Origin: Malacoraja senta
Taxonomy: Eukaryota
Reading direction: 5' to 3'
Assembly (NCBI GenBank): GCA_038087875.1
Contig: CM075992.1
Coordinates: forward strand, 11,162,001 to 11,226,000
Length of the DNA: 64,000 bases
Position 1 is the first letter of the stretch, and each line of letters opens with the position of its first letter. Below the pieces are notes generated by a model. That model did not search any database. It was not told the DNA's origin and worked only from the letters and a program-made list of their open reading frames with translations. Below, piece by piece: positions 1-64,000 of the stretch. The translations under genes were made by a program, and so were the position numbers.

Positions 1-1327
1 GATCATCCCGAAGAAGTTGGTGGACTTCTTCTGGGGCAATGGAAAGCACTGGGTCTCTGCAGCGGTCCTGAGTCTCCCGATCGAGGAGGGCTGTCAGTCG
101 CTGGTGTGCATTCGCACCAAGTTGGCGGCTCTCCACCTCAGGACCTTGCAGAGATACCTGTACTCAGGGCATCCTCCCAGGTGGCACATGCTGGCGACGC
201 ACTTTTTCCAACGGGGCCGCTGCCTTCAAGGAGGTACGCGGATCTCGATGGTGGGCGTCAGCCGTGCGGTCCTGATGCGGATGCCCGGCTTCTACAGGGA
301 CTTGTTGAGAGTCTGGAACCTGGTTGCTGTCGACCAGCCCCCCCTCCGCCGGCGGAAGGTGACGGCCCGGGCGTGTGAGCAGCCAAACCTTGTCCCGCCC
401 CACCGGGTGTCGGGGGGGCTCAAACGTGTGGAGTACCTGTGGTTGAGCAAACACCCGCTCAGCCGCAAGTATTCATCGGACCCAGGCGCCGTAATCCTTC
501 CCGGGAGCCGGTCCCACACAATTTAAGCCGCCTTTCCTCAACACCTTTCATCTCCCTCCAAGATGCAGGGAGGCGTGTCCTGTACGGGCTCCTCCTCCAC
601 ACCCTGCACTTCCTCGCCCTGGTCCACCGTCCGGACACCAAGTGGCGGACGGTGTCGCGAGGGGGGCCACCGGTGGGGGTCCCACCACACAGGGATTCTC
701 CCCCTCTACATTGGGGACCTGGGGTGGAGGGTATTGCACCGAGGTGTTCCCTGCAACCTCGCGCTTCACCTCTCTCGTGGTTCAGACTCGCCAGCCGCAT
801 GCCACTTTTGCGGGCTGGAAGAGTCTGTGTACCACGTGTACATGGAGTGAGTGAGGCTGCAGCCACTGTTTGAATACCTAAAGGGGCTGCTCCTTGCCTT
901 CTGGCTGCATTTTGCATCCACCATCCCCATCTTTGGACACCCTGTGCCTAGGGGAGAGGGTAGGGCTGAAGATGTCCTGCTTGGGTTGCTCCTGGGCCTG
1001 GCCAAGCTGGCCATCCGTGAGTCAAGGCGCCAGGCGGTGGAGGGCTTTACCAGACCCGGCTGCCTGCCCCTGTTCCGGGGTTACGTCCGTGCCCGGGTGG
1101 GGTTAGAAAGGGAATACGCCAAGTCCACGGGCACCCTGAGGGAGTTCCGGGACCGCTGGGGTCTCCAGAGTGTTGAATGTATCCTCAATAAGGATTGTAA
1201 CATAGTTGTATAGTAGTTTATTATGGATATATGTTTATATTGTATTATGGTGGTGGGTTCTGGCTTGATTTATTGTAGTGCAAATATTGTTTTTTAATAA
1301 TTGAATAATTTTTTTGATTTTAAAAAA
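1..1327 (+). mobile_element. 3' end of Tx1-clade (L1 group) non-LTR retrotransposon, decayed ORF2 C-terminus plus 3' UTR
   Basis: Frameshifted frames encode VDFFWGNGKHWV, DLGWRVLH, a CCHC-like CHFCGLEESVYHVYME and LLLGLAKLAI, typical of Tx1-like ORF2 C-termini. An AT-rich 3' UTR with an A/T tail follows at ~1295-1327. Confidence 0.85.
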
Positions 1328-1956
1328 GGGATATGAATCCCCATCCGACAGCTCTCAGGATCACTGGAGTACACAAGTCTCTCCTCCATGTCAAGGTTGC
1401 AGTCCAGGAGAGGTCCTCACTGTAATGGAAGGTAAAATGTTAGGCCGCAATGCAGACCGAGATATGATACAGAAAGATATCGCATCTCTGTCGAGGTAAG
1501 AGATTAGAAAAAGTTTCCTCCAACCGCCCCACGCCCCCAGCCCCCATCCCCTGCACCCCTCCAACCCCCCACATAAAACAAGCTAAAGATCACTAAAGAC
1601 ATACATATAACACATACTAGACTAAGTGGGACCCGTTGGGTCCCAGCATCACACGGGAGGGCTGGTCACCCAAGCATTATTCCACCTCTCCACCAATTCC
1701 AATATTGCTGGCCGTTGGGGGGGGGGGTTCTGTTGCACTAGTATGGGTGTTGTGGGCCGAAGGGACTGGTTTCCAGAGGGATAGTATGGACATTGTGGGC
1801 CAAATGGATTCTTGGGCTGACAGCTCAGTCACTGAGGCCTGGCAGTACAGTCACTCGTACCTGGCAGGCTGGCAGCTGAGAAACTGCCAGAAATTCTGCC
1901 CAAAACAGGTGACAGACTCTGAGAGAGAATGGGGAGAGGATGGACTGAATGGAATA

Positions 1957-2269
1957 TTGGGCTGGCAGTTCAGTCACTTACGGATGGTGGGCTGGCAGTT
2001 CACTTAATCACGGCGGGTGGGCTGGCAGTGCAGTCACTCACGGCTGGTGGGCTGGCAGTTCAGTCACTTACAGCTGGTGGGCTGGCAGTCCACTTACTCA
2101 TGTCTGGTGGGCTTGCAGTGCAGTCACTCACAGCTGGTGGGCTGGCAGTTCAGTCACTGACAGCTGGTGGGCTGGCAGTTCACTTACTCACGGCAGGTAG
2201 GCTGGCAGTGCAGTCACACACGGCTGGTGGCGTGGCATTTCAGTCACTCACAGCTGGTGGGCTGGCAGT
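1957..2269. repeat. 30-bp minisatellite, about 10 copies
   Basis: The unit ~GGTGGGCTGGCAGTTCAGTCACTCACAGCT repeats in tandem and produces the repetitive ORF 1929-2309. Confidence 0.95.
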
Positions 2270-2666
2270 ATCCTTAAAAAAAAAATCGCAAACCGTATGT
2301 GGGTTTTGAATTACATTTTACTCAGATGCCAAGGAATGGCATAATTGTTAGCTGTTAATTGGACATAATCAACCTCAGCAAATTGACACTATCCTATTGA
2401 AAGGGAGTGGGTGTTAAGCTGTCAGGACATTTTATTATTTGATAAAATATACATCTCAATAGCATAATGATAGAAAACTTTTCCACACACCACTCGTAAG
2501 TCGAGATTTTTTTAATGATAAATTTATCTTCAGAAGCGTTTTCTTTTTGCATGCAAAAATCCACTTCAGAACCATGGGCGGTTTAAAAATTTTACAGACA
2601 GATTTATCACTTCTGAAACTTTTTAGATATCAAAGGAATCAAGAAAAAACACAAATAATGCCTTAC

Positions 2667-2883
2667 TGTTGATGAAATGCAGTGAGCAAACGCGATAATT
2701 CCCAATATTTTCAATCTCGATATCTGCACGGCCAATGTTCGCCAAGCACTTTAGCTGTTGTTGTCCCTTCAGCTCTCGCTTCTCTTTACCTTCATTTCTC
2801 TTCACTTTTGGAATTCTGAAGTAAGATAGATGTCTCTCATGGTTACCCCGACTTCCACAATTATTTACAGCGCAAAAAATCAC
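2667..2883 (-). pseudogene. THAP (C2CH zinc-finger) domain exon fragment
   Basis: Sequence CAVNNC...YFRIP...(W>C)LANIGR...RVCSLHF matches the THAP consensus. The domain ends at a GTAAG donor (2666). The conserved Trp appears as Cys and there is no ATG start. Confidence 0.75.
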
Positions 2884-3028
2884 AATTTTGGCGTTTTTTA
2901 ACAGGTAGGAAAGTACGCGTTTCGTGTATTAACAACATATACCGGAAGCTGCGATGTCCTCCAGATGGATTGAGCGGTTCCTTTCGTCAAGCCCTTTCAC
3001 CCGGAGACCTTACGTGCAACCCCCCTAT

Positions 3029-3168
3029 ACACACACACAACTCTCAGACACATACTCACACAGACTCACTCACACAGACACAGACACACACACACACACA
3101 CAGACTCACTCACAGCCACACACACACAGACTCACACACACACACACACACAGACTCACTCACACACA
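3029..3168. repeat. (CA)n/(CAGA/CACT) microsatellite
   Basis: Direct inspection. Confidence 0.95.
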
Positions 3169-3418
3169 ACCAATACTAAAATGCCAAGTAACTTCAGAAC
3201 GTGGTGAACATAGTGTGTAAACCGAATGATTCAAACGATTAAAGCCTCCTGAGTTTTCTGCTGAAGCAAAAACATGTTTTAAATAACGTCCAACAAACAC
3301 ACTCAACATACGACAGAGCAGTAAGCTCTCTTAAATTATTCAACGACGTCTTCACTCTGTGCCTTCTGCACTCAGCGCCATCTTGCCACGAACCGGAAAT
3401 GACGCACTCGGAGCCATC

Positions 3419-6088
3419 TTTTTAAATATTTTTTTTAATTAAAATTTTTATTAGAGGTATCCGCATATCATAGTCCAAACCAATACAAACTTTGTTTAAC
3501 GATTACATATTAAATATCCAGGGTTCCAGGGATCCAGTTACCAAAGTAGCTGGGGTCCTTTATCGGTTACATATTAACATTACCTCTAATTATTTATTTA
3601 TGTTTATAGATAATAAAACTAAAGAAATAAAGAGAAGAAATTAGAAAAATAAGATAAACTATCAATAATACAATTTAGGAGATAGGTCCGTAGGTCAGAA
3701 AACATAACTATTCATCTAGTCCTGGGTTCAGGTTTCAGTCAGGCCTCTGCGCCGACCCAGTCTACCCCTTCAAATAATCTATAAATGGAGACCATATTTT
3801 AGTAAATAATTCTGGTTTGTCAATTAAGACATATCTATTTTTTTCCAAATGTAAGGTCTCCGACATCTCCATAATCCACATCTTAATTGTGGGGGTTGCA
3901 GGGTTTTTCCAAAATTTTCATATTAATTTTTTCCCAATTATTATACTGTAATCAAGGAAATGTCTTTGGTTTGTTGTAAGTTTTAGGTATTGTTCTGATA
4001 TGCCCCAATATTATTAATTTAGGATCGGGATCCAGTTGAGTATTAACAACTGTAGAGATTATTTTAAAAATATCCATCCAGTAATTTTTAATTTTTATAC
4101 AATTTACAAAAGTATGGGTTAAATTACCCGCCAAATATTGGCATTTATCACAGAAAGGAGAGATATTAGGAAAGATTATATTTAATTTTGTTTTAGAATA
4201 GTGCAGTCTATGTGGTACTTTAAATTCTATTAAAGAATGTCTGGTATTTAATGAGCATTGATGTATATGTTGTAGACTTTCATCCCAAATATCTTTTGTT
4301 ATGGGTTGGGCTAATTCATTTTTCCATGCTAGTCTATATAATTCCGTCGACGGAATCTCACTGTCTAAAAGAGTATTATAAACGTAAGATATTAATTTAA
4401 CTGTATTAGGGTGTTTATTCAAACGTTCATCTAGAATCTCTGGTTTTCTAGTTCTGTAATTCTTGTGTATGTGATTTAACATAATCTTTAAGTTGTAAGT
4501 ATCTAAAAAAAATATTTGAATGTAATCCATAATTCTGTTGTAGCTCCTGAAACGAGAGAAAAATACCATTTCTATAAAGTTGTCCCATCTTTTTAATTCC
4601 ATGATTTTTCCATTGTACAAAACCTTTATCCAACACAAAGGGTTTAAATGAAGGATTATTTGCAATGGGGAGAGAAAGTGATAAATTATCCAATTTTAAT
4701 ATCGTTTTTAGTTGTTTCCAAATTCGAATACCACTATATATTATAGGGTTTTCACTATAGATTTTTTAATTCAATTTTGTAGGAGCTAACAGAATCAGAC
4801 CAATTTCAAAAGGCAAACAATCTTCCATTTCCATCTTTAACCAGTCTGGTTGTTGATCCATATATTCCAACCAAAAATTCATATTTTTTACATTAACTGC
4901 CCAAAAATAAAATAAAAAATTTGGTAAAACTAATCCTCCTTTGGTCTTGGGTTTGCATAGGTGCTTTTTGCTTATTCTGTGGTTCTTATAATCCCAAATA
5001 AAACGTGTCACTATAAAGTCAACTTTTAAAAATAAATTTTTTGGGAGATATATTGATTGAAAAAGGTATAGCAATTGCGGAAGGAAAATCATTTTTATAG
5101 CATTAACTCTACCGAGCATTGAAATGAGAAGTGTTTTCCAGTATTGGATATTCTTATGCAATTTATTAAGTAAAGGCATGAAATTTGATTTAAATAAAGA
5201 AGTATATTTCTTTGTCACATAAATTCCAAGGTATTTACATTTTTCATTGACTATTCTAAAAGGTGAGTGTTGCAATATATATGAATTAGGTTCCGTTATT
5301 GGCATAATCTCCCTTTTATTCCAATTAATTCTATATCCCGAAAATAAACCAAATTATAAGATTTAACAAGTGATTTCTGGATTTGTAATATATAATAATA
5401 CATCGTCTGCATATAGAGACATTTTATTAACTGTATTTTTAGCATTATACCCATATATTTCTAGATGTGCTCTAACTCTTTCTGCTAGTGGTTCAATAGC
5501 AAGGGCAAATAATAACGGGGATAACGGGCATCCTTGTCTGCAATCTTTAGATAAATCAAATTTTGTTGATAACATTTGATTTGTCATTATTCTAGCTGTT
5601 GGGTTAGTGTATAAAAGCTTAACCCATGTGCAAAACTTCTCACGCAATTGAAATGTTTCCATCACCGAAAATAAATAGTGCCGTTCCACTTGAACGAATG
5701 CTTTCTCAGCGTCTAACGAGATGACTGCTAGATCTACATTAGCTATTCTATTTCAGTATATAATATTAAATAATTGTCTCAGAATATAATATGAGTAGCG
5801 TTTTGGAATAAAGCCTGTTTGGTCAGGGTGTATTAATTTATGAATCACTAAACTTAATATATGGGCTAAAATTTTGGATAATATTTTCTGATCGGTGTTT
5901 AAGAGAGCAATTGCTCTATATGAACCTGGGTCTTCAGGGTCCTTATTATTTTGGGTATAAGTATTATTGTTGATTCATTTAAAGTTTCTGGTAGTTTCTG
6001 TTGCATGATGACATGAGTATATAGTGTCTGTAGGCGTGGAGAGATCAGATCATGGAATTTTTAAATATAATCTGCTATTTAAACCATC
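3419..6088 (-). mobile_element. 5'-truncated L1 (ORF2 RT to C-terminus, 3' UTR, poly-A), decayed
   Basis: Contains RT motifs RQGCPLSPLLF and SLYADD, then GRVNAIKMIFLP and CDKC..LTHTFVNC. A T-run at 3419-3437 is the poly-A. It is related to the L1s at 29.5 and 55.5 kb. Confidence 0.93.
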
Positions 6089-6244
6089 GGCACCATCTTG
6101 CCGCTAACCGGAAATGACGTCATCAGCGCCATCTTGCCACTAAGTGGAAGTCACGGACTGAGCGCCAATTAAACACAATCCTGATCTAATAAAATGTTTA
6201 TTCACGCTTTATCCATCCGAAAACTGCTGCAAGCTCCTTAAAAT

Positions 6245-6385
6245 CCAAGCCAATTTGGCAAACACTTTGCAGCCAACACATTTTCTGAAAACTCTTTAAA
6301 AGCCAAGACAATTTGGCAAACACTTTGCAACCAACACATTTTCTGAAAACTCTTTAAAAGCCAAGACAATTTGGCAAACACCTTA
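6245..6385. repeat. ~56-bp tandem repeat, about 2.5 copies
   Basis: CCAAGACAATTTGGCAAACACTTTGCAACCAACACATTTTCTGAAAACTCTTTAAAAG is repeated. Confidence 0.85.
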
Positions 6386-7049
6386 CAACCACATCGAGGG
6401 GACTCACCGTGGAGTAGACGTGCGTTCAGTGTTATTCGCAGCTCATAGAGCCATGACCCTCTCGCTTCCTCCATCTCGCAGAGACTGAGTGAGGCACGAC
6501 ACTTCCGGGTTTTATAGTCCCTCCCTCCTGCCGTCAGCGGGGGCAGTAGAGAGGGTGACATTTTAAAAAACATTAATAATTCTCTGATTTTTCATCGATG
6601 GGAAAAATCCTCAGGTCCAATCCGGCGGAGGCGGCCTCTGAGCGAGGTGGCCAAAAATGACGGCGGTAAGTGGCAGCGTTCTTTTCGGAAATCACGAAAC
6701 AGAAAGTCAAAATGCGGTCAAGATTTTAGTTTTAGTAATATAGATTATTAAAACACAAAGAAGGAAAGGACAGACTGTTGGCGAGGCAGCCGCTGCTGGC
6801 GCCACCCGGTGGTCTCTACAGGACCCGAAACATCACCCACTGGCTTCTCTCCTGAGTTACTCCAGCATTTTGTGTCTACTGGAGTGATGTGTAACTGGAT
6901 GATATTATAGGGAGGATTTGATCAGACCAAAGTTCCGCTGGATGCTGACCTCTGCAGCCGTCTAATCGCTGCACGAACAGCAGTTTCTAGTTTATCGTGG
7001 TCATCTATTGACATTCCGGACTGCAGCCGCCACCACTTGCACAAAGCAC

Positions 7050-8300
7050 CCTAGGGGGAAATCCTGTGGGGACGGGGGACCTGCCCCCCCCCCCCCATGT
7101 TTTGAGAGGTGGGGAACAATTCCCCACCCCCCCATGTTTTGTGAAACGTGTTGCAGTAAAACCGTAGCCTCCAGAGTCGGGTCGCAGCCGCAACGCCACC
7201 ACAGCCTCCGAAGTCATCCAGGTCCGTGATGGTAAATCCACAGTCTCTGGGACAGGAGCCCTCAAGGTCGATTCCAGTTGCAGGCCGCCAGCATCTAGAA
7301 TCTAGCAGCCTGGGACTGGCTGTAGTGCCCAGGTCAGCTTGCTTTCCCCAGGTCTGGCTGCAGTGCCCAGGTCGCCTGCGTGCCCCGGGACTGGCTGCAG
7401 TTCCCAGGTTGCCAATTGAAAAAATATACGCCTGCGGGCCAGATGATTTTCGGTTACGATTTTCGACCCCTGTCCTAGATATCAGGTCTCATTGTGACCC
7501 CTCCCCCCCCCCCATGTTTTAAAAGCAAATTAATTCACTCGAACGTTTGTTTTTCTTTTGCATTGCCGACAATCCAAGAACGATTGAGAAAACCAATAAA
7601 AACTCATGGTTTGGGAGGTGCGACATATTCTCGCTTGAGGAGCTGCCTTATAAATTGGCACCGAGCAAGATATCGATGCAATCATTAGTGATCAACCGAT
7701 TACCCGCGGGCTGGCGAGGCCACTGTTTGGTGTTTAAATGTTTATTGTACCATTGCTTCACGTTGAGGATTGGGAGACCCGTTCACAGTCACTCGCAGCT
7801 TCACCGTTATCGCTACCCTGGACAATGTCCCAGACCGCTGTCCTTCAGATACGGAGCATCCTGCCCACCCGTGTCCCAGAGCTGGAGCTCCGGTCGCCAA
7901 CACACCCTATCACCCAGATACCTGCCCTACAGATCAGTAGCGATCCTCAACCTCCCCCGAGCGCTCCCGATCGCCTCTCCCCTCTATCCCAGACTGGGAT
8001 CCACGATGCCGGCCACACTCTCGTGCCAGACACCTGCCCACAGCTCCAGACACCGTGCTGGCACCAGATCCCCTTGCCGGCCAGGTGAGACGTTTGGCGA
8101 CCGCCGCGGGGCGGCGAAGGCTGGAATCTGGATACACACTTGTTGGCTGCGAATACGTACATGGGATGCTGGGTGAGGAAGGGGCATCCCCCCGCCACAC
8201 ACACACATATATACACACACACACATACACATTCATACACGAGGACGGTGATCAGTGATCGCTCAGCCCCCCCACTTTCAAAAACACTCCTCAGCCCCTG
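7050..8300. mobile_element. Probable remnants of non-autonomous DNA transposons (hAT-like termini)
   Basis: Repeated CCCCCCCATGTTTT subterminal-like motifs (7090, 7130, 7505) and a GCCCCTG end at 8300. No matching TIR pair or TSD was verified. Confidence 0.3.
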
Positions 8301-8434
8301 AGTGTAGTCCTCGTGTCTTGTCAAACCTGGCAAATGAATATGATCTTGGCTAATCTGCCCCAGGCCTCAACTTCTATCCTGTGCCTGCTACACGTAGCGC
8401 TCAGTTCCCCAATCTTTCAAAAATGTGTTTAAAA

Positions 8435-9588
8435 ACCTGGTCTCCCATCTATGGGAAGGACATCATTAAGCTGGAAAGCTGCAGATAAGATTTACAAGGA
8501 TGTTGCCAGGTTTCGGGGGGTGGGGGGCTGAGCTATATGGAGAGGTTGGAAGGCTAGGACTTTATTCCCTGGAGTGCAGGAGGCTGAGGGCTGATCCTAT
8601 AGAGGTGTTTAAAATCACAAGAGGAATAGATGGGATGAATGCAGCGAGTCGTGATCCCTGGGTAGGTGAATCAAAAACAAGAGATCATAGGCTACCAGTG
8701 ATGGGTGTAACATTTAAGCTTTTTCATCCTTCAAAATCGAGCAGACTGAACAGTGAAGAATCTACTTTAAAAAATCAGAAGGAAAATACAGCAAAAGAAC
8801 CATTTTTATCAGGAGAATTAAAACAGCAGTCTTCTGATTGGCTAAGGGACAGTTCAACCAATAAAAGGAAAGGAAGGTTTAGCGGAGCGACCTGGGTGTG
8901 CTTTTTACATCAGTCATGGAAACTAAGCATGCAGGTACAGCAGGCAGTGAAGAAAGCCAATGGCATGTTGGCCTTCATTGTGAGAGGATTTGAGTTTAGA
9001 AGCAAGGAGGTCCTACTGCAATTGTACAGGCCCTGGTGAGACCGTACCTGGAGTATTGTGTGCAATTTTGGTCTCCTAATTTGAGGAAGGACATTATTGC
9101 TATTGAGGGAGTGCAGCGTAGGTTCACTAGGTTAATTCCTGGGATGGCGGGATTGACGTATGATGAAAGAATGGGTCGACTGGGCTTGTATTTGCTGGAA
9201 TTTAGGATGAGAGGGGATCTTATAGAAACATAAAACCTTTAGAGGATAGGACAGGGTAGATGCAGGGGAAATATTCCTGATGTTGGGAGAGTCCAGAACC
9301 AGGGGTCACAGTTTAAGAATAAGGGGTAGGCCATTTAGGAAAAACGTTGTCACCAGAGAGTTGTGAATCTGTGGAATTCTCTGTCACCGAAGGCAGTGGA
9401 GGCCAATTCACTGGATGTTTTCAAGAGAGAGTTAGATTTAGCATTGAGGGCTAAGGGAATCAAGTGATATGGGGAAAAACTGGAACGGGGTACTGATTTT
9501 GGATGATTAGCCATAATCATATTGTATGGTGGTGCCGGCTCGAAGGGCCGAATGGCCTGCTCCTGCACTTATTTTCTATATTTCTATG
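8435..9588 (+). mobile_element. Two CR1 LINE 3' fragments (8435-8715, ~8880-9588)
   Basis: Motifs [23 protein letters not shown] and RMRGDLIET, followed by the CR1 tail GGCCGAATGGCCT...TTTCTATG. Confidence 0.9.
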
Positions 9589-10663
9589 CAGCGACCATAT
9601 TGAGGCCAAGTGTAGAACTCAGGCTTTGCCTCAAGAGACTTCAGCGAGAAGAGCTGAGGAAAGGAGTGTTGAGGTAGCGGGCGAGTCAGGTTCAAGCCTG
9701 GAGGAGGAACAGCAGCAGTGGGGAGTTTAAAAAGCTGTTGGGAATAAAGTAGGGATACACGGTCACATGATGTGCTTTAGCTGCATAATGTGGGAGCTGG
9801 TGGACCCCATTGTGGTTCTTTGTGACCACATCTGCAGCAAGTATTGGTTGTTCGAGGAATTCTGGCTCATCTTGATGACCTGGAATCTGAGGTACAAACA
9901 CTACGACCCATCAGGGACGGGGAGAATTTCCAGGAAACTCTATACCTGGAGGCAGTCATACCCATTAGGTTACGTACTTCGAATTTGGTCCGTGTTCAGG
10001 AGAAAGAAGGGTGACTGCAAATGGGGCAGGTCGGGGGGACCGAAGAGGCAGTGTTAGAGAAGCCTCAGCCCTTCAGCTTGTCTAACAGGTCTGAGAGTCG
10101 TGGCCCTTGTGGATGAGAGTGGGATCTTGGGAAGGATGAGCAACCGGAACATGGATCAAGGAGCCATTCAAGAAGGGAGACGGAAGATATACATTGTTGT
10201 AATTGGGGATAGTATGGCATGGGGATTTTGATTGCCAAAGGCTGTGTTGCCTGCCTGGTGCCCGGGTTTGGGACATCTCTGACCTTCAGAGGAATTTAGG
10301 GGAAGTTCCATTTGTCACGGTCCATGTTGGTACCAACGACATAGGTGAAACAAGAAAAGAGGTTCTGCTGATGGAAATTGATGAGCTAGGAACTAAATTA
10401 TAAAAGCAGAACCAAAAAAGTAGTTATCTCAGAACTGCTGCATGAGACACGAGCAAATTATTCCTGGAGGAGTCGATGAGATTAGGAAGTTAAACATGTG
10501 GCTCACAGATTGGTGTGGGAGAAGTAGGTTTGAGTTTGTGGGACATTGGCATCAGTATTAGGAGGGAGCTGTTTCAATGGGATGGACTCCACCTGAATCC
10601 TGCTGGGACCAAGGTCTTGATGAATTGCATAACTAGGGCCATAGGTAGGGCTTTAAACTAAGT

Positions 10664-12607
10664 GTGAAGATGGGACACAAAATGCTGGAATAACTCAGCA
10701 GGACATGCAGCATTGTGGAGAGAAGGAATGGGTGATGGTTTGGGCGAGACCCTTCTTCAGACAGAGTCAGGGGACAGGGATTTCAGCGGTATGGAAGGCT
10801 AAGGTGTGAAAACGACAGATCAAACCAGCGGATACAGTGGATGAGTTTGGAGGAGGTGCAAGTGAACCTCTGCCTCAGTTGAAAGGACTGTTGGGGTCCT
10901 TGGACGGTCGAGGGAGGAAGTATAGGTACAGGTATTGCATCTCCTGCGGTTGCAAGCGAAAGTACCTGGGGAGGAGGTGGTTTGGGTGGGGAGTGATGAG
11001 ATAACCAGAATTTTACGAAGGGAACGGTCTCTGAGGAAGCCGGAAAAGGGTGCAGATGAGAAGATGTTGCTAGTGGTGGGATCCCGTTGGAGGTGGTAAA
11101 AATGTCGAACGATTGTGTGCCATATGCGCCGGCTGATGGGGTGAAAGGTGACGACTCGTGGACGTCTATCCCTGTTGCGGGGGGATGAGGAGCAAGAGCA
11201 GTTGCAGGATACTGAGGAGACCCTTGTGAGGGCCTCATCTATGATGAAGGAGGGGAACCCTCGTGGATGGAGGAATTGGGAGGAATTTTCAAAGATGAGG
11301 CCCTCACTTGGGTCTCCACGGTATCCTGCAGCTCCGCTCTTGCCGCCCTTCCCCATAGCCGCAACAGGGACAGAGACCCCTTGTCCTCACCTTTCACCCC
11401 ATCAGCACATATTTAGTTTAGTTTAGCGATACATCATGGAAACAGGCCCTTCGGACCACCGCATCTGCACTGGCCACCGACCCCCGCACACTAACACTAT
11501 TCTAAACACACCAGGGACAATTTACATTTATACCAAGCCAATTAACCTACAAACCTGCACGTCTTTGGCGTGTGGGGGGAAACCGAAGATCTCGGAGAAA
11601 GCCCATGCCGTTTCATGGGGAGATCGTACAAACTCCGTACAGATAACCATATAACCATATAACAAATACAGCACGGAAACATAGCACGCATAGTCAGGAT
11701 CAAACCCGTGTCTTTGGCACTGTGAGGCAGTAGTTCTACCACTCGCCACCATGCTGCCGATATTCCTCCAACATTTTTGCCACCTCCAACGGGATCCCAC
11801 CACGAGTCATATCTCCCGGTCTCCACCCATTTCCACTTTCCGCAACACCTTGGATACTCATCACTTCGCACCCAAACCACCCCCTCCCCAGGTACTTTCC
11901 CCTGCAACCGCAGGAGATGCAGCACCAGTCCCTATACCTCCTCCCTCGACTCCATCCTTTCAGGTGAGGCATAGGTTCACTTGCACCTCCTCCAACCTCA
12001 TCTACTGCACCTGTTGTTCCTGATGTGCACCCCTATTTATTGGCGACACCAAGTGCAGGCTTGGCAATAGTTTTAGTGAGCACCTCCACTCGGTCTACTC
12101 CACATAGGCCTACAGGATCTCCTGGTTACTAAACACTTTCACTCCCATTACCATTCCTATATTGCTTTCTCTCCTGGGCCTCCTGCACTGTCAAAGTGAG
12201 GCCCAATGCAAATTGAAGGGACAGCACCTCATATTTCACTTGGGCAGCTTACAACCAAGCGATATGAATATTGATTTCTCTAACTTCAAGTGACCCTTGC
12301 TTTCCCTCTCTGTCAACCCCTCCCCACCCTAGTTGTCCGACTAGTTTCACTGTCCTTCTGATTCATTTTACTGACTGTATGCCTCCTTGACACCTTCCCC
12401 TCGGCTAACAATGGACCATTCTACATTTCCTTAATCAGCATTTGCTGTGATCTGTCGTTTTCACACTTTGCCATTCCAAATCTCTCAACTCCTACTCCCC
12501 TGACACAATCTGAAGAAGGGTCTCGACCCGAAACATCACCCATTCCTTCTCTCCAGAGATCCTGCCTGTCCTGCAGAGTTACTCCAGCATTTTGTGTATA
12601 TCTTCAC
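10664..12607. mobile_element. Penelope-like element with inverted partial copy (tail-out palindrome)
   Basis: Segment 10664-11245 is an inverted copy of 11292-12607. It encodes GIY-YIG remnants (CNRRRCNTC, FTCTSSNLIYC). A 12-bp flanking direct repeat TTTAAACTAAGT/TTGAAACTAAGT is present. Confidence 0.85.
11412..11755 (-). mobile_element. tRNA-derived V-SINE (HE1-like)
   Basis: A/B box-like head (TGGCGAGTGG..GGTTTGATCC), V-core GGAGTTTGTACG..CTCCCC, CR1-like tail and (TAAAC)n end. Confidence 0.8.
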
Positions 12608-12909
12608 TTGAAACTAAGTAGTGAAGGGAGGTCAACAGATTGGAAAAGTATGGATGAAGTTAAAGGGAAGGAGAGAGCAGGCGAGGTTAACAAAGTCTCC
12701 AGAATAAGAAATAGGACAAGAAGTTTAGAAAGGGAAAAGAGTCGACTGTCAAGCAACGTGGGGACCATTTGAAGAATGGGTGGTAAAAACAACTGAAGGT
12801 GTTCTATCTAAATGCACGCTGTATACGAAGCATACTGGATGAGCTTATAGCACAGTTAGAAATTGGTAGGTATGACGTTGTGGGCATCAGTAATGGATGA
12901 AAGAGGATC

Positions 12910-14880
12910 TTAGCTGGAGCTGTCTTCCACCACTTCCACTGGAAGCTCATTCCACACAGCTACCACTGAGTAAAGAAGTTCCCTCTCATGTTGCCCCTAA
13001 ACTTTTGTCACTTTATTCTCAAATCATGTCCTCTTGTTTGAATCTTCCCTATTCTCAATGGAAAAAGCTTATCCACGTCAACTCTGTCTATCCCTCTCAT
13101 AATTTTAAAGACCTCTATCAAGTCCCCCCTTAACCTTCTGCGCTCCAAAGAATAAAGATCTATCTTGTTCAACCTTTCTCTGTAACTTGGGGGCTGAAAC
13201 CCAGGCAACATTCTAGTAAATCTCCTCTGTACTCTCTCTATTTTGTTGACATCATTCCTATAATTTGGCGACCAAAATTGTACACCATATTCCAGAACTG
13301 GCCTCACCAATGCCTTGTACAATTTTAACATTACATCCCAACTTCTATACTCAATGTTCTGATTTATAAAGGCCAGCACACCAAAAGCTTTCTTTTCCAC
13401 CCTATATACATGAGATTCCACCTTCAGGGAACTATGCACAGTTATTCCTAGATCCCTCTGATCAACTGCATTCCTCAATTCGCTACCATTTACCATATAT
13501 GTCCTATTTTGATTTATCCTGCCAAGATGTAGCACCTCACACTTATCAGCATTAAACTCCATCTGCCATCTTTCAGCCCACTCTTCCAAATGGCCTAAAT
13601 CTCTCTGTATATCTTTCCTATAACATGGTGTTAAAACTGAACACAATACTCAATGTGACCTCACCAATATCTTGTATAACTATAACATGACCTCCCAACT
13701 TCTGTATTCAATACTGTGACTGATGAAGGCCAATGAGCCAAAATCCTTTTTGACCACGCTATCTACCGATGACACCACATTCAAGGAGCTATGTACATAC
13801 ACTCCTCGATCCCTCTGCTCCACAACACTCCCCAAAGCCTTGTAGGTCCTGCCCTTTTTAGACTTCCCAAAGTGTAAAGGGCCTGTCCCACTTGGCCGTC
13901 ATTTGCGCCTCATTTACGCAACATATGTAAAATAGGTCGATGCGTCGTGATGTGCGATGTCACTTACATATCACGCGTGAGCACAGACGTCTGGTGCGCG
14001 TGACGTCATTAGAAAACCCTGCGGCGCGCGGCAGGACGTGGACGCAAGGACGTAAAGACATTGACACATGGTGACGTAACCATGCGTCACCACGCGATAC
14101 ACATGAGACGTCGGGATGCCAGCGTACCTAATGCGTCAGCGTGCGTACGTGATACGTCACACAAGTGGCGAGCGAGGATTTTGTTCCTGTACTAAATCCT
14201 GGAGCGCCACGCGATACCGCACACCACCGCATATGATTCCACGCTTCACCATGCGCAACGCATGCGCACCCCACGCGTCACGACGCATCGACCTAATTTA
14301 CATATAACGCGTAAATGAGACGCAAATGACGGCCAAGTGGCACAGGCCCTTAACACCTCATATTTTTCTTATTAACCATTCCTTAGCACACCTCCCAGAA
14401 GGGTGTCGACATCACCTATTCTTTTCTCCAGAGATGCCGCCTCACCCTCTGAGTTACTCCAGCATTTTGTGTCTATCTTACAACTAATCAAGATCCTGCT
14501 GCAATTTCTGACAACCATCTTCACTATCTACAATAACATCCACTTTAGTGTCATCTCCTGAAATCTACAGATTGTCCACAGCTCTGCCATCAGGAATGTC
14601 TTTGGTCATATTTTCAAAAAACTCAAGCTGATTCGTTGGACATAACCTCCCATGTTCAAAACAGTGCTGACTATCCCTAATCAGCTCTTGTCCATGTAAA
14701 TGCATGTATATCGTATCTCAGATTACACTTAGTAACTTTCAAACCACAGATTTTAAGCTCACTGGCCTGTAGTTCCCAGGCTTATCCTTGCAGCCCTCCT
14801 TGGATAGAGGCACAACATTTGCCACCCTCCAGTCTTCCGGCACCTCACTTGTATTTAATGAAGACTTGTAATTCTCAGCA
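12910..14880 (-). mobile_element. Antisense CR1 fragments (nested)
   Basis: ORF 13008-13646 encodes WQMEFNADKC, RPVLEYGVQFWSP and RRLRGDLIE. An older CR1 RT remnant continues to ~14880. Confidence 0.85.
13878..14350. mobile_element. PIF/Harbinger-type MITE
   Basis: ~42-bp TIRs AGGGCCTGTCCCACTTGGCCGTCATTTGCG..., TAA TSD on both sides, and a CpG-rich non-coding interior. It interrupts a CR1. Confidence 0.92.
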
Positions 14881-15483
14881 TGTAAGAACAAAATGTTGCA
14901 GTCATCTGCAGGATTTCAATATGCAAGTGGACTGGGAAAAATCAGGTTAATGTTGGATGCTAAGAGAAGGAATTTGTAGAATGCCCACGAGGTGGCTTCT
15001 TAGAGCAGCTTGTAGTCGAGCCCACTATGGATAAGGCTTTCTGGATATGGTGTGTAATGAACCAGATTTGATACGGCAAATGAACCTCTAGGTGGCAGTG
15101 ATCATAATTTGATAGAATTCAACCTGCTGTGTGAAAGGTAGAAGCTGAATTTGGATCTATCGATATTACTGTTGAGTAAAGTTAACTGCAGATGCATGAG
15201 GCAGGATCTGGCTAAAGTTGATTGGAAAGGAACCCAAGCAGGACTGATGGTGAAGCAGTTTCTGGCAATAACTGGGAAGACACAGAATCTTTTCATCCCA
15301 AAGAGGAAGAAACGTATAAAGGGGGAAATGTGGCCACCGTGGCGGACAAAGGAAGTCTAAGATCACATAAAGCTAAAAAGAAGGCATAAACCATGGCCAA
15401 GATTAGAGTGAAGCTGGGAAGGTTAAAAACCAACAGAAGGCAATTAAAAAAGCAATAAGGGAGATAAAATGAAATATGAGGAT

Positions 15484-15786
15484 AGTTTAGTTTGGTTTAG
15501 AGATATAATGCGGAAACAGGCCCCTTGGCCCACCGAGGCCGCGCTGGCCAGCGATCCCCGCACATTAACACTATCCTACACGCACTAGGGACAATTTACA
15601 TTTATTCCAAGCCAATTAACCTGCAAACCTGTACATATTTGGAGTGTGGGAAGAAACCGATCTCAAAGAAAACCCAACCAGGTCATGGGGAGAACAAATT
15701 CCATACAGACAGCACCCGTAGTCAGGATCAAACCTGGATCTCTGGCACAGTAAGACAGCAACTCTAGCTCTGCCTCACCATGCCGT
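15484..15786 (-). mobile_element. tRNA-derived V-SINE (HE1-like)
   Basis: Same family as 11412-11755, with tRNA-like head, V-core and (TAAAC)n tail. Confidence 0.85.
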
Positions 15787-16716
15787 CACAATAGACTAGC
15801 CAACAATATACAACAGGCAAACAGAAGATTTTTGAGATATATAAAGTGTAAAAGGGAGTCAACAGTGGATATTGGACCATTGGAAAATGATGCTGCAGAA
15901 GGGGTAATAGTGGATAAAATAGTGGATGAAGTGAATAGGTTTTTTGTGACAGTCTTCACAGTAGAAGACAGCAGCAATGTGCCAAAAATCAAGAGAGTAA
16001 GGGAGCTGTTGAGTGCAATCGCTATTACGTGCGACACTGAAAGGTCTGAAGATGGATAACTCACCTGAATTAGATGGACTACATCCCAGGGTAGAGGTAG
16101 CTGTAGAGATTGTGGAGGCATTAGCAGTCATCTTTCAAGAATCACTAGAAAAGGACTGAAAAATTGCAAATGTAACTCCACTGTTTAAGGGAGAGGCAAA
16201 ATAAATTAAATTACTGATTTCTGTGATTGGTAACATTTTAGAGTCCATTATTAAGCATGTCAAATCTGTTGTAATTTTTTGAGGAAGTAACAAGCAGGAT
16301 AGACTAATGATAGTCAGTGGATGTTATTTACTTGGATTTTCAGAAGGCCTTTGATAAGGTGCCATAAGGCTGCTGAACAAGATGGTATTAGAGGGAAGAT
16401 ATTGGCATGGATTTAATAATTAATTGACTGGTAGAAGGCAAAGAGTGGGAATAAAGGGGACCATTTCTGGTTTGCTGCCGATGACTAGTGGTGTTCCGTA
16501 GGGTTCGGCATTGGGTCCACTACTTTTCATGTTATAAGTTAATGATATGGATGAGATAATTGATGGCTTTGTGCCCAAGTTTGAGGATGACACGAAGATA
16601 GGTGGAAGGGCAGGTAGTATAAAGGAAGCAGGGACTCTGCAGAAGGACTTCGACAGGTTGGAAGAGTGGGCAAATAAGTGGCAAATTATTCACACAAATT
16701 CCTGGCCAATAAACAA

Positions 16717-16810
16717 GTAAATAAATAAATAAATAGATAAATAGATAGATAAATAAATAAATAGATTGATAGATAGATAGATTGATTAAATAATTAATTA
16801 ATTAATTAAG
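16717..16810. repeat. Compound tetranucleotide microsatellite (TAAA/TAGA/TTAA)
   Basis: Direct inspection. Confidence 0.9.
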
Positions 16811-17699
16811 TGGTTAATTAATTTGTTCATTCATTCATATGGGATACAGTATAGAAAAGTGTACGGTCATGAACTTTAATAGAATAAATAAAGACATAGA
16901 TTAAATTGGCAGAAGATTCCGATATCGGAGGTGCAAAGGGACTTGGGAGTGATGATGCAGGATTCCCAAAAGATTAATTTGCAGGTTGTGTCAGTTGGAA
17001 ATGGGAGGCAAATGCAATGCTAGCATTCATTTTTAGGAGACTAGAACATAAAGCAAGGATATAATGCTGGGGCTTTATCAGGTGATGGAGAAGCCACATT
17101 TGGAATATTGTGAGCAATTTTGGGCCCGATATTTGAGGAGGGATGTGCTGGTGTTGGAGAGGACCAGAGGAGGTTTATGAGAATGATTGCGGGGAAGGAT
17201 GTTTCCATTAATTGGAGAGTCCATGACCAGAGGGCACAGCCTCTGAAAAAAATAATGTCGTTTCAGAATGGAGATGAGGAGGAATTTCTTTAGCCAGAGG
17301 GTGGTGAATCTGTGGAACTCATTGCCACAGACGTAGCAATGAATTTCACAGACAGCTGTGGAGGCTACGACATAATGTATTTTTAAAACGGAGATTAATA
17401 GGTTCATGTATATCGTGTTGTTACTTGCGAGCAAGGGCAAATTCCTTGTATGTATACATACTTGGCTAATATAATAGCAAGATTAAACGAGAACTTACAA
17501 GTTTGAAGTTTGATCTTTATTTTAAGAGGAGTTACAATGAGCGATTACGTGAATAAGACGGCCGTCAGCCCGCATGCGCGTCAATCTTCAAAGCAGCGGT
17601 GTGAAATCAGATAACAGTTGTTGAACTAACATAGTAAGATTAGAGATGACTAGAACTACCAGATGATGTTTATGATACGAGGGTTGGGAACGGAGGGCA

Positions 17700-17810
17700 C
17701 ATAATAGCTCATCGTAACTCCTCATAAAATAAAGATCAAACTGCAAACTGGTAAGTTCTCGTTTAATCTTACTAATTTACTTCGGAGTCACGTGTGTGAC
17801 TACGTGAAGA
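17700..17810. repeat. DIRS internal complementary region (ICR)
   Basis: 17700-17775 is the reverse complement of the left terminus (17473-17545). 17776-17810 (TTACTTCGGAGTCAC...) is the reverse complement of the right terminus. Confidence 0.9.
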
Positions 17811-17982
17811 TTTTGATGCTCTGTGATTTCATGCCGTGGATACGAGTCCATGCGTCACACACTGCATCAGTTGACCAGGATGAGTGAAAATAATTAATAC
17901 ATTCAGACATGACATAGACAAAAAATGCTGATGCTTTAATAATCAAAGAAAATTATAGTGACCCCTCTCACCCAGCAGGAAA

Positions 17983-18966
17983 CTATAAAACAGAACTTAA
18001 AATAGAATTAGAAAAAGCCCCCGGTCTGGCGATAGGTTTGTTATAAAACCTTTGGTACGTCAGTTCATTAGACCATCCTGCAGCCGCTAGAATGTGGTCG
18101 AGAGGGATGTCCATATCCCTCGCTGCTGACGTAGATGCAGCCCTGGTGGAATGAGGCTTAAAAGTGTCAGTGTACCCTCCTGCACATGCCAGAACCTGTT
18201 TTATCCATCTTGAAATGGTCTGAACTGTAACCTTCCTATGAGGTTTTGTGTAGCTGATGAATAAAGATAATTCCGAGCCTCTTAGCCTCTCAGTGACCTT
18301 AATGTATTGTAGTATGTGTGTAACTACACACAACGATAGGTCTAAGGGGTATGCCATAAAAATTAATTTGAGCCCCGACACCCCTGGTCTGCTCTGCTTA
18401 ATAAAATCATAAACAAAAAAGGTAATATTGTCAAAAGATGAAACCATGCTGTCCAGTCTTAGTTTATTTAACGTCTGGACCCGTTGCGCTGAAACAAGCG
18501 CCATGAGCATGACTACCTTAAGAGTGAGATGAGGCAGAGATAGAGATGAAGCTGGAGCCCACTAGCGAAGCAGCTTGAGAACCACGCTCACATCCCATAT
18601 CTGTGAATATCGGGGCCTAGGTGGAGTGGAGTTAAAAATGCCCTTCATAAATCTTGTTATTAAGGGGTGAGATCTGACACTGTGGTTCCCTGACCCCAGC
18701 CATAAGTAAGATGATAAAGCGCTCCTAGCACTATTAATGGCACTATAACTGAGTTTCTGATCATAGAACAGTGTAGATAGGAACTCCAAAACATCCGTAA
18801 TGGAAGCCGTGTCATATGAAATTTTCAAGAGAGAGCAGTACATCTCCCATTTCCTTATATGAGTGAAGTACTGTTTCTGGATACTCTTCCTCCAGGCCGC
18901 AGTGATCACATCTACCGTACGATCTGAAAGTCCGAGCCCCAGGACCGGTCTCATCAGAATCTGCAA
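17983..18966 (-). pseudogene. DIRS tyrosine recombinase
   Basis: SAINSARSALS, SAQR (catalytic R), KQSRP, HSTR, GWS and FY motifs, with an internal stop at 18562. Confidence 0.92.
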
Positions 18967-20900
18967 ACCAATAAATTGATTCGGTCATGTAGTGGATGGT
19001 TTTCCCCTGTCACAGGATGAACCAGCAGATTCCTGCTATTGGGGACAGTCATAAAAGGCTGTGTAATCATACCTAGGATGAGTGGGAACCAATGCTGAGT
19101 AGGCCAGTCTGGTACTACCAATATGCCAGAAGCAGAGTCTTGCTTGATCTTGGCCAAGCACCGACTGATGAGGCAAAATGGGGGGGAAGGCAGACTGGAA
19201 CTTTCCACCCCGGTGTAGCGAGAAAGCATCTACTGCCACTGCCCCTGGGTCTGGTTCCCATGAAATGTAATTAGGTAACTGGTGATTTAGTGTAGATGCA
19301 AACAAGTCGATATCGAGATGCAAACAAGTACGCCATACCGAGCGACAATGTCGTTAAACACTTCATGGTTCAACATCCATTCTTTGTTGTCATTGAATTC
19401 CCGTGACCTGGTGTCCGCCACCGTGTTATATCTACCTGGTAAGTAGATAGCTGAAACCCAGATGTTTCTCGTAATACACCAGTGCCAAATAAGGTTAGAC
19501 AATTTATCACAGAATACAGACTTAATTCCACCCATTTGATTAATGTATGCCACCGCTGTAGTGTTTTCAGTCTGAAGTTGAACATGCACATGTGGCATAT
19601 TGCTACAATAAGCCCATTAGCCCATAGAGTGCTCCCAACAACTCTAAGTAGTTAATACCATCTGACTGAAGAATGAATGATTCCTGCATATTCCATCAGC
19701 CACCGCAGCTTGAGGCGGTGTTGGCAGCACCCCATCCTAGAGCACTAGCATCAGTTTATAGGATAACTGATGGTGTATCGACTAAAAGTGTACTGGAGCA
19801 ATGCCGAATATTGGTCACCCACCATTGTAACTCAGCAATGGCTTCAGCTGGCAACCGCATAGGTCTACCGAAGTGACCTTTATGAAGTTTGAGTGCCTGC
19901 TCCTTTGCACGTTGTAAGTTTTGGTAGTGCAAAGGCCCGAACCGAGCAGCTGGGAAAGCAGCCACTAATTTGCCAATTATACTAGCCACATGTCTAATAG
20001 AAGGTTGGTCCTTAACAATGAGATTGTTTCAGGCTTCAATTAATTCTAATTGCTTGCCCCTAGGCAGAGTCACTGACATGTGAATAGAGTTAATGGTGAA
20101 TCCCAAATAATCAATTACTCTAGATGGTACCAATTTGGATTTAACTGGATGGATGAGGAACCCCAATCTCTCAAACATGAGTTTGGTAGCTGACACAGAT
20201 AATTCAGCTAATTTCATAGTTTTCCCTATAATAAGGATGTCATCCAAGTATGCCATGACAATATGATTCTGTGCCCTGAGAAGCCCCAGGACTGGTTTTA
20301 GCAATTTAGTGAATAATCTGGGGGCTGAGGTTAACCCATTAGGCAATGCTTTAAACTGCCACAGTTGCCCCATCCAGCTAAACTTCAAATATCTCCGGTG
20401 ATCACCATGAATTGCCACCGAATAGTATGCATCTTTGAGGTCGATGCATGCCATATAACATCCCTTGGAAACCAGTTGTTTAGCAGTAACAAATTTTCCA
20501 TTTTGAAGTGTTTATACTGCACAAATGTGTTAAGCTCAGTCAAGTCAAGGATGATTCGGCATCCTCCATCCTTCTTTTGCTTAGTAAATATATTGGACAC
20601 AAATTGGTGAGACTCATGACACGACATCTCAATTACCCTTTTTGTGTGTAAAGATTCAATTTCAGCTTGCGCATCCGCACACTCCCGTTGTGAAAGAACA
20701 AATGTGTGGTTCGGTGTATGCTGTGTGGGTGGAGGCGAATTGAGAAGGAACTCAATTTGGAAACCTTGTATACTGTGCAGTATAAACGGATCTGAAGTTA
20801 TCCAATGCCATTCATTCAAGAACAATCGTAATCTCCCACCAACTTGTAACTGATCCATAGACAATGTGTTCCGCAAACAACCAGACTCACTTACCTCAAT
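18954..20900 (-). pseudogene. DIRS pol (RT, RNase H, Dam-like methyltransferase)
   Basis: IDLKDAY, LPNGLTSAP and YLDD (RT); ENTTAVAYINQMGG and YLPGRYNTVAD (RNase H); DLFAS and FPP (MT). Multiple frameshifts. Confidence 0.92.
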
Positions 20901-22140
20901 GATTATCGGCAGTATGGTGTTTGTTTCTGCCCCCGAGGTTTGGGGGGTAGGACTGTTGGAGGGCGCCATCTGCGCATCTTGAACATGGCTGGCTTGGGCC
21001 TAGCCCTAAAAAAGGCCTCTGTGCCTGTTGTTCGGGCTTCCCACCATATTCGGCGGGCTGTCTGGTGTTGAGAGGAGCATAGGGGTGCTGCCGCCGGAAA
21101 GATGAGGTCTTGAAAGATGTTGGGACCTTCATAAGCCCGACTGCTTTAGCCTCATCATCCAGCTCCCTGACCTGCTTAGGCAGGTCTTCCCCGAACAGGA
21201 GGTTTGGTGGTTGGATGTTCCCGGCCTTGCACAATGCTGCAAATTTGGGGTTCAGAGCAGGATGGATGGCATTCTTTCGCAGGCAATTTAACTCAAAATG
21301 TGCATTGCACATTAATGCCATGGCGTCCTGCTGAACATCTGAGAGGGGCCTCCCATCCACCGATCTGGCAAAGGCCGTGAGGCCTGAGGCGAGCAATCTT
21401 AATATTTTTTGTAATTTTACCTCCTGGGCTCTGACTCCCCCTCCAATGTAACCCCAGATGGAGAGATTTACCGCCGGGACATTCAATGAGGCACAGTTTG
21501 CCGGGGTATGGTACTTTGTGGTGGTTTCTTCCATGGCCTGATCTTGGAGCTGGTGAGAGGTCAGGTAATTAATGCTCTTGGCAAGATCCTCTCCCAGCGG
21601 TTCCCCTGTTAGGGACGGTATAGCAAATTTGGATGCCATGGGGGGCACTTCTGAATCTTGCCCTTCATGCCTGGTAGCATGCTCCCCATCTGTGCCTCCG
21701 TACTCAAAGTCAGTGTAGAACTGACCTCGTATACTCCCCTCCTCAGAGAGGGAGACATTGTGCAGCCCTGAGACAGGTGCCGCTGCCACGGGCTCTCCAG
21801 AATACCAGGGCTCAGATAGCTCCCTCCTTTGGAGCATGTCACTTTGGAGCAACCTCTCCATTAGGTGCTCCATGTGGGTCAGTCACCCATAGACGCTTCC
21901 CATTGAAGGAGGTGAACCCTCCTGGCCCGACTCGTCCGAGTCCACGGGCCTGACAAACTTATTGGTGGCTTTCCTCCCCAACAGGGTAGCCAAGGTGCTT
22001 TCTATCGGCACCAAGTCTGTAGCCGCTGGCTCCACTGCCAGCGACCCGGAAGGCGAAATCGGCAGCCGCCCGCTACCCGCAGTCCCACAGTCTTCAGTAG
22101 CCGGTTTCCCCGCGGCCCGCCTTCTCACCTTAGCCATGGT
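20896..22140 (-). pseudogene. DIRS gag-like ORF1
   Basis: Long ORF upstream of pol, homologous to ORF1 of copy 2 (PAVN..IWG, LLFGED), with a stop at 21883. Confidence 0.8.
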
Positions 22141-22514
22141 CTCCGCAAAGTTCGAATACTTTCTGTAACAGAGTAAACGAACCAGGAGCAATGACCTCAG
22201 AGAGAGTATAAGCACTTACCTGAGGGTTTTAAACTTACTGCTGGAAGGAGCGACGCGCCCGCCAGTCAGTCGTTGCGCAATGCGTTAGACGTAAAATGAC
22301 GCGCATGCGGGCTGACGGCCTTCTTCTTCACGTAGTCACTCACATGACTCCGAAGTAAAATTGAATCATTCAATTCAATGATTAGTAAGAGTGTCAAAGG
22401 GTACTTGGAGAAGGCAGTTGAATGAAGTTGAGATGGAAAAATATATCAGCCATGATTGAATTGCGGAGTAAACGACGGGCTGAATGGCCCAATTATGCTC
22501 CTCTGTCTTATGGA

Positions 22515-23570
22515 AGCTGAGGGGCAACTTTGTCACATAAGGCGGTGTGTATGTGGAGCGAGCTGCCAGAGGAGGTAGTTGAGGCAGGTGCTACAATAGC
22601 ATTTAGACACTTGAACTACATCAATGATTTGGTTGAGAACATACAGGGCAAGATTAGCAAGTATGCTGATGATACAAAAGTGGGTGGCTTTGCAGATAGT
22701 GAAGATGGTTGCGAAACATTGCAGCAGGATCTTGATCAATTGGCCAGGTGGGCTGAGGAATAGTTGATGGAATTTAATGTGGAGAAATGTGAGGGGTTGC
22801 ACATTGGGAAGTCTAAAATGGGCAGGACCTACACAGTGAATGGTAGGGCTCTGGGGAGTATGTGAAGCAGAGGGATCTTGGAGTGCAGGTGCATAGTTCC
22901 TTGAAGGTCGAGTCGCAGATTGATAAGGTGGTCAAAAAGGCTTATGTTACATTGGCATTCATCGGTCAAGAGTATTGAGTATAGAAGTTCGGAGGTCATG
23001 TTGCTGTTGTATAAGACGTTGGTGAGACAGCATTTAGAGTATTGTGTTCAGTTCTGTGCTCCATGCTATAGGAAAGATGTTGTCAAGCTGGAAAGGGAAG
23101 AGAAGATTTACACGGATATTGCCAGGACTAGAGGGTGTGAGCTATAGGGAGAGTTTGAGTAGACTGGGACTATTCCCTGTAGCGCAGGAGGATGAGGGGT
23201 GATCTTATAAAGGGGTATAAAATCATGAGAGGAATAGATCGGGTAGATGGATAGAGTTCGTTGCTGAGAGTAGGTGAATCAAGGATCAGAGTACGTAGGT
23301 TTAAGGTAAAGGGGAAAAGATTTAATAGGAATCTGAGGGGTAACATTTTCACACAAATGGTGGTGGATGTATGGAACAAGCTGCCAGAGGAGGTAGTTGA
23401 TGCTGGTACTAACCAACGTTTAAGAAACAGTTAGACATGGACATGAATAGGACAGGTTTGGAGGGATATGGACCAAATGCAGGGAGGTGGGACTAGTGAA
23501 GCTGGGACATGTTGGTGGGTGTCGGCAAGTTTGGCCTGTTTCCACACTGTTGGACTCTATGACTAATAAA
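22515..23570 (+). mobile_element. CR1 LINE 3' fragments
   Basis: SKYADDTKVGG and HLEYCVQF motifs, followed by a CR1 tail. Confidence 0.88.
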
Positions 23571-23817
23571 GTTGGCGTAGACGTAAGGTTTACACAGGAT
23601 GGAATTGTCATATGTTAGAGAAAGTTACCTTAGGTAGTATGTAGAGTGCCCTACATGGTAGAAAGCAGCGCTTGATCTAGTCTTAGGAAATTGAGAGGGG
23701 CAAGCGGATGAAGTGTTTGTTGATGAGCATTTTGGGACCAGAGACAAGTGATCACTGCTCTATTAGCTTTAATATAGTTATGGATAAAGACTGGGCGGGT
23801 TGCAAATGAAAATTCTA

Positions 23818-24680
23818 TTGTGTAGGAAAGAACTGCAGATGCTGGTTTACACTGAAGATAGACACAATATGCTGGAGTAACTCAGCGGGACAGGCAGCAT
23901 CTCTGGAGAGAAGGAATGGGTGACGTTTCGGGTCGAGACCCTTTTTCAGACTGAGAGTCAGGGGAAAGGGTAACACGAGATATAGACGGTGATATAGAAC
24001 AAAGAAATGAAAGATATGCACAAAAGTAACGATGATCAAGGAAGCAGTCCATTGTTAGATGTGGGCTAGGTGAAAACGAGTTATATAGACAATGAAGCTC
24101 ACCAGTACACCAGTGAAACTAGTACAATGACGAGGGTGGGGGAGGGACGGAGAGAGGAGCTGCAAGGGTTACATGAATGTTAGAGAAATCAATATTCACA
24201 CTGCTGGGTTGTAAGCTGCCCAAGCGAAATATGAGGTGCTTTAAGGGGAGTCAGAGTGTGTGGCAATCGGGGATCACTTAGGCCCAGGCGGACTGAGCGA
24301 AGGTGTGCAACAAAACGATCGCCCAGTCTACGTTTGGTCTCGACGATGTATAACACTCCACACCTCAATACAGTAGATGAGGTTAGAGGAGGTGCAAGTG
24401 AACCTATGCTTAACCTGAAAGGGCTGTCGGGGTCCCTGGACAGAGTCGAGGGGGGAGGTAGAGGGACAGGTGTTGCATCTCCTGCGGTTGGGTGGAAAGG
24501 ATTGAGTTAACCGGGGAATTTTCGAGGGGAGGTCTCTGTGGAAGGCCGAAAGGAGTGGAGATGGGAAGATGTGAATAGTGGTGGGATCCCATTGGAGGAG
24601 GTGAAAATGTCGGTGGATTATATGTTGTATGCAATGGCTGATAGAGTGAAAGATAAGGACAAGGGGGACTCTGTCCCTTT
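23818..24680 (-). mobile_element. Penelope-like element 3' part/pLTR
   Basis: Homologous to 11750-12607, with a hammerhead-like motif at 23922-23949. Confidence 0.82.
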
Positions 24681-24779
24681 TGCGACTGGAGTGAGGGGGA
24701 GTAGGAGCGGAGCTGCAGGGTACTGCGGAGACACGTGTGAGTGAGCGGGGTGCTGAGGAGACACGTATGATGAGAGACT

Positions 24780-25740
24780 ACACTTCTTCCTCCTCTTGTA
24801 CAAGTGTTGGAACATCATGTTACATCTGTATAGAGCATTGGTGAGATTGCATGGTGCGCCCATGCGACAGGATGGATTTGACTAAGCTAGAGAGGCTACA
24901 GAAGTTTCACAAGGATGGTCCGAGATATGAGGAGAGCCTGGATAGGTCAGTGTTGGGGGGGGTTTCGGAGTGAAGGAGGCTAAGGGGTGACCATACAGAG
25001 GTTTATTAAATCATGAGGGGCATAGATAAGATTTGTGATCACATTCATTTTACCAGGGTGGAGGAGTTTAATTGTTCAAAGTCTGCCTGAACTAGGTGGT
25101 ATTAATAACAAGGATAGGTTGGACTGATTGGGATCGTTTTCTTTGGAGTACTGGAGGTTGAGTGGAGAACTGATAGAAATATGTAAAATTGGCATTGATA
25201 GGGTAGACGTTCTGAATCTTTTTCCCAGGGTGGCAATGTCAAAGACTTGGGGGCATAGCTTTAAGGTGAGAGGAGGAAAGTTTAAATGAGGCGTTGGACT
25301 AGATTTTACACAGAGGGTGGTGGGTGTCTGGAATGTGTTCCCAGGATTGATGGTGGAGTTAGATGCGATAGTGGTGTTTAAGAGTCTTTTAGATAGGCAC
25401 AGGGATATGCTGGGAACGGAGGGATATGGACAACGAGCAGGCAGATGAGATTAGTTTGACTTGGCATCATGTTTGGTGCAGATATTGCAGGACTGTTTCT
25501 GAGCTGTACTGTTCTATCTTCCAACGTGAGCAGGGAAAGAGTTAAATGGGACCTTTCATACACAAAGTGTACTGGATTCATGGAACAAACAACCAGAGGA
25601 GGTGGTATATGGGAGTACAATTACGACAGTTAAATGTCGTTTGGACAGGTACGTGGATAGGAAAGGTGTAGAGGGATAAATGCCAGGCATGAGTGAATGA
25701 AACATGGACCACAGAGCCTGTTGGCATGCTGTATTTATGC
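24780..25740 (+). mobile_element. Degraded CR1 3' fragments
   Basis: Repeated CR1 3' motifs (TTTTACACAGAGGGTGGTG, GGCCTGTT-type tails). Confidence 0.7.
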
Positions 25741-26257
25741 GTACCGCAGCTAATGCCCCATTTAATGTCTGCCTGTTATAGTTCCAGAGCTCAGAGACCC
25801 GTGTCCAATGTGACGTGTTTGAGTCCAACAGCAATGATGGTGTGTTTCCATTTCCAGCCCTCATTCCACCACACAGCTCAATGCTGCCACATTGGATGAT
25901 GCTGGAGTGGAGGATAAAGTCTGTCACTGAGATGTTGGGCTGAACGGCCTGTTCTTCCGTAGTAATTTCTAAATAAATCACTCTTGCTCCTGCAGACTTT
26001 ACAGATTGAAATCGAAGTATTTCATGGATTAATTCTGCTGTAGTTTTTAACAGGAAGCACAAAGACTGAGAACAACGGCCTTTTTACATCAAGGAAACAA
26101 ATGATATTTGGTGAAATGTTTCAGATGCAAATTAAGCAACCGAAGGAAACTAGAAACGCAAACTAGTAAACAAGGAAGGCTTGGTGAATGGGTGCGAGTT
26201 GGTGGGGAGAGCGACACAGTTTCCGTGGCAATTTAGTGTTCAAGTCATGGGGTCAGA

Positions 26258-26494
26258 CATAAGTGCTGGAGAAACTCAGCGGGTGCAGCAGCATCTATAG
26301 AGCGAAGGAAATAGGCAATGTTTCGGGCCAAAACACTTCTTCAGACTGATGGAGGGTGGGGGGGGGGGGGGGGGGGGGGGGGCGGGGAGAAGAAAGGAAA
26401 AAGGAAGAGGAGGAGCCCGAGGGCTGACGGAGAGCTGAGAAGGGGAGGAGACAGCAAGGGCTACCAGAAATTGGAGAATTCAATGTTTATGCCG
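26258..26494 (-). mobile_element. Penelope pLTR fragment, specific to copy A
   Basis: Hammerhead-like motif at 26318-26344 and flanking repeat GTCATGGGGTCA. It is absent from the homologous site at ~47520. Confidence 0.75.
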
Positions 26495-27249
26495 TTATGG
26501 GGTCATATAGCACTGATAAGTCATGGGGTCATATTGCACTGATAAAGGCCTGTACCTGTCCAAGTGCCTTTTAAATGTTGTTATAGTACCTGCCACAACT
26601 ACCTCCTCTGGCAGTTCATTCATGTATCCACCACCTTCTGGGTGAAAATGTTGCCCCTCAGGGTTTGTGTAAAACCTTGTCTCTCCCAACTTAACCTTAT
26701 GTCCTCTGGTTTTTGATTCCCCTAGGCTGAGTAAAAGACTACACATTGATAGTAAGATTAAACGAGAACTTACCAGTTTGAAGTTTGATCTTTATTTTAT
26801 GAGGAGTTACGGTGAGCGATTACGTGAAGAAGACCTGTCAGTGCGCATGTGCGTCAATCTTCAAAGCAGCGGCGTGAAATCACAGTAATTACAGTCGAAG
26901 TAACATAGTAAGACTCAGAAGACTAGAACTACCAGATGATCTTTGCGATTATGAGGGCCATGAGCGGTGGGCACGTAATCGCTCACCGTAACTCCTCATA
27001 AAATAAAGATCAAACTTCAAACTGGTAAGTTCTCATTTAATCTTACTTTTTTACTTCGGAGTCACGTGAGTGATTCCGTGAAGATTTCAAAGCTCTGTGA
27101 TTTCATGCCGTAGATACAGCCCATAACGACACACTGCTTCAGTTGTCACAGGATAAATAAATAATGCATTCAACATTGTTTTAGTTATGCTAGTTTGTGT
27201 TTTAATAACAAAAAGAAACAATAACGACCCCTCTCTCCCAAGGGGAAGA

Positions 27250-28220
27250 TTACAAAACAGAACCCAAATAGTGCGCCCAAATCCTTCTGTCGTGAGAACA
27301 GGTTTGTTGTAAAACCTTTGAAAAGTCCCTTCACTGGACCATCCTGCGGCCCCGAGGATTTGATCTAAAGTGCCCTCGCTGCGGATGTTGATGCCGCCCT
27401 GGTGGAGTGAGATTTAAACACATCAGTGTCCACTCCAGCACAACCTAAAACATGTTTCAGCCACCTAGACATGGTCTGTTCCAACACCTTTTTATGAGGT
27501 TTTTTGTGACTGATGAGCATCGTTGTTTCAGAGCCTCTAAGGCACTTGGTGACCTCAATATACTGACGTAAGTGCGTAACTACACATAGTCGCAGGTCAA
27601 TGGGGTATGCCATAAAACTCAGTTTGATCCCGGACGTCCCTGGCCTGCTTTGTTTGATTAAATCATAAACATAAAACATAATATTATTTACAGAAGAAAC
27701 CATGCTGTCCAGTCGTAGCTTTTGCAATGTCTGGACCCATTGCGCTGAAACAAGCGCCATGAGCATGACCACTTTAAGTGTGAGTTTTTGGATAGACAGA
27801 GATGTAATTGGAGCCCATTGACGAAGTAGTGTGAGAACTATGCTCACATCCCATATTTCCGTGTATCTAGGTCTAGGAGGGTTCTTGTTAAAAATTCCTT
27901 TCATGAATCGGGACACCAACGGGTGAGATCCGACAGAATGTTGTCCCGACCCTTGCCATAAATAGGAGGACAATGCACTCCTTGCACTATTTATGGCACT
28001 ATAACTCAATTGCTCGTCAAAGTGTAATGTGGCAGGGAACTCCAATACATCTGGTATGCTCGCAGTATGATAAGATATATTTGACTGTAGCAGTACATTT
28101 CCCATTTTTTAATATGAGATACATATTGTTTCTTAGTACTATCCCTCCAGGCCGCAGTAATCACATCCACCGTACAACCTGATAGTCCGAGCCCCTGGAA
28201 CGGTCTCGTCAGAATCTGCA
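27250..28220 (-). pseudogene. DIRS copy 2 tyrosine recombinase
   Basis: SAINSARSALS, KQSRP and HSTR motifs. The catalytic R appears as W (SAQW), and there are frameshifts and a stop. Confidence 0.9.
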
Positions 28221-29701
28221 AATCAACTGACATTAATACGATCATGTAAAGGGTGACTCTCTCCTGTCACAGGGTGAACCAACAAGTTGCTGCATTTGGG
28301 GACAACCATAAACTGCTGTATTATTAGTCTCAGAACCAGTGGGAACCATGGTTGTGTGGGCCAGTCGGGGACTACCAAAACGCCTGAAGCGGAGTCCTGC
28401 TCAATTTTAGTGAGGCATCGACTGATGAGGCAGAATGGGGGAAAAGCGTAAAAGAACATACCACCCTAATGTAGCGAGAATGCATCCCCTGGATCCGGTT
28501 CCCATGAGACATATTTTGGTAACTGGTGATTTAGCCTTGATGCAAAGAGGTCATTGTCTGGCAATCCATACTGGGTGAACATTTTTTTTTTTAAACGTTT
28601 GGATTCAGAATCCATTCTCTGTTGTTGTTAAACTTACGTGACCTCCATGTTATCTCTACCTGGTAAGTAGATTGCTGTGACCCAGATGTTCCTTGCTATA
28701 CACCAATGCCAGATGAGGTTAGACAGGTTATCACATGATAACAACTTAATTCCACCCATCTGATTAATATATGCAACTGCTGTGGTATTATCAATCTGGA
28801 GCTGAACATGCAAATCATGCATTGTTGAGCAGTACGCTTTTAGGCCATATAATGCTCCCAACAATTCTAAATAGTTAATCCCATGCATCTGGAGGATTAA
28901 TGCCTCTTGCTCATCCCATCTGCCGCCGCAGATAGAATTGGTATCAGTGGTTCCCCATCCCGAAGCACTAACATCAGTTTGCAAAACAACTGAAGGTTGA
29001 TTCCTCAGAATGTCATTAGAGCAACGCGAAACATTTGTTATCCACCACTGCAACTCAGTGATAGCTTCAACTGGCAACTGCATAGGTCTGTCAAAATGAC
29101 CTGCACGTTTTTTGAGCGCCTGTTCCTTGGCTCGTTGCAAAATTTGATAACGTAAAGGGCCAAATTGCACTCCAGGGAAAGCTGCCACCAATTTGCCAAT
29201 TTGCCAATTTGCCAATAACACTAGCCACTCGTCGGATGGAGGGTTGCTGCTCATCAATCAGATTTCTGCAAGATTCCATTAATTATAATCCTTTGGCTTT
29301 AGGCAGAGTCACTAACATTTTAGTTGAATCTATGGTGAACCCCAAATAATCAATGATTCTTGATGGCTTCAATTTAGATTTAGTTGGATGGATGAGGAAC
29401 CCCAACCTCTCAAACATGTTTGGTAACTGAAACAGAAAATTCAGCTGCTTCCTGAGTGTTGCCTACGATCAGAACATCATCCAAATATACCATCACAATA
29501 TGATTCTGGACTTCCGGTGGCGCCATGTTGGATTAACAGTCGTGCACCTAGCTCCTCTCCCGAAAAATTTCACGATTTATCGTGTAAAATGGGTCCAGAA
29601 ATTGGGATTGGATTTAAAAACCTTACCGGAGCTTCTGGTCGCCGCGCTGATGACGTCATCATTAAGCGCGATGTTTTAAACGGTGGTTTAAAGCCCTTTA
29701 A

Positions 29702-30860
29702 ATGAATAAACTGTCTCCAGCTGTGAGCCCTCAGAGAACAGTGAAAAAGCTGCTGAGAGACCAGAAGAAGTCTGAAGCAGAAGTTACCTCTGAAGTCTCT
29801 GAAGTCTCTGAAGTGGCTGCAGAAATGGATACAAGAGCTAAGAAAGAGTTTGATGACTTGAAGAAATCAGTGAAAAATATGAAAGATGAGATTTTGGATG
29901 AAAATAAAATTGATGGAAAATATGAAGGAAAATATGGGAAATATGATGGAAAAAATGGAAAAGATGAAGGATTTAAATGCTGGTAATCAGAAGGCTATGG
30001 ATGCTAGCAATCAGAAGATGATTGATTCACTGGACATTATGAATAAACGAATTGAGGATGTGAAAGATGGACTATCTGGGAGAATGGACAAGATGGATGA
30101 AACTACTACGGACAGGTTCAAGGCTGTGCTTGAAACAGTAGCTGCAAGTATGCGCACAATTACGGAATTGGAGAAAAACACGGCTCGAGTGGTTGAAGAC
30201 ATGGCGAAAATGAGGCAAGAACATGAGCAAATGAGGCAAGAAAATGAACAAACTTCACTACAGATGGTGATTCAACTTGGTAAAGTCTCAGAAAAATGCC
30301 TGGACCTGGAAGCTCGCTCTAGACGTCAGAATTTGAGAATTCTTGGAGTCTCAGAGGGAGCCGAGGGGGAGGATGTGCGTGAGTTTGACATGGGCTTGCT
30401 TAAACAACTGCTTAATCTTTCCAAAGAACCGAAAGTCGAAGTGGCTCATCGTGTCCCACGATTTAAACAAAGATCTGGTGCGGGAAAAACGTATCCACGA
30501 CATATTATGGTGAAATTTCGGGATATTTTAGAACTGGAAGATGTTATGAGCAAAATCAAACACGGTGTGCAACTGCGGCTGGACAATGACACTATCAAGA
30601 TATTCAGGGACTACCGGTATGAAATTGTGCAAAAAAGAAACAAATTCGAGAAGGTTAAGGATCTTTTAAGAGGGAGAGAAAGGATCAGATATGGAGTTTT
30701 TTATCCAGCGAAAATGCGTATTTCCGTCAAGGGTTCTGAAAAGTCATTTGTCAAGCCTGAAGATGCGTTCAAATATGCCCAAACTATCGTTGAAAAATAT
30801 AAATCAAATGGGGGTTTGGCAGATCTGAACCATTCTAAGCAATGCTTTGTCTGGGGATAG
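29702..30860 (+). pseudogene. L1 ORF1 (coiled coil, RRM, CTD), one frameshift
   Basis: DLEARSRRQNLRILGVSEG, AHRV, YPRHIMVKF, IFRDY and YPAKMRI motifs. Confidence 0.92.
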
Positions 30861-31636
30861 CTAGACTGTTATCTTTGGAATGTTGAATCAAGGACACTTT
30901 CTGTTCAAAACGAGTAAACAGCTGAACAGACGGGAATGGTATATACCAGAAGCATTTAATTGTTCATTAGATTATAATATTAAAACCAATTGTAAGAACT
31001 TATCCTATTAACAACTTAATAAGTTATTCATGTTAGATTAGAATACTAACAAAAATAAAAATAAAAAATAACGAACTAACATACTAATATGAATTTTTAA
31101 TAAATTGAAACCTTATCTATAAGTGGGAGGAGGGGATGAGAAACGAGCACCTGGCTTAGGCCCAGGGGCACGTCTCGTTAACCCCTTCAACCAACAGTTG
31201 ATTCTTATTGAAGTCAAAAGTATCGGTTTAATAACTAGTAGTTAAAATTCCGATATATATATATGTTATAATGAAATATACAGGGTAAAATTGTATTATA
31301 TATCTGAATGTGAGGCCCCGTTTTAATATTTTAATATGTTATGATTAACCAAGAGAGCGGAGCTATTTGTGTAACAACGCAATGGAAGTCAAAACAAGGT
31401 TTTTTCCCACCTACAGGTGGGGCACTCGCTACAGTGCCGACTATATTAGACACTGTATTTTCACTTTTATTTTTTATTTTTTATTACCACATAAACTCAC
31501 ATGTTTGTGTTTTGTGTTTAGTGATAAGCGTAAAATGGTATACCAACAAAACTTAAAAATTCAAAAGTTCCCCCAATACCAAAAGACCTGGGATATGGAT
31601 GCACCACAAGATTTAAAGGTACTATAATTATTCAAA

Positions 31637-34600
31637 ATGCATGACACTAAACAAAAGAACCTAGGAGGAATCTCATTTTGTAGTTGGAATATAAGAGGTA
31701 TTAACGAACCTATTAAAAGGGGTAAGATACTAGCTCAGCTGAAACTGTACAATTCTGACATTATCTTCTTACAAGAAACACACTTAAAATCTCAGGATCA
31801 AGTTAGGTTGAGGGCAAAATGGATAGGTCAAACATACCATTCTTCATTCACTTCGAAATCTAGAGGCACGTCAATCATTATAAGAAAAGGTATACCATTT
31901 AAAGCAAAGAATATCATAACAGATATAGAAGGGAGATACTTAATAGTTAATGGAGAAATTCATGATACTCCACTTACCTTGGTAAATATATATGCCCCTA
32001 ACTTTGACAACCCCCACTTTTTCAATAAAATTTTCAACATAATTGCAGAGTTTAACTATCAAAATGTTATAATAGGAGGAGACTTTAACTGTGTTTTAGA
32101 TCCGTACTTAGATAAATCAAGCCAAAAACAGAGAGGGAATATGAAATCGAAAACTGGGGAACTTCACATTACTTATATAAACAATACTAATATAGCAGAT
32201 GTTTGGAGAATTGTTAATCCAACTGGCAGGGAATACTCATTTTATTCAATGGTACATAAGACATACCCACGTATAGATTACTTCCTGCTGGATACAAAAT
32301 TAATCCCTCAAACATTTAACCCAACATACCACACAAATTCGATTTCAGACCATTCTCCACTAACTTTCTTTTTAAAACTGGAAGGAATGTTTAAGAATAA
32401 ATCGTTTTGGAGATTTAATTCTCAAATTCTAAAAGATCCACAAGCGAGTATATATTTAAAAGAACAAATCGATGCCTTTTTTTCAAATAAATGATACTCC
32501 AGATATATCGTCTACTGTATTATGGAAATCTTTTAAAGCATACATTAGGGGTATTATAATTTCATATCAAGCTTTTCAAAATAAAAAGAATAAGAATGAA
32601 CAAAGACAGTTAGAAGAACATTAGACAAATGGATATAGATAATGCTAAAGATCCATCAATAGATAAACATAATAAAATAATAATTTTGAAATTTAAATTA
32701 AATAAATTATTATCTGCCAAACTTATAAGACTTTTTCAAATTACAAAACAAGAGCACTTTGAATTTGGGGATAAACCGCATAAACTTTTGGCTCGCCAGC
32801 TAAAAAAACGAGAAAAGGAACATACTATACTAAAGATTAAATCAGATAAAGGGGAATTATTAACAACACCGAAGGATATTAATAAAAGATTCGCGCAATT
32901 TTATGAGAATTTGTATACATCTAAAACGACAATTGATTCCAATAATATCACAGAGTTTTTGGATAATTGTAATCTTCCAAAGTTAGAGCTGAAGGAACAA
33001 GAGGAATTGGGTGCACAAATTTCAATTAAGGAATTAGAAGATACAATAAACTCACTAAAGAATGGAAAAACACTAGGCCCTGATGGATTTACTAATGAAT
33101 TTTATAAAAGCTTTTATGATAAAATAATACCAAGATTACAAAAAATGTACCAATATGCTTTTAAAAAACAAATACTACCTGATACATTAGCGGAATCAAC
33201 GATTCCGCTAATACTTAAGAAAGACAAAGATTTAGAAGAACCGGGTTCATATAGAGCTATAGCATTGTTAAACACAGATCAAAAAATATTAGCGAAAACA
33301 TTAGCTAGAAGATTAAGTAAATACATTGGTAAATTAATAAACCCAGATCAGACGGGGTTTATCCCTAAGAGATACTCATCTAACAATATGAGATGTCTAC
33401 TCAATATAAGCACTCACACAAATTTGAAGATCAAGAATTATCAATTATTTCGCTGGATGCTGAAAAAGCATTTGACCAAGTAGAATGGAATTATATGGAT
33501 AAAGTATTACAAAAATTCCAACTGGGAGAGAATTTTATTCTATGGATCAAGTTACTATATAATAAACCTACAGCTAGAATACTAACTAATAACATATTAT
33601 CCTCGAAATTCCAACTATCAAGGGGAAATAGACAAGGATGCTCATTATCACCACAGCTGTTTGCTCTCATTATTGAACCGCTAGCAGAAAAAATTAGAAT
33701 ACACCCTGATATCCATGGATATAATACTAAAGATTCATATAATAAAATATCTTTATACGCGGATGATATATTACTGTACATTACAAAACCTCAAATCACT
33801 ATACCAAATATATTAAATTTAATTGAAGACTTTGGATCTTTTTCTGGATATAGAATAAATTGGAATAAAAGTGAAATTATGTCAATAAAACCGAAAGATT
33901 CAACCACATCTTTTAAAATTCCCTTTTAAAATAGCTACAGAAAAATTTAAATACTTGGGAATCGAAATTACTAGAACATATCAAGGTATGTTTAAGGCAA
34001 ATTTTGATCCCCTACTTAATAAATTAAACACACTAATTAAATTCTGGAAAACGCTCCCGATGTCTTTAATAGGCCGAATAAATGCAATAAAAATGATTTT
34101 TCTACCACAAATTTTATACCTATTTCAATCGATTCCTATATACTTACCAAAGAAGTTTTTTTAAAAACTCGACTCAGATATCACTAATTTTATATGGGAC
34201 TATAAATCACATAGAATACAAAAAACTCATCTGAATAAACCTAAAGTATTAGGGGGTTTAGCACTACCAAATTGTATGTATTATTATTGGTCAGTAAATA
34301 TTAAAAATATGATTCAACTGATGGATAACTCCGCCCAGCAAGTGGACTGGATTGTAATGGAGAAAGAGGATTGCTCCTCTGGAAACATTGGAGCGATCCT
34401 CCTCTCTCCAATGAAACTGAATAATATAAATGATAATAAGAACCCAATTATTCATAGTACAATCCGAATTTGGAAACAAATAAAACAAAATTTAAAATTA
34501 AGAAATGTATCACTTTTATTACCCATAGTTAATAACCCTTCGTTTAATCCCTCTATTATAGATAAAGCTTTTACACATTGGGATAGACTAGGAATTAAAA

Positions 34601-35427
34601 CGCTCGGTGACTTGTATGAAACTGGAAAATTACTTTCATTTCAACAATTACAAATAAAATATAAACTCGGAAATAATCAACATTTTAAATATTTTCAAAT
34701 ATGCGACTATTTGAAAAAAAATACAAAAGATCATTATAATAACCCAGCAGATGTATTGGATGAGGCAATGCCGATAAAAGCTGAATCAGCAAACTTAATA
34801 TCATATTTGTATAATAGTATCTTAAATGTACAAATACCATCTACGGAGGGTGTCAGAAGAGACTGGGAAGAAGAGTTAGCTATTAAAATTTCAAAGGAAA
34901 GTTGGAATGAACACTTATTAAACGTGCATAAATGTTCGATTAATGTAAGACACACTTTAATACAATTTAAAATTTTACATAGATTATATTATTCCAAAAC
35001 TAAAATTCATAAAATTTTCCCAAATGTATCATCTATTTGTGATAAATGTCAATCCCAAGAAGCTACTATAGCGCACTCATTCATTTTCTGTACAAAAATT
35101 CAAAAATTTTGGAATGAAATTTTCGAAATCTTTACAAAATTATTTAAAATAAGACTGATACCCAAAGCAGAATGGATTATCTTCGGAATAACGGAAGATG
35201 GTCCAGAACTAAATGTGTTTCAAAAGAAACTAATAGACTATGGGTTAATAACTGGAAAAAAGCTAATTCTAAAATTTTGGAAGAAGGCTCCAATACCAAC
35301 TATAAACATGTGGATTTCAAATATGTTCGAAACATTACACCTAGAAGAGATAAGACTCCTCCTAGCAGGTAAACCAGATCAATTCCACCTGACGTGGTCT
35401 GCATTTATAGAATTATTACAAATATAG
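31637..35427 (+). pseudogene. L1 ORF2 (APE endonuclease, RT, CCHC), frameshifted
   Basis: SWNIRG, LQETH, GGDFN, SDH, GPDGF, LDAEKAFD, QGC, YADD and CDKC..HSFIFC motifs. Confidence 0.95.
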
Positions 35428-36378
35428 GGTGCAAAGGTGCCTTAAAAAAAATTGAGGTCAGGTAATGGGGGATGATAGTTGAAGAGTTGGTATGTCCCAT
35501 TTGCGTAATGCTCACAAAAAAATATTTGTTTCTCTCTTTTTCCTCTTTCTCTTTCTCCTTCTTTTCTAGGGTCTATTTCTTAACTCTTTTTCTTTTGTTT
35601 TTAATTTTGTTCTTATAAGGTCTTCGTCCTTTTTAGTTGTCACATTTTCTACACTCTCACTTTTTCCTTCACTTTCTTCTTTCTTTCAATCTTATCCTTT
35701 CCTTTTACTAGTGTAAAAAACAAATGGAGTACATTAATTGTAAGAAGACATAAGTGACGAGGACTAATGTATGTGGTTGTAATGTAATGTACTTCTAATA
35801 AATTAAAAAAAAAACAAAAAAAAAAAACAATATGATTCTGAGCCCGAAGTAGCCCCAATATCGGTTTCAACAATTTTGTTAATAACCTAGGGGCTGAGGT
35901 TAACCCATTAGGTAAAGCTTTAAACTGTCACAGCTGTCTCATCCAACTAAATTTCAAATATCTACGGTATTTGTGATGAATTGGTACTGAATAATATGCA
36001 TCTTTCAGATCTATACTTGCCATATAACATCCTTTCGAAACCAATTTGCTTAGCAGTACCGAATGTTTCCATTTTAAAATGTTTATACTGGACATAGGAA
36101 TTCAGTCGGAATAGATCAAGAATGACTTTACACCCACCATCCTTCTTTTGCTTGGGAAATATATTAGACACAAACTGCTGAGGCTGATGAATCGTTTTTT
36201 CAATTACACCTTTTGTGAATAATGTTTCAATTTCATCATTTACCTGCAAAGTTTCTGGTTTTGAAAATACCAATTGCCGACTTGGTGTAAGTTGAGTGGG
36301 TGGGTGTAATTCAAAGATAAACTCAATTCGAAAACCCTGAATGCTGTCCAGTATAAATGGACCTGATGTTATGCAGCA

Positions 36379-37730
36379 TCATTCATACTGAAACAATTGC
36401 AATCTACCCCCTACTGGTGACTGGTCTATAGAGGATATGTCCTGGACAAGCCCAGCTGCTCGTACCTCCATAGTTGCTGGGTTCTTTTGCCTCCGATATT
36501 TCGTGGGAATATACACTGGTGCTCGCCAATAGCGTAGTGATGGGGAACCCCGGCTTGGTCCTTGCCCTGCACCAGCGTCTGTGACCCGTCTGAAGGGGTA
36601 TAGTCGATGAGGCGGCATCTTGTTAGTCGGATGTGCCTTAATAAGGCCAATCGTCTTTGCCTCATCGTCTAAATCCTTGACTTGTTTAGCCGGGTCTTCT
36701 CCAAACAGTAAGTTTAGTGGCTGTATGTTCGTTGGCCTGCACAATGCTGCAAACTTCGGATTTAGTGTTGGTTTAATGGCGTTCTTTCTCAGGCAGTTAA
36801 TTTCGAAGTGGGCGTTACACAGCAGGGCCAACGTATCCTGCTGTGTGTCTGATAGTGGTGCCCCTTCGACTGATCGCCCAAATGCTATTATGCCTGATCC
36901 GAGAAGTTTTAAGACTTTCTGCAGTCTTATTTCATGCAATCGCATGGTTGCACCTATTTGCCCCCAGATAGCCTGATTCACAGTGGGCACTCTGAGTGAT
37001 GCACAATTTACACGTGTTTCGTAACGTTTTGAAGTTTCCTCCATTTTGTATTCTTGGAGCCGGTGAGAGGCCATATAGTTGATATTTTGAGCCAGATTTT
37101 CCTCCATTTCCTCACCAGCTCCTGCCGGTATGGCGAATCTGCATGCCACGTCCGGCACACCTGGAGCTAAGCTCTTGTGCCTTGAGGTATGCTCCTCTGC
37201 TATACCTCCAACTTCAGGGTCAGTATCATACTGCCCTGGCTCTCCCTGCTCTTGCATAAGGGAGGTATCATGCAGCCCTTGACATGGCGCTGCAGTTATG
37301 GCCCCCCATATAGACCCGCAGATTAATGGTTCCTCATGTTGGTACTGATCCTCCCTGCCGGAGGTTGCTAACGTGGTTTGATGGGGTGACCCATGAGAAT
37401 AGACTTCATGTTGCAACATGTTCTGCTGCTGCATCCTCTCTATGAGGTGCTCCATTTTGTCTAGGCGCCCCCAGACGTCTTTCATGGAAGGAGGTGAGTC
37501 TTCCTGGCCCGACTCATCAGAGCCACGGGCCTTACCGACTTCCTTTTAGCCTTCCTCCCTGTCGGAGTGGCTATGGTGCTCTGGGTTGGCACCAGAGTAG
37601 CTGCCCTGATTGATCTGCCGGCAGCTCTGGAGGTGAAGTGAGCGCCCGCCCGCTGACTGCACTCCCGCGGTCAACATCACTAATTTTCCCGGTGGCACTC
37701 CTCGTCCTCCCTCCAACAGATTTTTCCATG
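36379..37730 (-). pseudogene. DIRS copy 2 gag-like ORF1 running into pol start
   Basis: Homologous to 20896-21873 and continues into VGGRL, the pol N-terminus. Confidence 0.8.
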
Positions 37731-38310
37731 TTCCTGCTGGTCTTGTAACCAGCCTTACGGAATCAAGAAACATTCGCAGCTAAGTTAAAAAACTTACCTG
37801 AGAGTTTTTAACTTACCGCTGGTGGAGCTGCGCTCTCCAGCCCGTCGCCGCACCATGCGTCTGACGTAATGACGGACATGCGCACTGACGGGTCTTCTTC
37901 ACGGAATCACTCATGTGACTCCGAAGTAAAATCCTAACTATTCCACTCATGATTATACACCTATCATAAGATCTGATGAAGGATCTTGACCCATTCCTTC
38001 TCTCCAGAGATGCTGCCTGTCCCGCTGAGTTACTCCAGCTTTGTGTGTCTATCGTTGATTTAAAACAGCATCTACAGTTCCTTCCTACACATATTATAAG
38101 ATCACCTCTCAGCCACCTGCACTCCAAGGAATAAAGTCCTAGCCTGCCCAACTTTTCCCTATAGCTCAGCCCCTCAAGTCCTGGCAACATCATTGTAAAT
38201 ATTCTCTGCACTCTTTCCAGATTACCGATATCCTTTTTATAGCAGGGTGACCAAAACTGAACACAGTACTCCAAATGTAATAAAAAATAACTACAGATGC
38301 TGGTTTACCT

Positions 38311-38400
38311 GGCTTCCCGACGGGCCAAAGGCTTCCCGACGGGCCAGAAGTTTCCCGACGGGCCAGAAGCTTCCCGACGGGCAAGAGGCTTCCCGATGGT
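38311..38400. repeat. ~20-bp tandem repeat (GGCTTCCCGACGGGCCAGAA), 4-5 copies
   Basis: Direct inspection. It is absent from copy B. Confidence 0.85.
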
Positions 38401-38583
38401 CCATGGCTGTGGGCTGGGATCGCTGCTGGAGGCGTTTATCGAGGCGCCGCTGTCTCGATGCCTCCCGGATTGCAGCGTAGAAGCCCAGGTCGGGGCCCGG
38501 CCGGAGCCTCGCGGCTGACGGAGCCCGCGGCTGGGGCCTGGGTCGGCACCACGGAAGCGTGAAGTGGGGCATCGACAGAGTGA

Positions 38584-39071
38584 AAGGCCTGTCTCACGAG
38601 TCTGCGGTCATTGGCGGCGAAACGGGAAGAATCTACCGCTCCTGGGCCGCCATAGACCGCGCACTCGGTCAAACGCACAATTCCGGGGCCGTGCGGCGTT
38701 GTTCCCAACACTGCACGGGGCTAAAATAAAACCAACACTGTTCAAAAATATGTCCCTACCGCACAGCCTCCGCCAGCGAGGCACGAGTGAGGCACGGCCG
38801 CCGCCACAGCCACCACTACAGCGCCGCGATCAGGACGGCCGCCGCCACAGCCCCACAGATCCAAAATGACGTCATCGCAGTCGGCCCGCCCTTATTTTTA
38901 CTTACCGCAAGCACGTGGGACCAGCCGTACTTAAATCACTCGGCCCCCGCACAGCATCCGTGCGGCGCTCCCGTGGCATAGGCTCGGCGCTCTCACCGTT
39001 GCCGTGCGGTCCACTCTAGAGGCGAAGCCGCGCTTCACCGCCGATGAACGCAACACCATAAGACAGAGCCT
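38584..39071 (+). mobile_element. PIF/Harbinger-like GC-rich MITE, specific to copy A
   Basis: Imperfect TIRs AAGGCCTGTCTCAC and ATAAGACAGAGCCT, with a TGA TSD. The empty site in copy B is at ~48086. Confidence 0.78.
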
Positions 39072-40471
39072 TGAGGCCTCAGCGGCAGTGAAGCGGCAGC
39101 AGCGGTGAAGCCTCGCGACGATGGGGCCTCAGCGGCAGTGAAGCCTCGCAGCGTCAGCGACCCGCGGTCGACGGTTGATGAGAGCATGGAGGACCATTGC
39201 GAGGTGGCAGGGGAAGAACAATGGAGGACCCGGTGTAGGTGGACCACTGTGGAGGGGGGTAGGGGGAGAACAATGGACAATTGGGGAGGGTGGGGGAACA
39301 AAGAACAATTGGGACCCAGCGTGGGGGGACCACTGTGGAGGTGGGGGGAGGGGGTAGAACAAAAGGAGGAGCCGGCATGCTTTGTAACTTTGTCAGTGTT
39401 GTGGGTGGCTGCTATTTGTATACATTGGGTACGCAGCAAATAATTTCACTGTGCCTTGTCACATGTGACAATAAAGTATTCCATTCCATTATACCAAAGA
39501 CTAAAAATGCTTGAGTAACTCAGTGGGTCAAGGCAGCATCTCTGGAGAAAATGAGCCAATATTACAAGTGCAGCCTCACCAATGTACAACTGTAACATAA
39601 CTTCTCAACCTTCAGTATCCTGACTGATGAAGGTAAGTGTACCAAAAACCTTCTTGACCACCCTATCTACCTATGATGCCACTTATAGGGAACTATATTT
39701 AGGCAATTATCCAAGATCCCTGTGCTCTACAACACTCCCCAGGGCCCTACCAATCACTGCATTTCTGCCCTACATTGACTTCTCAAAGTGCAACAACTCA
39801 CACCAATCTGCATTAAACTCCGAAGATAGACACAAAAGCTGGAGTAACACAGCGGGACAGGCAGCATCTCTGGTGAGAAGGAATGGATGACGTTTCGGGT
39901 CGAGATCTTTTGTCAGATTAGTTCGGGATAAGAGAAACAAGAGATATAGGTGATGATACGCTAGGCGGAGTAGAGTGTTAGTAGAGGGAAATTGGATGCT
40001 TCTGCGGTCGACGAAGAAATGGAGGGCTTTAAGGCCTTCCTGGTGGGAGATGGAGGCGTAGAGCGAATGAACGTCCATAGTAAACATGAGGCAGTCGGGG
40101 CTCGGAAAGCGGAAGTCATTAAAGAGACGAAGGGCATGTGAGGTATCTTGGACATAGGTCGGGAGTATTGGACCAAGTGGATAAGATGGAGTCAAGATAC
40201 GTGCAAATCATTTCAGTGGGACAGCTGCAGGCTGAAACAACCGGTCTGCCACAGCCGTTGTGTTCCCACTCCCTCATCATATAGACATTCAGTCATTCTA
40301 CACCTCCATCCCCCATCAGGAAGGCCTTAAAGCCCTCTGTTTCTTCCTCGATTGCAGAACCATCCTATTTGTCTCTACTAACACTCTACACCAACTATCG
40401 GAGCAGTTCCTCACCCTTAACAACTTCTCCTTCGACTCCTCCCACTTCCACCAAGTCGAAGGAGTAGCTAG

Positions 40472-41305
40472 TAAAGTAAAGTAAGTTTATTTATATAGCG
40501 CCTTTCAATCAGATTACTGAAACCAAAGCGCTTTACAGACAATTAACCATATAAATAAAAAATAAAAAGGTAGAATAAAAAAGACACGACACACCACTTA
40601 GAGATTCAACATGAACATCCCCCCACAGCAGAGTCGACACTCTCCACCGTGAGGGAAAGGCACCAAAGTGTCCAGTCCTCCTCCTAGTCCACCCGAGATC
40701 GGGGCCAGTCTGAGGGCTCCGCAGCCAGTCGCCGCAACGGCAGCCCGATGTTGTAGGCCCCACCCGCCGGGAAGGTGGAACACCGGCATCGGGTGGAAAG
40801 TCCTCAACGGCTTGGAAGTGTCTGGAGGGGCCGCTCCCTCCCCGGAGACTGCGACGCCCGTAGTCCTCAGGCCGCGCCGGTTGGAGCTTCGACTCTGACT
40901 CCGCGGTGTTTTCGACCCAGCGCCGCCCGCCCGCGGCAGGACGCCCTCAGACCGCAGACCGCTGCTTGATGTTGGTGGTCGGCGGTCACAGCACTCCGGA
41001 GCGGCGACCCGGCAAGGCATCGCCCGCTCCGTGTTGGTGTCCCAGCGCTGTGCCGCCGAAGCTGTGGTCCCGGCAGGAACGCCGCTCCAGCCCGATGGAA
41101 GGCCGCATTGGGGGAGCGAAGATGCGATTCGGAGGAAAACCGCATCTCCGACCAGGTAGGACTGGGGTTAAAACAGTTTCCCCACCCCCCACATAGAAAG
41201 AATAGACCTCCAAATAAAAATTATAGACAATAAAAAGGGTTAGAAGACGGACTGCAGGCAGGCAGCCCGCACAACCGGCGCCCACTCCTGCACATCCGCC
41301 ATCTG
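40472..41305 (-). mobile_element. Non-coding non-autonomous retroelement with L2-like 3' tail, specific to copy A
   Basis: Ends in AAGGCGCTATATAAATAAA(CTTTA)n and has a GC-rich body. It is absent from the copy B site at ~49468. Confidence 0.65.
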
Positions 41306-41504
41306 GAGTTAGGGCCACCCCCATGGGCCCCAGTTATGCCTGCCTCTTTGTAGGGTAAATTGAACAATCCCTGTTCCAGGCGTACATGGACGCTATCCCC
41401 GAACTCTGTCTCCGTTATATTGACGACTGCATCAGTGCTACCTCCTGCACCCATGCAGAACTCATGGACTTCAGCAACTTCACCACCAATTTCCATCCTG
41501 CATT

Positions 41505-41916
41505 TAGAAGGATGAGGGGGGGTTCTTATAGAAACATATAAAATTATAAAAGGACTGGACAAGCTAGATGCAGGAAAAATGTTCCCAATGTTGGGCGAGT
41601 CCAGAACCAGGGCCCACAGTCTTAGAATAAAGGGGAGGTCATTTAAGACTGAGGTGAGAAAAAAACGTTTTCACCCGGAGAGTTGTGAATTTAGGGAATT
41701 CCCTGCCACAGAGGGCAGTGGAGGCCAAGTCACTGGATGCATTTATGAGAGAGTTAGATAGAGCCCTAGGGGCTAGTGGAGTCAAGGGATATGGGGAGAA
41801 GGCAGGCAAGGGTTATTGATAGGGGACGATCAGCCATGATCACAATGAATGGCGGTGCTGGTTCGAAGGGCCGAATGGTCTCCTCCTGTACCTAGTTTCT
41901 GTGTTTCTATGTTTCT
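41505..41916 (+). mobile_element. CR1 3' fragment inside the Penelope element
   Basis: MFPMLGESRTR motif and (TTTCTATG)n tail. The duplicate lies at 49662-50070. Confidence 0.88.
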
Positions 41917-43529
41917 AAATTCACTTGGACCATCACCGACACCTCCCTCCCCTTTCTTGATCTCATCATCATCACAGGAAATAGACTATCGACTGATGTC
42001 TATTAGAAACCCAATGACTCCCACAACTATCTCGACTACACTTCTTCCCACCCATTTTCCTGTAAAGACTCTATCCCCTACTCCAAATTCCTCCATCTAC
42101 TCTGCATCTGTGCCCAAGATGAGGTCTTCAATACTGGGATATCTGAGATGTCCTCATTCTTTAGGGAATGGGAGTTCCTCCCTCCATTAGAGATGAGGCC
42201 TCCACTCGTGTCTCCATGGAACCCCGCAGCTCCGCCCTTGCTCCCCCTCCCCCTAGTCGCAACAGAGACAGAGTCCTCCTAGTCGTTACCTTTCACCCCA
42301 TCAGCCGTCGCCCACAACACATAATCATTTTTGCCACCTCCAATGGGATCCTACACCAGTCACATATTCCCATCTCCACCCCTTTCCACCTTCCGCAGAG
42401 ACCTTTCCCTCCCCAACTCCTTGGTTAACTCATCTCTTCTCACCCAAACCACCCCCTCCCCATGTACCTTCCCCTGCAACCGCAAAAGATGCAACACCTG
42501 TCCCTATATCTCCTCCCTTGACTCTGTCCAGGCACCCCGACAGTCCTTTCAGGTTACGCAGAGGTTCACTTGCACCTCCTCCAACCTCATCTACTGTATC
42601 CATTGTTCAAGATGTGAACTTTTATACATCGACGAGACCAAATGTAGACTGGGCGATCATTTCACTGAACCTACCTGAACTTCCGGTTGCTAAACATTTT
42701 AATTCCCCTTCCCATTCCCACACAGACCTTCAGATTCAGATTCAGATTCAGAAAACTTTATTGTCTGTCGTAACAGAAAATCTTCTTTGGCGTGGCTCAA
42801 CATACAAACAGGACAATGTACGGATAAGCAGTCATACAACACAGATTTCTGCGAGCACACACCGTGTGTATAGATCTTAAAAGCAAGTCATCAATACATC
42901 GATCCACATTCCTCAGTAAATGTAATTGTGTTTTGACCATGTATTAATGACACCGTGTTCCTTTGAATAAAATTCATGGGGGGAATTTAATGAACTCACT
43001 GTCATTGCTCCGGACCGCGAGCACGGGCTTCTTCTGGTGTGGAGGTAGTCACGTTATTTTATTACTCCACGTTATTTTATTATTCTCTCACTCTCTCTCC
43101 CTCTCTCTCTCTCGCCCTCATCCTCTCTCGTTGTGCCTCTCTGTCTTTCGCTGGAGTAACTCAGCGGGTCAGGCAGCATCTCTGGAGAGAAGGAATAGGT
43201 GACGTTTTGGGTTGAGACCCTTCTTTGGACCCTCCATAGATCTGGTCTGACCTGCTGAGTTCCCCAGCACTTTATGTTTTGCTCTTAAAATAAATCCGTG
43301 GTCTGCTGAAGAAACAACACGTAGACCACTCTGGAAGTGCCAGTTTTGCTGTATACTTCATACTCTAAAACATATCATAATACTCCCAGAGTGATTTAAT
43401 GGGGTTAGATTTTTTTAAATCTGTTGTCTAGAATTAATCGAAACCCACCCTATGAACCTTATATCAGAATAAATCGGAATTACGATTTTTTTGTTTTCGT
43501 ATTTGTCAATTATTGTGCCCGATTATTTG

Positions 43530-43690
43530 GCGGCAAATCAACCACTGTCTCTAAGGGGGTTGCGTCCAATCACCGATGAGCTTCCCTTAAAACCTTCCCG
43601 TCCAATCAACAAATCGGCCTCCTCCCGTCCAATCAGCCACTGTCTCCAAGGGCATTACATTTTCTATTATCAGGCCCCAATAAGAAACTG
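43530..43690 (+). promoter_or_regulatory. Putative hAT transposase promoter with clustered CCAAT boxes
   Basis: GTCCAATCA occurs three times, plus CCAATAAG, upstream of a TTTCAG acceptor (43900) and the ATG at 43922. The cluster is conserved at 52730-52880. Confidence 0.5.
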
Positions 43691-45333
43691 CATTTTCAGA
43701 TTAATTGTTTCAGTTACATTAGAATGGATGGGGAGAAAATTAAATAAGTAGTACCAATAGTTTTTCCAGCCTAAATCGGGAGTGGTGAATTTTATTGTGA
43801 GTGGTTTTATTTAGCAAAACAGGAGTGCAAGCGGTAATATTTTATTATATATCACCATCAAATTTTATTATATATCACTATCAAATATCTATAAATTTCA
43901 GATTTGTGTACCCCTGTGAAAATGAGCATACTGAGATACTTTAAAAGGCAGCGTCTTCAGATCGATGAAGAAATAAATGATAATGAAAACATTCAGCCAG
44001 AAAAGAAGGCAAAATTACTTGAAAATGATAATGGAACTAATCCAGCTGTTTCGCCTGATGCTGCAGGTGAAGACATTTCAAAGATATTGAAAAATGTGAT
44101 CTTCCAGACTGTTGGACACAAGAAATGTACTTAAACAAAAAGAAAGAATATCCCTGGCTAATTGTTAAAAACAGAAAACTAGGATGTAGTGTATGTAGCA
44201 AGTGTGGTCATTTTGGACTTCAACGATCAAAAGGAATTCATTTGTCTCGTGAGTGGTGCAGTGTTAATGTAGTAGGAGTGAGTGATGACAAAGCAAAACA
44301 GTTAATGAGTTTAAGAAAAATGATTGTTAAGCACAAAAATAGTGAAGCTCATACCAGATGCTAAAAAATCAATGAAACAGCTGAAAAAAAAGCAAACGTA
44401 AATGTAGTGTATATGTCACTGAAAAAGGACGAAGCAAAAACAGGTCGAGTTTTTAGAATTGTTTTTAATATTGTACACAAAGGTAGGCCATACACAGATA
44501 TGTCTTCTGATATTGAACTGCAAGAAAGAAACGGCTACACTCTCGTAAGTCATGTGCAGATGTTTCTCACCACATAGGGAACCAGATGCGAAAGACAGTG
44601 GTGGAAAATATAATTTCAAAACAATCTAAAATGTCTATTATGATTGATGAATTTACTACTATTAATGGGAAAACTGTTCTAGTAGTCTGCTTGAGAGCAG
44701 CAGTTGTTGAATCTTCCCAAACTATATCATTCTATTTTGACTTAGAACATATGAAATGGTGCAAATGCAAAATCTATATATGATGGGCTTCTAAGGTGCT
44801 TACAAAGAGGTGGCTTTTCAATACATTACGAAAAAGAAAATGTGATATCACTTGTAACTGATGGTGCATCAGTAATGTTAGGATTAAATGCAGAGGTTGC
44901 AAAACTATTTCTTGATTATTTCCCTAATGCAACTGTTAGGCACTGTGCCAGTCACAGGCTTGAACTCAGTGGAGGTGATGCTATTAGTGAAGTTGCAGGT
45001 TTGAATCATTTTCAGATATTTTGTGATAAATTGTATTCCTTATATCATAGGTCTCCTAAGAATCAGGATGAGTTAACTGCATGCGTCGAGGCTCTTCACC
45101 GTCTAATTAAACAAACTATCAAGGTCCTTGAATGTCAAATAGAGAAGCCAGGAAAATATTATACTCGTGGAGAAAACAATAAGCCAGATGATATTTAATG
45201 GAATAAATTTGAGAGCTGGTAAAATACCTACTATACATAGACAACAGTTTTTGAGGAGTTTGGTCAATAATATGAAATCCAGGCTGCTTGAATCTACAAC
45301 AGCTTCCAATGATGAATGTAAAAAGTTAATTAA

Positions 45334-46396
45334 CATAGAAACATAGAAAATGGGTGCAGGAGGAGGCCATTCGGCCATTCGAGCCAGCACCACCATTCAT
45401 TGTGATCATAGCTGATCGTCCCTAGTCAATGACCCGTGCCTGTCTTCTCCCCATATCCCTTGATTCCACTACCCCTGGAGCTCTATCTAACTCTCTCTTA
45501 AATCCTTCCAATGATTTGGCCTCCACTGCACTCTGTGGCAGGGAATTCCACAAATTCACAACTCTCTGGGTGAAAAAGTTTTTTCTCACCTCAGTCTTAA
45601 ATGGCCTCCCCTTTATTTTAAGACTGTGGCCCCTGGTTCTGGACTCGCCCAACATGGTGAAAATTTTTCCTGCATCTAGCTTGTCCAGACTTTTATAATG
45701 TTATATGTTTCTATAAGATCCCCCCTCATCCTACTTCTTCTTCTTCTTCTTTCATGTGGCGTGCACAGCCTAAAGTTGTTGGACAACTTGTTCTATTTGA
45801 TCTTCCGTTTGTGCACGTCGAGTTGATTGCATTAGTCGAAACAGGGCGGACCACGTGAAGGTTGCAATCTACCACCCCCTCATCCTTCTAAACTCCAGTG
45901 AATACGCCTAGTCTTTTCAATCTTTCCTCATATGACAGTCCCGCCATCCCAGGGATCAATCGCGTGAACCTATGCTGCACTGCCTCAATCACAAGGATGT
46001 ACTTCCTCAAATTAGGAGACAAAAACTGTACACAATACTCCAGATGTGGTCTTACCAGAGCCCTATACAACTGCAAAAGAACCTCTCTTCTCCTATACTG
46101 AAATCCTCTTGTTATGAAGGCCAACATTCCATTAGCTTTCTTCACTGCCTGCTGTACCTGCATGCCAACTTTCAGTGACCAATGTTCAAGGACACCCAGG
46201 TCTCGCTGTACCTCCCCTTATCTAACTGAACCCCCTTGAGATAATAATCTGCCCCCTTGTTTTTGCCACCAAAGTGGATAACCTCACATTTATTTATATT
46301 ATACTGCATCTGCCATGCATCTGCCCACTCACTCAACCTGTCCAGGTCACCCTGCAACCTCCTAACATCCTCTTCACAGTTCACACTGCCACCCAG
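45334..46396 (-). mobile_element. CR1 3' fragment inserted in the hAT transposase
   Basis: (CATAGAAA)n tail and ORFs 45422-45655, 45888-46163 and 46172-46411. It is at the same position in copy B (54904-55501 plus 61861-62165). Confidence 0.9.
45733..45874 (-). mobile_element. Short retro-insertion with (GAA)n tail (RTE-like 3' end or SINE), specific to copy A
   Basis: Flanked by direct repeat CCCCCTCATCCT, with (CTT)n at the left. It is absent from copy B. Confidence 0.65.
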
Positions 46397-48832
46397 CCAA
46401 AAACAAGTCAAAATATTTGGATATTAACAATATTCCAGAAGATTCACTTTTTACCTTTGGGGATAATGATGTAGAAGAAATGGCAGAACAATTTGGCTTA
46501 AATGGTCGGCTTTGTATCAGAGCCTTCAGAGAATTCAAGGAATCTAAAGGGAAGGTAGTTTCTGCAGATTTTCAGCAGCTGCTAGCGGCTGTAAATACAA
46601 TTCTTGTATCAACAGCAGAATGTGAAAGAAGCGTCAGAGGCATGAATTTCTGCATGTCACCACAACTTGCAAGACATCAAACTGATCATCTCTCAACTCC
46701 TCTCATTATTAAGTTGTTGGACCTCATCTGTCAAAATTCAACCCCGAAGAATATGTGAGGACATGGCTTCTAAGTGGCAGAAGGCGTGCTGAAGAAAGGG
46801 CATGCAGAAAGAGGAAGTGACAGAAAAAATGGAGATTATATACCATGATGGAACATTTTGTAATGTAAACAGAGAGAGAGAGATAGAGAGAGATGCAAGA
46901 AAGCAGCTATGACATATAATACACAATAAACTATATTATAAATACACAATAAACAGGTTATGCATTCTTGTACTCTTACATGGGTATGACCGCACATTAA
47001 AAAAATTCCCCTCCCTTCCTTCCCAACCTCAGCCTCACGGACCTTAGAGTACCCCTAGTTCCTAAAACCCATTTCCATCGCTGAGCATGTCATATTTCGC
47101 TTGGGCAGCTTACAACACAGTGGTATGATTTTTGATTGTTCTAGCTTCAAGTAACCCTGGCAATCCTTCTCTCTCTATCCTTCCCGCACCAAAGTCTGTC
47201 ACAGAGATGTTGGGCTGAACGGCCTGTTCTTCCATAGTAATTTCTAAATAATTCACTCTTGCTCCTGCTGACTTTACAGATTGCAATCGAAGTATTTCAT
47301 GGATTAATTCTGCTGTATTTTTAACAGGAAGCACAAAGACTGAGAACAAAGGCCTTTTCACATCAAGGAAACAAATGATATTTGGTGAAATGTTTCAGAT
47401 GCAAATTAAGCAACCGATGGAAACTAGAACCGCAAACTAGTAAACAAGGAAGGCTTGGTGAATGGGAGCGAGTTGGTGGGGAGAGCGACACAGTTTCCAT
47501 GGCCATTTAGTGTTCAAGTCATGGGGTCAAATAGCACTAAAAAAGGCCTGTACCTGTCCAAGTGCCTTTTAAATGTTGTTATAGTACCTGCCAAAACTAC
47601 CTCCTCTGGCAGATCATTCATGTATCCACCACCTTCTGGGTGAAAATGTTGCCCCTCAGGGTTTGTGTAAAACCGCTGCCTGAGTTACTCCAGCTTTGCG
47701 TGTCTTTCTTTGATTTAAACCAGCATCTACAGTTCCTTCCTACACATATTATAAGATTACCTCTCAGCCACCTGCACTCCAAGGAATAAAGTCCTAGTCT
47801 GCCCAACCTTTCCCTATAGCTCAGCCCCTCAAGTCCTGGCAACATCATTGTAAATCTTCTCTGCACTCTTTCCAGATTACCGATATCCTTTTTATAGCAG
47901 GGTGACCAAAACTGAACACAGTACTCCAAATGTAATAAAAAGTAGTCTGGGATCGCTGCTGGAGGCGTTTATCGAGGCGCCGCTGTCTCGATGCCTCCCG
48001 GATCACCGCGTAGAAGCCCAGGTCGGGCCCACGGCTGGGGCCTGGGTCGGCGCCACGGAAGCGTGAAGTGGGGCATCGACAGCGGTGACGCCTCAGCGGC
48101 GGTGAAGCGGCAGCAGCGGTTAAGCCTCGCGACGATGGGGCCTCAGCGGCAGTGAAGCCTCGCAGCGGCGGCGACCCGCGGTCGACGGTTGATGAGAGCG
48201 TGGAGGACCACTGTGAGGGGGCAGGGGAAGAACAATGGAGGACCCGGCGTGGGGCAACCACTGTGGAGGGGGGTAGGAGGAGAACAATGGACAATTGGGG
48301 AGGGTGGGGGAACAAAGAACAATGGGGACCCAGCATGGGGGGACCACTGTGGAGTGGGGGGGAGAGAACATAAGGAGGAGCCGGCGTGCTTTGTAACTTT
48401 GTCAGTGCTGTGGGTGGCTGCTATTTGTATAGATTGGGTACGCAGCAAATAATTTCACTGTGCCTTGTCACATGTGACAATAATGTATTCCATTCCATAA
48501 AACCAAAGACTAAAAATGCTCGAGCGACTCAGTGGGTCAGACAGCATCTCTGGAGAAAATGAGACAATATTACAAGTGTAGCCTCACCAAAGTACAACTG
48601 TAACATAACTTCTCAACCTTCAGTATCCTGACTGATGAAGGTAAGTGTACCAAAAACCTTCTTGACCATCCTATCTACCTATGATGCCACTTATAGGGAA
48701 CTATATTTAGGGAACTATCCAAGATCCCTGTGCTCTACAACACTCCCCAGGGCCCTACCAATCACTGTGGTTCTGCCCTACATTGACTTCTCAAAGTGGA
48801 ACAACTCACACCAATCTGCATTAATCTCCAAT

Positions 48833-50943
48833 GATAGACACAAAGGCTGGAGTAACACAGCGGGACAGGCAGCATCTCTGCAGAGAACGAATGGGTGACA
48901 TTTCGGGTCAGATTAGTTCGGGATAAGAGAAACAAGAGATATAGATGATGATATGCTCGGCGGAGTAGGGTGTTAGTAGAGGGAAATTGGAAGCTTCTGC
49001 GGTCGAGGAAGAAACGGAGGGCTTTAAAGCCTTCCTGGTGGTGGATGGAGGAGTAGAGTGAATGAACGCCCATAGTAAAGATGAGGCAGTCGGGGCTCGG
49101 AAAGCGGAAGTCATTAAAGAGACGAAGGGCATGTGAGGTATCTTGGACATAGGTCGGGAGAGATTGGACCAAGGGGATAGGATGGAGTCGAGGTACGTGT
49201 AAATCATTTCAGTGGGACAGGTGCAGGCTGAAACAATGGGTATGCCAGAGTAGTTGTGTCCCCACTCCCTCATCATAATAGACATTCAGTCATTCTACAC
49301 CTCCATCCCCCATCAGGAAGGCCTTAAAGCCCTCTGTTTCTTCCTCGACCGCAGAACCATCCAATTTCTCTCTGCTAACATTCTACTCCGACTATCGAAG
49401 CTGGTCCTCACCCTTAACAACTTCTCCTTCGACTCCTCCCACTTCCACCAAGTCCAAAGAGTAGCTAGGGCCACCCCCATGGGCCCCAGTTATGCCTGCC
49501 TCTTTGTAGGGTACATTGAACAATCCCTGTTCCAGGCGTACACGGGCGCTATCCCCGAACTCTGTCTCTGTTATATTGACGACTGCATCAGTGCTACCTC
49601 CTGCACCCATGCAGAACTCATGGACTTCAGCAACTTCACTACCAATTTCCATCCTGCATTTAGAAGAATGAGGGGGGATTTTATAGAAACATATAAAATT
49701 ATAAAAGGAGTGGACAAGCTAGATGCAGGAAAAATGTTCCCAATGTTGGGCGAGTCCAGAACCAGGGGCCACAGTCTTAGAATAAAGGGGAGGTCACTTA
49801 AGACTGAGGTGAGAAAAAACGTTTTCACCCAGAGAGTTCTGAATTTATGGAATTCCCTGCCACAGAGGGCAGTGGAGGCTACGTCACTGGATGGATTTAA
49901 GAGAGAGTTAGATAGAGCTCTAGGGGCTAGTGTAGTCAAGGGATATGGGGAGAAGGCAGGCACGGGTTATTGATAGGGGACGATCAGCCATGATCACAAT
50001 GAATGGCGGTGCTGGCTCGAAGGGCCGAATGGCCTCCTCTTGCACCTAGTTTCTATGTTTCTATGTTTCTAAATTAACTTGGACCATCACCGACACCTCC
50101 CTCCCCTTTCTTGATCTCATCATCTCCATCACAGGAAATAGACTATCGACTGATGTCTATTAGAAACCCACTGACTCCCACAACTATCTCAACTACACTT
50201 CTTCCCTCCCATTTTCCTGTAAAGACTCTATCCCCTACTCCCAATTCCTCCATCTACTCTGCATCTGTGCCCAAGATGAGGTCCTCCATTCTGGGATATC
50301 TGAGATGTCCTCATTCTTTAGGGAATGAAAGTTCCTCCCTCCATTATAGATGAGGCCTCCACTCATGTCTCCTTGGTACCCCACAGCTCCGCCCTTGCTC
50401 CGCCTCCCCCTAGTCGCAACAGAGTCCTCCTAGTCATTATCTTTCACCCCATCAGCTGTCGCCTACAACACATAATCCTTTGAAATTTTTGCCACCTCCA
50501 ATGGGATCCTACACCAGTCACATATTCCCATCTCCACCCCTTTCCACCTTCCGCAGAGATCTTTCCCTCCGCAACTCCCTGGTTAACTCATCTCTTCTCA
50601 CCCAAACCACCCCCTCCCCATGTACCTTCCCCGGCAACCGCTAAAGATGCAACACCTGTCCCTATACCTCCTCCCTTGACTCTGTCCAGGCACCCCGATA
50701 GTCCTTTCAGGTTACGCAGAGGTTCACGTGCATCTCCTCCAACCTCATCTACTGTATCCATTGTTCAAGATGTGAACTTTTATACATCGACGAGACCAAA
50801 TGTAGACTGGGCGATCATTTCACTGAACCTACCTGAACTTCCTGTTGCTAAACATTTTAATTCCCCTTCCCATTCCCACACAGACCTTTCTGTCCGAGGT
50901 CTCCTGCGTTGCCAGAGTGAGGCTAAATGCAATTTCGAGGAAC
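48833..50943. mobile_element. Penelope-like element, copy B duplicate
   Basis: ORF 49254-49973 encodes Penelope RT (YIDD) fused in frame to an inserted CR1 piece. GIY-YIG remnants follow. Confidence 0.85.
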
Positions 50944-51451
50944 AGCATGTCCAGTGATGGAAATGGGGGGGGAGGGGGGGTACCCAGGGGGACGGCATTC
51001 CCCTACTTTTCAGTTTCTAGTTTATGTCTAATTTCTGTACAAGATGGGAGTCAGAGATGTTAAATACGTTTTTTTTAAATGACCATGGATAATCGTTACG
51101 AGTCTCCCTGCATCGGCCATGAGATTGAAACAATTTGTTAACTACCACTGTTAGAACTTGTAACAACCAGTAGTTAATGTGTAGTTATACAATGTGTCAT
51201 CAATACATCCATCCACATTCCTCAGTAAATGTAATTTTGTTTTGACCATGTATTAATGACACCATGTTCCTTTGAATACAATTAATGGGGGGAATTTAAT
51301 AAACTCACTGTCATTGCTCCGGACCACGAGCACGGGCTTCTTCTGGTGTGGAGGTAGTCACGTTATTTTATTATTCCACGCTATTTTATTATTCTCTCAC
51401 TCTCTCTCCCTCTCTCGCCCTCAACCTCTCTCCCTCTTCCCCTCTCCCTCT

Positions 51452-52054
51452 AGGCCGTGTCTTACCTGTTTGCGGTCATCGGCGGTGAAGCGCGGTGTAG
51501 ACGGTAGCTAGGACCGCGCGGCAACGGCGAGAGCGTCGAGGCTATCCACCGGAGCGCCGCACGGATGTTGCGCGGGGGCCGAGTTAATTCAAACACGGCG
51601 GGTCCCACGTGCTTGCGGTAAGTAAAAAAAGGGCGGGCCGACTGCGATGACGTTGGCCCCCCGCACGTGACTCACCAGCGGCGGCTGTGGCGGCGGCCAT
51701 CCTGATCGTGGCGCTGTAGCGGTGGCTGTGCCTGCGGCCGCGCAGCACACGTGTCTCACTGGCGGCGGCACGTGCGTCACTGGCGGAGGCTGTGGCAGAG
51801 GAGGTTTGACGCACGGCGCTCGACCCACACTGGCGGCGGGCCGTGCGAGCGGCCGTGCGCACTCGTGCATCACTGGTGGAGGTTGTGCGGTGAGTATTTG
51901 GTTTTCGACATTGTCGATTTTATTTTTGCACCGCGCGGTGTTGGGAACACCGTCGCACGGCCCGGGAATTGTTCTTTCTCACGAGTGCGCGGTCTATGGC
52001 GGCAGATTCTTCCCGTTTCGCCGCCAATGACCGCAGATTCGTGAGACAGACCTT
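51452..52054 (-). mobile_element. PIF/Harbinger-like MITE, same family as 38584-39071, specific to copy B
   Basis: Reverse-complement similarity to 38584-39071, termini AGGCCGTGTCTTAC and GTGAGACAGACCTT, and a TCT 3-bp flanking repeat. Confidence 0.78.
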
Positions 52055-52345
52055 TCTCTCGCTGTGTCTCTCTGTCTTTCACTCTCTCCTTCACTCCATC
52101 TCTCGCTGTGTCTCTGTCATTCGCTCTCTCCTTCCCTCCCTCTCTCGCTGTCTCTGTATTTCACTCTCTCCTTCCCTCCCTCTCCTTCTCTCGCTGTATT
52201 TCTCTGTCGTTCACTCTCTCCCTTTCTCCCTCTCTCACTGTGTCTCTCTGTCTTTTGCTCTCTCCTTCCCTCCATTTCTTGCTGTGTCTCTCTGTCTTTC
52301 GCTCTCTCCTTCCCCCCCTCTCTCGCTGTGTCTCACTGTATTTCG
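52055..52345. repeat. CT-rich degenerate tandem repeat
   Basis: Repeats of ~CTCTCGCTGTGTCTCTCTGTCTTTCGCTCTCTCCTTCCCTCC, expanded relative to copy A (43085-43150). Confidence 0.8.
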
Positions 52346-55300
52346 CTGGAGTAACTCAGCGGGTCAGGCAGCATCTCTGGAGAGAAGGAATAGGTGACGT
52401 TTTGGGTTGAGACCCTTCCTAGGACCCTCCATAGATCCGGTCTGACCTGCTGAGTTCCCCAGCACTTTATGTTTTGCTCTTTAAAATAAATCCGTGGTCT
52501 GCTGAAGAAACAACACGTAGACCACTCTGGAAGTGCCAGTTTTGCTGTATACTTCATACTCTAGAACATATCATAATACTCCCAGAGTGATTTAATGGGG
52601 TTAGATTTTTTTTAAATCTGTTGTCTAGAATTAATCGAAACCCACGCTATGAACCTTATATCAGATTTAAATCGGAATTACGATTTTTTTGTTTTCCTTT
52701 TTGTCAATTTTTTTGCCCGATTAATGGTGGCCAATCAACCACTGTCTTTAAGGAGGTTGCGTCCAATCACCAATGAGCTTCCCTTAAAACCTTCCCGTCC
52801 AATCAACAAATTGTCCTCCTCCTGTCCAAACAGCCGCTGTCTCCAAGGGCATTACTTTTTCTATTATCAGGCCCCAATAAGAAACTGCATTTTGAGATTA
52901 ATTGTTTCAGTTACATCAGAATGGATGGGGAGAAAATTAAACCAATAGTTTTTCCAGCCTAAATCGGGAGTGGTGAATTTTATTGTGAGTGGTTTTATTT
53001 AGCAAAACAGTAGTGCAAGCGGAAATATTTTATTATATATCACCATCAAATTCTATTATATATCACTATCAAATATCTATAAATTTCAGATTTGTGTACC
53101 CCTGTGAAAATGAGCATACTGAGATACTTTAAAAGGCAGCGTCTTCAGATCGATGAAGAAATAAATGATAATGAAGACATTCAGCCAGAAAAGAAGGCAA
53201 AATTACTTGAAAATGATAATGGAACTAATGCAGCTGTTTCGCCTGATGCTGCAGGTGAAGACATTTCAAAGATATTGAAAAATGTGATCTTCCAGACTGT
53301 TGGACACAAGAAATGTACTTAAACAAAAAGAAAGAATATCCCTGGATAATTGTTAAAAACAGAAAACTAGGATGTACTGTATGTAGCAAGTGTGGTCATC
53401 TTGGACTTGAACGATCATAAGGAATTCATTTGTCTCGTGAGTGGTGCAGTGTTAAAATAGTAGGAGTGAGTGATGACAAAGCAAAACAGTTAATGAGTTT
53501 AAGAAAAATGATTGTTAAGCACAAAAATAGTGAAGCTCATACCAGATGATAAAAAACAATGAAAGCTGAAAAAAAAGCAATCGTAAATGTAGTGTATATG
53601 TCACTGAAAAAGGACGAAGCAAAAACAGGTCGAGTTTTTAGAACTGTTTTTAATATTGTACACAAAGGTAGGCCATACACAGATATGTCTTCTGATATTG
53701 AACTGCAAGAAAGAAAATGGCTACACTCTCGTAAGTCATGTGCAGATGTTTCTCACCACATAGGGAACCAGATGCGAAAGACAGTGGTGGAAAATATAAT
53801 TTCAAAACAATCTAAAATGTCTATTATGATTGATGAATTTACTACTATTAATGGGAAAACTGTTCTAGTAGCCTGCTTGAGAGCAGCAGTTGTTGAATCT
53901 TCCCAAACTATATCATTCTATTTTGACTTAGAACATATGAAACGGTGCAAATGCAAAATCTATATATGATGGGCTTCTAAGGTGCTTACAAAGAGGTGGT
54001 TTTTAAAAGAAAATGTGATATCACTTGTAACTGATGTTGCATCAGTAATGTTAGGACGAAATGCAGGGGTTACAAAACTATTTCTTGATGATTTCCCTAA
54101 TGCAACTGTTTGGCACTGTGCCAGTCACAGGTTTGAACTCAGTGGAGGTGATGCTATAAGTGAAGTTGCAGGTTTGAATCATTTTCTGATACTTTGTGAT
54201 AAATTGTATTCATAGAAACATAGAACATAGAAAATAGGTGCAGGAGGAGGCCATTCGGCCCTTCGAGCCAGCACCACCAACCATTGTGATCATGGCTGAT
54301 CGTCCCCTGATATTCCTTATATCATAGGTCTCCTAAAAATCAGGATGAGTTAACTGCATGCGTTGAGGCTCTTCACTGTCAACTGTTGAAAATTGGTCGT
54401 GTTTTCAGTGTGAGATGGGTTGCTTCGTCTTACCAAACTGTAAAGGCAATGTGGCCATCTTATGAAGCTATTTGGAAGCATTTTGGAAAAGCAAGCTGTG
54501 CTACTTCAAGATCTAGTGCAGAGAGAGCAAAGTACGAGGGGCTGAAAAAAGTATTAGAATCATCAGTTTTCGTAAATAATTTGGGCTTGTTGATGAACAG
54601 TTTGCTAGAGTCGTCTGAACTGTCACTTGAACTGCAGAACCGAAATTGTACACTTAGTAAAGCACATGAGGAAATTAAACAAACTATCAAGGTCCTTGAA
54701 TGTCAAATAGAGAAGACAGGAAAATATTATACTCAAGTGGAGAAAACAACAAGCCAGATGATATTTAACGGAATAAATTTGAGAGCTGGTAAAATACCTA
54801 CTATACATAGACAACAGTTTTTGAGGAGTTTGGTCAATAATAGGAAATACAGGCTGCTTGAATCTACAAAAGCTTCCAATGATAAATGTAAAAAGTTAAT
54901 TAACATAGAAACATAGAAAATAGGTGCAGGAGGAGGCCATTCGGCCATTCGAGCCAGCACCACCATTCATTGTGATCATAGCTGATCGTCCCTAATCAAT
55001 AACCCGTGCCTGCCTTCTCCCCATATCCCTTGATTCCACCAGCCCCCCGAGAGCTCTATCTAACTCTCTCTTAAATCCATCCAGTGATTTGGCCTCCACT
55101 GCACTCTGTGGCAGGGAATTCCACAAATTCACAACTCTCTGGGTGAAAACATTTGTTCTCACCTCAGTCTTAAATGGCCTCCCCTTTATTCTAAGACTGT
55201 GGCCCCTGGTTCTGGACTCACCCAACATAGGGAACATTTTTCCTGCATCTAGCTTGTCCAGTCCTTTTATAATGTTATATGTTTCTATAAGATCCCTCCT

Positions 55301-55693
55301 CATCCTTCCAAACTCCAATGAGTACAAGCCTAGTCTATTCAATCTTTCCTCATATGAGAGTCCCGCCATCCCAGGGATCAATCTCGTGAACCTACGCTGC
55401 ACTGCCTCAATCACAAGGATTAGGAGACCAAAACTGTACACAATACTCCAGATGTGGTCTTACAAGCGCCCTATAAAACTGCAGAAGAACCTCTCTACCC
55501 CACTTCCGGTGGCGCCATGTTGGACTAACAGACGTGCACCTAGCTCCTCTCCCGAAAAATTTCACGATTTATCGTGTAAAACGGGTCCAGAAATCGGGAT
55601 TGTTTTTAAAAACCTTACCGGAGCTTCTGGTCGCCGCGCTGATGACGTCATCATTAAGCGCGATGTTTTAAACGGTGGTTTGATGCCCTTTAA

Positions 55694-56843
55694 ATGAGTA
55701 AACTGTCACCAGCTGTGAGCCCTCAGAGAGCAGTGAAAAAGCTGCTGAGAGACCAGAAGAAGTCTGAAGCAGAAGTTACCTCTGAAGTCTCTGAAGTCTC
55801 TGAAGTGGCTGCAGAAATGGATACAAGATCTAAGAAAGAGTTTGATGACTTGAAGAAATCAGTGAAAAATATTAAAGATGAGATTTTGGACGAAAATAAA
55901 ATTATGATGGAAAATATGAAGGAAAATATGAAGGAAGATAAGAAGGAAATGAAGGAAAATATGAAGGAAGATAAGAAGGAAATGAAGGAAAATATGGCAA
56001 AAATGATGGAAGGAATGGAGAAGATGATGAGGGAATTAAATGCTGGTAACCAGAAGAATATGATTGATTCACTGGACATTATGAATAAACGAATTGATGA
56101 GGTGAAAGATGGACTATCAGAGAGAATGGACAAGATGGATGAAACTACTACGGATAAGTTCACGGCAGTGCTTGAAACAGTAGCTGCAAGTATGCGCACA
56201 ATTACGGAATTGGAGAAAAACACGGCTCGAATGGTTGAAGACATGGCGAAAATGAGGCAAGAACATGAGCAAATGAGGCGAGATAACGAACAAACTTCAC
56301 TACAGATGGTGACTCAACTGGAGAAAGTCTCAGTCAAATGCCTGGACCTGGAAGCTCGCTCTAGACGCCAGAATTTGAGAATTCTTGGAGTTTCAGAGGG
56401 AGCCGAAGGGGAGGATGTATGTGAGTTTGCCATGGGCTTGTTTAAACAACTGCTGAATCTTTCCAAAGAACCGAAAATCGAAGTGGCTCATCGTGTCCCA
56501 AGATTTAAACAAAGATCTGGTGCGGAATAAAACTTATCCACGACATATTATTGTGAAATTTCGGGACATTTTAGAACTGGAAGATGTTATGAGTAAAATC
56601 AAATACGGTGTGCAACTGCGGCTGGAAAATGACACTATTAAGATATTCAGGGACTACCCGTATGAAATTGTGCAAAAAAGAAACAAATTTGAGAAGGTTA
56701 AAGATCTTTTAAGAGGGAGAGAAGGGATCAGATATGGGATTTTTTATCCCGCGAAAATGCGTATTTCCTTTAAGGGTCTTGAAAAGTCATTTGTTAAACC
56801 TGAAGATGCGTTTAAATATGCCCAAACTATCATTGAAAAATAG
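55694..56843 (+). pseudogene. L1 ORF1, one frameshift
   Basis: Same motifs as copy A, with an expanded coiled coil. Confidence 0.92.
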
Positions 56844-57425
56844 AAAGGAAAGGGAGGTTTGGCAGATCTGAACCATTTTAAGCAATGCTTTGTCTGGGGA
56901 TAGTTACACTGTTATCTTTGGAATGTTGAATCAAGGACACTTTCTGTTCAAAACGAATAAACAACTGAACAGATGGGAATGGTATATACCAGAAAGCATA
57001 TAATTGCTTATTAGATTATAATATTATAACCAATTGTAAGAACTTATCCTATTAACAACTTAATAAGTTATGCATGTTAGATTAGAATACTAACAAAAAC
57101 AAAAATAAAAAATAACAAACTAACATACTAATATGAATTTTTAATAAACTGAAACCTTATCTATAAGTGGGAGGAGGGGATGAGAAACGAGCAACTGGCT
57201 TAGGTCCAGGGGCACGTCTCGTTAACCCCTTCAACCAACAGTTGATTCTTATTGAAGTCAAAAGTATCGGTTTAATAATTAGTAGTTAAAATTCCGATAT
57301 ATATATATGTTATAATGAAATATACAGGGTAAAATTGTATTATATATCTGAATGTGAGGCCCCGTTTTAATATTTTAATATGTTATGATTAACCAAGAGA
57401 GCGGAGCTATTTGTGTAACAACGCA

Positions 57426-57686
57426 ATGGAAGTCAAAACAAGGTTTTTTCCCACCTACAGGTGGGACACTCGCTACAGTGCCGACTATGTCAGACACTGT
57501 ATCTTCACTTTTTTAGTTTTTTTTTTATCACATAAAATCACTCGTTTGTGTTTTGTGTTTAGTGATAAGCGTAAAATGGACATACCAGCAAAACTTAAAA
57601 ACTCAAAAGCTCCACCAATACCTAAAGACCTGGGATATGGATGCACCACACGATTTAAAGGTACTATAATTATTCAAAATGCATGA
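57426..57686 (+). CDS. Putative small inter-ORF protein of L1 (86 aa), hypothetical
   Basis: ATG-initiated open frame whose stop overlaps the ORF2 start. The homolog at 31382-31644 has a 3-nt indel and a 1-nt frameshift. There is a synonymous bias in the 3' half. Confidence 0.4.
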   Translation: MEVKTRFFPTYRWDTRYSADYVRHCIFTFLVFFLSHKITRLCFVFSDKRKMDIPAKLKNSKAPPIPKDLGYGCTTRFKGTIIIQNA

Positions 57687-60600
57687 CACCACACAAAAGA
57701 ACCTAGGAGGAATCTCATTTTGTAGTTGGAATATAAGAGGTATTAACAAACCTATTAAAAGGGGTAAGATACTAGCTCAGCTGAAATTGTACAACTCCGA
57801 CATTACCTTCCTACAAGAAACACACCTAAAATCTCAGGATCAAGTTAGGTTGAGGGCGAAATGGATAGGTCAAACATACCATTCTTCATTTACTTCAAAA
57901 TCTAGAGGCACGTCAATCATCATAAGAAAAGGTATACCATTTAAAGCAAAGAATATCATAACAGATATAGAAGGGAGATACCTAATAGTTAATGGAGAAA
58001 TCCATGACACTCCACTTACTTTGGTAAATATATATGCCCCTAACTTTGATAACCCCCACTTTTTCAATAAAATTTTCAACATAATTGCAGAGTCAAACTA
58101 TCAAAATGTTATAATAGGAGGAGACTTTAACTGTGTTTTAGATCCGTACTTAGATAAATCAAGTCAAAAACAGAGAGGTAATATGAAATCGAAAACTGGG
58201 GAACTTCTCAATACCTATATAAACAACACTAATATAGCAGATGTTTGGAGAATTGTTAATCCAACTGGCAGGGAATACTCGTTTTACTCAATGGTACATA
58301 AGACATACTCACGTATAGACTACTTTCTGCTGGATACAAAATTAATCCCCCAAACATCTAATGCAATATACCACACAAACTCGATTTCAGACCATTCTCC
58401 ACTAACTTTCTTTTTAAAACTGGAAGGATTGTCTAAGAATAAATCGTTTTGGAGATTTAATTCTCAAATTCAAAAAGATCCACAAGCGAGTATATATTTA
58501 AAAGAACAAATGGAGGTCTTTTTTCAAATAAATGATACTCCAGATATATCGCCTACTGTACTATGGGAATCTTTTAAAGCATACATTAGGGGTATTATAA
58601 TTTCATATCAAGCTTTTCAAAATAAAAAGAATAAGAATGAACAAAGACAGTTAGAAGAACTTATTAGACAAATGGATATAGATAATGCTAAAGATCCATC
58701 AATAGATAAACATAATAAAATAATAATTTTGAAATTTAAATTAAATAAATTATTATCTGCCAAACTTATAAGACTTTTTCAAATTACAAAACAAGAGCAC
58801 TTTGAATTTGGGGATAAACCGCATAAACTTTTGGCTCGCCAGCTAAAAAAACGAGAAAAGGAACATACTATACCAAAGATCAAATCAGATAAAGGGGAAT
58901 TATTAACAACACCGAAGGATATTAATAATAGATTTGCGCAATTTTATGAGAATTTGTATACATCTAAAACGACAATTGATTCCAATAATATCACAAAGTT
59001 CTTGGATACCTGTAATCTTCCAAAGTTAGAGCTGAAGGAACAAGAGGAACTGGGTGCACAAATCTCAATTAAGGAATTAGAAGATACAATAAACTCACTA
59101 AAGAATGGAAAAACACCAGGCCCTGACGGATTTACTAATGAATTTTATAAAAGCTTTTATGATAAAATACCAAGATTACAAAAAATGTACCAATATGCTT
59201 TTAAAAAACGAATACTACCTGATACATTAGCGGAATCAACGATTACATTAATACCTAAGAAAAATAAAGACTTAGAAGAACCTGGTTCATATAGAGCTAT
59301 AGCATTGTTAAACACAGATCAAAAAATATTAGCGAAAACATTAGCTAGAAGATTAAGTAAATACATTAGTAAATTAATAAACCCAGATCAGACGCGGTTT
59401 ATCCCTAAGAGATACTCATCTAACAATATGAGACGTCTACTCAACATAATGCACTCACACAAATCTGAAGATCAAGAATTATCAATTATTTCGCTGGATG
59501 CTGAAAAAGCATTTGATCAAGTAGAATGGAATTATATGGACAAAGTATTACAAAAATTTCAACTGGGGGAGAATTTTATTCTATGGATCAAGATACTATA
59601 TAACAAACCTACAGCTAGAATACTAACTAATAACATATTATCCTCGAAATTCCAACTATCAAGGATGCTCATTATCACCACAGCTGTTTGCTCTCATTAT
59701 TGAACTGCTAGCAGAAAAAATTAGAATACACCCTGATATCCATGGATATAATACTAAAGATTCATATAATAAAATATCTTTATACGCGGATGATATATTA
59801 CTGTACATTACAAAACCTCAAATCACTATACCAAATATATTAAATTTAATTGAAGACTTTGGATCTTTTTCTGGATATAGAATAAATTGGAATAAAAGTG
59901 AAATTATGTCAATAAAACCGAAAGAGTCAACACATCTTTTAAAATTCCCTTTTAAAATAGCTACAGAAAAATTTAAATATTTGGGAATCGAAATTACCAG
60001 ACCATATCAAGGTATGTTTAGGGCAAATTTTGACCCCCTACTTAATAAATTAAACACACTAATTAAATTCTGGAAAACGCTCCCGATGTCTTTAATAGGC
60101 CGAATAAACGCAATAAAAATGATCTTTTTACCACAAATTTTATACCTATTTCAATCAATTCCTATATACTTACCAAAGAAGTTTAAAAAAAAACTCGACT
60201 CAGATATCACTAATTTTATATGGGACTATAAATCACATAGAATACAAAAAACTCATCTGAATAAACCTAAAGTATTAGGGGGTTTAGCACTACCTAATTT
60301 TATGTATTATTATTGGTCAGTAAATATTAAAAATATGATTCAACTGATGGATAACTCCGCCCAGCAAGTGGACTGGATTGTAATGGAGAAAGAGGATTGC
60401 TCCTCTAGAAACATTGGAGCGATCCTCCTTTCTCCAATGAAATTGAATAACATAAATTATAATAAGAACCCAATTATTCATAGTACAATCCGAATTTGGA
60501 AACAAATAAAACAAAATTTAAAATTACGAAATTTATCACTTTTATTACCCATAGTCAATAACCCTTCGTTTAATCCTTCTATTATAGATAATGCTTATAC

Positions 60601-61453
60601 ACAATGGGATAGACTAGGAATTAAAACGCTTGGTGACTTGTATGAAACTGGAAAATTACTTTCATTTCAACAATTACAAATAAAATATAAACTCGGAAAT
60701 AATCAATATTTTAAATAATTTCATATATGCGGCTATTTGAAAAAATATACAAAAGATCATTATAATAACCCAGTAGATGTATTGGACGAGGCAATGCAGA
60801 TAAAAGCGGAATCAGCAAACTTAATATCATATTTGTATAATATTATCTTAAATGTACAAATACCATCTACGGAGGGTATCAGAAGAGACTGGGAACAAGA
60901 GTTAGCTATTAAAATTTCAAAGGAAATTTGGAATGAATACTTATTAAACGTGCATAAATGCTCGATTAATGTAAGACACACTTTAATACAATTTAAAATT
61001 TTACATAGATTATATTATTCGAAAACTAAAATTCATAAAATTTTCCCAAATGTATCATCTATTTGTGATAAATGTCAATCCCAAGAAGCTACTATAGCGC
61101 ACTCATTCGTTTTCTGTACAAAAATTCAAAAATTTTGGAATGAAATTTTTGAAATCTTTACAAAGTTATTTAAAACAAGACTGATACCCAAAGCAGAATG
61201 GATTATCTTCGGTATAACGGAAGATGGTCCAGAACTAAATGTGTTTCAAAAGAAACTAATGGACTATGGGTTAATAACTGGAAAAAAGCTAATTCTAAAA
61301 TTTTGGAAGAAGGCTCCAATACCAACTATAAATATGTGGATTTCAAATATGTTTGAAACATTACACCTAGAAGAGATAAGACTCCTCCTAGCAGGTAAAC
61401 CAGATCACTTCCACCTGACGTGGTCTGCATTTATAGAATTATTACAAACATAG
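57679..61453 (+). pseudogene. L1 ORF2, few disablements
   Basis: 674-aa open EN-RT N-part, a small deletion in the QG motif, then YADD and C-terminal CDKC..HSFVFC. Confidence 0.95.
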
Positions 61454-62302
61454 GGTGCAAAAGTACTTTAAAAAATAAAATTGAGGTCAGGTAAAGGGGG
61501 ATGATAGTTGAAGAGTTGGTATGTCCCATTTACGTAATGCTCATAAAAATATTTGTTTCTCTCTTTTTCCTCTTTCTCTTTCTCTCTTAGTGTCTATTTC
61601 TTAACTCTTTTTCTTTTGTTTTTAATTTTGCTCTTATAGGGTCTTCGTCCTTTTTTGTTGTCACATTTCCTACACTTTCACATTTTCCTTCACTTTCTTC
61701 TTTCTTTCAATCTTTTCCTTTTCTAGTGTAAAAAATAAATGGAGTACATTAATTGTAAGAAGATATAAATGACGAGTACTAATGTATGTGGTTGTAATGT
61801 AATGTACTTCTAATAAATAAAAATAAAAAAATAAATAAAAAAAAAGAACCTCTCTACCCCTTAACTGAAATCCTCTTGTTTTGAAGTCCAAAATTCCATT
61901 AGCTTTCTTCACTGCCTGCTGTACCTGCACGCCAACTTTCAGTGACCAGTGTACAAGGACACCCAGGTCTCGCTGTACCTCCCCCTTACCTAACCTAACC
62001 GCCTTGAGGTAATAATCTGCCCCTTGTTGTTGCCACCAAAGTGGATAACCTCACATTTATCTATATTATGCTGCATCTGTCACGCATCTGCCCACTCACT
62101 CAAACTGTCCAGGTCACCCTGCAACCTCCTAACATCCTCTTCACAGTTCACACTGCCACCCAGCCAAAAACAAGTCAAAATATTTAGATATTAACAATAT
62201 TCCAGAAGATTCACTTTTAACCTTTGGGGATAATGATGTAGAAGAAATTGCAGAACAATTTGGCTTAAATGGTCTGCTTTGTATCAGGACCTTCAGAGAA
62301 TT

Positions 62303-62788
62303 GAACAAAGAGAAGCAGGAGAAAGCACTGATTGGCTCTAGCCCGAGTGGGAGGAGAGTTAGAAGTGAGTCAGAGGGGGAAAACAGTTTAAAACTGTGGA
62401 ATTTAGTTTGTAAATTGGTAAATTAGGCAATTTATCAGTCAATATAAGCAGGACGGCTCTTAGGGAGCAGCCTTGTGAATGAAGTGCCTTGTGAGGGAAG
62501 TGTCTTGTGAGGGAAGTGCGAGTCTTTGGCTCGAGAGTCTTCGGCGAGGAGGCTGAGGAGGCTACGCAAAACGCTGGAGAGGGAGAGACGAAAGAAGGAG
62601 ATGTCAAGCAAACTGATTCAGTGTGATGCTTGCAGTATGTGGGAGGTCATGGACACTGCTGGTGCCTCTGGCTGCTACAAATGTGAGAAGTGCATCCAGG
62701 TACAGCTCCTGAAGGACCATGTTGGGGAACTGGAGAAGCAAGTGGATGACCTCGGGTTCGTCCGAGAAACTGAGTCGTTCCTCGACAA
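62303..62788 (+). mobile_element. CR1 5' end (5' UTR plus ORF1 zinc finger/leucine zipper), 3'-truncated
   Basis: QCDACSMWE...YKCEKC..VQLL..HVGELEKQVDDL, a CR1 ORF1 N-terminal signature. Confidence 0.8.
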
Positions 62789-63135
62789 GCTTTCTTCACT
62801 GTCTGCTGTACCTGCATGCCAACTTTCAGTGACCAATGTTCAAGGACACCCAGGTCTCGCTGTACCTCCCCCTTACCTAACCTAACCGCCTTGAGATAAT
62901 AATCTGCCCACTTGTTATTGCCACCAAAGTGGATAACCTCACATTTATCTATATTATACTGCATCTGCCCACTCACTCAAACTGTCCAGGTCACCCTGCA
63001 ACCTCCTAACATCCTCTTCACAGTTCACACTGCCACCCAGCCAAAAACAAGTCAAATATTTAGATATTAACAATATTCCAGAAGATTCACTTTTAACCTT
63101 TGGGGATAATGATGTAGAAGAAATTGCAGAACAAT
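62789..63135. repeat. Third copy of the CR1/hAT junction segment
   Basis: Matches 61901-62258 and 46134-46490, including the CR1-hAT junction CCCAGC|CAAAAACAAG. Confidence 0.88.
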
Positions 63136-63139
63136 GTAG

Positions 63140-64000
63140 TCTTCTGCTAGTCTGCCTAGCCCTGGTTATCTCAGTGGCAGTTCCACTGATTCTTCCCCAT
63201 CCCTCTCCAACTATGGGACCACTTCTCTTCCACACCCACACCACTGCCCTCTCACCCCCCCACCCCCTGACCACCCACCACCCCCCCACCACACATCGCC
63301 TCGTCCCCATTACACCCACCTGCCTTCCTCCGGCCCCAACCCCCATCCCTGCCGGGTGTTCACCATCCCCCCCGACCTCCCCCTCTCCGACATCGAACGG
63401 TCTGTCCTCAGCAGAGGTCTTACCTTTGTCCCCCTCCGTCCCCATCTCAATGAGTTCCGTGCCCTCCATGACTTGGAACGCTTCTACCGTCGCCTCCGCC
63501 TCACAGCTCACTTCCATGGGAAGCAGTCCTCGCTCCCCACTGATGACCCCTTTTCCCGTCTCCAACGCACCCCATCCTCATGGAACCCCCCTCGCAGCCT
63601 TCCGGCTTTAGAACTCTTTATTAAAAACTGCCGCCGTGACATCCACCGCCTCAACTTCTCCACTCCCCTGTCTCACTCCAATCTCTCCCCCCTTGAACGC
63701 ACTGCCATCGACTCACTCCGCAACAACCTAGATTGGGTTATCAAACCCGCCGACAAGGGAGGTGCCGTGGTAGTCTGGCGCGTCGACCTCTACAAAGCTG
63801 AGGCCACGCGCCAACTCTCGGACACCTCTTCCTACTTACCCCTGGACCATGACCCCACTGACGAGCACCAGGCCACCATCTCCAGCACCATCACCAACTT
63901 CATCCACTCCCACGCCCTGCCCGAACGAGCCTCCAACCTCATCGTTCCCCAGCCCCGCACAGCCCGCTTTTACCTTCTCCCCAAAATCCACAAACCTGAC
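63140..64000 (+). mobile_element. Penelope-like element, RT N-terminal coding region (continues beyond window)
   Basis: Reading by eye gives LSRGLTFV.., F.RRLRL..HF, VIKPADKGGAVVV, RQLSD and FYLLPKIHKP. Confidence 0.9.

Follow-up and report, generated by a model that had tools for sequence, protein, structure and literature searches.

Between ORF1 and ORF2 of the L1 retrotransposons of Malacoraja senta lies a reading frame which is kept open and ends at the start of ORF2 while its amino acids drift. This combination argues for a translated relay, and we consider it probable, from the pattern of substitutions and indels, that the spacer frame hands ribosomes to ORF2. Chances appear about equal that this relay is fed by a predicted shunt, in which pairing of the 5′ end with the spacer would carry ribosomes over ORF1. 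Jointly, an open, peptide-drifting relay frame together with a likely shunt over a long-range helix would be the best explanation of the data, and we lean slightly towards it. How L1 ORF2 is translated across spacers of hundreds of bases is treated as an open question in the accessible text of PMC5381506, PMC3894237 and PMC4072516.

The window (the whole stretch of 64,000 nt that was analysed) carries two such elements, copies A and B, which are L1 clade non-LTR retrotransposons of the fish type: they show a short 5′ UTR beginning GACTTCCGG, a long spacer, a poly(A) tail and a target-site duplication, and their 5′ consensus agrees with that given in PMC5381506. The target-site duplication of copy B is 16 bp long (55486-55501 and 61845-61860). 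Its ORF2 matches Exo_endo_phos (E 4e-17) and RVT_1 (E 3e-17) in Pfam, with zf-RVT under the cutoff (E 3e-4); ORF1 of copy A gives a weak Transposase_22 match (E 0.005), under the curated cutoff. Copy B has frameshifts in both ORF1 and ORF2. The ORF2-start motif of their family, here called A, has 1,905 exact matches genome-wide. The features used below are as follows.

55502..61844, + strand: full-length L1 copy B (short 5′ UTR, ORF1, spacer of ~0.83 kb, ORF2, poly(A))
55502..55509, + strand: 5′-terminal arm a (ACTTCCGG), complementary to the start region of the spacer frame
55517..55528, + strand: 5′-proximal short ORF of 3 codons (M-L-D-stop), the predicted shunt take-off
55541..55552, + strand: 5′ UTR arm b with a TAGCTCC core, 12 nt past the short-ORF stop
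55694..56843, + strand: ORF1 of copy B, with a frameshift near 56520; would be looped out on arm pairing
56844..57396, + strand: AT-rich 5′ part of the spacer, with 13 AUGs ahead of the spacer-frame start and three AATAAA
57397..57409, + strand: spacer arm b′ (GGAGCTA core at 57403-57409), complementary to arm b
57426..57686, + strand: spacer (putative relay) ORF of 86 codons, whose TGA at 57684-57686 overlaps the ORF2 start
57428-57434, + strand: arm a′ (GGAAGTC), over the spacer-frame start codon
57449..57466, + strand: hairpin ~24 nt past the spacer-frame start codon, with a CCAC-N6-GTGG core
57631..57635, + strand: UGGGA, resembling TURBS motif 1, 53 nt ahead of the stop; found in 2 of 9 representatives
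57679..59703, + strand: 5′ part of ORF2 (endonuclease and beginning of the reverse transcriptase)
29509..29555, + strand: 5′ end of copy A (arm a 29509-29517, short ORF 29525-29536, arm b 29549-29555)
31353..31644, + strand: copy A arm b′ (31353-31365) and spacer frame (ATG 31382; ORF2 ATG 31637)

Other mobile-element remnants lie in the same window. A 3′ fragment of another L1 family, holding the C-terminal part of ORF2, was recognised from the ORF list at 3952-5662 (− strand). Three further pieces on the − strand (17983-22137, 27365-29254 and 36379-37485), judged by eye from their translations, we take to be DIRS-type-like; they show reverse transcriptase, RNase H and tyrosine-recombinase-like frames.

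A preliminary description had reported an 86-aa frame in copy B, and this frame is indeed present from the ATG at 57426 to the TGA at 57684-57686, with its stop 5 nt into ORF2 (ATG 57679). The 3-nt indel and the 1-nt deletion it listed between the copies are both there; the indel is a subfamily difference (86 vs 87 aa), while the deletion was found in copy A alone and makes its spacer frame end at 31627. Recounting the differences downstream of the deletion again gave 4 synonymous and 2 replacement changes. Two of these four synonymous differences (CCA and CGA) are limited to copy B among aligned family-A copies; they are thus likely post-insertion changes, uninformative on selection. The proposed coupling of the stop to the ORF2 start stood in part: the stop is kept near the ORF2 AUG across families, from 25 nt before to 11 nt after it, but the exact ATGCATGA overlap varies.

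Among copies of family A, the frame is often broken. It is open in 22/30 nearest copies of B and 20/30 nearest copies of A, counts that are biased to close neighbours. When 30 copies were taken by the ORF2 motif, 4 were truncated, and the frame was open in 10 and broken in 16 of the 26 scorable ones; an 86-codon segment of ORF2, used as a control, was open in 24/30. Most breaks fall in T-runs. One premature stop is common to two related copies (L248 and L254). A second is shared by four A1 copies that have just 1-3 other minor alleles in common, so that recurrence is likely in this case. Premature stops in copies may also descend from a mobile broken source.

Openness itself was assessed by moving the observed changes to random sites of the same base, pairwise on real copies. 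Over four independent pairs, no new stop had arisen in the spacer frame where 7.5 were expected (product P 2.8e-4); in the remaining two sense frames of the same pairs, gains were 7 vs 5.9 and 5 vs 6.3 expected. Two further pair sets, confounded by private frameshifts in some representatives, gave 4 vs 10.1 (P 0.016) and 4 vs 11.0 (P 0.007). Between subfamily majority sequences of families A, C and E, there were no stops in the spacer frame over the compared segments and 2-15 in the other five frames. Net length differences inside the frame were 0, 3, 6, 9 or 12 nt in all 21 A and E subfamily pairs, while the gap just ahead of the start varies freely (17, 18, 22, 25, 27, 28 or 30 nt). We are therefore highly confident that the openness of the spacer frame is under selection. 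Its presence by chance, as a long open stretch of a T-rich spacer inherited by a young family, could appeal to the youth of family A and to the 16/26 unbiased copies that are broken, but it is very improbable, being largely refuted by the stop-gain test and by shuffling (P = 0.002 for the open stretch of a family-A copy vs 500 dinucleotide shuffles of the 450 nt before ORF2), and the frame is open across subfamilies ~30% apart, six families and other hosts.

Five further L1 families, labelled C, D, E, F and G here, were collected by endonuclease-start motif searches and lie ~30-50% from family A in endonuclease DNA. Left out were 7 pattern hits other than L1 starts, 6 loci that were duplicated or incomplete and 3/29 new family-G loci without anchor, together with a run (X3) that gave only low-depth pieces of the same families. 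The search for the frame in related families, suggested by the preliminary description, found it in all five besides A: every one of the six has a long open frame ending near the ORF2 AUG. Eight representatives, picked as intact, gave P 0.002-0.040 against shuffles. In family E, 17/23 pattern-sampled copies were open, and 14/28 older copies of family C kept the AUG-to-stop distance in frame. The majority sequences of E7, G3 and G5 look broken as a result of homopolymer length calls; the individual copies L149, L237 and L244 can be read across all or most of the frame, G5 excepted. In L152, an E6 copy, an insertion of ~67 nt lies just past the ORF2 start region.

The details of the frame differ between families. 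Measured from the ORF2 AUG, its stop lies at +5 in A1/A2, C, D and F and at +11 in A3/A4; in most of E it lies at −10, in G at −9 and in E5, which is without the last 5 codons, at −25. It is read in −1 relative to ORF2 in A, E, C, D and F and in ORF2's own frame (0) in G. It starts at AUG-GAA in A, ACG-GAA in E and G and UUG/CUG-GAA in D; families C and F have in-frame AUGs. Two other descriptions were discarded. A fixed AUGnnSTOP overlap is true of A1/A2, C, D and F and fails in A3/A4, E and G; a −2 frame with a TAATG overlap in family G rested on two damaged copies.

Other hosts were reached by a metagenome scan with an endonuclease alignment, which returned 80 loci, of which 71 had the motif, 44 were distinct and 33 scorable. 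The frame was longer than 95% of shuffles in 21/33 elements. An ORF1 end was recognised at a distance of more than 150 nt upstream in 15/33, and 14 of these have a frame of at least 60 codons that ends at the ORF2 start. As the best of several candidate AUGs was taken, the result is slightly inflated.

The preliminary description had offered two readings of the frame: a small, possibly membrane-associated peptide of a tricistronic L1, or a selected uORF that delivers ribosomes to ORF2. We judge it improbable that the frame encodes such a functional peptide, under relaxed or positive selection. The open frame with its 3n indels would suit a peptide as well, and hydrophobic 19-mers (mean Kyte-Doolittle 1.5-2.6) occur in families A, E and G, but the other frames are equally hydrophobic: among the three sense frames, the spacer frame ranks first in hydrophobicity in just 2/9 representatives, and its hydrophobicity follows T-richness. 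Comparison of dN/dS between subfamilies, which the same description had proposed, gave a mixed outcome. Values are near 1 in most A and E pairs (0.61-1.49 in family E and 0.67-3.4 for the computable family-A pairs other than A1-A2); the peptide is favoured by 0.12 for A1-A2, the subfamilies of the window copies, and by 0.17-0.60 in family C. For the ORF2 endonuclease, dN/dS was 0.02-0.26 in both A and E, against 0.19-0.43 in C. Families A, E and G gave no sign of purifying selection on the amino acids of the frame, with family C weakly below 1. Synonymous codon changes in the frame numbered 29 vs 29.5 expected in the four-pair test. The families share no visible peptide likeness past the first three residues, and E5 has dispensed with its last 5 codons. 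No protein homologue was found in a 90% cluster search (47-151 aa), no Pfam domain over cutoff in the frame peptide and no usable match in Atlas, all of these searches being weak for such sequence. The peptide reading was thus not upheld, on the grounds of dN/dS near 1, the synonymous count and the hydrophobicity rank, while the uORF reading gains from the openness, the 3n indels and a stop kept near the ORF2 start across families, and would fit the relay we propose.

Divergence of the frame (57426-57678 and its family E equivalents) is about 1/4-2/5 of the ORF2 synonymous rate, at all codon positions. The peptide reading can claim this low divergence too; being lower than that of ORF2 synonymous sites, it implies some constraint at the nucleotide level, and it suggests RNA-level constraint on the frame beyond the hairpin. 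Local folding of the frame was no better than that of shuffles (z −0.96), and Rfam over 55400-57800 gave nothing meaningful.

The hairpin lies 18-24 nt past the start in families A, E and G, with a common CCAC-N6-GTGG core and differing flanking pairs. It reaches −8 to −13 kcal/mol in 8/8 representatives and also appears in the local fold. According to PMC5902531, as far as its accessible text goes, a hairpin ~14 nt downstream helps weak starts.

The start of the frame is also linked to the 5′ end of the element. Both window elements start ACTTCCGG and carry TAGCTCC ~40 nt in, and the reverse complements of both are nested in their spacer, where GGAGCTA (57403-57409) is followed by GGAAGTC across the start codon. 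The complementary 5′ stretch is the first ~65 bases of the element, and its partner is the site just ahead of the frame start plus the start itself. Among 75 copies examined, 41 had such a 5′ end. The arm b′ site was the best duplex partner along the whole element in 19/39 copies and the second in 7. Helix strength ranges by copy from −9 to −39 kcal/mol. Most E1/E3 copies form perfect helices of 19-22 bp at −32 to −39 kcal/mol (strongest −38.7, in E1), with the next best site at about −21; the helix is 14-17 bp in E6/E7 and 10-13 bp in A, E2 and G. The window's family A is the weakest: in both window copies the helix has one mismatch and reaches −16.4 kcal/mol, about background, and it is in these copies that the predicted shunt is least evident. 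A mismatch in arm b weakens the helix in 4/6 young family-A copies (L325, L331 and the window copies at 55548 and 29556). Family A has amplified to about 1,900 copies despite arm b mismatches.

The arm flanks covary. Cognate arms average −22.7 vs −16.3 kcal/mol for non-cognate ones, cognate matching comes first of 120 permutations within family E, and at several positions of the helix 3-5 pair types occur. In just 4/10 rows and 5/10 columns is the cognate partner the best one, the arms were found through a shared core motif, and the permutation P (5e-6) is inflated by related groups. For the outer arm, the start-codon site was the best partner of arm a in 8/16 copies tested; it ranked 6/79 in copy B and 1/78 in copy A. 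Whole-molecule folding forms the long-range helix in 3/5 copies, those lacking it being copy B and one C1 copy. Family C has a different 5′ terminus which matches a different spacer site by its AUG (13-14 bp in 4/6 scored copies); in 6 copies of this family, no arm b′ was found beyond G-run matches. The spacer frame of family C (L061-L090) also carries CACTTC(C/T)GGCTCCGCC ~135 nt before the endonuclease motif, which resembles the 5′-terminal motifs of other families in the same orientation.

In other hosts, 14/26 elements match a loose motif of short ORF plus arm, and the best partner lies in the spacer in 10/14 of these; a motif-free helix scan was significant in just 3/25. Four zebrafish elements (L1-16B, L1-13A, L1-13B and L1-1B) show arm-spacer matches of 10-18 bp, seen by eye in the supplement of PMC5381506, in rows to 400 nt. 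The open stretch starts at most 45 nt from arm b′ in 9/10 copies of this genome and in 5/10 from other hosts (1.7 expected). For L351, the second-ranked duplex site was used for this distance and was not counted as a match. The start itself lies 17-30 nt past arm b′, at AUG in A and ACG in E and G; in D, UUG/CUG lies ~45 nt past the arm.

A short AUG-initiated ORF was present in 38/41 of the 5′ ends (five families) and in 9/11 family-C copies. It has 2-3 codons (5 in one copy), which vary, and uses all three stops; it sits 15-21 nt from the 5′ end, with its stop 11-17 nt ahead of the arm. By eye in the supplement of PMC5381506 (rows to 400 nt), zebrafish consensus 5′ ends carry a 1-5-codon ORF in 17/17 cases. 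Many mammalian L1 5′ ends in the same supplement, again by eye, carry a short ORF on the YY1 site and nearly no spacer; it has 3-4 codons in human, cow, dog, pig, elephant, panda and rabbit L1. Its presence in mammals despite the lack of a long spacer weakens the specificity of the short ORF, which may have another cause, such as the YY1 site.

Taking these elements together, the route we favour would run as follows. A cap-loaded ribosome would translate the 2-3-codon ORF at the 5′ end, after which most ribosomes would rescan to ORF1. With arm b paired to arm b′ ~1.9 kb downstream, some would cross the helix base, skipping ORF1 and the 13 spacer AUGs, and land in an A/U-rich stretch, to start 17-30 nt later at AUG (A) or at ACG, UUG or CUG (E, G, D). 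The downstream hairpin might aid the start at the landing codon, and arm a, as a nested outer helix, might act as a gate that masks the relay start codon until the 5′ end is unwound. Ribosomes would then translate 75-95 codons of sequence that contains AUGs, terminate between −25 and +11 nt relative to the ORF2 AUG and reinitiate at that codon. Since scanning from ORF1 would meet 13 AUGs ahead of the frame start and others within the frame, the region has the look of one that is translated, not scanned. ORF2p would thereby be made at a low level from full-length RNA, as needed for cis-preference. Two findings run counter to parts of this scheme. Reinitiation after 75-95 codons usually needs a tethering element, and UGGGA is absent in 7/9 representatives; and the dN/dS of 0.17-0.60 in family C speaks against indifference to the peptide.

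The strongest competitor, which we regard as unlikely though clearly ahead of the others, keeps the relay and lets ribosomes arrive otherwise: through an IRES, serial reinitiation after ORF1, or a spliced or internally initiated RNA, with the helix serving RNP folding, reverse transcription or transcription control. It fits all the openness evidence and the weakness of the helix in family A, and the spacer holds three AATAAA and what we take to be GC-box/ETS-like words. Serial passage through the spacer would meet thirteen AUGs between ORF1 and the frame start, and these arrivals leave unexplained that the frame starts right at arm b′. A spliced RNA is disfavoured in that an AG acceptor ahead of the start is not common to A, E and G. 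A subgenomic RNA predicts copies truncated at one spacer site, but among 30 unbiased family-A copies none has its first base between arm b′ and the frame start, and 4 start within the frame or downstream of it. IRES predictors do score 31-32/36 long vertebrate spacers, according to the accessible text of PMC5381506.

A further possibility, that the motif in the spacer duplicates the 5′ promoter in inverted orientation (an antisense promoter or enhancer) with the open frame as a by-product, is still less probable than a functional peptide. The conserved 5′ terminus, whose reverse complement makes up arms a′ and b′, is read as transcription-factor sites in PMC5381506, in the text accessible. The complementarity, however, runs into the variable flanks, including A-runs against T-runs, with G-U pairs tolerated, and a promoter copy leaves stop avoidance in one of six frames and the 3n indels unaccounted for.

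If the shunt and relay are true, they would account for the low output of ORF2p from full-length RNA and for the persistence of long spacers, and reconstructed elements with a foreign 5′ UTR might perform poorly; an animal mobile element would, in addition, be seen to shunt ribosomes past a complete coding ORF. The ORF2 question would be answered specifically, through four cis-elements that can be separated and compensatory pairs that occur naturally. The long-spacer form is probably ancestral among vertebrate L1s. That long-spacer vertebrate L1s as a class use a shunt triggered by a short ORF over the whole of ORF1, followed by a peptide-indifferent relay ORF ending on the ORF2 AUG, we put forward tentatively, with the balance slightly against it. 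Such a two-step route to ORF2p would be new to retrotransposons.

Comparison with known L1s supports parts of this picture; the papers are cited for their accessible text. In mammalian L1 (Alisch et al. 2006, via PMC5972666 and PMC4072516), ORF2 initiation is reported to need termination of an upstream ORF near its AUG, as we propose here; in our elements, a dedicated third frame would take this role in place of ORF1, the stop of which lies 835 nt off. Retrotransposition of megabat L1 fell ~6.9-fold when the 3′ third of the spacer was removed and ~3.3-fold when the spacer AUGs were (PMC4072516). The promoting role of the same regions, for which its authors invoke small ORFs and reinitiation, is a likeness; that assay was in human cells, and the accessible text describes no conserved long frame or 5′ pairing. 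The fish L1s of PMC5381506 are the same element type, with a conserved 5′ terminus and a GAGCTCCG motif ~40 nt in. A dicistrovirus-like IRES is proposed there, with no shared spacer structure, and no spacer ORF, 5′ short ORF or 5′-spacer complementarity is described in its accessible part. Reinitiation across long spacers is called improbable in PMC3894237, and the extra L1 ORFs named in PMC5203782 are antisense only. No conserved spacer ORF or 5′-spacer pairing in L1 appeared in the titles and abstracts searched, a coverage outside which most subscription journals lie.

As in the TURBS of calicivirus and influenza B and in SART1 (PMC5972666, accessible text), the stop of a long upstream frame lies near or overlaps the downstream AUG, here at −25 to +11 nt, within the stop-to-restart proximity of TURBS. 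Unlike TURBS, stop position and frame vary, and UGGGA occurs in 2/9 only; unlike SART1, ORF1 itself is not the coupled frame. A TURBS assignment was considered and set aside: UGGGA is well placed in A1/A2 and G, but A3/A4 have lost it and E, C, D and F lack it.

A close parallel is the pararetrovirus shunt of CaMV, RTBV and RTSV, whose configuration, in the accessible text of PMC5902531, consists of a 5′ short ORF, a basal helix, a UA-rich landing site and non-AUG starts. In both cases a 5′-proximal short ORF ends before the ascending arm, an A/U-rich stretch follows the descending arm, the start codon is often non-AUG, and arm sequences vary while pairing is kept. Here, however, the bypassed region would be a whole ORF plus spacer (~1.3-2.2 kb) instead of a leader stem-loop, the predicted helix is long-range and of 10-22 bp, the gap from short-ORF stop to helix is 11-17 nt vs 7-8 nt in RTBV/RTSV (PMC5902531), and the landing start would open a relay frame, not the product. 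There is no large stem-loop before the first long ORF; since the enclosed region is ORF1 plus spacer, the L1 arrangement may be said to work like a pararetrovirus shunt rather than to be a member of that class. What is new here is that complementarity to the first ~65 bases of the element, with covarying flanks, covers both the frame start and the site just ahead of it; this locus adds multi-family covariation, a further arm, the short ORF and a connection of the arm with the place where the frame starts.
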